Assembly (NCBI GenBank): GCA_027064085.1
Contig: JAMOQH010000141.1
Location: forward strand, 2,259 to 66,258
Reading direction: 5' to 3'
DNA length: 64,000 nt
Source of the DNA: a bacterium
GTDB taxonomy: Bacteria > UBP6 > JAFGXH01
The translations under genes and the position numbers were made by a program. The first letter of the stretch is position 1, and every line of letters begins with the position of its first letter. This document shows positions 1 to 64,000 of this stretch, in pieces. The notes under the pieces were generated by a model. The model worked only from the letters and a program-made list of their open reading frames with translations, made no database searches and was not told the DNA's origin.

Positions 1-1
1 T

Positions 2-619
2 AAAAAAGAATCTATTAATATTCTTAAAGATAGTTTTTTTCAATTTCAAAATAAATTTAAAAAATCTAAAATACCTAATTTATTTGAAAGGCGTTTAAGT
101 GTTCTTAAAAAGAATGGATATGTAGATAAAACTAATAATTTAACAGAAAAAGGAAATTTTTTAGCAAAAGTTTATACTGAATCTTTAATTGTTTCTGAAA
201 TTTTTACCGCTGAAAATATTCTTGACTACACTGCATTAGAATTATTTTTTATTTTAACATCTATAATATACGAGCCAAGCAAAAACAATAATTTTAGGTT
301 TAAGAAAAAAGACTTACAAGAAGGATGGAAAGTTTTAGATGGATTTGATAATAATGGATTTATTTTTAATTATTTTGAAAATAAAAAAGCAATTTCTTTA
401 TATCCATTTATAAAATTATGGTTTAAAGCAGATGTTAGTTTTGTTGAATTGATGACTTATACTAATCTCCAAGAAGGAAATATCATTAGGTTATTCAGAA
501 TGACTATTGATTTAATATTTCAAATTATAAATGCAAGTAATAACGAAGAACTAATAGAAAGACTTAAATATATTGTATATTCAATAGAAAGAGAATACAT
601 TAAATATGAAGGGTTTTAG
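2..619 (+). CDS. 3' fragment of a larger gene; C-terminal tail of a Ski2-like/DEAD-DEAH superfamily-2 helicase (DSHCT-like)
   Basis: Frame 2 is open from the window edge to TAG at 617-619; it is absent from the ORF track because no start lies in the window. Hand translation gives ...RRLSVLKKNGYVDKTNNLTEKGNFLAKVYTESLIVSEIF...LQEGNIIRLFRMTIDLIFQI..., which resembles the conserved C-terminal helical domain of Ski2/HelY-type helicases. Confidence 0.45.
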   Translation, partial: KKESINILKDSFFQFQNKFKKSKIPNLFERRLSVLKKNGYVDKTNNLTEKGNFLAKVYTESLIVSEIFTAENILDYTALELFFILTSIIYEPSKNNNFRFKKKDLQEGWKVLDGFDNNGFIFNYFENKKAISLYPFIKLWFKADVSFVELMTYTNLQEGNIIRLFRMTIDLIFQIINASNNEELIERLKYIVYSIEREYIKYEGF

Positions 620-686
620 AAAATAAAGAAAATTATTTACAAAGAGTAAAAAATATAATAAAATGTAGTGTTTTAGGATCTTTATT

Positions 687-1640
687 ATGATTACAATTAA
701 TGATTTTTTAAAAAAATATAAAGAAGATTTATCAATTACTTCAGTATTTGAGAATAATGCTTTAGAAAATCAAATAAAAACTTATAATATTCAAAAAACT
801 GCATTAGCCTTAACAAAAGGAATGGCTAATTCGGTGTATAATCACAGAATTCAAATTTTTGGAAGAATGGAATTTTCTTATTTAATAAAAAATATTGATA
901 CTATTGAAAAAAATATTAAAGAAATTTTTGAAACTAGAATTATTCCTGTAATTATACTAACTAACTCTTTAGAATTTCCTGATGTTGTAAAAAAGCTGGC
1001 TCTTGAATATAATGTTGTTTTAATAGTAACAGATTTGGAAACTGAGAGATTTATTGACATCATTACACATATACTCAGAGATATTTTTGCTAAAGAATTA
1101 ACCCTACACGGCTCTCTTATCGATGTTCATGGGGTGGGATTATTATTATTAGGTAAATCAGGAATTGGAAAATCTGAAACAGCTCTTGAACTTGTTGAAA
1201 GAGGGCACAGATTTGTTGCAGATGATGTAATTAAAGTGAAATATTCAGGTGGTGATTTTGTTTATGGTTATGCTCCTGAAATTTTAAAACATCATCTTGA
1301 AATTCGTGGAGTTGGTTTAATAAATATAAGAGCATTATTTGGAATTGTATCTGTAAGGGATAGAAAAAAAATAGAAATGGTAATTGAATTAGTAGACTGG
1401 GATAAAACAGAAAATTATGATAGAATAGGAATAAGAAAACACTATTACACATTATTGCATGCAAAATTACCATACTTAAAACTTCCTCTTAGGCAAGGAA
1501 GAGATATTGCAACAATAATTGAAATTGCAGTTAGAAACCAATTAGCAAAATTACAAGGATTTGATGCTGCACAAGAATTTAATGATAAATTATTAGCCCA
1601 AATTTCAAAAAATAAAAATGCTTTGGAGGTAAGAGAGTGA
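687..1640 (+). CDS. hprK: HPr kinase/phosphorylase
   Basis: P-loop GKSGIGKSETALELVERGHRFVADD and signature LEIRGVGLINI. Typical length of 317 aa. The stop overlaps the rapZ GTG start (GTGA). Confidence 0.9.
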   Translation: MITINDFLKKYKEDLSITSVFENNALENQIKTYNIQKTALALTKGMANSVYNHRIQIFGRMEFSYLIKNIDTIEKNIKEIFETRIIPVIILTNSLEFPDVVKKLALEYNVVLIVTDLETERFIDIITHILRDIFAKELTLHGSLIDVHGVGLLLLGKSGIGKSETALELVERGHRFVADDVIKVKYSGGDFVYGYAPEILKHHLEIRGVGLINIRALFGIVSVRDRKKIEMVIELVDWDKTENYDRIGIRKHYYTLLHAKLPYLKLPLRQGRDIATIIEIAVRNQLAKLQGFDAAQEFNDKLLAQISKNKNALEVRE

Positions 1641-2479
1641 ACATTGTTATAGTGACAGGTCTTTCTGGCTCGGGTAAATCTAGTGTATTAAACTATTTAG
1701 AAGATAAAAATTTTTATTGTGTTGATAACCTACCATTAGTTTTAATTGATAAATTCTTAGAAATACTTGAAAAAACCAATTATGAAAATATAGCTATTGG
1801 TATAGATATTAGAGAATACTTAATTTCTGAAGATTTTGAAAAATTTGAAAACATTAAAAATAGAATAGAAAATGTTTTTATTCTATTTTTAGACACAATA
1901 ACAAAAGAATTATATAAAAGATACAACGAATCAAGAAGAAAACATCCACTAAATGAAACAAATTTAGAGAAAGCTATTGAAAAGGAAAAATATATACTAG
2001 AACCTATAAAAAAAGATAGTGATTTCGTTTTGGATACTACAAATTTACCTTTAAAATCATTATATAAAGAATTAGATAATATTTTTAGATTAAAAAAAGA
2101 TGAATCAAATTTTTTTATTAATATTAGTTCATTTGGATTTAAATATAGTAATTTTAAAAATTCTCATCTAATGTTTGATGTTAGATTTTTACCAAACCCA
2201 TTTTTTATTAAAGAATTAAAGCATAAAACTGGTTTAGATGATGATGTTTATAACTATGTCTTAAACCACAATGAAACAAAAGAATTCTTAAAGAGGTTAG
2301 ATTACATTATAAATTACTTATTACCTCTGTATGAAAAAGAAGGTAGACATTATTTAAATATTGCAATTGGCTGTACAGGAGGAAAACATCGTTCAGTATC
2401 AATTGCAAGATACCTACATAAAAAACTATTAAAAAATTACAATGTAACAATTACGCACAGGGAAATTAAGGGGGATTAA
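1637..2479 (+). CDS. rapZ: RNase adapter / nucleotide-binding protein RapZ (YvcJ family)
   Basis: N-terminal VIVTGLSGSGKSSVLNYLEDKNFYCVDNLP and C-terminal GCTGGKHRSV motifs. 280 aa, with a GTG start. Confidence 0.9.
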   Translation: MNIVIVTGLSGSGKSSVLNYLEDKNFYCVDNLPLVLIDKFLEILEKTNYENIAIGIDIREYLISEDFEKFENIKNRIENVFILFLDTITKELYKRYNESRRKHPLNETNLEKAIEKEKYILEPIKKDSDFVLDTTNLPLKSLYKELDNIFRLKKDESNFFINISSFGFKYSNFKNSHLMFDVRFLPNPFFIKELKHKTGLDDDVYNYVLNHNETKEFLKRLDYIINYLLPLYEKEGRHYLNIAIGCTGGKHRSVSIARYLHKKLLKNYNVTITHREIKGD

Positions 2480-2745
2480 TGATTTCTGAAAGAAATGCAA
2501 TTTTAAAAAACTCAAGAGGATTACATGCTAGGCCAGCAGCAATGCTTGTTAGTGCAGCAAAAGAATTCAAATCAGATATTACATTTTCAAAAGATAACGA
2601 TACCGTTAACGCTAAAAGTATAATGGGGGTATTAATGCTTGCCGCACCAAGTGGTACATCTATTCATATTAGAGCAAATGGAGATGATGCTGAACAAGCG
2701 GTAAATGAGCTTTACGAACTTATTGAAAACGAGATGGAATATTGA
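2479..2745 (+). CDS. ptsH: Phosphocarrier protein HPr
   Basis: 88 aa. His-15 site GLHARPAA and Ser-46 site NAKSIMGVLML. The start overlaps the rapZ stop (TAATG). Confidence 0.9.
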   Translation: MISERNAILKNSRGLHARPAAMLVSAAKEFKSDITFSKDNDTVNAKSIMGVLMLAAPSGTSIHIRANGDDAEQAVNELYELIENEMEY

Positions 2746-4475
2746 AAGATAAACCTAAGCCTCATAACTTTAAAGGAAATAAAAATTATAAATCTATTAT
2801 TATTGGATTTATCAGGATTTTAAAAAAAGATAATGTTATTGTTCCTAAATATAAAATAGAAAATACTGAATTAGAAGTTAAAAATCTTTTAAATGCAATA
2901 AATGAAGTAAAAAAAGAAGTGAAATTATTACAAAAAAAAATAAACCCCAATAAAGAAAAGGATATTTATGCCATTTTTGATTTTTATAAAATGTATCTAG
3001 AAGATGATTATTATATAAATGATGCAATTGAAGAAATAAGAGAAAAAAAATTAAATGCAGCATATATAATAGAAGAAAGACACAAAAAAACAATTTCATT
3101 TTTTAATACTCTAGAAGATCCTAAAATGAGAGAAAGAAAAGATGATATTGATTTTCTAACTCAAAAAGTACTAAATTATTTACTTAAAAATAAAGGAAAT
3201 AGTAGTAACATTTTATCAAATCAAGTTATATTTGCTAAAAAAATATCTCCATTGGATTTAATACTATATCATGCACAAGGCGTTAAAGCTATCGTGACAG
3301 AAGAAGGAACATTCACCTCACATACATCAATAATTGCAAATACTCTTGATATTTCCTATATTATGGGAATTGAGAATTGTTTAAATGCTGTAAATAATAA
3401 TGATATTGCCATTATTAATGGATTTACCGGGGAGATAATTATAAATCCTGAACAAAGTAGTATTACAAAATATAAAATAAAAAAAGAAGAACAAGAAAAC
3501 CTTTTGCTAGAACTAGAAAAGGAAGCTCTTTATAAAAGTTATACTACAGACAATAAATATATAAAGATAATGTCTAATATTGATGTTATTGATGCTCCAG
3601 AAAAAATAAATAAATATAATTTTGAGGGAATTGGTCTTGCTCGCTCTGAATTTATGTTTCACGACAAAGAAACGATTCCATCTTATGAAGAACAGCTAAT
3701 AATTTATAAAGAGCTATTAATAAAAAATAAAAATATTGAAGTTACAATAAGAACTTTTGATTTTAGTGAAGATAAAACACCAAATACGCTAAAAGTTTTT
3801 CATCAACATAATCCATCAATGGGACTTAGAGGAATTAGATTCTCATTTTATCAAAAAATATTTAAAACACAATTGAAGGCTTTAATTGAGGCTTCTAAAT
3901 TTGGTAATTTAAAGATTTTATTTCCAATGATTAGCTCATATCAAGAATTTATAGATATAAAAAAAATAGAAGCTGAAATTTTAAAGGAATTAAATATTAA
4001 AAAAAATTATAAACTTGGAATAATGATTGAAACTATTTCTTCCGTTTATATTTTACAAGATATTTATAAAGATATAGATTTTATTTCACTAGGTACAAAT
4101 GATTTAATGCAGTATTTTTTTGCTGTTGATAGAAGTAACAGTATAGTTAAATATTTATCATCTCCATTTGCTCCATCATTCATTAGATTTTTAAATGAAA
4201 TAACCTCTCTAATAAAAAAATATAATATTGAATTATCTATTTGTGGCAAAATTGCTTCCATGCCAAATATAATTCCAATTTTAATAGGTCTTAATTTAGA
4301 TATTTTATCAGTTTCTCCATTATCTATACCGATAATAAAAAGAGTAATTAAAAAAATATCATATTCAGAATCAGTAAAACTAGTTAATAAATTAATTAAA
4401 AATAAAACTTATAAAGAGAATGAAAATTTAGTTGCAAATTTTTTAAAAGACAATAAAGTTAATTTAGAATTTTAA
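2742..4475 (+). CDS. ptsI: PTS enzyme I (phosphoenolpyruvate-protein phosphotransferase)
   Basis: 577 aa. Phospho-His region GTFTSHTSIIA, PEP-binding motifs GLARSEFMF and GTNDLMQY, and catalytic Cys context ICGK. The TTG start overlaps the ptsH stop. Confidence 0.85.
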   Translation: MKDKPKPHNFKGNKNYKSIIIGFIRILKKDNVIVPKYKIENTELEVKNLLNAINEVKKEVKLLQKKINPNKEKDIYAIFDFYKMYLEDDYYINDAIEEIREKKLNAAYIIEERHKKTISFFNTLEDPKMRERKDDIDFLTQKVLNYLLKNKGNSSNILSNQVIFAKKISPLDLILYHAQGVKAIVTEEGTFTSHTSIIANTLDISYIMGIENCLNAVNNNDIAIINGFTGEIIINPEQSSITKYKIKKEEQENLLLELEKEALYKSYTTDNKYIKIMSNIDVIDAPEKINKYNFEGIGLARSEFMFHDKETIPSYEEQLIIYKELLIKNKNIEVTIRTFDFSEDKTPNTLKVFHQHNPSMGLRGIRFSFYQKIFKTQLKALIEASKFGNLKILFPMISSYQEFIDIKKIEAEILKELNIKKNYKLGIMIETISSVYILQDIYKDIDFISLGTNDLMQYFFAVDRSNSIVKYLSSPFAPSFIRFLNEITSLIKKYNIELSICGKIASMPNIIPILIGLNLDILSVSPLSIPIIKRVIKKISYSESVKLVNKLIKNKTYKENENLVANFLKDNKVNLEF

Positions 4476-5866
4476 AAGTTGATATTATAAACAGCTCTTG
4501 TAATATAATTTAAATCTGAATCTGAATTAATAATTGATTTACCTGCAGAAAATTCAATTCCTGAACTCATTGCTTCATCGTATTTATACATAAACTTGAA
4601 ACTTCCCCCCATTACATCATTTGTAAACCACTCTTCTTGTAGTGATAGTGGAGAAATTACTGAATTTTGTTGTTTATATAGAATAGTTAATTTAGATAAC
4701 AATGTTTTAGTTTCATGTTTAATACTAAATGAACCTCCCAAATTATCTTTATCTTTAGAAAAGTTGAAAGAACCACCTAATTGAAATGTTAATTTATTGT
4801 TTTCATTTAAATTTAATGCATAAGATAAAAATCCTGCTAAATAATGATTTTGAGTTGAATAGGTTTCTCCATTTGATAAACCATTAAATAATGTGTCTAA
4901 AGTCTTTCCATATAACCATGTATAATATAATGAAACATTTAAATTATCATTTTTAAAACCCAAATTAACAGTTGATAAGCTAGCAATATCTATATCATCT
5001 GTAAAAACATTTTCATTTTGAAGAGCTGATAATAACAATTTATAGTAAAGTCCTGATTTAGTTGAACCATAAATATTAACCCCATCAAAACTTAAAGATT
5101 TGCTAAAAAAGTAATCATCTTCCATAGGGGAGAAAAATCTACCCATTCTTGTATTTAATAAACCGGTGATATCTTTTCTTGTATAAAATGCTTCCTTTAA
5201 ACCAATTGGCAATTTATTTCCTTGGATTGTTGAAATTGTTACCCAGTCATTATTTATTTTTTCTGAAAGCGTTCCAAGTGTAATTCTAAAATCAGAGCTT
5301 GTAAAGTCCTTTGAAAATGATAGATTGAATTCATTTTGTAATTCAAAAAATGTATTACCTGTATTATTGTCATCATCTCTAACATTTACTCTTACTCCAA
5401 CATTTCCACTAATATCAACAATATCTAAATATTTTTTAGTATTAATATTTTGAACTAATTTTTTATCATTAAACGGATTTTCTGTAGAATTTGGATTTAT
5501 AACTTTTCCGTTATTCTCTTTTAGGTCTTTATTGTTTTTATCCTTTTCTTTTTTATCCCCAAGCCCTATCATAAATTTTTGGGGATCAATTTCGTCACTA
5601 TTTATATTTTGAGTTTTAATTTTATTATCTTTTACATCTTTTAAATTATGAGGATCAATGATTTTACTACCATCCTTTTCACCTGCTCCTTTTTTCACAG
5701 ATTTTTTAATATCCTTCTCATCTTTAAGCTCTTTATCGAGTTTCTCTACAATAATAGGATTAATAACTTTAATATTTTTTTCCTTAGGCAAATTTTCCTT
5801 GTTCTCTTTACTATCAGTAGCAAGAATAACAAATGGTATTAATAATGATAATATTAAATATTTCAT
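4472..5866 (-). CDS. Predicted outer-membrane beta-barrel protein with a Lys/Asp-rich N-terminal region
   Basis: N-terminal signal peptide MKYLILSLLIPFVILA. Alternating beta-strand-like C-terminal half ending in an aromatic residue (...VYNINF), as in OMPs. Confidence 0.5.
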   Translation of the reverse strand: MKYLILSLLIPFVILATDSKENKENLPKEKNIKVINPIIVEKLDKELKDEKDIKKSVKKGAGEKDGSKIIDPHNLKDVKDNKIKTQNINSDEIDPQKFMIGLGDKKEKDKNNKDLKENNGKVINPNSTENPFNDKKLVQNINTKKYLDIVDISGNVGVRVNVRDDDNNTGNTFFELQNEFNLSFSKDFTSSDFRITLGTLSEKINNDWVTISTIQGNKLPIGLKEAFYTRKDITGLLNTRMGRFFSPMEDDYFFSKSLSFDGVNIYGSTKSGLYYKLLLSALQNENVFTDDIDIASLSTVNLGFKNDNLNVSLYYTWLYGKTLDTLFNGLSNGETYSTQNHYLAGFLSYALNLNENNKLTFQLGGSFNFSKDKDNLGGSFSIKHETKTLLSKLTILYKQQNSVISPLSLQEEWFTNDVMGGSFKFMYKYDEAMSSGIEFSAGKSIINSDSDLNYITRAVYNINF

Positions 5867-5912
5867 GGAATCTCCTTAAAAGTACTTATATTAGACTGTA
5901 GTAAACATCTTT

Positions 5913-7733
5913 TTATTCAACAGTAACTGATTTTGCTAAATTTCTTGGTTGATCAACATCAGTTCCTTTAATATCTGCAACAAAATATGAAAATAATTGC
6001 ATAGGTATAACATTTAAAAAAGGCTCTAAAAGATTAAGTGTTTTAGGAACAAATATAACATCATCACAAAAATCTTTAATCTCTTTATTTCCCTCCGTTG
6101 CAATCGCAATAACTTTACCTTTTCTAGCTTTTATTTCTTGTAGGTTACTTAATACTTTATCATAGTTATTTCCATCTGTTACAATAATAAAAGTAGGCAT
6201 ATTCTCATCAATTAATGCAATTGGACCATGTTTCATTTCTCCTGCTGGATATGCTTCTGCATGAATATATGAAATTTCCTTTAACTTTAAAGCACCTTCT
6301 AATGCTATGGGAAAATTTAATCCTCTTCCTAAATATAAAAAATCAGAATATAGATGATATTTTTGTGACAATGTAAAAATATATTCAGAAGTCTTCAATA
6401 TTTTATTTATATTTTCAGGTAATAACAATGCACCCTCAAGTATTTTTTTATCTAAAACACTAGTTTTTACTTTTTTAAAATATAAAGCTAACAATAAAAT
6501 CACTGACATCTGTGTTGTAAATGCTTTTGTTGATGCAACACCTATTTCAGGTCCAGCATAAGTATACAGAACAGCATCAGATTCTCTAGGAATAGAAGAG
6601 TTAAATACATTGCAAATAGATAATATTTTACTGTCTTCTTTTTTAGCCATTTTTACAGCAGCTAAGGTATCAGCCGTCTCTCCTGATTGAGAAATTGGAA
6701 TTACTAAAGTATTTTTGTCTAAAATAGGATTTCTATATCTATATTCAGAGGCATAATCAACTTCTACAGGAATTCGGGCAATTGATTCAATTAAATACTT
6801 CCCGATTAATCCAGAATGCCATGATGTTCCACAAGCAGTTATAACTATTTTCTGTAAATCATTTTTAATAAAACTATCAAGATTAGAAATATCTAAATCT
6901 AACTCATCTCCACCTTTTAAAATTCTCCCCCTAAAAGTATCCGCAACTGAACGGGATTGTTCATTTATTTCTTTGAGCATAAAATGCTTATATTCCCCTT
7001 TTTCTGCCATTAGAGGGGATATGTTTAATGTTTTAATATTGTATTCTTTAGGAGATAATTCAAAATCTGTTATTTTCATATCAGACTTGGTTATTATAAC
7101 CAAGTCCCCATCATTTAAATAAATAAATTTATTTGTATAAGATAAAATTGCAGGCACATCACTTGCAACATAAGTACCCTCATCTGATAAACCTATAATC
7201 ATTGGGCTATCTTTTTTAAACGCAATTAACTTTTCTTCTAGTTTACTTATAACAAGTACCGCATAAGCTCCTTCAAGTTTTTTGATTGTTTTAATTACAG
7301 CATTTTCAAAATTTAAGTTTTTTTTATAATAATACTCTATTAAATGAACTATCATTTCACTGTCTGTATCACTAGATATTTTTGTTCCATTTTCTATCAT
7401 AAATGATTTTAGTTCTCTGTAATTTTCAATTATACCATTGTGAACGATTACAAAATTTTCTGAATTATGAGGATGTGCATTTTTTTCAGAAGGAATACCA
7501 TGAGTTGCCCAACGAGTATGTGCAATACCAATACTACCCTCTACATTCTTTACTGAATAAATTACTTTTTTTAAATTTCTTAATTTACCATTTGCTCTAT
7601 ATCTTGTAATAATACCTTTGTTTAATAAAGCTATTCCGGCACTATCATAACCCCTATATTCTAATTTTGTTAAACCATCTAAAAGTATATCACTACAATC
7701 ATTATTCCCAATATAACCAACTATTCCACACAT
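5913..7733 (-). CDS. glmS: Glutamine--fructose-6-phosphate aminotransferase
   Basis: MCGIVGYIG N-terminal nucleophile, two SIS-domain regions, canonical C-terminus ...AKSVTVE. 606 aa. Confidence 0.95.
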   Translation of the reverse strand: MCGIVGYIGNNDCSDILLDGLTKLEYRGYDSAGIALLNKGIITRYRANGKLRNLKKVIYSVKNVEGSIGIAHTRWATHGIPSEKNAHPHNSENFVIVHNGIIENYRELKSFMIENGTKISSDTDSEMIVHLIEYYYKKNLNFENAVIKTIKKLEGAYAVLVISKLEEKLIAFKKDSPMIIGLSDEGTYVASDVPAILSYTNKFIYLNDGDLVIITKSDMKITDFELSPKEYNIKTLNISPLMAEKGEYKHFMLKEINEQSRSVADTFRGRILKGGDELDLDISNLDSFIKNDLQKIVITACGTSWHSGLIGKYLIESIARIPVEVDYASEYRYRNPILDKNTLVIPISQSGETADTLAAVKMAKKEDSKILSICNVFNSSIPRESDAVLYTYAGPEIGVASTKAFTTQMSVILLLALYFKKVKTSVLDKKILEGALLLPENINKILKTSEYIFTLSQKYHLYSDFLYLGRGLNFPIALEGALKLKEISYIHAEAYPAGEMKHGPIALIDENMPTFIIVTDGNNYDKVLSNLQEIKARKGKVIAIATEGNKEIKDFCDDVIFVPKTLNLLEPFLNVIPMQLFSYFVADIKGTDVDQPRNLAKSVTVE

Positions 7734-7802
7734 TTTAATCCCATAAAAATCAATAAAAAGATATTATAATGTTGATTGTTATTAAATGTCAAGAAAGGCT
7801 TT

Positions 7803-9557
7803 CTATTTTGCGTCATCAATCCATTTTCTTACTTTTGATGCTCTTCCATACTTAGGATCGAGCCTTAAAAACTTTTTAAAATATTTAACAGCAGATTTAG
7901 GTTTTCCTAATTGATTTTTATATATCATACCTGTAGTTAAATACGGAGGTGCATATAAAGGATCTGCTTTCATTGCTGCTTTTAATTTCTTTAATGCAGT
8001 TGATGGTTTAGTTGTGGCTAAATTTCGTCCTTCACTAAAAAGAGCTTTTGCAAGACCGGTATTCCTTTTACTTATAGCTCTTTTCTTTTTAATTACTCTT
8101 TTTGTATTTTTTTTATTTCTTGTGTTTTTGTCAATAAAATTTAAGCGTTTTATTACAAGTTCACTGTTTTCATTAATTTCATTCGCAGCAGTCAAATACT
8201 GTCTTGCCAAAGCATAATTCTTTTCAGCTATTTTTTTATCCGTTAATTTAATAATCTTTTCAAAATAATTAGTTTTTTTCTTTTCATATTTTTTACTATA
8301 TGTTGTATGTTTAGGTATTGTTTTAAACTTTTCTATAGATTTAAGATATTTCTTATTATTAAATAATTTTGTCGCATCTATGTAAAGCTTCTTGTTTTTT
8401 AATTCTTTTTGAATTAATTTCATATCTGCTTTCGCACTTTTATTATTTGGACTTTTTTTGAGAATTTGCTTATAAATCCCGTTTGCCTTTTCCCAATTTT
8501 CATCTTTTATCAACTGTTTTCCATTTGAAAGCAAGCCCATTAGCTCTGGTGAGATATCATTGCTGTCATTGCTGTCATTTTCTATTTTTTTATTTTTTGG
8601 TAATTTTTTATTTTCAGCAGTATCATTTTTTAATTTTTTATTGCTATTATCAGTAGTAATATTTTCTTTATTCGTATTATTATCTTCATCTGTTTTATTA
8701 GATGGATTAAAAACAAAAAATAATATAATTGCTAATAACAATACTCCTCCAATAATTGCAAATAGCTTATTGTTATTTTCTGCTCCTGACTTTGATTTAT
8801 AAATATACTTAGAATTTTTATCACAATATCTAAAATTAATTGAAGACATTGAAATAATATCTGATTCTCTTAATTCTAAAATAGTATAAGGATCTCCATT
8901 TATTTTTAATCTACTTTTATTAGCTATATCTTTAATTTTAACACTGTTTTCATTGCATATTATTTTAGCTTCAATATCAGCAAGAGATTTATTTGTAACA
9001 ACGATATCAGCTTCGGGACTTTTACCTATAGTCATAACAGATTTTAAGATGTCAAATGATGTTCCAGCTAAATTAGAATCAAGAAAAACTATTTTATTGT
9101 ATGGTGGTTTTAATGGATAAGAAACATCAAGCCCCTTTTCTATGGAATCACCATCTTCCGTTTTATTACCGGTTATTTCACTTACAGGAACAGGTTTTAT
9201 TTTTTTATCATTTCTAGCTTTATCTGAATTGTCGTCTTTTATTAAAACAGTTTCATCATTATCTTCATTTTCATTAATTATAGTAATCAGATAATCACCT
9301 ATTTTTATTTCATCACCATTGTTTAATTGAACTTGTCCTTCTATTTTTTCTTCGTTTAAAAATGTTCCTACATAGGATTTTGTATCTTCTAGAAAAATAA
9401 GATTATTAGATTTTGTTAGTCTAGCATGCTTTCTTGATACATTTTGCTCTGTTAATCTAATTGTATTTCCTTCTTCTCTACCAATCGTTATTTCTTGCCT
9501 ATAAAAAGCAATCACAGTTTTATTAGACTCATCATCTTTAATAACAAGCTTATACAT
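7803..9557 (-). CDS. Membrane protein with two FHA domains and a C-terminal TPR-like region
   Basis: FHA signature ITIGREEGNTIRLTEQNVSRKHARL, then a second FHA-like MTIGKSPEADIVV...KINGD. One TM segment (FAIIGGVLLLAIILFFVF). Helical repeat tail. Confidence 0.75.
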   Translation of the reverse strand: MYKLVIKDDESNKTVIAFYRQEITIGREEGNTIRLTEQNVSRKHARLTKSNNLIFLEDTKSYVGTFLNEEKIEGQVQLNNGDEIKIGDYLITIINENEDNDETVLIKDDNSDKARNDKKIKPVPVSEITGNKTEDGDSIEKGLDVSYPLKPPYNKIVFLDSNLAGTSFDILKSVMTIGKSPEADIVVTNKSLADIEAKIICNENSVKIKDIANKSRLKINGDPYTILELRESDIISMSSINFRYCDKNSKYIYKSKSGAENNNKLFAIIGGVLLLAIILFFVFNPSNKTDEDNNTNKENITTDNSNKKLKNDTAENKKLPKNKKIENDSNDSNDISPELMGLLSNGKQLIKDENWEKANGIYKQILKKSPNNKSAKADMKLIQKELKNKKLYIDATKLFNNKKYLKSIEKFKTIPKHTTYSKKYEKKKTNYFEKIIKLTDKKIAEKNYALARQYLTAANEINENSELVIKRLNFIDKNTRNKKNTKRVIKKKRAISKRNTGLAKALFSEGRNLATTKPSTALKKLKAAMKADPLYAPPYLTTGMIYKNQLGKPKSAVKYFKKFLRLDPKYGRASKVRKWIDDAK

Positions 9558-9634
9558 TCGCTACCCCAATAATCTTCAATTTGTATTCTATCATAATTTA
9601 TTTTACTTAATCAAGAATTAAAAAAATAATTGCT

Positions 9635-9810
9635 ATAAAATCACATTATTTAAGTGATTTACATTATAGACGATTAAATTATTACTAGTGAGAGGTAATT
9701 ATAAGAATATCACAGCAAATGTTAATAGGAAATTTAACTAACAGGATTCACAACAACCAAGATAGCTATTTATCTTCGCAAGAGAAGCTTTCTATAGGAA
9801 AAAAAGTTAA
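9635..9810 (+). pseudogene. Degenerate duplicate of the flgL promoter plus first ~37 codons
   Basis: About 176 bp, roughly 90 percent identical by eye to 14003-14178. The flgL ATG is ATA here (aggtaattatAagaatatcacagcaaatg), and the frame runs into the 3' end of an opposite-strand gene. Confidence 0.65.
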
Positions 9811-9828
9811 GAAAAAACTAGTGAAAAG

Positions 9829-10152
9829 TTACAATACAGTTACTTTTCCAACATTATAATCACTAATTAAATCATCAAAAATAGACTCCTTATAGCTATT
9901 TGCAATATTCAACAAATCCTTTACTGAATTATCATCTAGTTTAGCTTCTAATCTCATTGTATTAGAAGTATTTTCCACTCTTATAAAATTATCACCATAT
10001 TCAACACTATATTCTATAAAATTATTATCAATAAAAGAATTATCTTTATAGTCTCTGTTGTCTTTACAAGCTTGCTCTTCAACTTTTTCGTGAGTACTAG
10101 AACAACTAATAAAAATTGTAAAAATAAAAATTGATAAAATTAAAAGTTTCAT
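9829..10152 (-). CDS. Small lipoprotein, chimeric paralog sharing the first 34 residues of the 401-aa lipoprotein
   Basis: MKLLILSIFIFTIFISCSSTHEKVEEQACKDNRD is identical to the N-terminus of ORF 10311-11516, followed by an unrelated body. Lipobox FISC. Could be a decaying copy. Confidence 0.4.
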   Translation of the reverse strand: MKLLILSIFIFTIFISCSSTHEKVEEQACKDNRDYKDNSFIDNNFIEYSVEYGDNFIRVENTSNTMRLEAKLDDNSVKDLLNIANSYKESIFDDLISDYNVGKVTVL

Positions 10153-10201
10153 TATTTCTCCTAACTAATAATTAATAAATTCAGGATATGATTCAAGAAT
10201 T
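10052..10201. repeat. 150-bp direct repeat, copy A (partner 11416-11565)
   Basis: One mismatch in 150 bp by hand alignment. Covers the lipoprotein signal-peptide codons, its RBS, and the last ~12 codons of a 690-aa-gene homolog. Confidence 0.9.
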
Positions 10202-10310
10202 ATTCCTATCAGAATTTAAGATTTTAGTCAAGAAATTAAATAAAGAAAGTGTATTTTTTGTAAAAAACATTCAGTTAAATTATTGAGATTTGATTAAATT
10301 GTTTTACTAG

Positions 10311-11516
10311 TTAAAACTTTTTAACTGGCTCTTTAACTTTATAGCTTTCACCTCTAAATTGCTCAATACTATAATCATCTAAAAAGAATATTAACCCTGG
10401 AATAATTTCAATACTATTACTGTCTTTATTATAAAATGATTTGAAAATATATGGCATATCTGAATATAGCCATTGAACTTCTTCTGTTTTTTTATCATAA
10501 CGAACAAGATGAACCTCATCTAATGTATAATTGTACATAAACATGAATAAGTTATCCTTATTATCAGAAAAACCTCCATAAACTGCTTTATAGTTTACTG
10601 ATGGATTAATTGCTTTATAAGCTTTTATTGAAACTTCTTTAGTAAGCAATGTTTTTAAATCTATCTCAAGTACATTATCACTATCAACTTGAGATTCAGG
10701 AATTCTAGCATATAATAAATCAGTATCCATAAATGATATAGGTGACCAGCCACCATGAGCACTCATTCCAGAAAGGATCTCCTTTATACTGTCATCATTG
10801 GGATTAATTTCAAAAATATAAACATCTTCATCATCACCTTCGGTATAAATTTTACCATTTAAATTATAATGTAAGTAAGAAATAATAGAAGGAATACAAA
10901 TCAAACTTTCTTTATTATCTTTAGGATTATACACAGATACTTTAGTTCCTAAAACTTTAGGATAATCTTTATGAGTACAAGCTTTATTAGTAACAGAATA
11001 AACTTTTCCATTGTCAGCAATTGCCCCTATTTTAGCATTAGCGTAAGTTGCTGTAACTTGTTTTATCATACCAGTTTTAGGGTCTATCTCCATTAAACCA
11101 TATTTTTCATCATTATTGTAATCATCTAATTTATTATAGAAATAAAATTTCTTATTATAGCTATTTTTTAAAATAGGAGAATTAGGAGTAAATGGAAAGG
11201 ATATAGGCTTTATGTAGTGCTTATTCTTAAGCCCTACTACTCTTATTTCTCTGCCTTCATGGTTGTCATTATTATCATAATCTATATATTTATTAACAAA
11301 GAGATATGGTAATTGTATGTCATCAAATTTTTCTGATTGATAAGACCAATTAGGAGTAACAATAACTGTTTCGCACTTTTTAGTCTCCAGATTACATATT
11401 TCATCTATTTTACAATCTCTGTTGTCTTTACAAGCTTGCTCTTCAACTTTTTCGTGAGTACTAGAACAACTAATAAAAATTGTAAAAATAAAAATTGATA
11501 AAATTAAAAGTTTCAT
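10311..11516 (-). CDS. Lipoprotein of unknown function
   Basis: Signal peptide with lipobox (IFISC). 401 aa with no motif I recognise. Tyr/Asn/Asp-rich, beta-rich appearance. Confidence 0.6.
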   Translation of the reverse strand: MKLLILSIFIFTIFISCSSTHEKVEEQACKDNRDCKIDEICNLETKKCETVIVTPNWSYQSEKFDDIQLPYLFVNKYIDYDNNDNHEGREIRVVGLKNKHYIKPISFPFTPNSPILKNSYNKKFYFYNKLDDYNNDEKYGLMEIDPKTGMIKQVTATYANAKIGAIADNGKVYSVTNKACTHKDYPKVLGTKVSVYNPKDNKESLICIPSIISYLHYNLNGKIYTEGDDEDVYIFEINPNDDSIKEILSGMSAHGGWSPISFMDTDLLYARIPESQVDSDNVLEIDLKTLLTKEVSIKAYKAINPSVNYKAVYGGFSDNKDNLFMFMYNYTLDEVHLVRYDKKTEEVQWLYSDMPYIFKSFYNKDSNSIEIIPGLIFFLDDYSIEQFRGESYKVKEPVKKF

Positions 11517-11565
11517 TATTTCTCCTAACTAATAATTAATAAATTCAGGACATGATTCAAGAATT
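11416..11565. repeat. 150-bp direct repeat, copy B (partner 10052-10201)
   Basis: See copy A. Spans the 5' end of the 401-aa gene and the 3' end of the 690-aa gene. Confidence 0.9.
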
Positions 11566-13601
11566 TTCTTACCTAAGCGATAGCATCTTTTACACTCATC
11601 AGGCTCATAATTATTAAAGTCAGATGAATACCACATTAAATTATCTATCTTGACTTGATATGTAAAAGAATCATTTGTAAAATCCATATTTAAAATAGAA
11701 GTATTAATAGGCGCTGCTATTCTGTATTTACAAATATCTTCACTATCAAAATCAGTAACACATTCATTATGAAATTTTTTTGAAATATCTTTATATCCGA
11801 CATTGTCTTCTGTATAATAACAAGTTAAATCTTTTTGAAGTAACCATGGATTTAAATTTTCATTTAAAATTATGAATGCAATCACAGCTAAACACTTTTC
11901 AGTATATTGATTTGAATACTCAATATTCTTGCATTTAAGTAAATCAGGTATTGCAATTTCTCTCTCGTCAATAAGCTTATCTACATTTATCCAAGCTTCT
12001 TCATTATTATAAACATCTCTTGCAACATCTTTTACTGTTTCTCTAAAAACACCACATTGATAATAAGATCTATCATCAACATGCCTAATTATTTCTCTGG
12101 CTATATAATATTCTGTATCTAAGTCTAAAGAAATTCCAGCATATTTACATTTTCCAAGAAGCGAATTCTTTTCTTCTCTATAATCCCAATAATCTAATTC
12201 TATAGTCTTAGATGATTCTATAATATTATCAGGAGTAACAAAGCTTACTCCTGATAAATAAGAATCTAAATCAATTCCTGCTACAATTTTATATGCTTCC
12301 CAAGTAACTCTTGAACAATATGTATGCCCTGGAAGAAACATCCCATAGGGCATACCTTCCGTACTTTCTGCAAATGATACTACTGCTCTAATTTCATCAT
12401 CAGAAAGATATTGATACTCTGTTCCATCTAAAATATCTAAAATTCCAGCAGGTTCAACAACCCTACTTCTCACCATATCCCAAGGTTCTGGCTCATTAAA
12501 AAGTTTATATTCATCACTTCCAGGAACTTCATGCTTAATATATGTATATTGATATTTTGAGCGTTGTTCATATCCTGCACCTACAGGCTTTTTTCTGTCA
12601 GCAGAAAAAAATACTTGTTCTGTAGGGTCAATCTTATATCCTTCTTCTAAATTAACATAAGGATCTTTAACTGTTAATGTTGTATGATTATAATATCCTC
12701 TAAGCCACTCATCTAAATCTTTATACCATATTCCATCGTGGTCTAATTCTATACTTAATATATCACCTTTTTTAAAATGATTAAAAAAGTTTTGATTAGT
12801 AGTATAGCTTAATTCTTTTAAAGCTCTTTCGGGAAGTAAAAAAGAGCCTAGTTCTTGTTCTGTTCCAAATGAAGAAGCATAATTAATTAATATCTCATGT
12901 TCAAGTTCATATTCAGAAGAGCTTGAAATAATATTTTTTTCCATAAGTTCTAAATCTAAGTTTAGAACCCCCATATATTCTTCATATTTTATTAAATCTT
13001 TTTCTTTAAAATCTCTTTCCCATCTATTTTTAATAACAGAAATTGCTTTATTTTGAACATAAAGAAGCAAATCTTCATAAGTTTTAAAACCATAATCCCC
13101 AATATTAGTAAAAAAGCTATCCTTAACTTCTTTAAAATATTCTTTATAATCATTTATTGTATCTTTAGATTCAAAAATTATTTCTTGTAATTTACCTTTT
13201 TCAAGATTATTAAAGGTAATAATTTCATCTTGAGTTTTAATCACTTTAGATATAACAAACATTATACTTCTAAACTTATTAGACATTTTTTGTTTGAATA
13301 CTAATAATTTAATTGCTTTTAAATCATAAGCATATAATTCTTCAGAAGTATCAAAAATCAAATAATTATATGATAGATACTCAATATAATTATCCAAGTC
13401 ATTTATATTCATACCAACTTTGTTTAATAATTTAGTAAATTCAATAGTATTATCTTCTGAGATTTTATAGTAATCACTAAATTTTTCAACCGTTTTAAGG
13501 GGTGAGGCAATTTTAAAATTTAACTCATCAAACTGTTCTTTAGTCATTCCCCAAATAGGTATTGCCATAAATAATACCACTAAAATTAAAATATTCTTCA
13601 T
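11529..13601 (-). CDS. Secreted 690-aa protein; central region resembles a permuted papain-fold (YiiX/C92, NlpC-P60 superfamily) hydrolase
   Basis: Signal peptide MKNILILVVLFMAIPIWG. KKGDILSIELDHDG...YYNHTTLTV, followed about 130 aa later by GHTYCSRVTWEAYKI. This is the His-before-Cys order and the yCSxlvweay-like catalytic Cys context of the permuted family. The functional call is tentative. Confidence 0.5.
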   Translation of the reverse strand: MKNILILVVLFMAIPIWGMTKEQFDELNFKIASPLKTVEKFSDYYKISEDNTIEFTKLLNKVGMNINDLDNYIEYLSYNYLIFDTSEELYAYDLKAIKLLVFKQKMSNKFRSIMFVISKVIKTQDEIITFNNLEKGKLQEIIFESKDTINDYKEYFKEVKDSFFTNIGDYGFKTYEDLLLYVQNKAISVIKNRWERDFKEKDLIKYEEYMGVLNLDLELMEKNIISSSSEYELEHEILINYASSFGTEQELGSFLLPERALKELSYTTNQNFFNHFKKGDILSIELDHDGIWYKDLDEWLRGYYNHTTLTVKDPYVNLEEGYKIDPTEQVFFSADRKKPVGAGYEQRSKYQYTYIKHEVPGSDEYKLFNEPEPWDMVRSRVVEPAGILDILDGTEYQYLSDDEIRAVVSFAESTEGMPYGMFLPGHTYCSRVTWEAYKIVAGIDLDSYLSGVSFVTPDNIIESSKTIELDYWDYREEKNSLLGKCKYAGISLDLDTEYYIAREIIRHVDDRSYYQCGVFRETVKDVARDVYNNEEAWINVDKLIDEREIAIPDLLKCKNIEYSNQYTEKCLAVIAFIILNENLNPWLLQKDLTCYYTEDNVGYKDISKKFHNECVTDFDSEDICKYRIAAPINTSILNMDFTNDSFTYQVKIDNLMWYSSDFNNYEPDECKRCYRLGKKILESCPEFINY

Positions 13602-13715
13602 TTTTTCCTTTTTTATAAATAATAATTAAAAATTTAAATCTTTCTATCGTTTTTAAAATATTATTCATAATCAGGAGACCTCTTCCTTAAAGAAATAAAA
13701 ACAAGCTTTTTACGC

Positions 13716-13809
13716 CTTGTTTCTTGTTTCTTGTTTCTTGTTTCTTGTTTCTTGTTTCTTGTTTCTTGTTTCTTGTTTCTTGTTTCTTGTTTCTTGTTTC
13801 TTGTTTCTT
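13716..13809. repeat. Perfect heptanucleotide tandem repeat (CTTGTTT)x13 plus a partial unit
   Basis: Read directly. Units start at 13716 and recur every 7 nt to 13806, then a partial ctt. Intergenic, 115-208 nt upstream of the 690-aa gene start and 260-353 nt upstream of flgL. Confidence 0.95.
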
Positions 13810-14017
13810 CAAAATATTCTCTCTACTAATAAAAAACTTTATCAGAATTTCAGATTTTAGTCAAGAAGTTTTACAAAAATATTTTTATCAATAAAATCAA
13901 TACATTACAGTAAATTAGCCCTAGTGAAACTATAGAGTTTTAACAGACTGATTTTACATTATATTATGATATGAAACCATATAAATCCCCATAATAATTA
14001 CCATAAAATCACATTAT

Positions 14018-14044
14018 TTAAGTAATTTACATTATAGACGATTA
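14018..14044 (+). promoter_or_regulatory. Candidate sigma-28 (FliA)-type promoter of flgL
   Basis: TTAAGTAA-N11-GACGATTA compared with the remembered consensus TAAAGTTT-N11-GCCGATAA (5/8 and 6/8). It ends 25 nt before the flgL ATG and is retained in the duplicated remnant at ~9650-9676. Confidence 0.35.
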
Positions 14045-14068
14045 AATTATTACTGATGAGAGGTAATT

Positions 14069-14956
14069 ATGAGAATATCACAGCAAATGTTAATTGGAAA
14101 TTTAACTAACAGGATCTACAACACCCAAGATAGCTATTTATCTTCACAAGAGAAGCTCTCTACAGGGAAAAAGGTAAATAGAGCATCTGATGCTCCTATT
14201 TCTGCTGAAAAAATTATGGAAATAACAACAAAAGATTCTGATTATGAACAACTTAACGAAAACATAAGATACACCAAGGATTTACTTGACTCAAGTGAAG
14301 CTCAAGTTTCAAGGGGTATTACTGTATTACAATCTATGAGAGAGCTTGCAACAAGAATGGCAAATGATACAGTTAGTGAACAAGATAGAACAGATGCAAT
14401 TAGTGCAGTTAATCAAGCATTAGAAGAAATGCTTAGTATTGCAAATTCTAAACATAATGGAAGATATCTATTTTCAGGAACTACAGATAACATAGAACCT
14501 TTTGACCCAACTAATTATCAATATAATGGAAATAATGATATTAGAGAAGTAGACATTTATGATAATTTGCGAATAGACCAAAATATGCCAGGAAGTGATA
14601 TTTTTACTAATACCAATAATGGAACGGTAAATATTTTTAAATCTTTAACTGATTTTAGAACAGCATTACAAAATAATGATGGTGATAATATACAACATGC
14701 TTTAACCACTCTTGAAGATTCAAGAGAACAACTATCAAAAGCAAGAACAATAATAGGCCACAGTAATAATAAATTAGAAGTAACTATAGAAGTATTGGCT
14801 GTAAATCAATCAATTAATTCAACAGCAAGAGCAGATTTAGAAGATGTGGATATCGCAAAAGAAACAACTAACTTATCTAAATATCAACAAATACTAGAAG
14901 CTAACTATGCTCTAGTTAGTAAAACACAAGGGCTAAGTTTATTAAAATATTTATAA
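14069..14956 (+). CDS. flgL: Flagellar hook-associated protein 3 (hook-filament junction protein)
   Basis: N-terminus MRISQQMLIGNLTNRIYNTQDSYLSSQEKLSTGKKVNRASDAPISA and flagellin-type C-terminal helix (...ANYALVSKTQGLSLLKYL). 295 aa. Confidence 0.8.
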   Translation: MRISQQMLIGNLTNRIYNTQDSYLSSQEKLSTGKKVNRASDAPISAEKIMEITTKDSDYEQLNENIRYTKDLLDSSEAQVSRGITVLQSMRELATRMANDTVSEQDRTDAISAVNQALEEMLSIANSKHNGRYLFSGTTDNIEPFDPTNYQYNGNNDIREVDIYDNLRIDQNMPGSDIFTNTNNGTVNIFKSLTDFRTALQNNDGDNIQHALTTLEDSREQLSKARTIIGHSNNKLEVTIEVLAVNQSINSTARADLEDVDIAKETTNLSKYQQILEANYALVSKTQGLSLLKYL

Positions 14957-15184
14957 CTAATCCCCAATTCCATCACTTTCTTCAAAACCTTCAACAATCA
15001 TTTCATCATGTGTCCATGCTCTTTCTAGACAATGTAAGCAATAAAAAACGCCCTCATTATGATCATCTTCAACTAAGTCCTTTTCTGCACCACAAGTTAC
15101 ACAATATAACTCACCATCATCATTATTAACAACTTTAGCTCTAAAATATGCCATTTTTTTCTTTAAATATTCTAATTCACTCAT
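14957..15184 (-). CDS. Small acidic zinc-ribbon protein
   Basis: 75 aa with CVTCG...CLHC. It follows hslU on the same strand after 9 nt, and its stop abuts the flgL stop with no intergenic base. Confidence 0.5.
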   Translation of the reverse strand: MSELEYLKKKMAYFRAKVVNNDDGELYCVTCGAEKDLVEDDHNEGVFYCLHCLERAWTHDEMIVEGFEESDGIGD

Positions 15185-15193
15185 TTTATATCC

Positions 15194-16564
15194 CTATAGC
15201 ACATATTTAGATAAATCTTGGTCTTCTACTATATCATTTAAATATTTTTTAACATATTTTGCATCAATAACCACCTCATCATCTTTTAACTCTGGTGCAT
15301 TAAACGATAAATCCTCAAGAAGTTTTTCTAAAATTGTATGTAATCTTCTTGCTCCAATATTTTCCATTTTAGTGTTTACCTTAAAGGCAATACTACTAAC
15401 TTCTTTTATTGCTCCATCAGTAAATCTTAAATTAATATTTTCTGTTTTTAACATAGCTGTATATTGTTTAATTAATGAATTTTTAGGCTCTTTAAGTATT
15501 TTTACAAAATCTTCACTATTTAAACTATTTAATTCAACTCTAATAGGAAACCTACCTTGTAATTCAGGTATTAAATCAGATGGTTTTGACATGTGAAATG
15601 CTCCTGCTGCAATAAATAGGATATGGTCTGTTTTAACCATTCCGTATTTAGTGTTAACGGTTGAGCCTTCTACTATAGGTAAAATATCCCTTTGAACACC
15701 ATCCCTTGAAACATTAGGTCCATGGCCACCTCCCGCTGATGCGATTTTGTCTATTTCATCAAGAAAGATGATACCATTGTTTTCAACTCTGTATCTAGCT
15801 TCCTTTTTTACAGACTCCATATCAACCATTTTATTTGACTCTTCTTTTGTTAAAACATTGAGTGCATCTTTAACTTTCATTGTTTTATTTTTTTTATTTT
15901 TAGGGAGCATATTTCCTATCATTTCACCAATATTTAATCCCATTTCATCCATCATATTATCAGCACCTTGTGGCCCCATAATATTCATCATTGGCATAGC
16001 TTGAATTTCTATAGTAATGGTAACATCTTTATCATCATGTTTACCATCTAATATCTCATCAACCAACTTCTTTCTAGTTTTTCTTGGTTTATCTTCAGGT
16101 ACAACATAAAAACTATCTGATGGAGGAGTGTCATCATCATTATTTTCTTTTCTTAGCAAATTTGCAACCTTTGCAGCAGCAGCTCTTTTTGCTTGTTCTT
16201 GAATTTCTTCCTGTTTTTCTTTTTTTACCATGGTAACAGCAATTTCCATTAAATCCCTAATCATGCTTTCAACATCTCTACCAACATACCCAACTTCAGT
16301 AAATTTTGATGCTTCTACTTTAAAAAAGGGTGCATTTGCAAGTTTAGCTAATCTTCTTGCTATTTCAGTTTTACCAACTCCTGTTGGCCCCATCATAATA
16401 ATATTTTTAGGAATAATATCTTCTTGTAGTTCTAAAGATAATTGTAATCTTCTCCAACGGTTTCTTAATGCAACAGCAACTGCTTTTTTAGCTTCAACTT
16501 GTCCGACTATATATTTATTTAATACTTCAACTATTTCTTTTGGTGTTTGTGATTTTGTAGTCAT
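15194..16564 (-). CDS. hslU: ATP-dependent protease ATPase subunit HslU
   Basis: PKNIIMMGPTGVGKTEIARRLA Walker A, IIFLDEIDKI Walker B, I-domain insertion, C-terminal GARRLHTILEKLLEDLSF. Confidence 0.95.
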   Translation of the reverse strand: MTTKSQTPKEIVEVLNKYIVGQVEAKKAVAVALRNRWRRLQLSLELQEDIIPKNIIMMGPTGVGKTEIARRLAKLANAPFFKVEASKFTEVGYVGRDVESMIRDLMEIAVTMVKKEKQEEIQEQAKRAAAAKVANLLRKENNDDDTPPSDSFYVVPEDKPRKTRKKLVDEILDGKHDDKDVTITIEIQAMPMMNIMGPQGADNMMDEMGLNIGEMIGNMLPKNKKNKTMKVKDALNVLTKEESNKMVDMESVKKEARYRVENNGIIFLDEIDKIASAGGGHGPNVSRDGVQRDILPIVEGSTVNTKYGMVKTDHILFIAAGAFHMSKPSDLIPELQGRFPIRVELNSLNSEDFVKILKEPKNSLIKQYTAMLKTENINLRFTDGAIKEVSSIAFKVNTKMENIGARRLHTILEKLLEDLSFNAPELKDDEVVIDAKYVKKYLNDIVEDQDLSKYVL

Positions 16565-16567
16565 AAT

Positions 16568-17104
16568 TTACTCTCCTAATTCTTGAAAAATGAAATTACT
16601 ATTTGTGTAAATGCAGATTTCAGATGCTATTTCCAGCGATTTTTTTGCAATTTCTTTTGCTGTTAAATTTTTAGCATTTTCAGATAATGCTCTTGCTGCA
16701 CTATAAGCATACATTCCACCACTACCTATTGCTATTACATCATAATCGGGTTTTACAACATCTCCTGTTCCTGATAACAAGTAAATATCCTTTTCATCGG
16801 CAACTATTAACATTGCTTCTAATTTTCTTAAATACTTATCTGTTCGCCATGCTTTTGCTAGTTCAACTGCAGACCTTAATAATTGACCATCAAATTTATT
16901 TAACTGATCTTCTAGCCTTTCAAAAAGAGTAAATGCATCTGCTGTACTTCCTGCGAATCCAACTATTATTTTATCATGATACATAGTTTTTACTTTATTA
17001 GCATGAGCTTTCATCACTGTATGGCCAAATGTTACCTGTCCATCTCCTCCGATAACAACTTTGTTATCTTTCTTTACTGCTATAATTGTAGTTCCTTTGA
17101 ACAT
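16568..17104 (-). CDS. hslV: ATP-dependent protease subunit HslV
   Basis: [11 protein letters not shown] with the N-terminal Thr nucleophile after Met removal/processing, and [14 protein letters not shown]. 178 aa. Confidence 0.95.
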
Positions 17105-17229
17105 ATTTTACCTCTCAATCCTAAACAAGTCTAAGATAATAACTTTTTTTAAATTGTCAAATTTTATATTTAAAAAGAAATGCAATTTATTGCAGTTACT
17201 TTTTAGTAATTTAGACAACTCAGGCTAAA

Positions 17230-17994
17230 TTACCCTCTTAAATTAATCATAATATCTCTTATATGAGTATCTAAATTTAAAAGCATTATTCTTGCTGTTC
17301 CATCTATAATTAAAATAAAAACTATCAAACTTATTAAAATGTTTACAGAAAAACTTAGTGAGAAAATATTCATCTTAGGAGCAACTTTTGTCATAATCCC
17401 CAAAGCAATATAAGTTGCTAAAACGGTAATAATAGAGGGGGCTGAAATTCTTATTGCAATAGTAAACATAGTAATAAACATCTTTATAAAAAAATCAAAA
17501 CTACTTAAAACACCTATAGGCATATTAACAGGAATAACATAATAACTATCCAATAAAACCTGCAAAACTATTAAGTGACCACCTATAGAAAGAAAAATAA
17601 GCATTAGTAGAGTATTCAAAAAATTGGCTATTACATTTGTTTGACTTTGTGCTAAAGGATTATATAATCTTGCCATAGCAAAGCCACCTTGCTGACCGAT
17701 TATTTCCCCTGCTCCACTAAGCATAATAAAAATTAATTTAATCCCCCAGCCTAAAAAAAGTCCAAAAATAAATTCTTTTATTGCAATAAACAATACAGAT
17801 AATTCACCTGTAAATTGAATAGGTGGAATATAAAATATTACTATAAATGATATAGCAAGAGTTAGAAGTATTTTTATTTGATTAGGAATATTCATTAATG
17901 AAAAATATGGAGCAGTAAGAAAAAAACCTCCTATTCTAAATAGAATAACTAAAAATAGAAACAAATAATCATCAACAAGAAAATATGTATTCAT
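17230..17994 (-). CDS. fliR: Flagellar export apparatus protein FliR
   Basis: 254-aa polytopic membrane protein immediately after fliQ (1-nt overlap). Typical FliR hydrophobic pattern (FLVILFRIGGFFLTAPYFS...). Confidence 0.85.
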   Translation of the reverse strand: MNTYFLVDDYLFLFLVILFRIGGFFLTAPYFSLMNIPNQIKILLTLAISFIVIFYIPPIQFTGELSVLFIAIKEFIFGLFLGWGIKLIFIMLSGAGEIIGQQGGFAMARLYNPLAQSQTNVIANFLNTLLMLIFLSIGGHLIVLQVLLDSYYVIPVNMPIGVLSSFDFFIKMFITMFTIAIRISAPSIITVLATYIALGIMTKVAPKMNIFSLSFSVNILISLIVFILIIDGTARIMLLNLDTHIRDIMINLRG

Positions 17995-18260
17995 TATTTA
18001 ACTAATAATAATTCTGTAAAAACATGATTTGCAAAATGCATTAATTTATCAAGCATCCAAGGCCCAAGTAAATATAAAACTGCAGCAGCAGAAACAATTT
18101 TGGGAACAAAAGTAAGAGTCATTTCTTGTATTTGTGTAATCGCTTGAAATATAGAAATCATAACACCAACTACAAGAGCCGTTAGTAAAATAGGAAGCCC
18201 AATAAAAGCTGCCAATCTAATTGCTTCATTCATTAAGTTTATTACAAAATCACTGTTCAT
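17994..18260 (-). CDS. fliQ: Flagellar export apparatus protein FliQ
   Basis: Two-TM protein with ...LLTALVVGVMISIFQAITQIQEMTLTFVPKI... I prefer the internal ATG (MNSDF..., 88 aa) preceded by GGAGAAG over the longer track ORF start at 18278. Confidence 0.85.
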   Translation of the reverse strand: MNSDFVINLMNEAIRLAAFIGLPILLTALVVGVMISIFQAITQIQEMTLTFVPKIVSAAAVLYLLGPWMLDKLMHFANHVFTELLLVK

Positions 18261-18451
18261 AACTTCTCCAAAGTTCAATGTAATAATCTAAAGCAATAAA
18301 AATTCCTTATTTTTAGTTTTCTCCATTGGCATGTTTAGGAATATTTATAGAGTTTATGTATTTAACATTAACCATGTAATTATAAATTTTAAACTATAGG
18401 TTAAAATTTCCATGTAAGAACAGCTTGTAGCTGGTATGAAATGGTCAAAAA

Positions 18452-20899
18452 TTAATAATCAATTTCGTATGTTTTGATATCTAAATTATAATCATAAGAT
18501 GTGTTATTATCAATTGTTATCTCACCTTTAAATACTTTTAGCATTACATTAATAGACCTTGCATTAGGATCATTATTTGTATAAGTTAAAACTTCATGCC
18601 CATCAGAACTTGTTCTAGATGTTGCAACAGCATCGAATTGCCCCCTTAAATATAATTCTGTTTTAAATGTCAAATCAGTTTGAACTCTTAACTGTGTATA
18701 TGTATTTAGTTGCATCGTAAACCAATCTGTATCAGAATCACATAAAGTTAAGTCGTAATTCGCACCATTATTTCCTAATTGTAAATTAGTTGCATTTCTT
18801 CTTGTATTATTGTCTTCAAATTGGTCTGGTATGCAAGTATTAGTATTAATACTTGTTGAAAGACTATAGGTTTGACACTCATGATATGGCTCATTTGGAT
18901 TTTGAATCAAGGCAACATTAACTAATACTTCACCTTCACGAAAATTCATAGGGTCAATAATTAATGACTCACTATCAGTATAACCTTCTGAAGATGTTAT
19001 TAGGCTACCATTTTGAAATGCATAAACATCTATATCTCCATCAGAATTTATAAAACTAAACTTAATTTCAAGAGTTGTTTGTCCATCATATCTAAAAGAA
19101 TACCAATCTTCATCTTCATAAGTAATAGTTAAATTATCATAATTACCATTTTGAAGTATTGCAGGATGCGCTATATCATCATTTTCTTCAAATTGGTCAG
19201 TTGGACAATTAGGGGTTACAGTTTGACATACATTTTGTACACATGCTTGACCAGCAGGGCAATCATCATCATTTAGACAATATAACGGTTGGCAATCTTC
19301 CGGACAAGTATATTCTTCACCTTCTTGACAAATTCCATCTCCACAACTAGGTGTATCTCCTTCGCACTGACCATTAATTGGATTACATTGCATTCCTTGT
19401 GGACATCTCGTAGCCATATTGACACAAATTCCATTATCACAAGCATCATGAGTACATAAGTTTCCATCATTACAATCAGCATCACTCCTACAATTTACTT
19501 GTTGACAATCTTCTGGGCAAGTATATAATTCACCTTCTTGACAAATTCCATCTCCACAACTAGGCCCTTCTGAACAATCAGCAGGACAACTCTGAGTAGT
19601 TTCTCCTAATTCTGCACTACATTCACCATCTCCACATCTTTCAAAATCACATTGTTCAACACAAGTATTATTTTCACATGACCAATGTCCTACACACCTT
19701 ACATTCCATTGATGATCTGCACAATCAATAGCTTTTGTACATTCAGGCACTATTGCTTTACATACACCCTCTTCAGTACAAATAAAGCCTTCTCCACAAT
19801 CATGATTTGTTCTGCATGTTTCAGGCATAGGCTTACATGTATTTGGATTTACACAAGCATAACAATTATTACGATAAGCTAATATTTGACCTTCACTACA
19901 ATTAGGAGGCATCATATCACACATAGGTTCTGTTCCGTCATCACAATGGTCATCCCTACAATCAGCAGGACAGTTGTTGTAGTTTTCACCAAGTTCAATA
20001 TCACAAGTTCCGTTTCCACATTTTTCACCACCACATTCTGCTACACAGGCATTATCTTTGCAAATCCAATGAGCATCTATGCAATTAATATTAGGAGTAC
20101 CGGGGCAATCTTCTGCTGTTTCACATGTTGTAGCCCCACATTTTTGTTCACAGGTATTTTCTATGCATTCCCAATGAGCACCAGCACATTTTATAGTTAA
20201 AGAACCATCACAATCATCAACTGTATTACAAGTATCATTTCCTATCAGTTGACACTTATTATCCTTACACTCATAACCATTAAAACAATCCGAAGTTTCA
20301 TTACACTCATATTCTTTGGTTTTACACTCTTGGTTTTCACAATAAAAACCTTCTTTACAATCACTATCTTTTTCACAAACTGTTTTTTGACATTCTTTTG
20401 TTTCTGAATTACACTCATAGCCATCTTCACAGGAATCGGCAGTACAGTTTGCCGTACAGGTTCCGTTACTACTACAATGTTGGCCATTTAAACACTCTGC
20501 ATCACTACTGCAGGTTTTAGGGTCGTTTTTAGGAGTACATTTGTAATTATCACAAATTTCACTTTCCTTACAATCAGAATCTTGTTCACATAAATGAGTG
20601 TTAGGGTCTTTTTCACATTTTTTAGATTCTGAATTACAAATAAATCCAACACCACAGTCATCATTGGATTCACAATAACTTTCACATAATTTATCATCAT
20701 TACAAAATTGACCATTTAAACAAGATGCATCATTTTTACATGTATTACTTTCAGTACAGTTACCTGCAATACATTTTTGCCCATCTTCACAATTTTTATC
20801 TGTAATACAGCCTTCCCATTTAGGTTTAACAGTATTGTTTGAACCACATGATATTGCAAAAAATAAAATTGCAATAAAAAACAATGAAATATATCTCAT
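18452..20899 (-). CDS. Secreted cysteine-rich repeat protein with two C-terminal PPC (pre-peptidase C-terminal)-like domains
   Basis: Signal peptide. Many CxxDxDC.xGxxC modules. Three CG(D/N)G.C....GE....CP.DC units of the Myxococcus-type Cys-rich repeat. Two D.FE.N.......L......DxDW(Y/F) PPC-like segments. Confidence 0.7.
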   Translation of the reverse strand: MRYISLFFIAILFFAISCGSNNTVKPKWEGCITDKNCEDGQKCIAGNCTESNTCKNDASCLNGQFCNDDKLCESYCESNDDCGVGFICNSESKKCEKDPNTHLCEQDSDCKESEICDNYKCTPKNDPKTCSSDAECLNGQHCSSNGTCTANCTADSCEDGYECNSETKECQKTVCEKDSDCKEGFYCENQECKTKEYECNETSDCFNGYECKDNKCQLIGNDTCNTVDDCDGSLTIKCAGAHWECIENTCEQKCGATTCETAEDCPGTPNINCIDAHWICKDNACVAECGGEKCGNGTCDIELGENYNNCPADCRDDHCDDGTEPMCDMMPPNCSEGQILAYRNNCYACVNPNTCKPMPETCRTNHDCGEGFICTEEGVCKAIVPECTKAIDCADHQWNVRCVGHWSCENNTCVEQCDFERCGDGECSAELGETTQSCPADCSEGPSCGDGICQEGELYTCPEDCQQVNCRSDADCNDGNLCTHDACDNGICVNMATRCPQGMQCNPINGQCEGDTPSCGDGICQEGEEYTCPEDCQPLYCLNDDDCPAGQACVQNVCQTVTPNCPTDQFEENDDIAHPAILQNGNYDNLTITYEDEDWYSFRYDGQTTLEIKFSFINSDGDIDVYAFQNGSLITSSEGYTDSESLIIDPMNFREGEVLVNVALIQNPNEPYHECQTYSLSTSINTNTCIPDQFEDNNTRRNATNLQLGNNGANYDLTLCDSDTDWFTMQLNTYTQLRVQTDLTFKTELYLRGQFDAVATSRTSSDGHEVLTYTNNDPNARSINVMLKVFKGEITIDNNTSYDYNLDIKTYEIDY

Positions 20900-21048
20900 A
20901 TATCCCCCAAAAAAAAATAATATAGTATTTTATATATCTAAAATAAAAAAATGTCAAATTTAAGTCAGGATTTTTTTTATTACTTAACTTAAGGCAAATA
21001 GGAATAAATTTTGCTAATAAATAATTTAGTTAATATTGAGAGGATGCT

Positions 21049-22107
21049 TTGGCAGACCAAGAAAAAACCCAACAAGCAACGGAACATCAGAGACGAGAAT
21101 TTAGAAAACGAGGAGAAATTGCAAAATCTTCAGAACTTGTATCTGTATCAGTATTGTTTGGAGGAATTTTAATATTAACAATCATTTCAACCTACCTAAT
21201 TGAAAATTATCAACATCTACAATTTTACTTTTTTAACCATATTGCATTTGATTTAAATCCTAGTAATAAAGGTGTCATGGCCTCTGTTATATTTACAACA
21301 TTAATAAAAACTTTATTACCAATCTTTTTAACTTTAATGATAATAGCAGTAATAGCAAATGTTGCCCAAACAGGAATAATATTATCTACAGAAAGTCTAA
21401 AATTTGATTGGGGGAAAATAAATCCACTAAAAAAAATCAAGCAACTATTCTTTTCAAAAGATACTTTCTTTGAATTATTTAAATCAATTATAAAATTATT
21501 TGCTATAGGTTTTATAACTTTTGTCACTGCAAAAAGTTTTGTAGGCCTAATTATTAGCTCTCAAGAGCGTCAAATTGATGACATTTTACATATTACGGGC
21601 TTAGTTTTATTTAGAATTTTATTAAATGTTTTAATGTTACTGCTTGTTTTAGGTTTTGTTGACTTTATATATCAAAAATTTAAAATGGAAGAAAAAATGA
21701 AAATGACTCATCAAGAAATTAAAGATGAGTATAAGCAACTTGAAGGTGATCCTCATGTAAAGGGTAAAAGAAAGCAAAAGCAAAGGGAAATGTCCATGAA
21801 CAGAATGATGCAAGCAGTTCCAAGTTCAGATGTTATTGTTGCAAACCCAACTCACTTTGCCGTTGCGTTAAAATATGATAAAGAAAATGATTACGCCCCA
21901 CAAGTAGTAGCTAAAGGAGCTGACCTTATTGCTCAAAAAATTAAAGAAATTGGGCGAAAAAACGGTGTCCCTATAGTTGAAAACAGGCCACTAGCAAGAA
22001 ATTTATTTTGGAATTTAGAAATAGGTGATTTTATTCCTGCAAACCTATTTAAGGTTGTTGCTGAATTATTCGCCTATGTATATAAATTAGATAAGAAAGG
22101 AAGGTAG
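21049..22107 (+). CDS. flhB: Flagellar export switch protein FlhB
   Basis: ADQEKTQQATEHQRREFRKRGEIAKSSEL N-terminus, four TM segments, autocleavage motif NPTHFAVAL. TTG start behind GAGAGGA. Confidence 0.9.
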   Translation: MADQEKTQQATEHQRREFRKRGEIAKSSELVSVSVLFGGILILTIISTYLIENYQHLQFYFFNHIAFDLNPSNKGVMASVIFTTLIKTLLPIFLTLMIIAVIANVAQTGIILSTESLKFDWGKINPLKKIKQLFFSKDTFFELFKSIIKLFAIGFITFVTAKSFVGLIISSQERQIDDILHITGLVLFRILLNVLMLLLVLGFVDFIYQKFKMEEKMKMTHQEIKDEYKQLEGDPHVKGKRKQKQREMSMNRMMQAVPSSDVIVANPTHFAVALKYDKENDYAPQVVAKGADLIAQKIKEIGRKNGVPIVENRPLARNLFWNLEIGDFIPANLFKVVAELFAYVYKLDKKGR

Positions 22108-22108
22108 T

Positions 22109-24223
22109 ATGAGTGAATTAGTTATAAGAAGAAAAATGCCTTTAACATCATTTATAAAAAATAACTCTAATGCAATATTTGCAACTTTGATAATATTTGT
22201 ATTACTATTAATGATAGTGCCAATTCCTACATTTCTATTGGATTTCTTTTTTGTACTTAATTTATCTACAGCTTTAACTATTTTAGTTGTTTCAGTATAT
22301 GTTCAAAAACCTCTAGAATTTTCAACTTTTCCATCAGTATTACTTGTGATTACTTTATTTAGATTATCTTTAAACATTGCTTCAACAAGATTGATACTAT
22401 TACATGGTTCAGAAGGACCTAGTGCTGCAGGAGCAATAATTAAAACATTTGGTGCATTTGTTGTTGGGGGTAATTATGTAGTTGGTATTATTATATTTTT
22501 AATACTAGTTTTAATAAATTTTATAGTAATTACTAAAGGTAGTGGAAGAATTGCAGAAGTTACAGCAAGATTTACCCTTGATGCCATGCCCGGTAAACAG
22601 ATGGCTATTGATGCAGATTTATCAGCAGGATTAATTGATGAAGATACTGCAAAAGCAAGAAGAAGAGAAGTTACCGATGAATCAGATTTTTATGGAGCTA
22701 TGGATGGTGCATCTAAATTTGTAAAAGGAGATGCAATTGTTGGTATTATTGTTACTTTTATTAATATTATTGCAGGATTAATTATAGGGGTTTTTCAACA
22801 AGGAATGGATTTTGGTTCAGCAGCAAAGGCATATACAATTTTAACTGTTGGTGATGGTTTAGTTTCCCAAATTCCATCTTTGGTAATATCAACGGCTGCA
22901 GGTATTATTGTTTCAAGGATTGCTTCGGAAGAAAAATTTGGTACTAATATTGGGCAACAATTTACTGGGCATAAAACAGCTTTATTTGTTGTTTCGGGTA
23001 TATTATTGGTTTTTATGGCAATTCCAGGTATGCCTAAATTGTTATTCTTATTTATGTCAGCAGTTATATCATTATATGCATATTTTCAATCAGGAATTGA
23101 GAAATCTAATAATAATGATGATCCTAAATCTCCAAATTCAACTCAAGAACAAAGTTCTCCTGAGGATATTAAACAAAACGAAGAAGAACAAATTGAAAAC
23201 TTATTATCTGTTGATGTAGCTGAATTAGAAGTAGGTTATGGATTAATAGCTTTAGTTGATAAATCAAAAGACGGAAGATTAATAGATAGAATAAAAGGAT
23301 TAAGAAGACAGTTCGCTTCTTCACATGGAGTTATTATTCCATCTATACACATAAGGGATAATTTAAAATTGCAACCAGAAGAATATTTGTTTTCAATAAA
23401 AGGTAGTGAAATAGGCAGATATACAATTCATACAGATAAGTTGCTCGCAATGGCTCCTGAAGGAATAGATATAAATATTATGAAAGGTATAAAAACCAAA
23501 GAGCCTGCTTTTAATCTTGATGCTTTGTGGATAAATCCAAAAGATAAAAATAGAGCAGAAGCATTAGGTTTTACTATTGTTGATACTGCAACAGTAATTT
23601 CAACACATTTAACAGAATTAATCAGAAAAAATGCTCATAAATTGATAGGTCGTCAAGAAATTACAAAATTATTAGATGTTTTTAGTAAAAATAATGCTAA
23701 ATTAGTAGAAGAGGTTGTTCCAAACTTAATTTCATTAGGAGAATTAGTTACTGTAATGAAAAATTTATTGTATGAGCAAGTTCCAGTTAAAGATTTACAA
23801 TCAATTTTGGAAACTTTGGCTGATAATATTCATAAAACTAAAAATATTGATATTTTAACAGAATTTGTTAGACAAAGCTTATCTGGTTATATTACTAATC
23901 AGTTTTCTGTAGATAAAGTACTTTATACTTTACTTTTAGACCCAAAACTTGAGGAATTAATTAAAAAATCAATGCAAAGCAATAAAAATGGTGATTTAAC
24001 ATTAAATCTTCCTGCTCAAAAAACAGAATCGATGATAAAGGATTTAACCGATGCAATGGCATATTTTGAAAATTTTAATTCCTCTCCAATTTTATTGGTA
24101 ACACCAGAAATAAGAAAAGCATTAAAAAATTATCTTGATAGATTTATTCAAGGATATACTGTTTTATCTTATGCCGAAATCAGTAATTCTGTAGAAATTA
24201 AACCTATTGCAACTTTAGATTAA
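22109..24223 (+). CDS. flhA: Flagellar export gate protein FlhA
   Basis: FHIPEP-family motifs (SVLLVITLFRLSLNIASTRLIL, GRIAEVTARFTLDAMPGKQMAIDADL). 704 aa. Confidence 0.95.
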   Translation: MSELVIRRKMPLTSFIKNNSNAIFATLIIFVLLLMIVPIPTFLLDFFFVLNLSTALTILVVSVYVQKPLEFSTFPSVLLVITLFRLSLNIASTRLILLHGSEGPSAAGAIIKTFGAFVVGGNYVVGIIIFLILVLINFIVITKGSGRIAEVTARFTLDAMPGKQMAIDADLSAGLIDEDTAKARRREVTDESDFYGAMDGASKFVKGDAIVGIIVTFINIIAGLIIGVFQQGMDFGSAAKAYTILTVGDGLVSQIPSLVISTAAGIIVSRIASEEKFGTNIGQQFTGHKTALFVVSGILLVFMAIPGMPKLLFLFMSAVISLYAYFQSGIEKSNNNDDPKSPNSTQEQSSPEDIKQNEEEQIENLLSVDVAELEVGYGLIALVDKSKDGRLIDRIKGLRRQFASSHGVIIPSIHIRDNLKLQPEEYLFSIKGSEIGRYTIHTDKLLAMAPEGIDINIMKGIKTKEPAFNLDALWINPKDKNRAEALGFTIVDTATVISTHLTELIRKNAHKLIGRQEITKLLDVFSKNNAKLVEEVVPNLISLGELVTVMKNLLYEQVPVKDLQSILETLADNIHKTKNIDILTEFVRQSLSGYITNQFSVDKVLYTLLLDPKLEELIKKSMQSNKNGDLTLNLPAQKTESMIKDLTDAMAYFENFNSSPILLVTPEIRKALKNYLDRFIQGYTVLSYAEISNSVEIKPIATLD

Positions 24224-24340
24224 TTCCATTGATAAATTTACTGATTTATACTTAATTTAAATATAATGAGCAAAGATATTTAGCTTTGCGAACAGTGTAA
24301 AACTGCCTTAGCAGGTTGAAACTGCAAAAGAATTATCTTT

Positions 24341-24814
24341 TTACTTCCAGTTTTTATATGGATTTTTCAATAACATAGAATTGTAATATTTTACATCACC
24401 AGTAACTTCTTTACCTAGCCATTCCGGTTTTTCAAATGCTTCATTTTCATCACCAAGTTCAACTTCAGCAACAATTAACCCTTCATTTTCTAATAAAAAT
24501 TTATCTACTTCAAAAATATGATTTCCAACTTTAACATTAGTTCTAGTTTTACTTAAAATAGGCTTTTCACAAAGCTCTAAAAGTTCTTTAGCTTCTTCTA
24601 TTGTAATTTCTTTTTCAAATTCGTATCGGCTTGCACCACTTGCATTACCAATTCCTTTAATTGTTAAAAAACCTTTATCTCCTTTAATTCTTATTCTAAC
24701 TGTTCTTTCTTTAACTGAAGACAAATAACCTTGAGTAATTTCAACAGCATTACCAAGTTTATCTATATTAGTACCCTCTTTTACTAAAAATTTTTTTTCT
24801 ATTTCCTGTGCCAT
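24341..24814 (-). CDS. CYTH-domain triphosphate tunnel metalloenzyme
   Basis: EIEKKFLV (ExExK) at the N-terminus and the ...VAEVEL... pattern near the C-terminus. I prefer the ATG at 24814 (MAQEIEKKF) behind GGAG to the track start at 24832. Confidence 0.8.
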   Translation of the reverse strand: MAQEIEKKFLVKEGTNIDKLGNAVEITQGYLSSVKERTVRIRIKGDKGFLTIKGIGNASGASRYEFEKEITIEEAKELLELCEKPILSKTRTNVKVGNHIFEVDKFLLENEGLIVAEVELGDENEAFEKPEWLGKEVTGDVKYYNSMLLKNPYKNWK

Positions 24815-24822
24815 AACCACTC

Positions 24823-25398
24823 CTATTTCCAAACAGTATTTTTCATTGCTTTAATATAATTTATATTTTCAAACTTATCTAGTTTTAAATTTTTAACAGT
24901 ATCTGCAACTAATTTAGGGTCAGTATGCTCAACCGCAATTGTTTTATATGCGTAATCATTAAACTTACCTTCTGCAATTTCAACAATAGCTTCACCAACC
25001 ATGTATCCAAATCTATGCTTATAAACATCAACCATAGTTAATTCTTTAGTATCATTAATTAGTTGAATATATTCTTCATAACTAAGTTCATCTTTCTCTA
25101 AAAAAGGAAGTTCTACACCAAAAGCTTTAAAAACTAATGCAAGAGCATTAATATGAATAGGAAAAGAAGCCTTTGTAAGTACTGTCCATTGCTCCAAACC
25201 ATCTTTCATACGAATTGGAGTTTTAATATCCATTAATTCTTCTCTAATTTTAGTATTATCATTGCTATTTGTTGATAATATATAAATTTCTGAGCTTTCT
25301 CTTTCTATTTTAAGACCTGTTTCTTTAATTAAAGCTTCACTTTCTGATAAATCTTCTGAAAATGTTCTCCATTCCCAACGAGGTATTATTTTTTCCAT
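24823..25398 (-). CDS. Hypothetical protein, possibly a divergent CYTH-like domain
   Basis: N-terminal PRWEWRTF where CYTH proteins carry ExExK. Later ...TKIREELMDIKTP... and ...VYKHRFGYMVGEAIVEIAEG... follow the CYTH strand pattern. Weak call from memory only. Confidence 0.35.
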   Translation of the reverse strand: MEKIIPRWEWRTFSEDLSESEALIKETGLKIERESSEIYILSTNSNDNTKIREELMDIKTPIRMKDGLEQWTVLTKASFPIHINALALVFKAFGVELPFLEKDELSYEEYIQLINDTKELTMVDVYKHRFGYMVGEAIVEIAEGKFNDYAYKTIAVEHTDPKLVADTVKNLKLDKFENINYIKAMKNTVWK

Positions 25399-25418
25399 TT
25401 TTCTCTCCTAAGTAATTC

Positions 25419-27002
25419 CTAAGTAATTCCTAATAATTTAAAATATGTCATTCCCATAATAATAGAAACAACCCATGCTATAACTTGCATCGTAACACCA
25501 AACTTAAAGGTATCCGACCAACTATATTGATTTGTAGTATATGACAATAAAGCAGGTTTACTGTTAAATGGTAAAACATAAACATGTTCTATTAACATAG
25601 CTAATGGAAATGCTAAACTCATAACAGTAAAACCAAATCTACTTGCAATTCCAATTGCAATTGGAATAAAAATCATAGTTCTCATTGTTTTTGATTGAAA
25701 AATTAAGGCTGAAAATACCATTCCAGCAGTTAAAATCACATATAAAGTCATATATGATGTTTCTTTACCTATACCAATACTATCAAAAAATGAATTAACT
25801 GCAATTCCCGATAAATCGGTAACTTTTAATCCTGCTCCAAGTGTATAAGCTCCAGCTGAAAACATAAGTAAATGCCAAGGAATATCAATATCATTCCATT
25901 CAACAACACCAACTTTAGGCATTAATGCAATGATTGCACCTAAAAAAGCAACTGCTGTTGGACTAATTCCATGATATTTATCTGTTACCCATAACCCAAG
26001 TATAGCTGAAAATATGATAATAGATTTGATTTCATCAAAACCAATCTTTCCCATTTTAGCAAGCTCTTCCTTTAGTTTTTCCATTCCTCCAGGGATGACA
26101 GGAGTTCTTTCTTCTTTAGATATAGGAAAAAAGATTTTTGTTCCAACAAAGTAAGCAATAACCATTAATAACATAGCAACAGGAAGCGATGCCGTCATCC
26201 AATCAGAGAAGAAAATATCTTTACCAATTGCTCCTGCAATTAATGATGCAGCCAAAAGATTAGCTCCAGAGCCTGTCAAAAAAGAAGATGCACCCATATT
26301 ATTTTGAAATAAATTTTGTAAAACGATATTTCTACCAAAATTATTTCTACTTCCATTAGATGCACCATATACTGCAGCCACAACCATAAAAATTGGAAGT
26401 AATATAGCCGCCTTAGCTGTTGTAGCAGATATAAAAAGAGATAAGACTAGATTTATAAGCATAAATGAAAATATCATACTCGTTGAATTCTTACCAAACT
26501 TTATTATAAACCATAAGGCAAACCTTTTTGCTACCCCTGTTGCAACAAGCATACTTGCTAAAATAAAAGACAATATATTCAACCACATAACTTTATGCCC
26601 TAACTGAGCATAGGCTTCTTTTTCAGGAAGAACATGAGTTAGGACAAGCGTTATTATTAATATCAAAGATGTTAAATAATTAGGTATTGGCTCTGTTACC
26701 CATAAAATCAATGATGCTACAAATATTGCTAACATTGCTTTATTAGAAAATACAAAGTTATCCATTCCTACTTTATCTAAGTTTGCTTTTGCTTTTGTAC
26801 TTAAAGTTGCTATATCAAAGTTTTTTAAAAAATCTAAATCTAATACAAATAATATCAATATGAAAGACAGTAACGCTAATGGAACTCCAATTTTCATCAA
26901 AAAAAGCTCAATACTACTTTTTTCTCTTTTTGGAAGCTTTTCCATTTTATAATTATTCATATCCAGAATGTCAAATTCCTTTTTTATTTCTTCTGTGCTC
27001 AA
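25419..27002 (-). CDS. Anion permease of the ion-transporter superfamily (DASS/SLC13- or CitMHS-like)
   Basis: 527 aa and polytopic. Hairpin-type motifs LFISATTAKAAILLPIF and VLPFNSKPALL, resembling the duplicated SNT/PxN reentrant loops of DASS carriers. Confidence 0.65.
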   Translation of the reverse strand: MSTEEIKKEFDILDMNNYKMEKLPKREKSSIELFLMKIGVPLALLSFILILFVLDLDFLKNFDIATLSTKAKANLDKVGMDNFVFSNKAMLAIFVASLILWVTEPIPNYLTSLILIITLVLTHVLPEKEAYAQLGHKVMWLNILSFILASMLVATGVAKRFALWFIIKFGKNSTSMIFSFMLINLVLSLFISATTAKAAILLPIFMVVAAVYGASNGSRNNFGRNIVLQNLFQNNMGASSFLTGSGANLLAASLIAGAIGKDIFFSDWMTASLPVAMLLMVIAYFVGTKIFFPISKEERTPVIPGGMEKLKEELAKMGKIGFDEIKSIIIFSAILGLWVTDKYHGISPTAVAFLGAIIALMPKVGVVEWNDIDIPWHLLMFSAGAYTLGAGLKVTDLSGIAVNSFFDSIGIGKETSYMTLYVILTAGMVFSALIFQSKTMRTMIFIPIAIGIASRFGFTVMSLAFPLAMLIEHVYVLPFNSKPALLSYTTNQYSWSDTFKFGVTMQVIAWVVSIIMGMTYFKLLGIT

Positions 27003-27011
27003 TTTTTCTCC

Positions 27012-28436
27012 TTATTGAACATTTGTTGCCCCTGGTGTTGGCTCTTTTGCTCCATCTTTTGTAAATAATTCCCAAACATCCCCACCATCAACAGAGCGAC
27101 CCAAAGAGATATTTTCACCTAAAGCATCCGTATCCAAATATTCTTTAGAGTCTACAACAGTTTCATCAGGAGCAATTAAAGTTACAGTATCTCCATTTGT
27201 TCCTAATTTTTGAGCAACATTTAAAACGCCACCAATATCATCCTTGTTAAAAAAGAAAACAATAAAACTTTTTGATGCAACTGTTGTTTTTACTGCATCT
27301 GTATCAGGAACTTGAGTACATTCAGTTATGCCATCATTAGCATAATTATCATCACATAAATAATATCCTGCTAAATCAATATCAGTATCACTATTATTAT
27401 ATATTTCAACCCAATCACTATCTGTAAATTCAGTATAAAATGAATTTTTTGCCATAATTTCATTAATAAAAAGAGCTTGAGGAACAGTTGGTTCACAAGT
27501 ATTATCTATATTACAAGTACCGCTTTCACAATCAGTTCCTAAAAGACATTCTACACATTTATTATTTAACTCATTAGTATTATCTACTAAACATAATGGT
27601 GTTGCAGCATCACATTCTGATACATCATCAGCTTTACATTCAGCTACTGCAACAGCTTCACAAACATTTTCATCATTACAAATCATGTCAATACAATCAG
27701 TATCTGCTAAGCATGCTACACATTTATTATTTAACTCATTAGTATCATCTACTAAACATAAAGTTGTTTCACCAGTACAAGCAGTTGTATCTGTTGCAGT
27801 ACAGACAGCAGAAGAGAGAATACTACCATTTGCTGCATTTGGTGTTGGAGCTTTTTCTAGTGAAGTAGAAAATAATTCCCATGTATCTCCACCATCAGTA
27901 GAGCGTCCAATAGAAATATCTGTATCTAAACCACTTGTATCATCATATACATAAGAATCAACAACATCTTCACTTGCAGAAATCAAGTAAACACTATCAC
28001 CACTACTTCCAAGATTTTGAGTAATATTTAAAATACCAGTTAAGTCTTTATTAAATGTAAACACCAAAAATCCTTTAGCTTTTACTGTAGTTTTTACTGC
28101 ATCAGTATCAGGAATTTTCGTACAAGAATCAATTCCATCATCAGAATAATGATTATCACATAAATAAAAACCTGCTAAATCAATATCTGTATCATTTGGA
28201 TTATAAATTTCGACCCAATCACTACCATCTAAGTAGGAGTCATTAGATGCCATTATTTCGTTTATAAAAAGGTTTGTTCCTGCTTCTACACATTTACCAT
28301 CTGTATTACAAACTGGTCTTGCTGAATCTGTACAGTCAGTATCTGAAGTACATTTTGTTTCGTTACTACTTGGGTCACTTGAATCACAAGCAAATACAAA
28401 TAGCATTGCAAGTAAAATTGTTAAGTAAATCTTCAT
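27012..28436 (-). CDS. Secreted protein with two lamin-tail domains (LTD) separated by Cys-rich linkers
   Basis: Signal peptide with a Cys (FVFAC). Two copies of LFINEIMA.N.......SDWVEIYN..DTDIDLAG(F/Y)YLCD. Duplicated linker CLVD(D/N)TNELNNKCV.CL..TDC. Confidence 0.7.
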   Translation of the reverse strand: MKIYLTILLAMLFVFACDSSDPSSNETKCTSDTDCTDSARPVCNTDGKCVEAGTNLFINEIMASNDSYLDGSDWVEIYNPNDTDIDLAGFYLCDNHYSDDGIDSCTKIPDTDAVKTTVKAKGFLVFTFNKDLTGILNITQNLGSSGDSVYLISASEDVVDSYVYDDTSGLDTDISIGRSTDGGDTWELFSTSLEKAPTPNAANGSILSSAVCTATDTTACTGETTLCLVDDTNELNNKCVACLADTDCIDMICNDENVCEAVAVAECKADDVSECDAATPLCLVDNTNELNNKCVECLLGTDCESGTCNIDNTCEPTVPQALFINEIMAKNSFYTEFTDSDWVEIYNNSDTDIDLAGYYLCDDNYANDGITECTQVPDTDAVKTTVASKSFIVFFFNKDDIGGVLNVAQKLGTNGDTVTLIAPDETVVDSKEYLDTDALGENISLGRSVDGGDVWELFTKDGAKEPTPGATNVQ

Positions 28437-28451
28437 TTTTCTCCTTTTTAG

Positions 28452-29681
28452 TTAAAAATTAGCAATAAATCTTGATTGAAAAATATGTAAATCAATTCCT
28501 TCTTCCGGTATATTTTTTTTGTAATCACCATCTCCATCTGACCATTTTGAATTATCAGCATAAGAATAATTAAACATTATTCTAAAGTTTGTATTAAAAA
28601 ACCATGTTAGACCAACTGTATATTGAGTTGCTAATCCACCTTCTATTTTTTCTTGATCAGGGTCACCACCAACATCATTTAAGTTTAGTCTACTTATTCT
28701 TAATGCAAGCTCTATAGCACCAAAATCTCTTTTAGGAATTACAGGTAAAAATTCTCCTGCCATTACGGAGTAAGGCTTTATTTCTCCTGTTAAAAAAACT
28801 CCAAGATGAGCATAAAATCCACTAAAAGATAAATCTCTCTTATCATTTTCTCTAAAAGCCTTATTTATCATATACTCTGCTTGCAATCTAATAAATTTGT
28901 ATGATAAAGCAAATTCTATATTCCCAACACTATTATACTCAACATCACTTATATCACCTGTATCTAAATATTTTACTTTAGATACTTTTGTTTCAGGTCT
29001 AGAACTGACTTTTATTACTCCTGTATCATCTTCAGTAGTTTCCATAAAGGCCCCCACACCTAAATGAATAATAATATCACTAATTGAGTAGGCTAAAGAA
29101 CCTCTCAATGCGAATCCCAAAGCTTCATCTCCAGACTTACCTTTTGAATCACCAATTTCCTGTCCAAATACAGATGTTGAAATTTGACCATAGTTACCCC
29201 AATAGTTATATCCTATAGACATTCTTCTACCGGGTGTAAAAGAATTTGCTAATGAACGCTCCATAAAGGTAATAATTAATGAAGAGGTTAATTCTTCCAT
29301 ACTAAATGGAACCTTATAATATCCAATTTTAAGCATAGAATTACTTCCTATCAATCTTGCTGCCCACATGTCTTTTGCTTCAACCTGATTATCTGCAATA
29401 TCCATATCAAATTCAGCAAGCCAATATTTATGCAGTTTTGTCTTTAATGCTAAACGACCTCTTCTTAAATCACTACCATTATAAGCATAATCAGATCCAC
29501 TATATCTAGCAAAATCTAAAAAGATTCTAGCATCAAATCTTAAAGAAAAATCATCTCCAGAACGAAAATATAAAACCCCATTTTCCCATGCCCCATCAGC
29601 TTTATTATTTTTTTTATCTCCATCAGCAAACACTGAAAATGACATAAAAACAGTTAGCACTATAACCCAAAATTTATTCAT
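28452..29681 (-). CDS. Outer-membrane porin, phosphate-selective porin O/P family
   Basis: Signal peptide. DLRRGRLALKTKLHKYWLAEFDMDIADNQVEAKDMWA resembles the Porin_O_P core. C-terminal ...SRFIANF. Confidence 0.65.
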   Translation of the reverse strand: MNKFWVIVLTVFMSFSVFADGDKKNNKADGAWENGVLYFRSGDDFSLRFDARIFLDFARYSGSDYAYNGSDLRRGRLALKTKLHKYWLAEFDMDIADNQVEAKDMWAARLIGSNSMLKIGYYKVPFSMEELTSSLIITFMERSLANSFTPGRRMSIGYNYWGNYGQISTSVFGQEIGDSKGKSGDEALGFALRGSLAYSISDIIIHLGVGAFMETTEDDTGVIKVSSRPETKVSKVKYLDTGDISDVEYNSVGNIEFALSYKFIRLQAEYMINKAFRENDKRDLSFSGFYAHLGVFLTGEIKPYSVMAGEFLPVIPKRDFGAIELALRISRLNLNDVGGDPDQEKIEGGLATQYTVGLTWFFNTNFRIMFNYSYADNSKWSDGDGDYKKNIPEEGIDLHIFQSRFIANF

Positions 29682-29718
29682 ATAACCTCCCTAATGGTAC
29701 TATACTCAATCACTGTTC

Positions 29719-29747
29719 ATTATAGGGATTTTTCGTTTGAAAGTAAA
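29719..29747 (-). promoter_or_regulatory. Candidate sigma-70 promoter for the porin-LTD-permease-CYTH operon
   Basis: On the minus strand, TTTACT-N17-TATAAT (-35 at 29742-29747, -10 at 29719-29724), about 38 nt upstream of the porin ATG, which has a GGGAGG RBS. Confidence 0.35.
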
Positions 29748-29973
29748 GAATATTATTTACTTATAATAAATAAAAAACATTGAATAAAAGGCAAGTACAA
29801 AAGAATTTCATAGAGATTGTTAAAACGAGCTGAAGTCAAGTCTCAACAATTATACGAAAACAAATAAAAGATGTTATTTCAATATATTACATTAATAATT
29901 TAACAACTTGCATTATATTATCTTTCTAACTGTTTATTTAAAATCTCTAAAACCCTTAAAAAACCTTATTTTT

Positions 29974-30018
29974 TTACATATATGTAACAGTAAAATATAA
30001 AAGTGGTACATATATGTA
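29974..30018. promoter_or_regulatory. Two identical 12-bp palindromes TACATATATGTA spaced 32 bp centre to centre; candidate NrdR-type operator pair
   Basis: Perfect palindromes at 29975-29986 (14 bp with flanks) and 30007-30018, directly upstream of a TTGACA hexamer (30027-30032) and the nrdJ start at 30078. Confidence 0.45.
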
Positions 30019-30077
30019 TTTTTATATTGACAAAACAACTTAAAATATTATATCTTTAGCTTGAATTTGGAGGAAAA

Positions 30078-33000
30078 ATGACAGAAGAAAAAGAGTTTTT
30101 TAAACAGCCCATTTCAAAAGAAATTTGGGCTTCAAAATATCAATTAAAAGACAAAGATGGTGAGCCTGTTGAAAATGATATTATGGATACATTTAATAGA
30201 GTTGCAAATAAATTATCGGAAAATGAAAGCAATAAAGAATATTGGAAAAATGAATTTTTAAATTTAATGATTAATGGTAAATTTATCGCTGCAGGTAGAA
30301 TTATTTCAAATGCAGGAGCTGAAAAATATAAAAACAATACATCACTTATAAACTGTACAGTGATGAATCAAATTCCCGACTCTATGGAAGGAATAATGCA
30401 AGTTGTAAAAGAAAGTGCAAGAACCCTACAAAGAGGAAGTGGGGTTGGTTACGATTTTTCTACAATTAGACCTAAAGGTGCATTGGTAAGAGGTGTGGGA
30501 AGTGGTACAAGTGGTCCTTTATCATTTATGGAAATTTATGATAAAATGTGCTTTACAATTCAATCAGCTGGAGGTCGAAGAGGGGCTCAAATGGGATTAA
30601 TGGATTGTCAACACCCTGATATTATGGATTATATTAAAGCCAAACGAGAAGATGGTAAACTTAGACAATTTAATTTATCTGTATTAATTACTAAAAAATT
30701 TATGGATGCTGTAATTAACAATGAATTGTGGGAATTATGGTTTTGGGAAAGAAAATCAAGTTTAAACACAGAAACAATTGAAAAAAACTTAATTAAAGTT
30801 ATAAAAAAAGGCGATATTCCATATAATCATCCAGAATATCATTATTTTCAATACGAGAAAGAACATATTGAAGTTGAATATGATAACATTGACCCTAGTG
30901 AAATTTTTGTAAAAAAAGTTTATGAAAGAATTCCAGCACAGAAAATTTGGAATTTAATAATGAAATCAACTTATGATTATGCAGAACCTGGCTTTATTTT
31001 AATAGATGAAGTAAACCATAAAAATAACCTTTGGTGGTTAGAAACAATTAGAGCAACAAATCCATGTGTTACATCGGATACTTGGGTTCAAACAAATAAT
31101 GGTCCATTACAGGTTAATGATTTAATAAATAAGCAATTTACAGCTAGAATAAATGGAGCAGAATATCTTAGTGCAAAAGAAGGTTTTTTCAAAACAGCAA
31201 CTAAAAAAATTATTGAATTAGAGACATCAGATGGATATAAAATAAAGCTAACTGATGACCATAAAATAAAGAAAGTAACTAAATTTACAAGAAATACTAT
31301 TGAATCAGAATGGTGTGAAGCTGGAAAAATAAAAGAAAATGAATATATCTTATTAAATAATCACAATAACAATATTTCATGGAAGGGAATAAATGATTAT
31401 GAAGAAAATGAAGGATATTTAATAGGATTACTTATTGGTGATGGTAGTTTTAGTGAAAACAATGCTATTCTATCTGTTTGGAAAGATAAAAATATTGTAA
31501 ATGGAGAAAACTTCACTCTTTCTGGTGCTTATTCAATGATGGAATATGTTGAAAAAGCAGTACTTCCTTTAAAGAAAAGAATTGATTTCACTGGGTGGCA
31601 TGAAATAAGTGGAAGAAGCGAATTTCGTTTATCATTATCATCAATAACTAAGATTGCAAAAAACCTTGATGTTTATCAGGGTAATAAAGTTATAACAGAT
31701 AAAATAGAAAAATCATCTAGTAACTTCTATATAGGATTTATAAAAGGACTATTTGATGCAGATGCTTCTGTTCAAGGAACTCAAGAAAAAGGAGTTTCAA
31801 TAAGACTTGCACAATCAAATATAAATACTTTAGAGTCAACTCAAAGAATGCTACTTAGACTTGGTATAAATTCTAAAATATATAAAGAAAGAAGAAAAGA
31901 AGGTAAAACACTACTTCCAGATGGTAAAGGTGAAAGTAAGTTTTATCATACTAAAGCTCAACATGAATTAATAATAAGTAATGAAAACATTATAAAATAT
32001 CAAAAGACTATTGGCTTTAATAATATTGAAAAACAAAATAAATTAACATCTTTAATAGGTAACTTTAAAAGAAAGCCAAATAGAGAAAGATTTATAACAA
32101 AATTAAAATCAATTAAATATCTTGGCTTTGAAGATGTTTATGATGTACAAGTTCCTGGAATCAATGCTTTTGATGGAAATGGTTTTGTGTGTCACAACTG
32201 CGGCGAGCAGCCATTGCCTCCTAATGGGGCTTGTTTATTAGGCTCTATGATACTGCCAACTTATGTAAAAGAGCCTTTTACAGAAAATGCAAACTTTGAT
32301 TTTGACAGCTTTAAAAAAGATATAAAAATTGCGGCAAGATTACTTGATAATGTTGTTGAATATAATGGTCTTCCATTAGAGAATCAAGTTAAGGAAATTC
32401 TAGAAAAGAGAAGACATGGAATGGGATTTACAGGCCTAGGAAATACATTTGCTATGCTTAAAATTGCCTATGGAAGTGAAAAATCTATAGAAATTACAGC
32501 TAAAATCAGTAAAATGCTTGCAGAAGAAAATTATATCGCAGGAATTCAACTAGGAGAAGAAAAAGGGATAGCAAAAGTTTTAGACTCTTTTTATACTCTT
32601 AAAGAGAGTTATTTAAATAGAATAGAGAAAAAATTTAATAAAAAAGACATTTCTTTGCTAAAAAAAGAAGGGCTTTTAACTAAAAAAGAGGTAAAAGGAA
32701 CAGTTCTACATGCCGCTTCCAATTATTTTGATGCTTTAGATTATGATTTAAGGCTAGAATTAGCCTTAAAAGGGTCAAGATTTACCCATGCCACAACAAT
32801 AGCTCCAAATGGAACAGTATCTTTAGTTAGCAATAATGTTTCAAATGGAATAGAGCCACCTTTTATGTTTTCTTATTTTAGAAATGTAATAATAGAAGGA
32901 AATAATACAAAACAACAACAAGAAGTTATGGACTTTTCATATTTAAAGTACAAAACAGAAATAGATAATACTGTAACACCAGATAAATTACCTAATTATT

Positions 33001-33374
33001 TTGTTTCAACAGAAACATTAACTGCTAAGGAACATATTGCTGTTCAAGCAGCTGCACAAAAATATATTGATACTAGTATATCAAAAACAATTAATGTAAA
33101 AACCGATTACCCTTTTGAAGATTTTAAAAATATTTACATTAATGCTTATAAATCTGGCTTAAAAGGTGTAACAACTTTTCGATTTAACCCTAATTTTACA
33201 ACAGGAGTACTTGTGAGTGAGAAAAACTTAAAGAAAACAACTTATGAATTTACCTTAGATGATGGTAGTAAAGTTAAATTAAAAGGAAATGAAAAGGTTG
33301 TATATGAAGGCCAAGAACATGTAGTTTCTAACCTTTATGATGCCCTAAAAGAAGGCTATTATGGTAAATTTTAA
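30078..33374 (+). CDS. nrdJ: Class II (adenosylcobalamin-dependent) ribonucleotide reductase, NrdJa-type, interrupted by an intein
   Basis: RNR motifs (LINCTV, GSGVGYDFSTIRPKG, GGRRGA), with the catalytic loop ATNP/CGEQPL split by 378 aa. The extein total of 720 aa matches split NrdJa-type proteins. Confidence 0.9.
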   Translation: MTEEKEFFKQPISKEIWASKYQLKDKDGEPVENDIMDTFNRVANKLSENESNKEYWKNEFLNLMINGKFIAAGRIISNAGAEKYKNNTSLINCTVMNQIPDSMEGIMQVVKESARTLQRGSGVGYDFSTIRPKGALVRGVGSGTSGPLSFMEIYDKMCFTIQSAGGRRGAQMGLMDCQHPDIMDYIKAKREDGKLRQFNLSVLITKKFMDAVINNELWELWFWERKSSLNTETIEKNLIKVIKKGDIPYNHPEYHYFQYEKEHIEVEYDNIDPSEIFVKKVYERIPAQKIWNLIMKSTYDYAEPGFILIDEVNHKNNLWWLETIRATNPCVTSDTWVQTNNGPLQVNDLINKQFTARINGAEYLSAKEGFFKTATKKIIELETSDGYKIKLTDDHKIKKVTKFTRNTIESEWCEAGKIKENEYILLNNHNNNISWKGINDYEENEGYLIGLLIGDGSFSENNAILSVWKDKNIVNGENFTLSGAYSMMEYVEKAVLPLKKRIDFTGWHEISGRSEFRLSLSSITKIAKNLDVYQGNKVITDKIEKSSSNFYIGFIKGLFDADASVQGTQEKGVSIRLAQSNINTLESTQRMLLRLGINSKIYKERRKEGKTLLPDGKGESKFYHTKAQHELIISNENIIKYQKTIGFNNIEKQNKLTSLIGNFKRKPNRERFITKLKSIKYLGFEDVYDVQVPGINAFDGNGFVCHNCGEQPLPPNGACLLGSMILPTYVKEPFTENANFDFDSFKKDIKIAARLLDNVVEYNGLPLENQVKEILEKRRHGMGFTGLGNTFAMLKIAYGSEKSIEITAKISKMLAEENYIAGIQLGEEKGIAKVLDSFYTLKESYLNRIEKKFNKKDISLLKKEGLLTKKEVKGTVLHAASNYFDALDYDLRLELALKGSRFTHATTIAPNGTVSLVSNNVSNGIEPPFMFSYFRNVIIEGNNTKQQQEVMDFSYLKYKTEIDNTVTPDKLPNYFVSTETLTAKEHIAVQAAAQKYIDTSISKTINVKTDYPFEDFKNIYINAYKSGLKGVTTFRFNPNFTTGVLVSEKNLKKTTYEFTLDDGSKVKLKGNEKVVYEGQEHVVSNLYDALKEGYYGKF
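31065..32198 (+). mobile_element. Intein (378 aa) with a LAGLIDADG homing-endonuclease domain, inserted in the NPCGE thiyl-radical loop
   Basis: Starts at Cys (CVTSDTWV). Block B is LTDDHKI. Two LAGLIDADG motifs (LIGLLIGDGSF, FIKGLFDADAS). Ends ...GFVCHN followed by +1 Cys of CGEQPL. Coordinates were derived by codon counting from 30078. Confidence 0.85.
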
Positions 33375-33445
33375 TAAGTTAAATAAATAAAAATATTTTA
33401 TCCAAATTATATACAAAATGGAGATATAAATAATAGGAGAAAAGC

Positions 33446-34153
33446 TTGAGTGGAATTAAAGAAATATCTGGAAAGATTGTAGATTGGAAAATTATAGATG
33501 AAAAAAATGGAAAACTTAGTACAGTAAAAAGAGCAAGACCAGCGGAGTTATCTGGTAGTACTTATGCTCTAAAATCTAATTTATTAAAAAGTACTTTGTA
33601 TATCACCATTAACAATATAAAAATGGAAAATGGAAAAGATAGGCCTTTTGAAATATTCTTTAATACAAGAGATACAGGCAAATTTATAGAACTTCAAATT
33701 ATTACGAGATTAATTTCGGCTATTTTTAGAAGAACAGAAAATGCAGTATTTGTAATTGATGAATTAAAAGCTGTTGCTAATCCGGAAAACACAGGATACT
33801 TTAGAGGTCCAAGAGAAGAAAAAGGAGAGACAAAAGGAAAGTATATTCCATCTATTTTTTATGAAATTGGTGAAATAATAGAAGAGCATTTTATTATTTT
33901 AGGATTTAATGACCCAAGACTTAAAAAAAAAATTATCTCAAATAATTCGGCACCTCAAATAAAAGGGAAAATTGAATCTTGGGAAATCTATGAATTTGAA
34001 GAAGATGAATCAGATAGCGAAATCGTTTTAAACCAAGAAATTCCAGATGAAATGATTACCGGTATAGAATGCCCTCAATGTCATGAAAAAACTTTAACAA
34101 AACAAGGTGGCTGTGATGTATGTCCATTATGTAGTTATAGTAAATGTGGATAA
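33446..34153 (+). CDS. NrdJb-like C-terminal subunit of split class II RNR (TSCPD-type domain plus C-terminal zinc ribbon)
   Basis: RPAELSGSTYALKS...LYITINN...RPFEIFFNTRDTG...LQIITRLISAIFR matches the C-terminal segment of fused NrdJ proteins. C-terminal CPQC...CDVCPLC. TTG start behind AGGAG. Confidence 0.6.
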   Translation: MSGIKEISGKIVDWKIIDEKNGKLSTVKRARPAELSGSTYALKSNLLKSTLYITINNIKMENGKDRPFEIFFNTRDTGKFIELQIITRLISAIFRRTENAVFVIDELKAVANPENTGYFRGPREEKGETKGKYIPSIFYEIGEIIEEHFIILGFNDPRLKKKIISNNSAPQIKGKIESWEIYEFEEDESDSEIVLNQEIPDEMITGIECPQCHEKTLTKQGGCDVCPLCSYSKCG

Positions 34154-34191
34154 ATAATTAATATAAATTATCTATCTAGAATTAAAAAAAC

Positions 34192-34218
34192 TTCAACCAA
34201 AATAAAATTTTGTTTTCC
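34192..34218. repeat. Left inverted repeat flanking the AAA-ATPase/PD-(D/E)XK gene
   Basis: ttcaaccaaa-N7-tttgttttcc. Its reverse complement recurs at 35908-35932 (ggaaaacaaa-N5-tttggttgaa). Confidence 0.6.
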
Positions 34219-34310
34219 GTTTAAAAAAGTAACTAAATTATAAATTTATTTCTTTTTAATTGAATAATATAAATAATGAGTTATAATAAACTAACTTATG
34301 AGGTTTAAAG

Positions 34311-35861
34311 ATGAAAAAATTACCCGTTGGAATATATACATTAAAAAAAATAGTAAAAGGAAACTACCTTTATATTGATAAAACAGATATCGCTCTTGAT
34401 ATTATTGAAAATAATGAATATGTTTTTTTATCCAGACCACGCCGATTTGGTAAATCTTTATTTCTAGATACTTTAAAAAATATTTTTGAAGCCAATAAAG
34501 AGTTATTTAAAGGACTTTATATTTATGATAAATATGATTGGACTAAAAAATATCCAGTTATAAAAATTAGCTTTAGTGGTAATATTTACAGTAAAGAAGA
34601 TTTAAACAGAAACCTACTTCATATTATGGAAAATATCCAGAAAGACTTGAAAATCACATGTAAAAACCAAACAGATGCCAATATTTGTTTTTCTGAATTA
34701 ATTAGAGAAACAAGTGAAAAATATAAAAGCCAAGTAGTTGTTTTAATTGACGAATATGATAAACCGATTTTAGACAATATTACAAAACCAGAAAATGCTC
34801 AGGAAATAAGGGAAGGCTTAAGAGATTTTTATACCAGAATAAAAGATAATGACCAATATTTAAAATTTGCATTTTTAACAGGAGTAAGTAAATTTAGTAA
34901 AACTAGTATATTTTCTGGATTAAATAATATTACAGATATAACATTAAATCCTAAATATGGTAATGTTTGTGGTTATACTCAAAATGATATAGAGAGTTCA
35001 TTCTTACCATACTTAGAAGGGGTTGATTTAGAAAAGTTAAAAACATGGTATAATGGATACAACTTTTTAAAAGATAAAGTCTATAATCCTTATAATATAT
35101 TACTTTTTATACAAAATGGTAAATTATATAAAAACTACTGGTTTGAAACCGGGACTCCAACATTTTTAATTAAACTTATTAAAGAAAATAATTATTTTTT
35201 ACCTAAACTATCCGATATAAGTGTAGGCGATGAGTTATTAAACTCTTTTGATGTTAACAATATAAAAGTTGAAACACTTTTTTTTCAAACAGGTTACTTA
35301 ACAATAGATGAAGTTAGCACAACTATTTTTGAAACACTTGAGTACAAACTCAAAATACCAAATAAAGAAGTACAGATTTCTTTAAATAATAAATTTATAG
35401 ATTATTTAACAAGAGATAATAGCTTAAATACTACGAAAACCAATATTTATCAATCACTACTGGATGCAAACTTAAAAGAGTTCAAAAAAGTTCTTATCGC
35501 CCTTTTTGCTTCAATTCCCTATAATAATTATGTAAATAACAATATTTTATCTTATGAGGGGTATTATGCCTCTGTAATTTATGCTTGTTTATCATCATTA
35601 GGATTAAATATTATAGCAGAAGATGTTACAAATAAAGGCAGAATAGACTTAACAGTAATTTTAAATAAAAAAGTTTATATATTAGAGTTTAAAGTATTAA
35701 ATTCCACTCCTAAAACCAATACTGCATTAAATCAAATTATAAAAAACAACTATCATGAAAAATATATGGATAAATATAAGGAAATTTATCAAATTGGTAT
35801 TATTTTTAATGAAAAAAAGAGAAATATCGTTAAATTTAATCATAAAAAAGTGAAAGTATAG
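34311..35861 (+). CDS. Predicted AAA-ATPase N-terminal domain fused to a PD-(D/E)XK nuclease domain (DUF1703-type family)
   Basis: MKKLPVGIYTLKKIVKGNYLYIDKTDIALDII...FLSRPRRFGKSLFLDTL is the hallmark N-terminus of this family. VVVLIDEYDKP is the Walker B. The C-terminal GRIDLTVIL..KVYILEFKV fits D...ExK. Confidence 0.8.
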   Translation: MKKLPVGIYTLKKIVKGNYLYIDKTDIALDIIENNEYVFLSRPRRFGKSLFLDTLKNIFEANKELFKGLYIYDKYDWTKKYPVIKISFSGNIYSKEDLNRNLLHIMENIQKDLKITCKNQTDANICFSELIRETSEKYKSQVVVLIDEYDKPILDNITKPENAQEIREGLRDFYTRIKDNDQYLKFAFLTGVSKFSKTSIFSGLNNITDITLNPKYGNVCGYTQNDIESSFLPYLEGVDLEKLKTWYNGYNFLKDKVYNPYNILLFIQNGKLYKNYWFETGTPTFLIKLIKENNYFLPKLSDISVGDELLNSFDVNNIKVETLFFQTGYLTIDEVSTTIFETLEYKLKIPNKEVQISLNNKFIDYLTRDNSLNTTKTNIYQSLLDANLKEFKKVLIALFASIPYNNYVNNNILSYEGYYASVIYACLSSLGLNIIAEDVTNKGRIDLTVILNKKVYILEFKVLNSTPKTNTALNQIIKNNYHEKYMDKYKEIYQIGIIFNEKKRNIVKFNHKKVKV

Positions 35862-35907
35862 AAAAATTACAATAATATTTAAACAATTTATTGGTTAAAT
35901 ATTCCAT

Positions 35908-35932
35908 GGAAAACAAACTTCGTTTGGTTGAA
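35908..35932. repeat. Right inverted repeat flanking the AAA-ATPase/PD-(D/E)XK gene
   Basis: ggaaaacaaacttcgtttggttgaa. Both 10-mers are exact reverse complements of the left-copy arms. Confidence 0.6.
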
Positions 35933-36085
35933 ATGGTAAAACAAATACACCGTAATTACCCTAAGCCTATAAGAGTAGAATAACTATTTTATAAATAAAT
36001 TAAATAAGCTTGTAAAATAATAAAATAATCCTTGCATTTAAAATGTAAATGTAATATCACTATATCATAATATTTTAGGGGGACT

Positions 36086-37276
36086 ATGTACAGATCACAT
36101 CACATTGAAAAGTTAATGCAAACATCCTCATGGATTAGAAAGATGTTCGAAGAAGGTATTGAATTAAAAAAACAATACGGAGAAGAAAATGTTTTTGATT
36201 TTTCTTTAGGTAATCCAATTACTGAGCCACCACAAGCATTCTTTGATAAATTAAAAGAAATAGCAGACAATCCTGTTCCTGGTACTCATAGATACATGCC
36301 CAATCAAGGTTTATATTCAACAAGGAGTAAAGTTGCTGCATATTATTCAAAAGAATTTGACATGAATATTAATGCCGATGATGTAATTATGACTGTAGGT
36401 GCAGCAGGTGCAATTAATGTAATTTTAAAAACATTTATAGACCCTGCAAATGAAATCATTACTTTTGCTCCTTATTTTGCAGAATATAAATTTTATGCAG
36501 ATAATCATCAAGCAAGATTAATTGTTCTTGGTAGTGATGATGAATTTAATCCAGATTTAGAAAGATTAAGGGATATGATTAATCCAGAAACTGCAGCAAT
36601 AATATTGAATTCGCCTCATAATCCAACAGGCAAAATTTATAGTGAAGATTTTATAAAAGAGCTTGTTGAAGTTCTTGAAGAAGGAACAGCTAGAATTGGA
36701 AGGCCAATTTATATAATTACAGACGAACCATATAGAAAAATTGTTTATGATGGATACCAAAATCCTGTAATTTTTAAACATTATAAATATACAATTTTTG
36801 TAACATCTCACTCTAAAGACTTATCTCTTGCAGGTGAAAGAATTGGTTATGCAATTGTTCACCCTAATATGCCATTCAAAGAAAAATTAATGACATCAAT
36901 GGCATTTTCAAACAGAATTTTAGGATTTGTAAATGCCCCTGCAATTATGCAACTTCTTGTAGAAGATATTGTTTCAGAGTCTGTTAATATAGAGGAATAC
37001 AAAGAAAAAAGAGATTTATTATACAATGGTTTACTTGATGCAGGCTTTACTGCTTATAAACCGCAAGGTGCTTTTTATATTTTTGTAAAAAGTCCTATAA
37101 AAAATGAAATTAAAATGATAGAGCATTTAAAAAAATATAATATATTAGCTGTTCCTGGTGTTGGTTTTGGAAAACGAGGATACTTTAGACTTTCCTATGC
37201 TGTTAAAAAAGATGTTGTAGTAAAAAGCCTTCCTTTATTCAAAAAAGCAATGGAAGAACTACACTTTATAAAATAA
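36086..37276 (+). CDS. PLP-dependent aminotransferase, class I/II (aspartate/alanine aminotransferase-like)
   Basis: NSPHNPTGKIY, TDEPYRKIVYD, and SHSKDLSLAGERIGY (PLP-lysine motif). 396 aa. Confidence 0.85.
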   Translation: MYRSHHIEKLMQTSSWIRKMFEEGIELKKQYGEENVFDFSLGNPITEPPQAFFDKLKEIADNPVPGTHRYMPNQGLYSTRSKVAAYYSKEFDMNINADDVIMTVGAAGAINVILKTFIDPANEIITFAPYFAEYKFYADNHQARLIVLGSDDEFNPDLERLRDMINPETAAIILNSPHNPTGKIYSEDFIKELVEVLEEGTARIGRPIYIITDEPYRKIVYDGYQNPVIFKHYKYTIFVTSHSKDLSLAGERIGYAIVHPNMPFKEKLMTSMAFSNRILGFVNAPAIMQLLVEDIVSESVNIEEYKEKRDLLYNGLLDAGFTAYKPQGAFYIFVKSPIKNEIKMIEHLKKYNILAVPGVGFGKRGYFRLSYAVKKDVVVKSLPLFKKAMEELHFIK

Positions 37277-37321
37277 TTTATTAATTACTAAATATGTTAG
37301 ATTTATCTAATAGGAGGATAT

Positions 37322-38341
37322 ATGACTGTTAATATTGATTGGGATAATTTAAGTTTTAGTCTTACTCCAACTGCCTATATGTATGTTGAAAATACTTATG
37401 AAGGCTGTTGGGTTAATGAAGGAGCCTTTAGACCATTTGGAGAAATTGCAATATCACCTGCCGCAGCTGTACTAAACTATGGTCAAGGCTTATTTGAAGG
37501 CTTAAAAGCATATAAAAACCACGATGGTAAAGTTGCTTTATTTAGACATAGAGAAAATATTAAAAGAATGAATGAAGGTGCTATGAGATTATCTATGCCC
37601 ACTTATGACGAAGATAAATTTATGGAAGTAATAGAAGAGCTAGTAAGAAAAAACCATGAGTATATCCCGCCTTTTGGAAAAGGAGAGCTTTATATTAGAC
37701 CAACTTTATGGGGAACTACTCCATTATTAGGGGTTGCTCCTGCTAAAGATTATGGTTTTATGGTTTTTGCTTCTCCAGTAGGACCTTATTTCAAAACAGG
37801 ATTTAAACCAATTAAACTTAGAATTACTAAATCTTACCATAGAGCAGCCCCTAAGGGGACAGGTAACATTAAATATATTGGTAATTACGCTAGTGGAATG
37901 CTTCCTGCTAAAAAAGCAAAAGCTGAAGGTTTAAATGAAGTTATTTATTTAGATGCAGTTCATGATAAATATATAGAAGAAGTTGGGGCAGCTAACTTTT
38001 TTATGGTTAAAGGCAACACTCTATATACTCCAGAAAGAGGAAGTATATTAAAAGGAATAACTAGAGATTCAGTAATGACTATAGCAAAAGATATTCTAAA
38101 AATGGAAGTTATTGAGAAAAAAGTTTCTTATGAAGAAGTTTTAGATGCAGATGAATGTTTTGCATCAGGAACAGCAGCGGTTATTGCATCTATTGGTCAT
38201 ATTCAATATGGAGATAGAGTTAAAATATATAATAACATGAATGTTGGACCAGTAGCACAAAAACTTTATACTATATTAAGAGAATTTCAACACATGCAAA
38301 GAGAAGATATATATGGTTGGAGTAAAGAAATCATTATTTAA
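37322..38341 (+). CDS. ilvE: Branched-chain amino acid aminotransferase (class IV)
   Basis: YGQGLFEGLKAY, LYIRP, GTGNIKYIGNYASGMLPAKKAKAEG, EEVGAANFF, GITRDSV. Confidence 0.9.
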   Translation: MTVNIDWDNLSFSLTPTAYMYVENTYEGCWVNEGAFRPFGEIAISPAAAVLNYGQGLFEGLKAYKNHDGKVALFRHRENIKRMNEGAMRLSMPTYDEDKFMEVIEELVRKNHEYIPPFGKGELYIRPTLWGTTPLLGVAPAKDYGFMVFASPVGPYFKTGFKPIKLRITKSYHRAAPKGTGNIKYIGNYASGMLPAKKAKAEGLNEVIYLDAVHDKYIEEVGAANFFMVKGNTLYTPERGSILKGITRDSVMTIAKDILKMEVIEKKVSYEEVLDADECFASGTAAVIASIGHIQYGDRVKIYNNMNVGPVAQKLYTILREFQHMQREDIYGWSKEIII

Positions 38342-39446
38342 CTTTTGAAAGTCCATCTAAATCCATAGCAAATGCTATTTCTAATAGTTTTGACGAATCT
38401 TTAAATTCATTTTTAAAATATGTAGCAACTTTAACAGCTAAATAAGGAAGTCTAACAATCGCAATATTATCCTTTAATACTGTTATAGAAAATTTTCCTA
38501 TTTTATCATGTACTAAATTTTTATTATTAAAATAACTTAATAAACCTAAAGCATCTGCTTTTCCAATATGAATTGATAATAATAATTTTTTATTTTTCTT
38601 AACAGAAATAGAAAAAGTGTTGTTTATAAAATAAATTCTGCTTAAATCCAATCCATTTAAAACTCCTTTATCGTTTATAATAAAAGGCTTAATTGTAGAA
38701 ATAGCTTCAACTTCCTTTTCTTTAAATTTTTTACTAATTCTCATAATTTTAGAGTTAAGCTCTTTAATTTTTAAAAAATATTCTTTTAACTCAGGATATT
38801 TAGTATTTTCATCAAAAATAGATTCAATCGCCTTAATATCAAATTCTTTTAATACTTCTTCTATCATTTTATCATTTTGAACTGATTTTTTATTTGCAGT
38901 AATTTTAATCTCAATATTATTTTTCAATATAACCCAAACCCATTTATTTTTTAAATGCTTTACAGGATAACCGCCAAATCTTTTATTATAAGCTTTTTTA
39001 CCTAGCTCATTTAAGTGATCTTTATAGCTAACAATAATCCAAAACAGTTTGTGCCTTTCAATCATCTTTTTTGTTGGATAAATTGCTGTCCAAACAGAAT
39101 TTGAAAAGTAAGTTACTTTTGTATATTTATATTTTCCCTCTTTTTTTATGGTTAAAGGATTTTTGATATTCTTGAAATTTTTTGAAAATTCATATATTTT
39201 TTTTTGATATTCTTTTTTTTCTTGCAGTAACTTATCTCCATATTTAAAAATATCTGATAATTTTTCAACTTGTTTTTGACTTACTACCGATTTTTTTATT
39301 TTTAAAGAATTAAGCATTTTTTTATCTATTCTTTTTTGAATTTTTGTAGTTTGAGACTTTATACTTTCTTTATCTCTTTTTTTATTACAAGCACTAAAAA
39401 CAATAATAATGATAACAAAAAGAGTCAATATTTTTTTTATTTTCAT
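38334..39446 (-). CDS. Lipoprotein of unknown function
   Basis: I prefer the internal start MKIKKILTLFVIIIIVFSAC (lipobox) behind GGAG; the track ORF extends to 39488. Its 3' end overlaps the ilvE 3' end by 8 nt. Confidence 0.5.
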   Translation of the reverse strand: MKIKKILTLFVIIIIVFSACNKKRDKESIKSQTTKIQKRIDKKMLNSLKIKKSVVSQKQVEKLSDIFKYGDKLLQEKKEYQKKIYEFSKNFKNIKNPLTIKKEGKYKYTKVTYFSNSVWTAIYPTKKMIERHKLFWIIVSYKDHLNELGKKAYNKRFGGYPVKHLKNKWVWVILKNNIEIKITANKKSVQNDKMIEEVLKEFDIKAIESIFDENTKYPELKEYFLKIKELNSKIMRISKKFKEKEVEAISTIKPFIINDKGVLNGLDLSRIYFINNTFSISVKKNKKLLLSIHIGKADALGLLSYFNNKNLVHDKIGKFSITVLKDNIAIVRLPYLAVKVATYFKNEFKDSSKLLEIAFAMDLDGLSKVK

Positions 39447-39616
39447 AAAATCTCCAACTAAAGAACAAATAATAAATCTTTCTAGCATAAAAAAAATAAA
39501 TTTACAATATTTAGTTTTTTAAAAGAATATCAACAAAATAAAAATATTTAAAAACAGTAACTTGACATTTTTGAATAAAATAATCTATACTTTCGATGTG
39601 TATATTTAGGGTTTCA

Positions 39617-40471
39617 ATGAAAATATATTTATTATTAATGATTTTATTTTTTACTTATTCTTGCAGTAGCTATATTAAAGTTGAAAAACACAATAAAGAT
39701 ATTAATAGTTTGCAAGAAGAAATTTCTACTTTAAAAAAGAAAGAATATAAAATGAAATTAAAAATTGATTCAATAAATAATCAATTAATTATCTTAGAAA
39801 ATCAATTAATAAAGGTAAAAAAGAAACTTATTACGGCTAGTTATAATAATAAATCTAATGATAACAATATAACTAAAAATAAAATAATAAAAAAGAAGTT
39901 AACACAAGATGAAATTCTTAAAATCACCGAACTGAGTAAAAAAGAGGATGAAGATGAAGAACCAATTGTTTTAACTAATTCAATGCTTGGTTCAACATAT
40001 AAAAAAAGAAATCATAAAATAGCAAAAACAAAAATAAAGTACAACAAAAAAAATAAAAATCATTTTCTAAAAACAATGAAAAAAGAATATGCAGATGCAT
40101 TATTATTACACAGAAACAATAAATTTGATGAAAGCATAAGCTCATTTAACAAGTTAATTAAAAAATATTCTAGTATAAAGAGTTCCCTAACTGATAATTT
40201 TTACTATTGGCTAGGAGAAAACTATTTAAGTTTAAAAGATGTTCCCCTTGCAAGGAAAAATTTTGAAATAGTAATAAATAAATACTCTAAAGCAAATAAA
40301 GTTCCTGATTCTATGTTTAAATTAGGTTTTATTTTAGAACAAGAAGATCGTCAAGATATGGCAATAAAAAATTATTATAATATTTTAATAAAGAAATATC
40401 CAAATACTGAAGCAGGTAAATTAGCTAAAAAAAGACTTTTACAGCTAAAACCACAAGGAGGAAATAAATGA
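39617..40471 (+). CDS. Coiled-coil plus TPR lipoprotein resembling YbgF/CpoB of the Tol-Pal system
   Basis: MKIYLLLMILFFTYSC signal/lipobox, then an N-terminal coiled coil. The C-terminal FYYWLGENYLSLKDVPLARKNFEIVINKYSKANKVPDSMFKLGFI...YNILIKKYPNTEAGKLAKKRL matches the YbgF TPR pattern. The track ORF starts at 39596. Confidence 0.55.
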   Translation: MKIYLLLMILFFTYSCSSYIKVEKHNKDINSLQEEISTLKKKEYKMKLKIDSINNQLIILENQLIKVKKKLITASYNNKSNDNNITKNKIIKKKLTQDEILKITELSKKEDEDEEPIVLTNSMLGSTYKKRNHKIAKTKIKYNKKNKNHFLKTMKKEYADALLLHRNNKFDESISSFNKLIKKYSSIKSSLTDNFYYWLGENYLSLKDVPLARKNFEIVINKYSKANKVPDSMFKLGFILEQEDRQDMAIKNYYNILIKKYPNTEAGKLAKKRLLQLKPQGGNK

Positions 40472-41565
40472 AAAAATCTTTAATTCTGTTAATATCTTTT
40501 CTAGCAGTGTTTTCACTACATGCTCAATATGGAGTTGAATCTAAGAGTTTAGATGTTGATGAAAGTAAAATAGTTATAGTTAAAGAGGGCGATACCCTTT
40601 GGGATTTATGTGAACAATACTTAGGAGATCCTTTTTTATGGCCTAAAATATGGGCATTAAATCCACAAATTGAGAATCCACATTTAATAGAACCTGGAGA
40701 TAAGGTAAAGTTTAATTTAAAAACAGGTGAAATGAAGATTATCCCTAAAAATAAAATTAATACTACAAACATAAACAATGATTTTGATAATAGTGATTTT
40801 AGTACTAATAACTCATCTTCTATTACTATAGCTCAAAAGAAAAATTTTATGTTTAGCAATAGAAAAACCAATACTGAAGTAACCCATATTACAGTAAGAA
40901 ACGAAGCTCTTTTATCTGATAAAAAACTTAAAAGTTCAGGTAAAATATCTTCATCCAAAGAAGAAAAGGTTTTATTAAGTAAAAATGATGAAGTCTACCT
41001 TAGATTTAAAAATTTAGATAAAATTAAAATTGGAGATAAATACAATATATATAAAATAAGGAAAAGACTAAAGCACCCCCTTAGGGATAAGGAATATGGC
41101 TATTTAATTGATATTTTGGGAGAAGTAACCATTAGTGGAAAAACTACATCTAAAGCAATAGCTATAATTACAAATGCTTACCAAGAAATACAAAGGGGTA
41201 ATCATGTTGTTCCAAAAATTGATTTAGCTCTTAGCGTTGATAAAACTCCTACTCCAAGAAGAATAGATGGTCATATAATAGACTTTGTTAAAAATGCTGA
41301 GAATATTGCTAATAAAGAATTAGCTTTTATAGATAAAGGAGCTAATGATGGAGTAAAAAAAGGAATGATTTTTAGAGTTATTAGAGACAAAGACCCTATA
41401 ACAAATGAGTATATTCCAACTTTTCAAATAGGTAAATTAATAATAATGTCAACAAATAAAAATACATCTACTGCTTTTATTATGATCGCAACTCAAAACA
41501 TTAAAAAAGGTGATAGAATTACAACTCAAAAACCAAGAAAAAACAAAAAATTTAAGTTGCAATAG
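40468..41565 (+). CDS. Secreted LysM-domain protein
   Basis: Signal peptide. LysM core VKEGDTLWDLCEQYLGDPFLWPKIWALNPQIENPHLIEPGDKVKF. ATGA overlap with the upstream gene. Confidence 0.7.
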   Translation: MKKSLILLISFLAVFSLHAQYGVESKSLDVDESKIVIVKEGDTLWDLCEQYLGDPFLWPKIWALNPQIENPHLIEPGDKVKFNLKTGEMKIIPKNKINTTNINNDFDNSDFSTNNSSSITIAQKKNFMFSNRKTNTEVTHITVRNEALLSDKKLKSSGKISSSKEEKVLLSKNDEVYLRFKNLDKIKIGDKYNIYKIRKRLKHPLRDKEYGYLIDILGEVTISGKTTSKAIAIITNAYQEIQRGNHVVPKIDLALSVDKTPTPRRIDGHIIDFVKNAENIANKELAFIDKGANDGVKKGMIFRVIRDKDPITNEYIPTFQIGKLIIMSTNKNTSTAFIMIATQNIKKGDRITTQKPRKNKKFKLQ

Positions 41566-41662
41566 ATAAAACATCGAAATTAAAACTAAATCTTGAAAAA
41601 AAAACAAGTCTTTGGTATTATAGCATTGTTGTTTGTTATTACTATATATTTAAGGAGATTAA

Positions 41663-42226
41663 ATGATTTCAACAAGTGAATTCAAAAAAGGTGTAAAAAT
41701 GGAATTATCTACAACACCCTTTGTTATAATTGATTTTCAACATGTAAAACCAGGTAAAGGCCCTGCATTTGTTAGAACAAAGTTAAAAAACTTAATAACA
41801 GGAAAAGTTATTGATAGAACTTTTCGTTCAGGTGAAAAAGTACAGGAAGCTGATGTTGAACAAAGATCTATGCAGTATTTATATAAAGATGGAAGTGATT
41901 TTATTTTAATGGATAATGAAACTTTTGATCAAATTGCAATACCTGAAGAAACAGTAGGAGATGATGCTAAGTGGATGTTAGAGGAAGCAATTATTGATGT
42001 ATTGATTTACAAGGGTAATCCAGTAACAATAGAACTTCCTGCATTTTTAGAGTTAGTAATAACAGAAACAGATCCCGGTGTAAAAGGTGATACGGCCCAA
42101 GGGGGTAGTAAACCAGCAACATTAGAAACAGGAGCTGTTGTAAATGTTCCTCTTTTTGTTGGAGAGGGAGAAACTATCAGAGTTGATACCAGAACTGGTG
42201 ACTATATGGAAAGAGTAAAAAAATAA
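41663..42226 (+). CDS. efp: Elongation factor P
   Basis: MISTSEFKKGVKMEL...FQHVKPGKGPAFVRTKLKNLITGK...TGDYMERVKK. 187 aa. Confidence 0.95.
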   Translation: MISTSEFKKGVKMELSTTPFVIIDFQHVKPGKGPAFVRTKLKNLITGKVIDRTFRSGEKVQEADVEQRSMQYLYKDGSDFILMDNETFDQIAIPEETVGDDAKWMLEEAIIDVLIYKGNPVTIELPAFLELVITETDPGVKGDTAQGGSKPATLETGAVVNVPLFVGEGETIRVDTRTGDYMERVKK

Positions 42227-42239
42227 ATAAGGAGTTATT

Positions 42240-42431
42240 ATGGGCGGACGAGTTGCTAAAACAAAATCAACTGCAACTAAAAAAGGAGCATTTGCTCTTG
42301 TTGCAGGAATAGGAACAGGTATACTTTATTGGAAAACAGGTTGGCCTCTTGGAGTAGTAGGAACAGTTGGCACACTGTATCTAACTGCCCAATGGTTTAT
42401 ATTTAGAGCCAAAAATGGCATGAGGTTTTAG
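42240..42431 (+). CDS. Small two-TM membrane protein
   Basis: 63 aa. Two hydrophobic Gly-rich segments. GGAG-type RBS. The stop overlaps the next GTG start. Confidence 0.4.
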   Translation: MGGRVAKTKSTATKKGAFALVAGIGTGILYWKTGWPLGVVGTVGTLYLTAQWFIFRAKNGMRF

Positions 42432-43333
42432 TGAAATATTTATTATTATTATTATTATTATTATTACCAATATATGTGTATTCCATAGATTCATCAGACT
42501 TGGATTTATGGAAAAATAAAAGGCAATTTACTCCCACTAAATCATTAGCAATGGCTGGTGCTCAAAATATTGGAGCAAATAAAACAGATGCAGCATATTT
42601 AAACCCTGCAACCTTAATAACAAAAGATAAAAAATACATGATGTCTCTTGATACTCAATATTCTAATTCGGAAATTCCTACACAATTTATGATTTCTGCT
42701 GTTGATAGTAGAACATCGGTAGTTGCTGGAGGAGCTTATGTTAGTTACTACGACTACAATAAAAAAGAAAACTCCAAAACAGTAAATTATAATGCCTTAC
42801 AAGTTGGATTATCATATGCTTATCCGATAGCCGGGGGACTTGTTTTAGGTATTGCCGGTAGATATTACAAATATAAGAAAGATGATAAGAATTATATTCA
42901 TACAGCCACATTTGATCTTGGAATGACATATAGATTTTCTCCTTATGTAAAAATAGGTGTTGTTGGCTATAATTTAACAAATTTGGATTATATTGAAACA
43001 CCAATGTCTGTTGTTAGTGGATTTTCCATTGGTGATGATGATATATTTTTGTTGAATTTTGATTTTGTTGCTAATTTTTCAGCACCTGATATTTATGATA
43101 AATCGGGGAGTGCTGCTTATGAGTATCATACAGGAATACAAGTTACTCCTGTTGAAGGCTTTTCTGTTCTAGCTGGATATGAGGTAAATAAAGTTCTTGA
43201 TGAAAACTTCTGGTCTTTGGGAACAGAGATTTTTATTCCTGAAAGCAGAGTTGAGTTAACGGGAGCATATTTACAATCCACATCTAAAAAATCAAATAAA
43301 TACTTTAGTTTTTCATTAAGGTTGTATTTTTAA
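42431..43333 (+). CDS. Predicted outer-membrane beta-barrel protein
   Basis: Signal peptide with a (TTA)9-encoded Leu9 core. Alternating strand pattern. C-terminal ...FSLRLYF. Confidence 0.5.
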   Translation: MKYLLLLLLLLLPIYVYSIDSSDLDLWKNKRQFTPTKSLAMAGAQNIGANKTDAAYLNPATLITKDKKYMMSLDTQYSNSEIPTQFMISAVDSRTSVVAGGAYVSYYDYNKKENSKTVNYNALQVGLSYAYPIAGGLVLGIAGRYYKYKKDDKNYIHTATFDLGMTYRFSPYVKIGVVGYNLTNLDYIETPMSVVSGFSIGDDDIFLLNFDFVANFSAPDIYDKSGSAAYEYHTGIQVTPVEGFSVLAGYEVNKVLDENFWSLGTEIFIPESRVELTGAYLQSTSKKSNKYFSFSLRLYF

Positions 43334-43392
43334 ATTTAATAAGAATAAAAATTGTTATTAATTGTTATTAGTTAGAGTTTATTGGTGTACTT

Positions 43393-44283
43393 ATGAATAA
43401 TAGCTATAGCTTAATTTTTTATATAATTTTAACATTCTATTCAATTAATATTTTTTCTGAAGAAAGAATATTTTTTAATAGAAATAATTTTAAAAATTTA
43501 TGTGAAAGATTAAATGAATTTAAAAACCAAAAAAAGAATCTAGATAACTTAAATGCCTATGATAGAGCAGAAGAGAGAATAAAAATAAATAAAGAAAAAA
43601 GTAAATTTATGGACAGTTATTTTATAATACATTTAAAATCTGATGAATTTAAATTAAGTGATTATGATTTTACAGCTTTTCATTTTAAAATAGAAAATAT
43701 AAAATTAAAATCAGGCTTGGAAATAATACCGAATAAGGATATTTTATTAAATATAGAAAAAGAAAATGCTAAAATGATAGCTGCTAAAAAAAAGCTAGGA
43801 ATACTTGACTTATATTTAAAAATCAAATTAGAAAACACAGCAACTTTATACAATGATTATTGCAATATAAAAAACAAGAAAATAATTAAGCTTAAACCTA
43901 AAATATATGAATATTTTTTTATGTGTGCTCAATCTAATGATATAATAGATTATGAATTATTATACAAAAAAAAGGATAAATTCATTTCATCTCTTTTTAT
44001 TGATTTAAGAGATAAAGAAAAAATAAAAAAAATAAAAAACAATTTATCTTTAGTAGAAAAAAGAATCTATTATTGTAAAAATAAGTTTAAAGGTTATGGA
44101 ACTAAAATATACCAAATTAAAGTTGATTTAGATGGAGATAAAATTTTAGTAAATAAAGGCTCTACTTTTGCCAATAAAGACTTAGAATACTGTATTGATA
44201 GAGAAATATTAAGAGAAAAATTTCCTGAAATAAGTAAAGAATATTCTATTTATTTTTCAATAGTTATATCAAATATTAAATAG
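43393..44283 (+). CDS. Secreted hypothetical protein
   Basis: Signal-like N-terminus (LIFYIILTFYSINIFS). Lys/Asn-rich, with no recognised motif. Confidence 0.45.
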   Translation: MNNSYSLIFYIILTFYSINIFSEERIFFNRNNFKNLCERLNEFKNQKKNLDNLNAYDRAEERIKINKEKSKFMDSYFIIHLKSDEFKLSDYDFTAFHFKIENIKLKSGLEIIPNKDILLNIEKENAKMIAAKKKLGILDLYLKIKLENTATLYNDYCNIKNKKIIKLKPKIYEYFFMCAQSNDIIDYELLYKKKDKFISSLFIDLRDKEKIKKIKNNLSLVEKRIYYCKNKFKGYGTKIYQIKVDLDGDKILVNKGSTFANKDLEYCIDREILREKFPEISKEYSIYFSIVISNIK

Positions 44284-45109
44284 AAAATATTCCTTTTTTT
44301 AAGCATAAATATTTTTTATTTTTATCTTTTAATGGGCAATATACAGAATCAACATTACAAGGAGAACAAGTATATTTTATAGGATTAATTTTTGTATTCC
44401 TAGAATATATATGTTCTTGATAGTTTATTGAAGAAAACACTATTTCAGTATTCCCTTTTCTCATAAAAGAAATAAAATGATCAAATGATGAATTTAAAAC
44501 TATAACTCTTTCGTAATTATGTATTATTACCGTTAGTAATTCCTCTAATGTAAAATCATTGCTATAAATTAATTTATAATTTCTTTTACTTATTTTATGG
44601 CTTAATAAGCTCGTAATTTCTTTATTATATGGTGATATAAATACTGTTTCTTTTCTTTTTATATAAGGCTTTAACTCCAATTGATTAAACCAAATATTAG
44701 CAGAGAAATCTAAATTTAATATTTTACTAAAATCCTCAATAATTAGCTTAGGATTATCCTCATTATTTAACATAATATCAAATATTTTATTAGCTAATGG
44801 CATAAATAACCCAAATCTTACTCTAGCCTTTAACACTCTATATTTCCAAACAATTTTATAGTCTTTTTGTAAAGAAATATAGAAATCATAATAAATACTA
44901 GAGTCTAATTTTCCTATCTTAAAAGGAACTAGTTTCCTTAAAAATCTATATTTTTTTTCTAAAATAAAGTCAATTTTAAGATTTTTATGTTTATTCTTAA
45001 GAATAAAAGCTAAAATAATTGCATAAAATACAGACCTATCATTATTTTCAGGATGAATTATTATTCTATCAGGCTTAAATTTTCTGAGTAGTTGTTTATT
45101 CATAATCAA
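44276..45109 (-). CDS. Hypothetical protein (faint resemblance to GT9 heptosyltransferase-like fold)
   Basis: ATGA-coupled to the upstream nuclease gene. C-terminal CSPC...C......C cluster as seen near GT9 C-termini. Resemblance is weak. Confidence 0.4.
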   Translation of the reverse strand: MIMNKQLLRKFKPDRIIIHPENNDRSVFYAIILAFILKNKHKNLKIDFILEKKYRFLRKLVPFKIGKLDSSIYYDFYISLQKDYKIVWKYRVLKARVRFGLFMPLANKIFDIMLNNEDNPKLIIEDFSKILNLDFSANIWFNQLELKPYIKRKETVFISPYNKEITSLLSHKISKRNYKLIYSNDFTLEELLTVIIHNYERVIVLNSSFDHFISFMRKGNTEIVFSSINYQEHIYSRNTKINPIKYTCSPCNVDSVYCPLKDKNKKYLCLKKGIFSI

Positions 45110-46356
45110 AAATCTGAAATTCTATCAACTAAATCGGGCCTATCTATAAAAGGATTTCTATTATGTTGATAATCATTAAAAATCTTATTATTTCTGTTTA
45201 TTTCAGCTTGACTAACAGGGTCTTCTCTATGCCATCTTCTTAATACAATTTCTTCATAAGGAGGAATATGATTATATGGAGCAGGACCAGTCATATAAGC
45301 TTGAGATTGATTAATATCTCCATTTTCTTTATAATATCTAACTGCAAAATAAAATAATGATCTCGCTATATCCCCTTTAAAGCTGTCTATAGGTTCGAAT
45401 ACTGAATGTGCGTTGCAATTAGTTGAAGGTTTACCTTTTTTGGCTTCAGTTTGTATACCATCATTATGAAGATAACCATCCCAATCACAAAAATAGCAAC
45501 AATTATTGATTTCTGCACAATTATTATCATAATTACAAGTATCATAACAAGTAGGGTTACAATCAGTTTTAACAACATCACCAAAATGAACATTTCCTCT
45601 TTTTGAGTTAACGGTTGAAGATACCAGCCTTAAATGATGTAAATCACTAACCATAGGACTAGAACCTCCAAAATATGATTGAGGCCAGATATGCTCTACA
45701 TTCAAACTTAAGTTTGATAAACCACTATATGAACATTTACCACCATCAAGTGTATGTAACTTCGACTCTACTCTTCCATAACTAATAACGGTATGTCCTT
45801 TTATTTTTTGATATAAGGCATCAATTAATTCATCATTTTTTAAATCATCAGTAATAGTATCATAGTAATTACCGTAAGATGCAGTTACACAGTTTCCTGC
45901 TGAATCAGTAGTATAACCTTTATCACAGTAACAAATATAGTTTTCATTAGTTATTCTTCCACATATTGTTTTGTGAGCTTCATTACATGGGTTATTGTTA
46001 CATGGATTTGTTCCGACGCATTTACCATTTTCTAAAGAATAACCATCTTTACATACGCATAAAGCATCACCATTGTATTCTTTACATTTAAAATTTTCTT
46101 CAGGACAAGAATCAACTTTACAAACTCCATTTGGGTCATCTTCATCTTTTATACAAGTTTTATTCGTATCCTCTTTATAACCTGGCTCACATATACAAGT
46201 ATAGTCATTTCCTAAATCCTTACAAATAGTTTTATGCCTAACTGCAGAATTTGCACATGGATTATTTTTACAATAGTCTATGTCAGATTTAGTACCTTCT
46301 GAACTACAAGAAGTGATAATAAGGGAGAATAACAACAAAAAATATAAATATTTCAT
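45106..46356 (-). CDS. Secreted lipoprotein: three EGF-like modules fused to an Endonuclease I (EndA/Vvn-type) domain
   Basis: Lipobox (IITSC). EGF-like C..NPC......C......Y.C.C..GY units x3. Nuclease motifs EHIWPQS, DLHHLRLVSSTVNSKRGN, FEPIDSFKGDIARSLFYFAVRY, NRNPFID. Confidence 0.85.
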   Translation of the reverse strand: MKYLYFLLLFSLIITSCSSEGTKSDIDYCKNNPCANSAVRHKTICKDLGNDYTCICEPGYKEDTNKTCIKDEDDPNGVCKVDSCPEENFKCKEYNGDALCVCKDGYSLENGKCVGTNPCNNNPCNEAHKTICGRITNENYICYCDKGYTTDSAGNCVTASYGNYYDTITDDLKNDELIDALYQKIKGHTVISYGRVESKLHTLDGGKCSYSGLSNLSLNVEHIWPQSYFGGSSPMVSDLHHLRLVSSTVNSKRGNVHFGDVVKTDCNPTCYDTCNYDNNCAEINNCCYFCDWDGYLHNDGIQTEAKKGKPSTNCNAHSVFEPIDSFKGDIARSLFYFAVRYYKENGDINQSQAYMTGPAPYNHIPPYEEIVLRRWHREDPVSQAEINRNNKIFNDYQHNRNPFIDRPDLVDRISDF

Positions 46357-46581
46357 AATAAATACCTCAAAACGACTACATCATTCTACCCAAATAATAA
46401 ATTAAGTCAAGCAACGATATCTAGTCAACCACTAAACACAGTTTTATAACGATATTTAGTTGCAAAAACACACACTAGCAAAAAACAGCCTTATTTTACT
46501 TAAAAAAATAAAAAATAAAAAATGGAAATAAAAATGCTGTTATTTTGTTTAGTTACTGATTGATTATTTTGAGGAGAAATT

Positions 46582-46968
46582 ATGTTAAATGTAAACAAAT
46601 ATGTAGATATCAATACATTGGATAAAGAAGCAAAAAAAGATTACATTGATAGGCACTCTGCTTTTATTGAAGTAGAAAAAGAAGTTGCAAAAGGTGAAAT
46701 GTTAACTGTTACAGTAAGAGTTGGAGATGAATACCCTCACCCTGATGATTTTGACCATTATATTTCATATGTTCAGCTTTACAATGGTCAGACTTTACTT
46801 GCACAGGCAAATTTTGAGCCAGGAGCTGTATTTGGAAACGGTGGCAAGGGTAATTTAAGAGTTACTTTTAATATTATGGCTAATAAAAACCTAAACTTAA
46901 CAGCAATGGCTTATTGTACCAAACATGGTCTTTGGGAAAGTGATACTGTTAAAGTTGTTGTTAAATAA
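46582..46968 (+). CDS. Superoxide reductase (1Fe neelaredoxin-type)
   Basis: EYPHPDDFDHYISYVQLY and AMAYCTKHGLWES match the His4-Cys iron-site motifs. 128 aa. Confidence 0.8.
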   Translation: MLNVNKYVDINTLDKEAKKDYIDRHSAFIEVEKEVAKGEMLTVTVRVGDEYPHPDDFDHYISYVQLYNGQTLLAQANFEPGAVFGNGGKGNLRVTFNIMANKNLNLTAMAYCTKHGLWESDTVKVVVK

Positions 46969-47017
46969 AAAAATATTAATATTATTTTTCGTTAATCCGA
47001 GAAGTAAACATTCCCCC

Positions 47018-47048
47018 GAGGGAGCCATTGGTTCCCTCCTCCTTTTTT
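47018..47048 (+). terminator. Rho-independent terminator after the superoxide reductase gene
   Basis: GAGGGAGCC-att-GGTTCCCTC (9-bp stem including one G-U pair), followed by ctccTTTTTT. The T-tract overlaps the stop codon of the convergent gene. Confidence 0.5.
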
Positions 47049-48453
47049 ACTGATTATTTTTGACATTTCTTTCAGTTTCTGAAAGAAATGATTTTAACTT
47101 AAAAACATCTTTATTCACATCAATATATATGTAGTTCCTTAATCCTTCTTTTAAGATATATGGTGTTTTAATACTAAAAACAGGAGCCCAAGTACCACTA
47201 TCAATAAAAATAGTATCCTTGTCTATGGGGAATGACCTAGGTTGATGGGAATGACCAAAAATAACAGCTTTAGTATCTATTATTCTAGCTATTTTTTTAG
47301 CATAATTAGGTATTTTTTCCTCTATTGTAAAAATAGTTTCTCCTTTGGTAATCATTTCATAGATAAAAAATAGTAAAGGAAATGCAGAAAGAGGCACCAT
47401 TAACTTTATCCACAAAGGAATAGGAACCAAAGCCAATGCAATAGTACCTCCTGTGAGTAAAAAAAATAGAAATACTCTGTCAAGCCATAATTCTTTTATC
47501 ATTCTAAATGTTCTATATGTAATAGGTAATTGTCTTAAATCACTAAGACTATCTATTTCTTTCATTGTTAGATCTAATCTTTTAGCTTCCTGTTTTAATA
47601 AATTATCATATCCATCAGGAGCTTTGTTTTGTTTTTTCTTAATGGAAAATATTTTAAACATCACTAAAATACTTCCCCAAATCCAATTAAACATTAAAGA
47701 TCTTTTTGTAAAAGCATATTTAGTAAGCCAATGTTTAAAATATGCAAAACCACTTAGTATATAATCTGAAGCATGAGGATTAAAATACCCCATCGATGTC
47801 ATTAAGTACCTGTTTGATAAATTTCCCATAGGTAAAGCAATTTCTTCAACTCCTTTATTTATTATGGTTGGTTTAAGAGGATATTTAAAAGAGGTATAAT
47901 AATCATATTGGTTTCCATGTTCTATATAAATTTCTCCTTTCTTATAATAAAACCATGTATAAAAGTTAATTTGTTCTTTTGATATATTAAAACCATTTTT
48001 TTTAGCTAATTCTGTTAAATACTCTATAAAAAATACCTGTAATTTATTAAAGTATAATTCTCTATCATGATTTCCTATAACATATACAAGCTTATTACCT
48101 TTTGCAATAAATTCAGCAACTAATTTAAAAAAATCTTCTTGGTCATATAAGATTTTTTTTAATTTCCATAAACTTTTTTCTTCATTTGGATATAAACCTC
48201 GTTTTTTTTCATTATTAGAAATTTTAAAATCAGGAATTTTAGGATAGGCAACAACTAAATCAAAATCAATAATATCTCCATTAAAAACTAGTGTTAAATT
48301 TTCTTGATTATTATTTTCTAATAGTTTTTTAAAGGATTTAGAAATAGAATATAATTCATTTTTATATAGTTTCCAACCATCTGAATTATTTTCTATATCA
48401 GTTAAATGTAAGTCTGATACAATTAAATATTTACCATTCATATATCTCCTCAT
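47047..48453 (-). CDS. Membrane-associated metallophosphoesterase (calcineurin-like)
   Basis: LIVSDLHLTD, FNGDIIDFD, VIGNHDRE, IFGHSHQP. TM segments between the two halves. Confidence 0.75.
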   Translation of the reverse strand: MRRYMNGKYLIVSDLHLTDIENNSDGWKLYKNELYSISKSFKKLLENNNQENLTLVFNGDIIDFDLVVAYPKIPDFKISNNEKKRGLYPNEEKSLWKLKKILYDQEDFFKLVAEFIAKGNKLVYVIGNHDRELYFNKLQVFFIEYLTELAKKNGFNISKEQINFYTWFYYKKGEIYIEHGNQYDYYTSFKYPLKPTIINKGVEEIALPMGNLSNRYLMTSMGYFNPHASDYILSGFAYFKHWLTKYAFTKRSLMFNWIWGSILVMFKIFSIKKKQNKAPDGYDNLLKQEAKRLDLTMKEIDSLSDLRQLPITYRTFRMIKELWLDRVFLFFLLTGGTIALALVPIPLWIKLMVPLSAFPLLFFIYEMITKGETIFTIEEKIPNYAKKIARIIDTKAVIFGHSHQPRSFPIDKDTIFIDSGTWAPVFSIKTPYILKEGLRNYIYIDVNKDVFKLKSFLSETERNVKNNQ

Positions 48454-48583
48454 AATGAAAAGCCTAGAATAGAAATTTATTTATTTATATTTTTTTGTCA
48501 AGTTTTATTTTTTTACTTAACTAAAATTTATACTAGACTAAATTTACAATAGGATATATAATGCATAGTTGTTTTAAGGAGTT

Positions 48584-50572
48584 ATGGAAAATAAAAAGGT
48601 ATTAATTAATAAATATGAAATTATTAAAGAACTTGGTCGTGGTGGAATGGCAATTGTTTATTTAGCCGTAGATAAACAATTAAAAAGAGAAGTTGCTGTA
48701 AAAATGTTGCATCCACACATGAATGAAAGTGAACACATTATCAGGTTTGAAAGAGAAGCTGTTGTGCTTGCTACTTTATCCCATACAAATATTGTTAATA
48801 TCTATGAATTTTTTGAATTTGAGGGAAACTATTATATTATTTATGAATATGTAAATGGAGAAACTCTAGGAAACTTTCTCGAATATCACAGAATAAGATA
48901 TCCTATTATTTCTCTAATGATAGCATATGAAATAATTGAAGCTATTGAATATATACATAAAAACGGAGTTATTCATAGGGATATAAAACCTGATAATATA
49001 ATGATTTCCAGAAATGGTACTGTTAAGGTAATGGATTTTGGTATAGCAAAAGTTTTATCAAATACAACCGTTACAGATGCTGGTTCTCTACTTGGATCTC
49101 CAGCATATATGTCACCAGAACAAGTTATGGGAGAAGAAATTACATTTAAATCTGATATATTTTCTATTGGTGTATTAATTTATAAATTAATAACGAATGT
49201 ATCTCCATTTGCATCTTCTTCAACTGCATCAACATTAAAAAATGTTTTAAATTCCAGCTATCCAAGAATTTCCCATCCTTTGGTTGATAAGGGAATGGAA
49301 AGGATTATTGAGTTTTGCCTAAATAAGGACCCCAAAAAGAGAATTAATGATTTAACTGCTTTAAAACTAATTATAAAAGAAAAAATTGCTAACGAAGGAA
49401 AAGAACCTCCCTTCAAGGAAGAACTATCAGTTTTTTTTAAAAATCCCGATGTTTATCAAATAAACTTAAAACAAAATTTACTTGAACATTATAAAAAATA
49501 TTCATATCAGCTATATAAACAAAAAAATATATTAAAATCTCTTAATTACTGTGGTAAAGCTCTTGAACTAGCTCCCAAAGATCCACAGTTAAGAGTTTTA
49601 AGTAATAAATTAAAGATTTTTAATAATGGAAAACGATTAAGAATAATTATTTCATTTTTTATAATACTGACACTAATGTTAATACTATTTTTTAATATTA
49701 TATTTATTAAACAAAGTAAAATTTCCTACCAATATAAATTAAATACATTTGACTATACCTATTTATCATTAATTTCTAAAAATAAATTTCTAAATAAATT
49801 TTTAGATTATGATAATTCATATTTACAACAAATAATAAATAACCCAAAAAACATAATAGAAATAAATACTAAGTTTAATGATAAAAAGATTAAAGTAAAT
49901 ACCAAAGATAAATTAATAAATTATTCTTCTATAAACAAGAATAAAAATAAAAGGGTAAACCCTATTTCTATAAATAACACTAAAAATAAAATGCTAACAT
50001 CTACGGCGATAAACAAAAATAAGAATAAATCATTAATAATAAAGAAAGTTGCAATTACTCCTAAGAAAATAAAATATGGGGAATTACAATATTGCTTTAG
50101 ACCTTATGCCAAAGTTATCATTGACGATAAGATATACTCTAATAGTTGTATTACAAACAAAATTAAAATTCCTTATGGAAAACATAAAATTATTGCAAAA
50201 TACCCCTACTCAAATGATTACAAAGGAATTATTACTATAGATGATAAACATAAAAATACAAAAATAAGATATAATTTTAATCATAATAGTAAAATTTATT
50301 TAAATTTAAAATCAGTTGCCTCAATTATAGTTTCATTAAAAAATGAATATGGTAAATATATAAACATAAATACATTAAATGGTAAAAGAGTCTTGTTTAA
50401 AAATAGGAAACTAAGAGAAGTTAAATATTTTTTTGTTAAACCAGGAAGATATTATATGGATATAACAAATGGAGACTTATACTATAATAATTTATTGTTA
50501 GATATTACTCAAAAAAGGAATTATATAATAAATATGGATTTAGAAAATGATAAAAATATTAAAATACAGTAG
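48584..50572 (+). CDS. Hanks-type Ser/Thr protein kinase with a TM segment and Lys/Asn-rich extracytoplasmic region
   Basis: LGRGGMAIVYLA, VAVKML, HRDIKPDNIM, DFGIAK, GSPAYMSPEQ. TM segment IIISFFIILTLMLILFFNIIFI. Confidence 0.9.
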   Translation: MENKKVLINKYEIIKELGRGGMAIVYLAVDKQLKREVAVKMLHPHMNESEHIIRFEREAVVLATLSHTNIVNIYEFFEFEGNYYIIYEYVNGETLGNFLEYHRIRYPIISLMIAYEIIEAIEYIHKNGVIHRDIKPDNIMISRNGTVKVMDFGIAKVLSNTTVTDAGSLLGSPAYMSPEQVMGEEITFKSDIFSIGVLIYKLITNVSPFASSSTASTLKNVLNSSYPRISHPLVDKGMERIIEFCLNKDPKKRINDLTALKLIIKEKIANEGKEPPFKEELSVFFKNPDVYQINLKQNLLEHYKKYSYQLYKQKNILKSLNYCGKALELAPKDPQLRVLSNKLKIFNNGKRLRIIISFFIILTLMLILFFNIIFIKQSKISYQYKLNTFDYTYLSLISKNKFLNKFLDYDNSYLQQIINNPKNIIEINTKFNDKKIKVNTKDKLINYSSINKNKNKRVNPISINNTKNKMLTSTAINKNKNKSLIIKKVAITPKKIKYGELQYCFRPYAKVIIDDKIYSNSCITNKIKIPYGKHKIIAKYPYSNDYKGIITIDDKHKNTKIRYNFNHNSKIYLNLKSVASIIVSLKNEYGKYININTLNGKRVLFKNRKLREVKYFFVKPGRYYMDITNGDLYYNNLLLDITQKRNYIINMDLENDKNIKIQ

Positions 50573-51506
50573 TTTATTAATCGTATTCTTTTTTACAGGC
50601 TGTTTATTCACAGAACCTATAAATGAGAAAGTAAATTCTAATTTTAGTTATTCTGGAGATTTTTTAGTGAATACCCCGGTATCTTTACAATATAAAGATA
50701 TAGATGAAAAAACTTCTGACATGGTTTTAACATGGCAAATTGAAGAAGTTCCTCCTTATTCTGTTATGGAAGAAAATTCTTTTTTACCAAGTAATGATAT
50801 AAATAGAAGAGTTTTTATACCTGATATACCTGGTATCTACACTGTTTCCTTAAGTGTAGAGGATAAATATCATGCTAAAAGTATAACTAGAAAAACAATA
50901 CAAATAAAAAATAATTTACCTATTGCGGTAATAAAATCATTAAATAATAATAATTTTATTACTGATAAAGAAATATTTTTTGATGCTTCAGATTCTTATG
51001 ATATAGATTATAATAAAATCACTTCTTTTAGTTGGAGTATTATATCAGCACCTAAAGGTAGTAATGTATTATATGAAACATCTAATGATGAAGATTTTAG
51101 TATAAAACCTGATATATATGGCGATTATACTATCAAGCTAGTAATTAAAGATATAAATGAAGATGAAAACTATACAACATATTCATTTCATGTTTACAAG
51201 GCTACAAATCCTAAGATATTAAAAACCTCTCCTGATAGTAGCATTGCTTTAATTCCAATAAAAGAAACTTTATCACAAGAAATATATGCTATAGTAACTG
51301 ATGACATAACAGCTAGTTCAAAATTAAATTATTTTTGGAGCATATCAATAAATAATGAGGATTTTTTTAATATATCAAATACTAATAGGCTAGTTTTAAA
51401 TGGAAATCTTTATGGAATAGGAGATTTAATTTTAATAAAGCTTAGAGTGGTAAATTCAGCTAATAATTATGCAGAAGTGTTATGGAGGTTTGTAATAATA
51501 GAATGA
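50547..51506 (+). CDS. Lipoprotein with PKD-like Ig-fold repeats
   Basis: Lipobox FFFTGC. P.A......FFDASDSYDIDYNKITSFSWSII matches the PKD pattern. Confidence 0.5.
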   Translation: MIKILKYSSLLIVFFFTGCLFTEPINEKVNSNFSYSGDFLVNTPVSLQYKDIDEKTSDMVLTWQIEEVPPYSVMEENSFLPSNDINRRVFIPDIPGIYTVSLSVEDKYHAKSITRKTIQIKNNLPIAVIKSLNNNNFITDKEIFFDASDSYDIDYNKITSFSWSIISAPKGSNVLYETSNDEDFSIKPDIYGDYTIKLVIKDINEDENYTTYSFHVYKATNPKILKTSPDSSIALIPIKETLSQEIYAIVTDDITASSKLNYFWSISINNEDFFNISNTNRLVLNGNLYGIGDLILIKLRVVNSANNYAEVLWRFVIIE

Positions 51507-52951
51507 AAATTATTTTAGGCTTATTGATACTATTAATGTCAGTAAATATAAGTAGTAATAACTTTATAAAGCTAAATGAAGCTGTTGATATTAATGTTTG
51601 TAAAAATTATCCAACAAATAAATTATATAAATGGAAATTTACTGAAAAACCTATAAGCTCTACTTTAAAAGATAATGATATAAACAGAAATAATTGCTTT
51701 ATATTTTTTACACCTGATAAAAAGGGACACTATCAAATCAAATTAGAAGTAGATAAATTTAATGAATTATTTAATTTTGAAGTACTTGAATCATTAGAAA
51801 AAACAACAATTGATATTTCTTATTATACTAAGAATAATTATTATTATAATTCATTAGAATACTATAAGTATTATGATAACAATGATATTACTTTTGAAAT
51901 TAATAAAAAAATAGAAAAATTTAATTTTAATATTAAAGGAATTGCATTAATTAAAGATTTAGGAACTAATAAAACTTTTATAATAAATACCAATAAAAGT
52001 AATTATTTAAAATTTGGTCAATTATATAAAATAACCTTTTTCCCCGATAATTATCAAAAAAAAGAAATAATAATTAACACTAAAGATTTTGATAATAATA
52101 TTGATTTAATCCCTTTAACAACAAAACTAAATTTAGAAATAATAAATTCTGAAAATAAAAAGATTATAGGAACAACATCAATCTACTACAACGAAGTAAC
52201 TGTTAGTAAATTTTTATCTTATAATATATTTATAAATGATCCAAATCAGATATTATTTTCACCAATAAAAACAATAAATAACTATCCATCCATTATCTAT
52301 AACTATAATAGCAATATTCATAATTTAAAATATGATAATATAGAGTTTCATAAACTTAAAATACATTTAGAAAATATACAAGAACCTGAATTTATAACAA
52401 TAAAAATTAAATCCTTGTTATTGGATAAATGTTTAATAAATAATTTAAATGCTCAATGTATATATCAGAGAGCATTTATTTTAAATAAAAACAAAGAAAT
52501 TCTATTACCATCGGGAAAGTATGAAATAACTGTTTACAAAAAAGGCTTTAAGAATATAGTTAAAACAATTGATTTTAATAATGATTCTGACTTTACAATA
52601 AATAATTTTTTGGAAAATAATATGGTAAAAGTTAGCTTCCCAGAAAATGTAATATCCATATCCCTTAGCGATAAAGAAAATAATAATTACCATTTTAAAA
52701 TTGATGACACTATAAAAGAATTATATATCCCAATTGGGATATATAATGTTTCATTATTTACTTATAATGGAATATTTAATATTAAATTACTAGAAATTAA
52801 TGATGACACTAAAATAGAATATAATTGGAGAAAAATAAATATAAATATAAAAGAAAATAGTAAAATAATATATGGAGGGATTATTCTTATTGAAAATAAA
52901 AACTATATCTTCAATAACGGAAATTTGCATGAATTTTATATTAACAAATAA
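51503..52951 (+). CDS. Secreted hypothetical protein
   Basis: I prefer the ATG at 51503 (MKIILGLLILLMSVNISS), which overlaps the upstream TGA; the track ORF starts at 51482. Confidence 0.5.
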   Translation: MKIILGLLILLMSVNISSNNFIKLNEAVDINVCKNYPTNKLYKWKFTEKPISSTLKDNDINRNNCFIFFTPDKKGHYQIKLEVDKFNELFNFEVLESLEKTTIDISYYTKNNYYYNSLEYYKYYDNNDITFEINKKIEKFNFNIKGIALIKDLGTNKTFIINTNKSNYLKFGQLYKITFFPDNYQKKEIIINTKDFDNNIDLIPLTTKLNLEIINSENKKIIGTTSIYYNEVTVSKFLSYNIFINDPNQILFSPIKTINNYPSIIYNYNSNIHNLKYDNIEFHKLKIHLENIQEPEFITIKIKSLLLDKCLINNLNAQCIYQRAFILNKNKEILLPSGKYEITVYKKGFKNIVKTIDFNNDSDFTINNFLENNMVKVSFPENVISISLSDKENNNYHFKIDDTIKELYIPIGIYNVSLFTYNGIFNIKLLEINDDTKIEYNWRKININIKENSKIIYGGIILIENKNYIFNNGNLHEFYINK

Positions 52952-52972
52952 AAATAACTTAATGGAGAAAAT

Positions 52973-53716
52973 ATGACAGCTAAAGAAATATTTGATATTT
53001 TATCTAAAGAAGTTGGTATCATACCCGAAAAAGAAGAAGATGCACAAGAATGGTTTAAAAATGCTTACAAACAAGGAAATGAAACCGTTCAAAAAGCTCT
53101 TCTTGAATTATTAACTTACGATGTTATTAGGCCAATAAATGACGATGAAAAGATTATGTGGCTTTTTAGAACTGTTTTTCATGGAAAGCAAGAAAGCAAG
53201 AAAGAACTAAGAAGAATGTATTACGAAGGACACGGAGAAGAGACAACTAAAAAAGAAATAGTAGATTTTCTTAATAAAGAAGCCACAAATAATGACTTAG
53301 AATCAATAATATTTATGGGACATATTCATCATGGTGGTTTTGGTGTTGAAAAAAATATAGATATTGCTCATCACTGGTATCATAAAGCTGCAAAAAAAGG
53401 AGATGCCGGAGCCCAAATAGCTGTTGCAGATTATCATTTTAACAAAAAAGAATACAATGATGCCTATAATTGGTATCATAAAGCCGCAGAGCAAAATAAA
53501 AGAACTGCATACATAAGACTTAGCATGATGTATAAACTAGGGCTTGGAACAGAAGTAAATCATGAAAAATCATATTTTTACAGAAATAAAATAAAAGAAG
53601 AACTAAACCTAAAAAGAAAGCAAGAAGCTAAAAGGAAACCTATAGCTTATCCTAGTACAAAAAGTAAAATAAGAACTTATAAACCAAAATCTAAGAAAAA
53701 ACATGAAAAAAGGTAA
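52973..53716 (+). CDS. Sel1-like repeat (SLR/TPR-family) protein
   Basis: GFGVEKNIDIAHHWYHKAAKKGDAGAQ... and AYNWYHKAAEQN...MMYKLGLGTEVNHEKSYFY repeats. Basic tail. Confidence 0.8.
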   Translation: MTAKEIFDILSKEVGIIPEKEEDAQEWFKNAYKQGNETVQKALLELLTYDVIRPINDDEKIMWLFRTVFHGKQESKKELRRMYYEGHGEETTKKEIVDFLNKEATNNDLESIIFMGHIHHGGFGVEKNIDIAHHWYHKAAKKGDAGAQIAVADYHFNKKEYNDAYNWYHKAAEQNKRTAYIRLSMMYKLGLGTEVNHEKSYFYRNKIKEELNLKRKQEAKRKPIAYPSTKSKIRTYKPKSKKKHEKR

Positions 53717-55259
53717 TATCTTCTTAAAAGTAATAATTGGATTTTCAATTATCATTATTATATTTATTTTTTCAACTCTTTATATAAATATTGAATTAAA
53801 ATATGTAAATAAAAAACTTACTCTTTTAAATAAAGGTTATGTTTTATTTATAAGAAATTTATCTAAAATTCAAATCACTTTAAATAATGATAAAAAAATA
53901 CTAGAAAAAATTATGAAAGATGAAAAAATAAAAAAGAATTTTAAATTATTTATTCTAAATAGATATAAAAACCACCCTATTGATAAAATTTTTACAAAAT
54001 CATTATTTGAAATTAATAGCTTATTGAAAAATAATTCATTCTATGATGGTAAAAAATTTTATAATTTTGCTAAAATAGAGTTAAATATCTTAAAAGGATA
54101 TTATTCTGAAAATGTTAGTGCTTGTAGCAAGTATATTAATAACAAGGCAGATAAAAAGGATTGTCAAAATTCAATAAATAGGCTTATTGTTCGTATCAGA
54201 TATTTAAATACGGTTACAGATAAAAAATTATCAGAACTATCTTTAAATATAGAAGATATTTTAGAAAAAATAACTATTTATAACTTTATATTTATTGGAC
54301 TTTCTGCAATTATCATTATTATTATTTTAATTTTTTTAATTATGCTGATTGCTCCAATTAAAAATCTCATAAATGCCATTTCATTTATAAAAAAAGGAGA
54401 TTACTCACATAGAGTAGAAATGAAAAGTAGTGGAGAAATTGGTGTTTTAGTTGATTCATTTAATGATATGATTTCAACTTTACAACAAAGAGACGAGCAA
54501 ATTAAAGCCCAACAAAAATCACTTGAAGAGCATCATAAAAATGAAATAAAAATTAAAAATAAACTCCTTGAAGTAGAAAGATTGGCAGCAATTGGAAAAA
54601 TATCTGCACAAATTGCTCATGAAATAAGAAATCCGTTAAATTCAATAAATTTAAATACAGATATAATTGGAGATGAAATATTTGACGAAAACTTTAATCC
54701 TGATGAAATAAAACCATTATTTGACCATATTAAAATAGAAATAGAAAGATTAAATAATATAACTGAAAAGTATTTAAGATTAGCAAAAGAGCCTGATTTA
54801 AACCTAGAGGCAAATGATATAGTAAAGCTTTTAAATGATGTAATTGAATTAATGGAAATTGAATTTACAAATAAAGAAGTTTTAATAATTAAAGACTTTA
54901 AAGTTGGATCATATATTTTAAATTTTGATAAGAATATAGTAAAATCAGTATTTATTAATATACTAAAAAATGCACTTGAAGCAAGCTCTAAAAATGGAAA
55001 AGTAACTGTTTTTATCGATAAAACAAATAAAAATGGTGTTGAATATATAAAAATTTCAATTAAAGATACAGGAATAGGTATTTCTGACAAAGATAAGGAA
55101 AATATTTTTAATCCATTTTTTACAACAAAGAAATATGGGACAGGTATAGGCTTGTTTACTGTAAAAGAAGGTGTTTTAAGTCATAACGGAGAAATCAAAT
55201 TTAATTCTAAATTTAGTAAAGGTACAGAATTTGTAATTTATTTACCTTTTACATCATGA
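53703..55259 (+). CDS. Sensor histidine kinase (two TM segments, HAMP, HisKA, HATPase_c)
   Basis: H-box ISAQIAHEIRNPLNSI, N-box NILKNALEAS, G-boxes KDTGIGIS...NPFFTTKKYGTGIGL. No response regulator is adjacent. Confidence 0.9.
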   Translation: MKKGNIFLKVIIGFSIIIIIFIFSTLYINIELKYVNKKLTLLNKGYVLFIRNLSKIQITLNNDKKILEKIMKDEKIKKNFKLFILNRYKNHPIDKIFTKSLFEINSLLKNNSFYDGKKFYNFAKIELNILKGYYSENVSACSKYINNKADKKDCQNSINRLIVRIRYLNTVTDKKLSELSLNIEDILEKITIYNFIFIGLSAIIIIIILIFLIMLIAPIKNLINAISFIKKGDYSHRVEMKSSGEIGVLVDSFNDMISTLQQRDEQIKAQQKSLEEHHKNEIKIKNKLLEVERLAAIGKISAQIAHEIRNPLNSINLNTDIIGDEIFDENFNPDEIKPLFDHIKIEIERLNNITEKYLRLAKEPDLNLEANDIVKLLNDVIELMEIEFTNKEVLIIKDFKVGSYILNFDKNIVKSVFINILKNALEASSKNGKVTVFIDKTNKNGVEYIKISIKDTGIGISDKDKENIFNPFFTTKKYGTGIGLFTVKEGVLSHNGEIKFNSKFSKGTEFVIYLPFTS

Positions 55260-55377
55260 TACCCACCCCATGAAGCTAAGCAACTAGCTTCTAACCCCCC
55301 CCCAAGAGGGGAATTTATTTACTTTTATCATTTGAGATTTTATCATTTATTTTCCATTTACCTTTTACATCATGATA
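55240..55377. repeat. 22-bp perfect direct repeats (55240-55261 and 55356-55377) flanking a 94-bp comparatively GC-rich hairpin-bearing insert
   Basis: atttaccttttacatcatgata occurs twice, and the first copy contains the kinase stop codon. The insert has GAAGCTA-agcaac-TAGCTTC and C9-aaga-GGGG. Confidence 0.8.
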
Positions 55378-55418
55378 AAAATATGTTATAAAAAAATGTT
55401 CTTTTTTTAGGAGTTCTT

Positions 55419-56942
55419 ATGGTCGTTTTAAGTAGTAAAAATATGACATTTAATGAATTTATTAATGTAGCTATTAATAAAGAAAAGCTTAGTTTATCTC
55501 AAGAATTAAAGGAGAAAATTAAAAAAGCAAGAGATTTAGTTGAAGAATTAGATAAGGGAGATACTCCTATTTATGGAATAAATACTGGTTTTGGATTTTT
55601 GGCTGGAAAAAAGATAGATAAATCGCAAATAGAACAGTTACAATTTAATTTAATTCGTTCTCATTGCACTGCAGTTGGAGAACCTTATAGTGAAGAAGTC
55701 ACCCGTGGAATAATGCTTCTTAGGGCAAGAGTCATGAGTCAAGGATATTCGGGTATAAGAGCAGAAGTAATAGAATTTCTAATCGATTTATTAAATAAAA
55801 ATATTCTTCCTGTTATACCCTCTCAAGGTAGTGTTGGAGCAAGTGGAGATTTAGCTCCATTAGCACACTTAGCTATTACTTTGTTGGGAGAAGGAGAAGT
55901 TTTTTATAATGGTAAAATTGAAAAAACTAGCAATGTTTTTAAAAAGGAAAATCTTACTCCTATTAAGTTGCATTCAAAAGAAGGGCTTGTTTTAATAAAT
56001 GGAACTCAGGCAATGACAGCAAATGGCCTTATTCAGTTATACAGGGCAAAAAATATTTTAAAATCCTCAGATATCATTGTTTCTATTAGTTTAGATGCCT
56101 TAAAAGGTACAGTAAAAGCATTTGACGAAAAGATTTCTCTTATTAGGCCACATAAAGGGCAAATAGATACTGCAAAAAATGTTAGAAATATGCTTAAAGG
56201 AAGCGAGATATTAGTTTCACACGATGGCTGCGGAAAAGTTCAAGATGCATATTCTTTAAGATGTGTTCCACAAGTGCACGGCTCTATCAAAGATGTAATT
56301 AATTATGTTGAAAAAACTCTATTTACAGAAATGAATTCTGTTACAGATAATCCTCTTGTTTTTCCAAATGAAAAAGAAATTATATCAGGGGGTAATTTTC
56401 ATGGAGAACCTATAGCATTTGCTATGGATTTTTTAGGTATTGCAATTAGTGAAATTGCATCTATTTCAGAAAGAAGAATTGAACAAATGGTTAATCCAAA
56501 TTCTAATGATCATTTACCAGCATTTTTAATAAAAGATGAGGGACTTAACTCAGGTTTTATGATTGCTCATGTTACAGCAGCATCGTTAACATCAGAAAAC
56601 AAAATATATGCCCATCCAAGCTCTGTTGATTCTATACCAACTTCAGCAAATAAGGAAGACCATGTTTCTATGGGAACTATAGGCTCAAATAAAGCTGCAA
56701 AAATAATAGATAATGTAGAAAAAGTTATTGCGATTGAATATATGGTTGCATCTCAAGCTTTAGACTTTAGAAAGCCTTTAAAATCTAGTATTGCAGTAGA
56801 AAAGGCTGTTTCTATTTTAAGAGAAAATGTTCCATTTTTAACAAAAGATGAGTACTTAAAACCATATATAGAAACTGCTATTGATATAGTTAGTAGTGGT
56901 AAATTAGTAAAAGAAATTAGTAAAATTATAGATTTAAGCTAG
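55419..56942 (+). CDS. hutH: Histidine ammonia-lyase
   Basis: GSVGASGDLAPLAHL (Ala-Ser-Gly MIO precursor), QDAYSLRC, NFHGEPIA. 507 aa. Confidence 0.9.
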   Translation: MVVLSSKNMTFNEFINVAINKEKLSLSQELKEKIKKARDLVEELDKGDTPIYGINTGFGFLAGKKIDKSQIEQLQFNLIRSHCTAVGEPYSEEVTRGIMLLRARVMSQGYSGIRAEVIEFLIDLLNKNILPVIPSQGSVGASGDLAPLAHLAITLLGEGEVFYNGKIEKTSNVFKKENLTPIKLHSKEGLVLINGTQAMTANGLIQLYRAKNILKSSDIIVSISLDALKGTVKAFDEKISLIRPHKGQIDTAKNVRNMLKGSEILVSHDGCGKVQDAYSLRCVPQVHGSIKDVINYVEKTLFTEMNSVTDNPLVFPNEKEIISGGNFHGEPIAFAMDFLGIAISEIASISERRIEQMVNPNSNDHLPAFLIKDEGLNSGFMIAHVTAASLTSENKIYAHPSSVDSIPTSANKEDHVSMGTIGSNKAAKIIDNVEKVIAIEYMVASQALDFRKPLKSSIAVEKAVSILRENVPFLTKDEYLKPYIETAIDIVSSGKLVKEISKIIDLS

Positions 56943-57076
56943 TTTACTCCATTTGATTCTATATTGTATTTATCATAATATTTATTTATTTATTTTAGAA
57001 AGTCTCCATAAAGTGCAGTTTCAATTTCAAAATCCCTAAGATTTCCCACATACTCTTTCTCGTAATGCCTCTTACA

Positions 57077-57961
57077 TTAAATATTATTTTTCAATAAAAC
57101 ATCATACTCTTTTAACTTCTTATTTAGCTTCTTTATATCATAAATAACATCATCTGCCAAATTTAATAAATTCCTATCAAGACTCTTGCTTGTGTCCATA
57201 TTATCAAGAGTTTCATTTAAGGCATTTAAAATATCAGAATTTGATTTATTATGTATTTTTGAAATCTTTAAAATTTCATTTGCATTTTCTTTTAAATTCA
57301 CCACCTGCTTTTCAATATTTACAGTTATATTTTTTGAGATGTTATTTGTTTGTAAAATCAGCTTATTAATATCATTTTCTTTGATATTTTTTTCTATTTT
57401 TTTTAATTCTTCTATATTTTTTTTAATTTTTGATAAATTTTCATTTTCTTTTTTTAGTCTTTTCTCCACACTGATTAATTCTTCATTTTGCTTTAAAACA
57501 GTGTTATACTTTTCAATAACATCATCAATATTTTTTTTCTTTTCAGAAATCAAAGAAATAAAATTATCATCACTTTTATCTATTTGTGGTAATATTTTTG
57601 TAAAAAAATCAGAAATTCTTTTAGCAGAATCATATTCAAGAGTAATAACTAAGTCTTCAATATCATCAACAGAATCAAAATCAACTTTGCAGGCAAGCTC
57701 TTCTATAAAAGTTACAAGTTTAACATAATTTTCAAATTTATCATTAGAAGTTTTTGCTTTTTTTAATTTATCCGTTAAATTTTCAATATTTTTTATATCA
57801 GTATTTGATAAATTGCCAACAAGTATTTTTTTTTTAACACAACTGTTAGTACTTGAAGTATCCTTTCCCCTAACTTTAACATCTTTCACAACTTCTTTAC
57901 TACAATTAGGACATTTATTTCCCAAATAAACAGGACTATGCCCACAATTTTTACATTTCAT
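57077..57961 (-). CDS. Zinc-ribbon protein with a long coiled-coil body (last gene of the Hsp70-like/AAA+ operon)
   Basis: MKCKNCGH...NKCPNC at the N-terminus. The rest is Lys/Glu/Asn-rich and heptad-like. AAGGGA RBS. Confidence 0.6.
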   Translation of the reverse strand: MKCKNCGHSPVYLGNKCPNCSKEVVKDVKVRGKDTSSTNSCVKKKILVGNLSNTDIKNIENLTDKLKKAKTSNDKFENYVKLVTFIEELACKVDFDSVDDIEDLVITLEYDSAKRISDFFTKILPQIDKSDDNFISLISEKKKNIDDVIEKYNTVLKQNEELISVEKRLKKENENLSKIKKNIEELKKIEKNIKENDINKLILQTNNISKNITVNIEKQVVNLKENANEILKISKIHNKSNSDILNALNETLDNMDTSKSLDRNLLNLADDVIYDIKKLNKKLKEYDVLLKNNI

Positions 57962-57976
57962 TGTTTTCCCTTATTA

Positions 57977-58477
57977 TTATTTTTTAAACCATGAGTTAGG
58001 AAGTCTGACTTTATTTACCTTATCATCATAAAAAGAAAGTCCTACATAATCCTCCTCACCTCCATAATACCAATAATAATCCGTAATTTGATCAGGTTTA
58101 CCTAATTCCATTAAAACCGCAGCCTTACCGTAACCTTTAAAACTCTTCCAAAATTTCATTTTCTCTATTAAATCTGTTGGCACTTCAACAAGTTTTTTAG
58201 AAGAATCAGAAAATTTCTTGGCTTGTTTTGGGTTACTTAATATCTCTTCTAAATCATTTACCCTATTTTGTAATTTTTTAATATCCTCATAAATAGGGGA
58301 CAAATCAACTTTACTTTTTTCTTCATTCCCTTTTGCAAGAGATACTGATTTATCATCTATGAGCATATCCTGATTTTTCTCTGGTTTAACAAAGTAAGCC
58401 TTAAAACTATTACCACATTCAAAGCAAAAATTAGCCTTATCTTCACATTTAGTATTACATTTACTACATATTTTCAT
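57977..58477 (-). CDS. Zinc-ribbon protein with a C-terminal BamE/SmpA-OmlA-like small beta domain
   Basis: MKICSKCNTKCEDKANFCFECG. C-terminal LGKPDQITDYYWYYGGEEDYVGLSFYDDKVNKV follows the lGxPd...W.Y....l.v.F.dgkV pattern. The domain call is tentative. Confidence 0.55.
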   Translation of the reverse strand: MKICSKCNTKCEDKANFCFECGNSFKAYFVKPEKNQDMLIDDKSVSLAKGNEEKSKVDLSPIYEDIKKLQNRVNDLEEILSNPKQAKKFSDSSKKLVEVPTDLIEKMKFWKSFKGYGKAAVLMELGKPDQITDYYWYYGGEEDYVGLSFYDDKVNKVRLPNSWFKK

Positions 58478-58486
58478 ATTTCCCCC

Positions 58487-59011
58487 TTAAAATCCTTTAT
58501 AGATATCAAATCCAAGCATTATTATCAAAATAATTAATAAAAAAATCATCATATTGGTTTTTAAAGCCAAATCATCTTTTTTCTGAATTTCATTATCTTC
58601 AGTTTCTATTTCAATAATTTCTTTTTTTTCTTTATCTATTACCCCACCTTCAATTATTTCTTCTATAACTCTTGCTTCTTTATTATCAACAGGACTAACC
58701 CTTTTATCTAATTTATCCTTTAATAAAGCCACCTTATCCTTAAATTCGTCATCTTCGTCACTAATAGCAGGAAATACAGTTTGATAAAATTTTAACAACT
58801 TTAAAGAAGTATTGTTACATTCAACAACAATATCAATAATATCATCAAGTTCATCTTCTGTTTCTATATTAGAAATATTCTCTAAATTAATATCATCTAT
58901 TATAAATTTAGCAAGCTCTGCTGATAATTTATCCTTTTCTATAGAATTATCTTTCTCTTCATTCCATATTTTCCACAAACCATTAACTTGATGCTTTAAA
59001 CTTTCATTCAT
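58487..59011 (-). CDS. Acidic tail-anchored membrane protein
   Basis: Single C-terminal TM segment (MMIFLLIILIIMLGFDIY). I prefer the start at 59011 (MNESLK) because its 25-nt initiation region is identical to that of the upstream gene; the track ORF starts at TTG 59053. Confidence 0.5.
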   Translation of the reverse strand: MNESLKHQVNGLWKIWNEEKDNSIEKDKLSAELAKFIIDDINLENISNIETEDELDDIIDIVVECNNTSLKLLKFYQTVFPAISDEDDEFKDKVALLKDKLDKRVSPVDNKEARVIEEIIEGGVIDKEKKEIIEIETEDNEIQKKDDLALKTNMMIFLLIILIIMLGFDIYKGF

Positions 59012-59345
59012 TTTACATGCTCCATTTTCAATATTTATCAATTTCATCTTCAAGTATTTTTACCCTTAATAATATTTTAGAAATCTCCTCTCTTAAGTAA
59101 AATGTCTCTGATTTTAATTTTGAAACTTCTTCATTTAATTTATGATTCGCATAAATACTATTAATTTCAATTGTTTTCTTCTCATTTTCAGATTCAACTA
59201 ATTTATACTCTAATTGCATTACCTTATACTCTAATTTCATTACAGATTTAAAATCATAATCATCAATATTCCTTGAACTTATATACTCATCTTCTGGCTC
59301 AACAAAAAATAATTTACTATTTTCATTCATTTTACATGCTCCATT
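59002..59345. repeat. 25-nt perfect direct repeat (59002-59026 and 59321-59345) at two consecutive gene junctions
   Basis: tttcattcattttacatgctccatt on the plus strand. On the coding strand this reads aatGGAGcatgtaaaATGaatgaaa, i.e. RBS plus ATG AAT GAA. Confidence 0.9.
59028..59330 (-). CDS. Small coiled-coil protein
   Basis: 100 aa. Heptad-like MKLEYKVMQLEYKLVESENE...LREEISKILLRVKILEDEIDKY. ATGA overlap with the Hsp70-like gene. Confidence 0.5.
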   Translation of the reverse strand: MNENSKLFFVEPEDEYISSRNIDDYDFKSVMKLEYKVMQLEYKLVESENEKKTIEINSIYANHKLNEEVSKLKSETFYLREEISKILLRVKILEDEIDKY

Positions 59346-60889
59346 AAATCACCTAAATTTATTTTATTTTCTTTTCCTTCATTTTTATCTTTAATGTGAA
59401 TATAATAACATCTATTTTCATCCATAGAAAATGCTATTTGCCATTTATTTCCCCATACAGGATTGGGTAAATACTTACTTAAAGGAGATAATTCAAAAGG
59501 AATATGACCATTTTCAGAATCAATAAAAAGCTTCATTGACCTCTTAAAGGCATCCCTATTAGGCAAACCGATATACTCTTCCTTATAATTTGCAATTTTA
59601 GAATCTTTTAAAGAAATACCTTTATTTAAAGAAATAAAATCAACTTTATTTTTATTTTCATCATAAGTTGTAATTCCAATACTCAAAGGTACAACAGTAT
59701 CCAGCGATATTAATCCAGCTGATAAAATAGCAGCCCCTTTCGCTATTGCAAGGTTTTTATCACTGTCAATAAAAGTAGAATCAAATCTAAAATCAGTTGA
59801 TGCAACCGATGAAAAGAAATCCATAATAGTTTTTTCTACTAAATAGAAATTACAGAATCCACCAACAAGTAAAACCCTAAATTTATCAGGATTATTTACA
59901 TCAATATTATGACTAGAAAATGTTTTTGAGATTTCATCAAGTTTTTCTATTATGATATTTTTTATTTTATCATCAAAAACCTTACATAAATTACTAGGTT
60001 TACAAGGATTTCCACTTACAGTAAATAATTTTCTATTTCTAGATTGCTCTTTTAAATAACGAGGAATATTTTTATCCAAAGTAGTTTTTTGACTAATTTT
60101 TTTGTACTCAAAATCTATAATTGCCTCATAATATTCCTCACTTGAAGAGTGGACATAATTATTTTCTTCAAAAATATTTTGAACAACTGCATCATCATAG
60201 GCAACCCCTGCACTCCCTAATGATTCATGAGTTAATTTGCCTGCACCACTTGATTCAAGTATTTTTACTTCTGCTTTACTTAATTTTGATAAACTAATAT
60301 CAAGAGTTCCACCTCCAAAATCACAAACAAGTAAATGCCCTGTAAAATGAGTATTGTAATTTTTATGATATAAATATGAATAATAAGCAGACGCAGCAAC
60401 AGGCTCACTTACAAGTTTAACATTTTGTCCTATATTTTTCTTGCATATTTCTAGTAAAGTTTCACGCCCTTTATGATTTCCATCTTTAAGCCATATTTCA
60501 GGAACTGTAACAGTAAAACTCTTTATATCACTTTTAGAAAATTTTTGTGTTTTGCAATATTCATCAATAAGATATGAAATATATTTTTCAGCTATTTCTA
60601 CTGGTGTTTCTTTAGAATTTTCAGGCCAGTCAAACTCCTCTAAAATATCAGAATCAGTTTCCTGTAAAAGCATTTTAAACTTTGAATAAACATCATATTC
60701 AGTATTTCCTGTTTTACCTTTTGCATCATCTCCAATTGAGATATCACCATCTTCTTTAGAAACAGCAAAGTAAGAAGGAATATACTTTTCCATTGAGGCT
60801 AATTCAAAATTCATTATACTATCGGTATTTTCATCATAATATGCAATAATACTATTTGTAGTTCCAAAATCTAATCCTATATTTTTCAT
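59327..60889 (-). CDS. Hsp70-like (actin-fold) ATPase with a beta-sandwich substrate-binding-like domain but no helical lid
   Basis: Phosphate-1 GLDFGTTNS, phosphate-2 VCDFGGGTLDISL, adenosine motif VLLVGGFCNF. C-terminal VVPLSIGITT...WQIAFSMDENRCYYIHIKDKNEGKENKINL parallels the DnaK SBD-beta. The protein ends at 520 aa. Confidence 0.85.
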   Translation of the reverse strand: MKNIGLDFGTTNSIIAYYDENTDSIMNFELASMEKYIPSYFAVSKEDGDISIGDDAKGKTGNTEYDVYSKFKMLLQETDSDILEEFDWPENSKETPVEIAEKYISYLIDEYCKTQKFSKSDIKSFTVTVPEIWLKDGNHKGRETLLEICKKNIGQNVKLVSEPVAASAYYSYLYHKNYNTHFTGHLLVCDFGGGTLDISLSKLSKAEVKILESSGAGKLTHESLGSAGVAYDDAVVQNIFEENNYVHSSSEEYYEAIIDFEYKKISQKTTLDKNIPRYLKEQSRNRKLFTVSGNPCKPSNLCKVFDDKIKNIIIEKLDEISKTFSSHNIDVNNPDKFRVLLVGGFCNFYLVEKTIMDFFSSVASTDFRFDSTFIDSDKNLAIAKGAAILSAGLISLDTVVPLSIGITTYDENKNKVDFISLNKGISLKDSKIANYKEEYIGLPNRDAFKRSMKLFIDSENGHIPFELSPLSKYLPNPVWGNKWQIAFSMDENRCYYIHIKDKNEGKENKINLGDLMEHVK

Positions 60890-60900
60890 TATTCTCCCTT

Positions 60901-63531
60901 TTATAATCTTTCTGGAATATCCTCTGCTAATAATTTTACTAAATCATCTTTTGATAAATCCACATTTTCATTTTCTAAAATTCTTTCTCCCAAATTTTCT
61001 ACCATTAAATTAAAACAATTAATCGCATCACCTGCATTTCCAAAATTTTCTTTTTTTAATTTCTTTGTTTTTAAAAATAAATCAAGTAAAGCCTGCTTTA
61101 ATCTTTCATCAAGAATATATTCCTGCTTTTTTGCATAATTTTTTATAACAGTAAATAATTCATCAGAAGTAAAATCATCAAAGATTATTTTTCTTGAAAA
61201 TCTTCTGTCTAGCCCCGAATTATTATTTAAGAAATTATTCATTTCTTTTGAATAACCTGCACCTATAATTAACAAATTTCCATTATATTTAGTCATTGCA
61301 GGCACTAATACATTATTAATAACATCTTTTCCATAGCTTTCTCCTAAACTTCCCTCTGTTAAGCCATAAATTTCATCAATAAATAATATCCCACCCATAG
61401 CATCTTCTATTAATTTCTGGGCTTTAACTTCACTATCTCCAACAACATTAGCTATTAAATCTTTTGCACTAACATCAAGTAATTTATCAGATGGTAAAAC
61501 CCCTAGTCCATTTAGTAGTTTTCCCATTAACCTAGCCACAGTTGTTTTTCCAGTTCCAGGATTTCCAATAAATAGCATATGCAAATTTTGATTTTTTAAA
61601 ACTTTAAGTCCTTTCTTTTCACGAATTTTATTTAACTTAACTCCCTTTATTAATTTATTAATTTGATTTTTAACAGAATTTAACCCTGTCATAGAATTCA
61701 ACTCTTCTAAAACCTCTTCAAAGGAGCTTTTACTATTTATAGAAATGTATTTTCTCATAAAATTAGGAATATCATCTAAAATAAATTTATTTATATCTAT
61801 TTTTTCATTATTTTTACTATTTCTTATTCGTTTTCTTCGTTTATTATCCATCCCTTTATAAACATCTTCTTTTACAGCTCTTGCATTCCCAAAATCTTCA
61901 TCACTTTGATTTGCTGCATGCCATTTATTAATAATTAAAGGTAATTTTTTAGATAATTCATCAGTCATATTTTTTTTATTTTTTAAAATAGTATCTTTTA
62001 AAATCTCATACAACACATCAGAGTTAAAATTAGGAATTGTAATTATATTGTGTTCTGAAAACCTTGACTTAAAGCCTGGATTAGAATTAATAACCTCATC
62101 AATGTGCTTAGGATATCCTGCAAAAATTACAGAAAACTCACCTTTATGATTTTCCATAGCCTCAAGTATTGTTTCAAGAGCTTCCATTCCGAAATCATTT
62201 TCTCCACCCTGTAATAAACGATATGCTTCATCAACAAAAAGTATTCCTCCCATAGCCTGATTTATTAATTGTGAAGTTTTTATAGCAGTATGTCCAACAT
62301 AAGCAGCAACTAAATCTTCTCTAGAAGCTTTTACAAGATGCCCTAATTTTAATAAACCATTTTCTCGAAATATTTCACCAAGCAATCTAGCAATAGTTGT
62401 TTTACCTGTTCCAGGAGAGCCTTTTAAGGCAAGATGTAAGTTTATAGCTATTGTTTTCTTTTTATTTACCGAAACTCTATCAAGAAAAAAATGAGGAATT
62501 TTTATTATTTCAGCCTGTATATTATCAGCCCCCCCCCTTAATTCATTAATTTCATCAATAAAATCATCAATTTTATCTTTAATAACATTGATTCCACGCA
62601 TTTTAGATAATTTTTCTGCTGCTGATTCTTCATTGAGAGTTACACCTGAAAGCTCTGTAAAAGTTTTTTCAGAAAAGTCTTTTTTTTCATTTAATATTCT
62701 TGCAAATTCCTGTAAAGATATTTTATTAGAAACAGAATAAGATGTTATTTTAGGTAAATACTCATCAAACATAGCCCAATCTATTTTATAATCATACTTA
62801 ATTCTATAATAATTAATTGTATTTTTAATCTCATCAATAAGAGGATAACTTACAGGATAAACAGAATCAGATAAATGATTATTTAAATTAAACATTTTTG
62901 AATATAAAAACTGCCATTGCTGATTTCTTTGAAATATTAATTCAAATTGCTCTCCTTGTAAATCAGGTAAAATAAAAATACAAATATTATTATTTTCATG
63001 TCCAAAATTTAACCAACTAGTAAAATTTGCAGCCATCTGCCTTCTTGCATTAGCTTCAAAATTATTAAAAAAATCAAAAGCATCAGATAATATTACCGCA
63101 GTTTTAATTTCTTTTTGTTGCATTATTTCATCTAGTTTTGCAACAACATTTAAGTCATTCATTAATCCAAAAGAGTAAACTCCGTTTCTTGTATTTAAAT
63201 TATTTTTAGCTATAGTATCTTTTGATGCCTTTGCTAACAAAAGCCCTCTTTTTCCTAAAGGACCTTTAGGTATTAAACTATTTGTTTTTAATTTTTTTTC
63301 AAATTTCTTTTTAGAGTCTAAAATTATATCATAAGATGTCTTTTCATAAGTATATATTTTATTTTTGGGATTATATAAGGCAATTCTCTCATATCCTTTT
63401 GATTTTAATTGATAAAAAATTAATTCATCAAGTTTCCTAAATTTTAAATCATCAGAGCAGTATTCATCATGAGTATTTCCATATAAGAAAAAAAAACGCT
63501 CATGAATATTTTCAAAAAAAGATTTTCTCAT
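60901..63531 (-). CDS. 876-aa ATPase: degenerate AAA-like N-terminal region plus two CbbX/SpoVK-type AAA+ modules
   Basis: Module 1: GSPGTGKTTIARLLG, GGILFVDEAYRL, FAGYP...NPGFKSRF. Module 2: GNPGTGKTTVARLMG, GGILFIDEIYGL, GAGYS...NSGLDRRF. The N-terminal ~340 aa carries FFLYGNTHDEY and AVILSDAFDFF at Walker-like positions. Confidence 0.85.
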   Translation of the reverse strand: MRKSFFENIHERFFFLYGNTHDEYCSDDLKFRKLDELIFYQLKSKGYERIALYNPKNKIYTYEKTSYDIILDSKKKFEKKLKTNSLIPKGPLGKRGLLLAKASKDTIAKNNLNTRNGVYSFGLMNDLNVVAKLDEIMQQKEIKTAVILSDAFDFFNNFEANARRQMAANFTSWLNFGHENNNICIFILPDLQGEQFELIFQRNQQWQFLYSKMFNLNNHLSDSVYPVSYPLIDEIKNTINYYRIKYDYKIDWAMFDEYLPKITSYSVSNKISLQEFARILNEKKDFSEKTFTELSGVTLNEESAAEKLSKMRGINVIKDKIDDFIDEINELRGGADNIQAEIIKIPHFFLDRVSVNKKKTIAINLHLALKGSPGTGKTTIARLLGEIFRENGLLKLGHLVKASREDLVAAYVGHTAIKTSQLINQAMGGILFVDEAYRLLQGGENDFGMEALETILEAMENHKGEFSVIFAGYPKHIDEVINSNPGFKSRFSEHNIITIPNFNSDVLYEILKDTILKNKKNMTDELSKKLPLIINKWHAANQSDEDFGNARAVKEDVYKGMDNKRRKRIRNSKNNEKIDINKFILDDIPNFMRKYISINSKSSFEEVLEELNSMTGLNSVKNQINKLIKGVKLNKIREKKGLKVLKNQNLHMLFIGNPGTGKTTVARLMGKLLNGLGVLPSDKLLDVSAKDLIANVVGDSEVKAQKLIEDAMGGILFIDEIYGLTEGSLGESYGKDVINNVLVPAMTKYNGNLLIIGAGYSKEMNNFLNNNSGLDRRFSRKIIFDDFTSDELFTVIKNYAKKQEYILDERLKQALLDLFLKTKKLKKENFGNAGDAINCFNLMVENLGERILENENVDLSKDDLVKLLAEDIPERL

Positions 63532-63533
63532 CT

Positions 63534-63995
63534 TTATTTACTAAGCTTTGTTTTAAATTTTTCAAAATCAAGTTTTGTTTCATCTTGACATGATTTATCT
63601 TCTGTACCTGCCTTACAAACAGGAGTAGAACACTCAACACCTAAATACTGGGTTGTTTCGAGAATCTCCTTTAATCTTTCCTGTCTATAATTCTCATCAT
63701 TTCTACTTCTATCAAAAAATGAAACATTAATACTATTTCTAATACTATCCTCTGATTCCTCCGGAGAATATTTTATAACAATTTCATCATCTCCCATTCC
63801 AAACTTAATATGTAAGGGGTTTCTTAAATCCTCCTTTTCATAAATAGCTTCTTTTAGCACCCAGCCTTTTTGTTCAAATTTAGATGCAAGTACCTCTGCA
63901 AGATCTCCTCTTACCTGAGAAGAAAATACTGAATTTCTAGCTTTATTAACGGTCGTTTCAATTTTATTCTCATATTCATTTATTTCTTTAGCCAT
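63534..63995 (-). CDS. Hypothetical 153-aa protein, first visible gene of the operon
   Basis: Its stop lies 2 nt before the AAA+ gene start. No motif recognised. C-terminal CSTPVC....C cluster. The upstream region is cut by the window edge. Confidence 0.5.
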   Translation of the reverse strand: MAKEINEYENKIETTVNKARNSVFSSQVRGDLAEVLASKFEQKGWVLKEAIYEKEDLRNPLHIKFGMGDDEIVIKYSPEESEDSIRNSINVSFFDRSRNDENYRQERLKEILETTQYLGVECSTPVCKAGTEDKSCQDETKLDFEKFKTKLSK

Positions 63996-64000
63996 TATTT

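Follow-up and report, generated by a model that had tools for sequence, protein, structure and literature searches.

The question raised by this locus is what a lid-less Hsp70-like ATPase and a multidomain AAA+ protein do together in one operon, and where that operon begins and ends. The initial annotation of the window (the whole 64,000-nucleotide stretch of bacterial DNA analyzed here) placed a translationally coupled unit of at least seven genes at its end, and all seven listed open reading frames are indeed present on the minus strand, with recomputed junctions of 2, 11, −4 (ATGA), 16, 9 and 15 nt, as claimed. They are not chance frames, given their length in a sequence with a GC content of ~27% and the homologues that every one of them has. 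The expectation that the operon is cut by the window edge was likewise correct, with at least five further genes lying upstream. When the sequence is extended beyond position 64000 on an identical metagenome contig (L001), the operon continues, and the first of the seven ORFs is then seen to be only the C-terminus of a longer protein, X. The unit is thus not confined to the seven genes in the window, as the conserved core begins outside the window with a radical-SAM gene (rSAM) and full-length X. The gene order on L001 is CnuE-like, CnuB-like, DUF2357 protein, rSAM, X, AAA+, Hsp70 and g4–g7, and the 64-kb window holds the 3′ two-thirds of the cassette. The site next to hutH had been described as accessory-looking, and synteny with a related genome stops exactly at the hutH 3′ end; the base composition of the cassette is the same as that of the rest of the 64-kb window.

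The AAA+ protein (60901–63531, minus strand) was first described as a tandem of two full modules, each with Walker A/B and NPG..SRF motifs. Module D1 (about residues 330–600; 61732–62544, minus strand), supported by Pfam/NCBIfam profiles and CbbX structures, carries the Walker A motif GSPGTGKTT, the Walker B motif ILFVDEA, a YVG pore loop and NPGFKSRF, and module D2 (about residues 601–876; 60901–61731, minus strand), supported by the same profiles and the EccA1 structure, carries GNPGTGKTT, ILFIDEI, NSGLDRRF and an AAA_lid_6 domain. Both modules are complete, with GxPGTGKTT as Walker A and ILF[VI]DE as Walker B, but D2 has NSG..RRF rather than NPG..SRF. Their nearest relatives of solved structure are CbbX (3zuh/3syl, 3e-43) for D1 and EccA1 (9lur, 5e-39) for D2. 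The tandem description is itself incomplete, since residues 1–300 (D0; 62632–63531, minus strand) are predicted by AF2 modeling and Foldseek to form a third, degenerate AAA+-like domain. The AF2 model of D0 has a pLDDT of 82, and its best 50 Foldseek matches in the PDB are all AAA+ proteins (probability up to 0.99, E 1.5e-3 to 2e-2, TM-scores 0.20–0.41); sequence profiles gave no link between D0 and D1 or D2. In the alignment, D0 lacks a GK[ST] P-loop and has LYGNTHDEY instead, and an invariant GPLG motif falls within a disordered loop where the pore loop would lie. D0 also contains a match to DO-GTPase1 that is sub-threshold (24.7 bits vs a cut-off of 27).

Profile searches with the full protein gave SpoVK at 2.5e-117 (390.6 bits vs a cut-off of 422.95), EccA at 1.7e-106 (357 vs 466.65) and CbbX at 4.7e-97 (324.7 vs 459.25), all below the equivalog cut-offs, together with Pfam matches to PF00004 (5.6e-30, over two stretches) and AAA_lid_6 (1.5e-12). 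By sequence, the protein belongs to the CbbX/SpoVK/EccA clade of classical AAA+ ATPases, to whose members D1 and D2 are most similar in sequence and with which they share aromatic pore loops and AAA_lid_6; it differs from them in having three tandem domains rather than one, in lacking the TPR domain of EccA, and in its unrelated genomic context. We rejected orthology to SpoVK, EccA or CbbX on the basis of the sub-cut-off scores, the AAA+-like rather than TPR N-domain, and the lack of cognate neighbor genes.

The adjacent Hsp70-like ATPase (59327–60889, minus strand), comprising a nucleotide-binding domain (NBD), linker and SBD-β, matches Pfam HSP70 (PF00012) at 1.1e-16 over profile positions 2–495 of 599 and aligns to residues 3–501 of E. 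coli DnaK, with residues 398–512 aligning to DnaK 393–501, including the linker and PLSxG. The protein stops at residue 520, corresponding to approximately DnaK residue 509 and the end of SBD-β, and therefore has no helical lid. The Hsp70 motifs read from the sequence in the initial annotation held up, with phosphate-1 DFGTTNS, phosphate-2 DFGGGTLD, adenosine LVGGF and the catalytic Lys and Glu all present; the DnaK alignment also shows SEPVAAS. With both an actin-like NBD and a β-sandwich SBD following a hydrophobic linker, the protein is a member of the Hsp70 superfamily as judged from its sequence, and it is probably ATPase-competent, its ATPase motifs being intact, as they are in D1 and D2. 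Its family comprises 462 matches at E ≤ 1e-5. A canonical DnaK or HscA was rejected (64.8 and 78.4 bits vs cut-offs of 822 and 708; no lid, J-protein or GrpE). The arrangement resembles the Hsp70–ClpB/Hsp104 bichaperone in that an Hsp70 with conserved NBD, linker and SBD-β is encoded with a multi-ring AAA+ translocase; unlike ClpB/Hsp104 with DnaK–DnaJ–GrpE, it has no lid, J-protein, GrpE, ClpB M-domain or N-domain. A Pfam search of the operon proteins gave no match to a J-domain, GrpE or a protease at E ≤ 0.1, as had been anticipated, and neither DnaJ nor GrpE was matched among 12 operon proteins. The view that this is not a canonical DnaK/DnaJ/GrpE or ClpB locus is thus sustained, and its genes form one conserved unit.

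Of X, the window contains the C-terminal ~154 residues (63534–64000, minus strand), the full gene encoding 435 aa at L001 8691–9998. Its family contains 959 representatives of 50%-identity clusters at E ≤ 1e-3, and 741 when the threshold is tightened to E ≤ 1e-10, such that at least 741 clusters is a lower bound on its size. X has no match in Pfam, NCBIfam or PADLOC, its AF2 model (pLDDT 88) has no match in the PDB or BFVD at E ≤ 1e-3, and Foldseek finds no vWA-like fold in it. The protein begins with Met-Ser-Gly in 18/18 inspected loci and in ~120/125 Met-initiated representatives, and this tail is disordered in the AF2 model; we regard X as a new, conserved member of the core whose Met-Ser-Gly N-terminus is invariant and disordered. 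The rSAM protein, encoded just outside the window, has 201 aa with CX3CX2C and GGEP motifs, and its top match is NrdG (5.5e-31; 107.6 bits, below the cut-off of 126.1). It is thus similar to NrdG/PflA activases in its small size, motifs and best match, but scores below the NrdG cut-off and also occurs in oxygenic cyanobacteria. In a non-systematic look at the locus, we saw neither a glycyl-radical-enzyme gene nor an RVxG[YF] motif; the sole recurrent Ser-Gly is the N-terminus of X.

The two zinc ribbons described downstream of Hsp70 are confirmed in g6 and g7, both of which open with CxxC-N10-CxxC. The 294-aa g7 (57077–57961, minus strand) is a Zn ribbon fused to a helical family, Y, as identified by hhalign and the Y HMM: the g7 family matches Y by hhalign with a probability of 94% (E 1.2e-7), the Y HMM matches the L002 homologue of g7 at 3.6e-8, and Y is encoded directly downstream of Hsp70 in L003, L016, L018, L019, L020 and L023. 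The 166-aa g6 (57977–58477, minus strand) has an N-terminal Zn ribbon with weak Pfam Zn_Ribbon_1 and DZR matches, followed by a short coiled coil and then a small domain at the C-terminus; it matches the Zn-ribbon head of an Lcl_C protein of L003 (phmmer, 8e-6), is absent from L002 and L007, and is a variable Zn-ribbon-headed component. The acidic, C-terminally anchored protein noted earlier is g5 (58487–59011, minus strand), with 174 aa, a pI of 4.4 and a transmembrane segment at residues 148–170, and its homologues occur only in the closest relatives, L002 and L007. A relationship between the first ~100 aa of g5 and the Y N-terminus is possible, although hhalign gives only E 7e-4 and a probability of 26%. 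Among the seven genes, therefore, those for X, AAA+, Hsp70 and g7 belong to conserved families, while g4, g5 and g6 are lineage-specific.

Across genomes, the conserved core consists of an NrdG-like rSAM, X, the AAA+ protein (D0 plus two or three active modules), the lid-less Hsp70 and the helical Y. At 20 distinct X loci, several of them cut by contig ends, an AAA+ protein with D0 follows X in 17, and rSAM is present in 12, Hsp70 in 13 and Y in 8, frequencies that are rough since genome and metagenome scans gave few loci and just these 20 neighborhoods were inspected. Without CoCoNuT genes, the core recurs in Desulfobacterota, Cyanobacteria (including the Calothrix plasmid pCAL6303.02), Chloroflexota and Betaproteobacteria, and it is also found in Anaerolineaceae, Desulfobacteraceae and metagenome loci, with a patchy distribution across phyla. 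In Desulforhabdus, where no CoCoNuT lies nearby, the identities are 46% for rSAM, 31% for X, 36% for AAA+ (including D0) and 37% for Hsp70. The variable part consists of one to five Zn-ribbon-headed proteins per genome, which elsewhere include LRR, WD40, Lcl_C (lectin-like), FGE-sulfatase and TPR proteins. Other genomes have AAA+ proteins with trypsin fusions or an adjacent gene for a CHAT protease, and neighbors include HipA, MqsR, AAA_15 and IS elements. The cassette was not found in phage records or viral contigs, which is neutral with respect to defense.

Directly upstream of the cassette on L001 lies a Type III-A CoCoNuT-like module consisting of a putative two-HEPN protein, an NxD McrB-like GTPase and a DUF2357 protein. 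The GTPase (895 aa) has ~480 aa of coiled coil and the motifs GVSGTGKS, LLDEMN and MNED (NxD variant); the 1374-aa protein matches DUF2357 at 4.1e-9 and shows a weak, sub-threshold S1-like similarity, and inspection by eye showed two Rx4H motifs in the CnuE-like protein. The predicted combination of an NxD McrB-like GTPase with a long coiled coil and a protein with the McrC N-terminal DUF2357 is that of a Type III-A CoCoNuT. The start of rSAM overlaps the stop of the DUF2357 gene in L001, L002 and L007, lineages that are 50–70% identical, and in the source lineage translational coupling joins the cassette to the 3′ end of this McrBC-type RNA/DNA restriction module. In L007, we observed a further upstream gene of >944 aa. 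By hhalign, the comparison of the Hsp70 family with that of the 1374-aa protein was not significant.

In Type III-A operons, CoCoNuTs are reported to recruit both NBD/SBD units that resemble Hsp70 and tandem AAA+ extensions of the SpoVK type (Bell et al., eLife 2024, PMC11090510). The published SpoVK extension lies 5′, between two TerY-like VWA genes, has only its C-terminal ATPase active, and carries LRR and β-barrel fusions and a glycine-zipper partner (PMC11090510). We rejected identity of the cassette with this extension, as the cassette lies 3′, has D1 and D2 intact and has no C-terminal fusion; no VWA gene was called in L001, L002 or L007. Although the cassette shares a predicted operon with the CoCoNuT-like module, its Hsp70 keeps the ATPase motifs that are degenerate in CoCoNuT CnuD, rSAM, X and Y go undescribed in PMC11090510, and the cassette stands alone at most loci.

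A second set of systems to compare is the DO-GTPase/GAP1 systems with Hsp70 and the MoxR-vWA "FtsH ternary" system (Kaur, Burroughs, Iyer, Aravind, eLife 2020, PMC7159879). Here too, a constant NTPase/chaperone core is accompanied by variable nonenzymatic partners of repeat or lectin-like type, by peptidases that are trypsin or caspase-like, and by Zn-ribbon heads. In the FtsH ternary system, a radical-SAM enzyme goes together with a tandem AAA+ protein of the inactive-plus-active kind (PMC7159879). Moreover, one related Hsp70 (L015) occurs in a fusion with DO-GTPase2 and a Zn ribbon of the type seen here, beside TIR and GAP1-N1 genes, and DO-GTPase genes (arrays) adjoin X–AAA+ in cyanobacteria (L009, L026). 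The window and most cassette loci differ in lacking DO-GTPase, GAP1, MoxR and vWA genes, and the invariant dyad here is X with a CbbX/SpoVK-clade AAA+ protein; the terms "CbbX" and "SpoVK" occur 0 times in PMC7159879. Assignment to the DO-GTPase/GAP1 systems was rejected, with no GAP1 and only the sub-threshold DO-GTPase1 match in D0, as was assignment to the MoxR-vWA ternary systems, including the FtsH type, with no MoxR or VWA Pfam match in the gene-called cassette loci. Against PADLOC-DB v2, we obtained only noise-level matches, with no full-length match to any system component model: generic P-loop matches to TRIP13 and IetA, a partial match of Hsp70 to PDC-M61B (4e-6), and a match of rSAM to pVip (8e-6). 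The statement that the operon matches no known system thus needs qualification, as the cassette is appended to a described Type III-A CoCoNuT and shares its Hsp70 family with DO-GTPase systems; we found no description of the cassette itself in the papers searched.

Taking these comparisons into account, we consider it moderately probable that the cassette is a self-contained, horizontally mobile, chaperone-driven conflict (anti-phage/anti-invader) system, a variant of the NTPase-centered conflict systems. Weighing against this are the noise-level PADLOC matches, the undistinguished base composition, and the lack of a recognizable toxin or nuclease in the window part of the cassette. Of the two functions originally suggested, biological conflict is the best fit, because of the operon fusion to CoCoNuT in three lineages, the plasmid, the HipA, MqsR and IS neighbors, the variable Zn-ribbon-headed repeat proteins, the protease fusions, and the synteny break at hutH, while membrane or complex remodeling finds no support beyond the nonconserved g5. 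The overlap of the rSAM start codon with the DUF2357 (CnuCD-like) stop in three lineages, and the Hsp70-like and SpoVK-type parts already reported in Type III-A operons (PMC11090510), could also mean that the cassette is an integral accessory arm of Type III-A CoCoNuT, with a Cdc48-like AAA+ and Hsp70 acting on ribosomes, nascent chains or the CoCoNuT complex in support of RNA-targeted restriction. This we judge unlikely, as 17/20 X loci lack CoCoNuT genes in the recovered stretch (which is short for several), full CoCoNuT-free cassettes exist in Desulforhabdus, Calothrix and Betaproteobacteria, the SpoVK extension in the literature is unlike the cassette in site, VWA flanks, its single active ATPase and its LRR/β-barrel fusions, and a radical-SAM gene goes unmentioned in the text of PMC11090510 and two supplementary files.

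It is decidedly unlikely, in turn, that the cassette is a housekeeping chaperone or maturation system for a specific client such as a radical enzyme or large complex, comparable to CbbX–Rubisco, EccA–T7SS or SpoVK. All recognizable domains are of chaperone or activase type, no toxin domain (and no recognizable toxin or nuclease) is encoded in the window part of the cassette, and the closest solved relatives are CbbX and EccA1; set against this are the patchy phyletic distribution and plasmid carriage, the partner arrays and protease fusions that differ between genomes, the equivalog scores that are all below cut-off, the break in synteny at the insertion point, and the lack of Rubisco, T7SS (EssC/WXG100), sporulation or glycyl-radical-enzyme genes called in loci with gene lists. 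Even under this reading, the cassette would still stand for a chaperone pathway that is new and specific to its client. A membrane-remodeling or secretion machine, in which AAA+ and Hsp70 deliver or extract the tail-anchored g5 or secreted factors, would account for the C-terminal anchor of g5 and recall the service of EccA-type AAA+ proteins in type VII secretion, but is very improbable, given that g5 is confined to the closest relatives, that beyond its family the loci contain no membrane or secretion component, let alone a conserved one, and that WXG100, EssC and translocon genes are absent.

If the conflict reading is correct, the AAA+ protein would form a hexameric translocase, D1 providing a canonical YVG pore loop, and could engage the disordered Met-Ser-Gly tail of the always-adjacent X. 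CbbX acts by threading a terminal tail of its client, and the AAA+ protein may similarly pull the tail of X, as CbbX does with Rubisco, thereby remodeling the long helical bundle of X. Hsp70 and Y would clamp the exposed segments and couple Zn-ribbon-headed proteins, as putative sensors or adaptors, to the switch. The rSAM enzyme, usually encoded right before X, may modify or arm a protein partner, most plausibly X. The output would be the release or activation of effectors, which in other genomes would be the AAA+-fused protease domains and here may be the HEPN RNases of CoCoNuT, the membrane protein g5, or both. A more specific version, in which the NrdG-like enzyme places a radical or covalent mark on the exposed Ser-Gly at the start of X, or else on one of the Zn-ribbon proteins, and AAA+, Hsp70 and Y read or consume this mark to trigger effectors, we regard as quite unlikely; an O2-labile glycyl radical fits poorly with finding the cassette in oxygenic Calothrix. 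Such an immune switch would represent a radical-SAM/AAA+/Hsp70 signaling logic without described precedent, operating by itself as well as appended to CoCoNuT and DO-GTPase systems.

More broadly, a conflict function would make the cassette a widespread defense module without a name in annotation resources, X alone falling into at least 741 50%-identity clusters and occurring in at least five bacterial phyla and on one plasmid. A conflict function would also bring together an activase-type radical-SAM enzyme, a CbbX-type translocase and Hsp70, a trio not yet seen jointly in immunity, and link the separately published CoCoNuT and DO-GTPase/Hsp70 bodies of comparative genomics through a common Hsp70 family and a common zinc ribbon, CPxC...CxxCG[WF]. 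The Met-Ser-Gly tail of X, the GPLG loop of D0 and the Walker motifs of D1 and D2 offer experimental handles.

Finally, we note that g4 (59028–59330, minus strand), a lineage-specific 100-aa coiled-coil protein with a weak homologue in L002 only, has the look of an insertion between Hsp70 and g5. On either side of it stands a copy of a perfect direct repeat of 25 nt, AATGGAGCATGTAAAATGAATGAAA, with 2 matches in the window vs 0 expected by chance; copy 1 (59321–59345, minus strand) carries the ribosome-binding site and start codon of g4, and copy 2 (59002–59026, minus strand) those of g5.

The seven successive open reading frames (ORFs) that the initial annotation placed on the minus strand at 57077-64000 (g1 to g7, in operon order) are all recovered by ORF calling, and their junctions, recomputed as 2, 11, -4 (ATGA), 16, 9 and 15 nt, agree with those given earlier; the order and coupling of these genes are thereby established. 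A GGAG/GGGA-type ribosome-binding site lies 5' of each of the seven starts, the antisense ORFs listed for the same interval are low-complexity artefacts of AT-rich DNA, and a scan of the AT-rich window DNA for promoters and terminators gave nothing informative. The seven genes do not form a complete unit: as had been suspected, the operon is cut by the window edge, and an identical metagenome contig that extends the locus (L001) carries more genes upstream. There, the first annotated ORF, g1, proves to be the last ~154 residues of a 435-residue protein, X, directly preceded by the gene for a 201-residue radical-SAM protein (rSAM) with CX3CX2C and GGEP motifs, which matches NrdG best (5.5e-31), though under the cut-off for that family. 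In agreement with the initial annotation, profile searches of the operon proteins in the window detected no J-domain, GrpE or protease.

Upstream of rSAM, L001 encodes a 1374-residue DUF2357 (McrC N-terminal) protein with a weak, sub-threshold S1-like similarity, an 895-residue protein combining ~480 residues of coiled coil with an McrB-like GTPase of the NxD variant (MNED), and a third protein that carries two Rx4H HEPN motifs. Judged by sequence motifs rather than by the full set of structural hallmarks of the subtype, this gene trio matches the Type III-A CoCoNuT layout (an McrBC-type RNA-targeting restriction system) described by Bell et al. 2024 (PMC11090510); the Hsp70-like domain expected in the 1374-residue protein was not found by hhalign with the Hsp70 family. 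We note that the CnuB-like coiled-coil McrB GTPase (L001 1258-3945) matches the PADLOC candidate PDC-M26A (2.7e-27), which may correspond to CoCoNuT. In three lineages (L001, L002 and L007), with proteins ~50-70% identical, the DUF2357 stop and the rSAM start codon overlap.

The genes from rSAM onward also occur away from this system. All-against-all and iterative searches were performed over 20 distinct loci, the only neighbourhoods covered (scans of genome collections and metagenomes yielded only 5 and 6 loci, respectively), and these establish a conserved core: in 17/20 loci, X and a following AAA+ protein, always with the same family-specific N-domain, form an invariant pair, the lid-less Hsp70 is found in 13 and rSAM, often overlapping X, in 12, with several of the remaining loci ending at contig ends. 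The cassette is present without any CoCoNuT in Desulforhabdus sp. TSK (BQXM01000018), on a mobilizable Calothrix plasmid (pCAL6303.02), in a betaproteobacterium, where it adjoins HipA, MqsR and an AAA_15 ATPase, and in Anaerolineaceae and Desulfobacteraceae MAGs and environmental contigs.

X itself gave no match in Pfam, NCBIfam, PADLOC or a PDB sequence search. Homologues were few in a word-indexed protein search (4 for X, and 1 for D0, the N-terminal domain of the AAA+ protein), while an exhaustive profile search recovered 959 cluster representatives (50% identity), of which 741 reach E<=1e-10. The AF2 model is confident (pLDDT 88, pTM 0.83) and consists of long helical hairpins and two small sheets, for which Foldseek found no match at E<=1e-3 in the PDB and BFVD (best PDB E-value 0.2); an Aha1/START-like resemblance of the C-terminal sheet is weak and not significant. 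The extreme N-terminus, just outside the window (L001 8691-8702), reads Met-Ser-Gly(-Glu) and is invariant across phyla, Met-Ser-Gly being present at each of the 18 loci inspected and in ~120/125 Met-initiated representatives. This tail is disordered in the model, and could be a pore-engagement tag or a radical-SAM target.

The adjoining AAA+ gene, g2 (60901-63531, minus strand), encodes two complete modules of the CbbX/SpoVK/EccA clade (D1 and D2), and profile searches thus bear out the tandem arrangement proposed earlier; the nearest solved structures are CbbX (3e-43) and EccA1 (5e-39). The preceding domain, D0 (residues 1-300), gave a good predicted model (pLDDT 82), and the top 50 Foldseek matches to this model are all AAA+ ATPases (such as Vps4, Yta7, ORC/Cdc6, RFC, Msp1, p97), with probabilities of up to 0.99 and modest E-values (1.5e-3 to 2e-2) and TM-scores (0.20-0.41). 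Only this predicted fold suggests an AAA+ origin of D0; derivation by duplication of D1 or D2 was considered, and hhalign was not significant and a PDB sequence profile search found nothing. The P-loop lysine is missing from D0 (LYGNTHDEY), and an invariant GPLG (AAA+ residues 90-93, window ~63250-63262) occupies the position of a would-be pore loop 1, in a loop (residues 78-111) that is otherwise variable, low-confidence and disordered in the model. As D1 carries a canonical YVG pore loop, g2 probably translocates polypeptides, through one tier that is degenerate and two that are active.

The Hsp70 gene, g3 (59327-60889, minus strand), has a Pfam PF00012 match (1e-16) that spans positions 2-495 of the 599 in the profile, and, like the AAA+ protein, scores below every equivalog cut-off. 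Aligned residue by residue to E. coli DnaK 3-501, the protein has all three nucleotide-binding motifs (phosphate-1, phosphate-2 and adenosine), the catalytic Lys and Glu, a hydrophobic linker and the beta-sandwich. The ATPase motifs of both g2 and g3 are intact. As the g3 chain does not continue into the region of the DnaK lid, its description as lid-less is correct. The gene immediately 3' of Hsp70 in six loci encodes Y, a conserved helical family of ~340 residues, into which g7 falls (hhalign probability 94%, E 1.2e-7; HMM search 3.6e-8). We considered whether Y might be a split-off Hsp70 lid or derive from an Hsp70-Y fusion, and rejected this, as nothing like Y is appended to the longer members of the Hsp70 family; by eye, the C-termini of these show Rx4H and PIN-like patterns, which Pfam does not confirm. 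In three family members from outside the window (P0045, P0050 and P0069), the substrate-binding domain is replaced by other C-terminal regions, unrecognised by Pfam, with Rx4H (HEPN-like) or PIN-like acidic patterns by eye.

The remaining small proteins are more variable. The short coiled-coil protein is g4, the acidic one with a membrane anchor at its C-terminus is g5, and both g6 and g7 start with a CxxC-N10-CxxC zinc ribbon, all as first described; among the 20 loci, g4, g5 and g6 do not extend beyond the closest relatives. Flanking g4 is a perfect 25-nt direct repeat, AATGGAGCATGTAAAATGAATGAAA (minus strand, 59321-59345 and 59002-59026), whose copies hold the ribosome-binding site, ATG and first codons (MNE) of g4 and g5. 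Because this repeat, with its ribosome-binding site and start codon, flanks the gene, g4 looks like a local insertion or duplication at what was originally the junction of Hsp70 and g5; in L007, the Hsp70 gene is directly followed by a g5-like gene. Evidence for g5 as a Y paralogue is weak (hhalign E 7e-4, probability 26%). Nearly every locus has one to five proteins headed by one shared type of zinc ribbon, M-x-CPVC-x10-CxxCG[WF][DE], followed by a Trp-containing helix, of which g6 and g7 are divergent members. These partners are modular, the heads being joined to LRR, WD40, Lcl_C, FGE-sulfatase (C-type-lectin-like), TPR or coiled-coil modules (L003 9157-9876, 12707-14185 and 14318-15049; L016 13247-19123; L009 15521-16339; L017 12443-13309; L022 1510-4198; L023 1557-2864). 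An NrdD-like glycyl-radical motif downstream of the ribbons was dismissed, with no conserved Gly past CG[WF].

As for whether the cassette is a known defence system, PADLOC returned only generic or partial matches. The nearest published kinds are CoCoNuT extensions (PMC11090510) and NTPase-centred conflict systems (PMC7159879), among the latter the 'FtsH ternary' system, where a radical-SAM enzyme accompanies a tandem AAA+ protein of the inactive-plus-active type (PMC7159879). Unlike the CoCoNuT extensions, however, the cassette is neither located 5' nor flanked by VWA genes (PMC11090510); in contrast to the MoxR-vWA systems, 'FtsH ternary' included, it lacks a MoxR-vWA pair, and, unlike DO-GTPase/GAP1 systems, this locus contains neither DO-GTPase nor GAP1 (PMC7159879). 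The combination of rSAM, X, AAA+ and Hsp70 is not described in the full-text literature searched, nor in the supplementary text of the CoCoNuT paper (PMC11090510).

The accessory position beside hutH proposed initially is upheld by a related genome, GCA_054075425.1 (L024), ~82% identical in nucleotides over the flanking histidine-kinase and hutH region: synteny stops exactly at the 3' end of hutH (window 56929-57076 vs L024 11511-12269), and the place of g7 is taken by another convergent gene, whose product has a PD-(D/E)xK-like C-terminus. Therefore, judged by synteny, the region is accessory. Its base composition is unremarkable, and no match was found in phage records or viral contigs. Other loci carry output-like domains (a trypsin fused to the AAA+ protein, an adjacent CHAT protease), and the cassette shares its Hsp70 family with the DO-GTPase conflict systems that Kaur et al. 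2020 described. Within this family, P0074 (L015) is fused to a cassette-type zinc ribbon and DO-GTPase2, with GAP1-N1, TIR, VWA and GrpE-like genes as neighbours. On the Calothrix plasmid pCAL6303.02 (L009 16375-22045) and a second cyanobacterial-type contig (L026 14707-19972), a conserved array of five genes, among them three DO-GTPase paralogues, stands back to back with X, the AAA+ gene and the gene for a Zn-ribbon coiled-coil protein, and an Hsp70 gene is nearby. The variable components point to conflict, and the anti-phage or conflict role suggested earlier gains from these, from the output-like domains and from the DO-GTPase-linked Hsp70 family; we lean only slightly towards a stand-alone conflict cassette.

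Mechanistically, the AAA+ hexamer would thread X by its Ser-Gly tail, in analogy to the way CbbX engages the tail of its client; this specific tail-threading scheme we consider rather improbable. Hsp70 and Y would clamp segments and link up the sensors with zinc-ribbon heads, X or a partner would be modified by the NrdG-like enzyme, and remodelling would release or activate effectors. Since oxygenic Calothrix carries the cassette, an O2-labile glycyl radical is unlikely. Finally, in a distant dyad variant (L005 10001-14004), where the 10 kb upstream holds housekeeping genes and neither rSAM nor Hsp70, an FHA-domain protein lies between X and the D0-AAA+ gene, which the contig end here truncates to a single AAA+ module; a cluster-mate has 845 residues.
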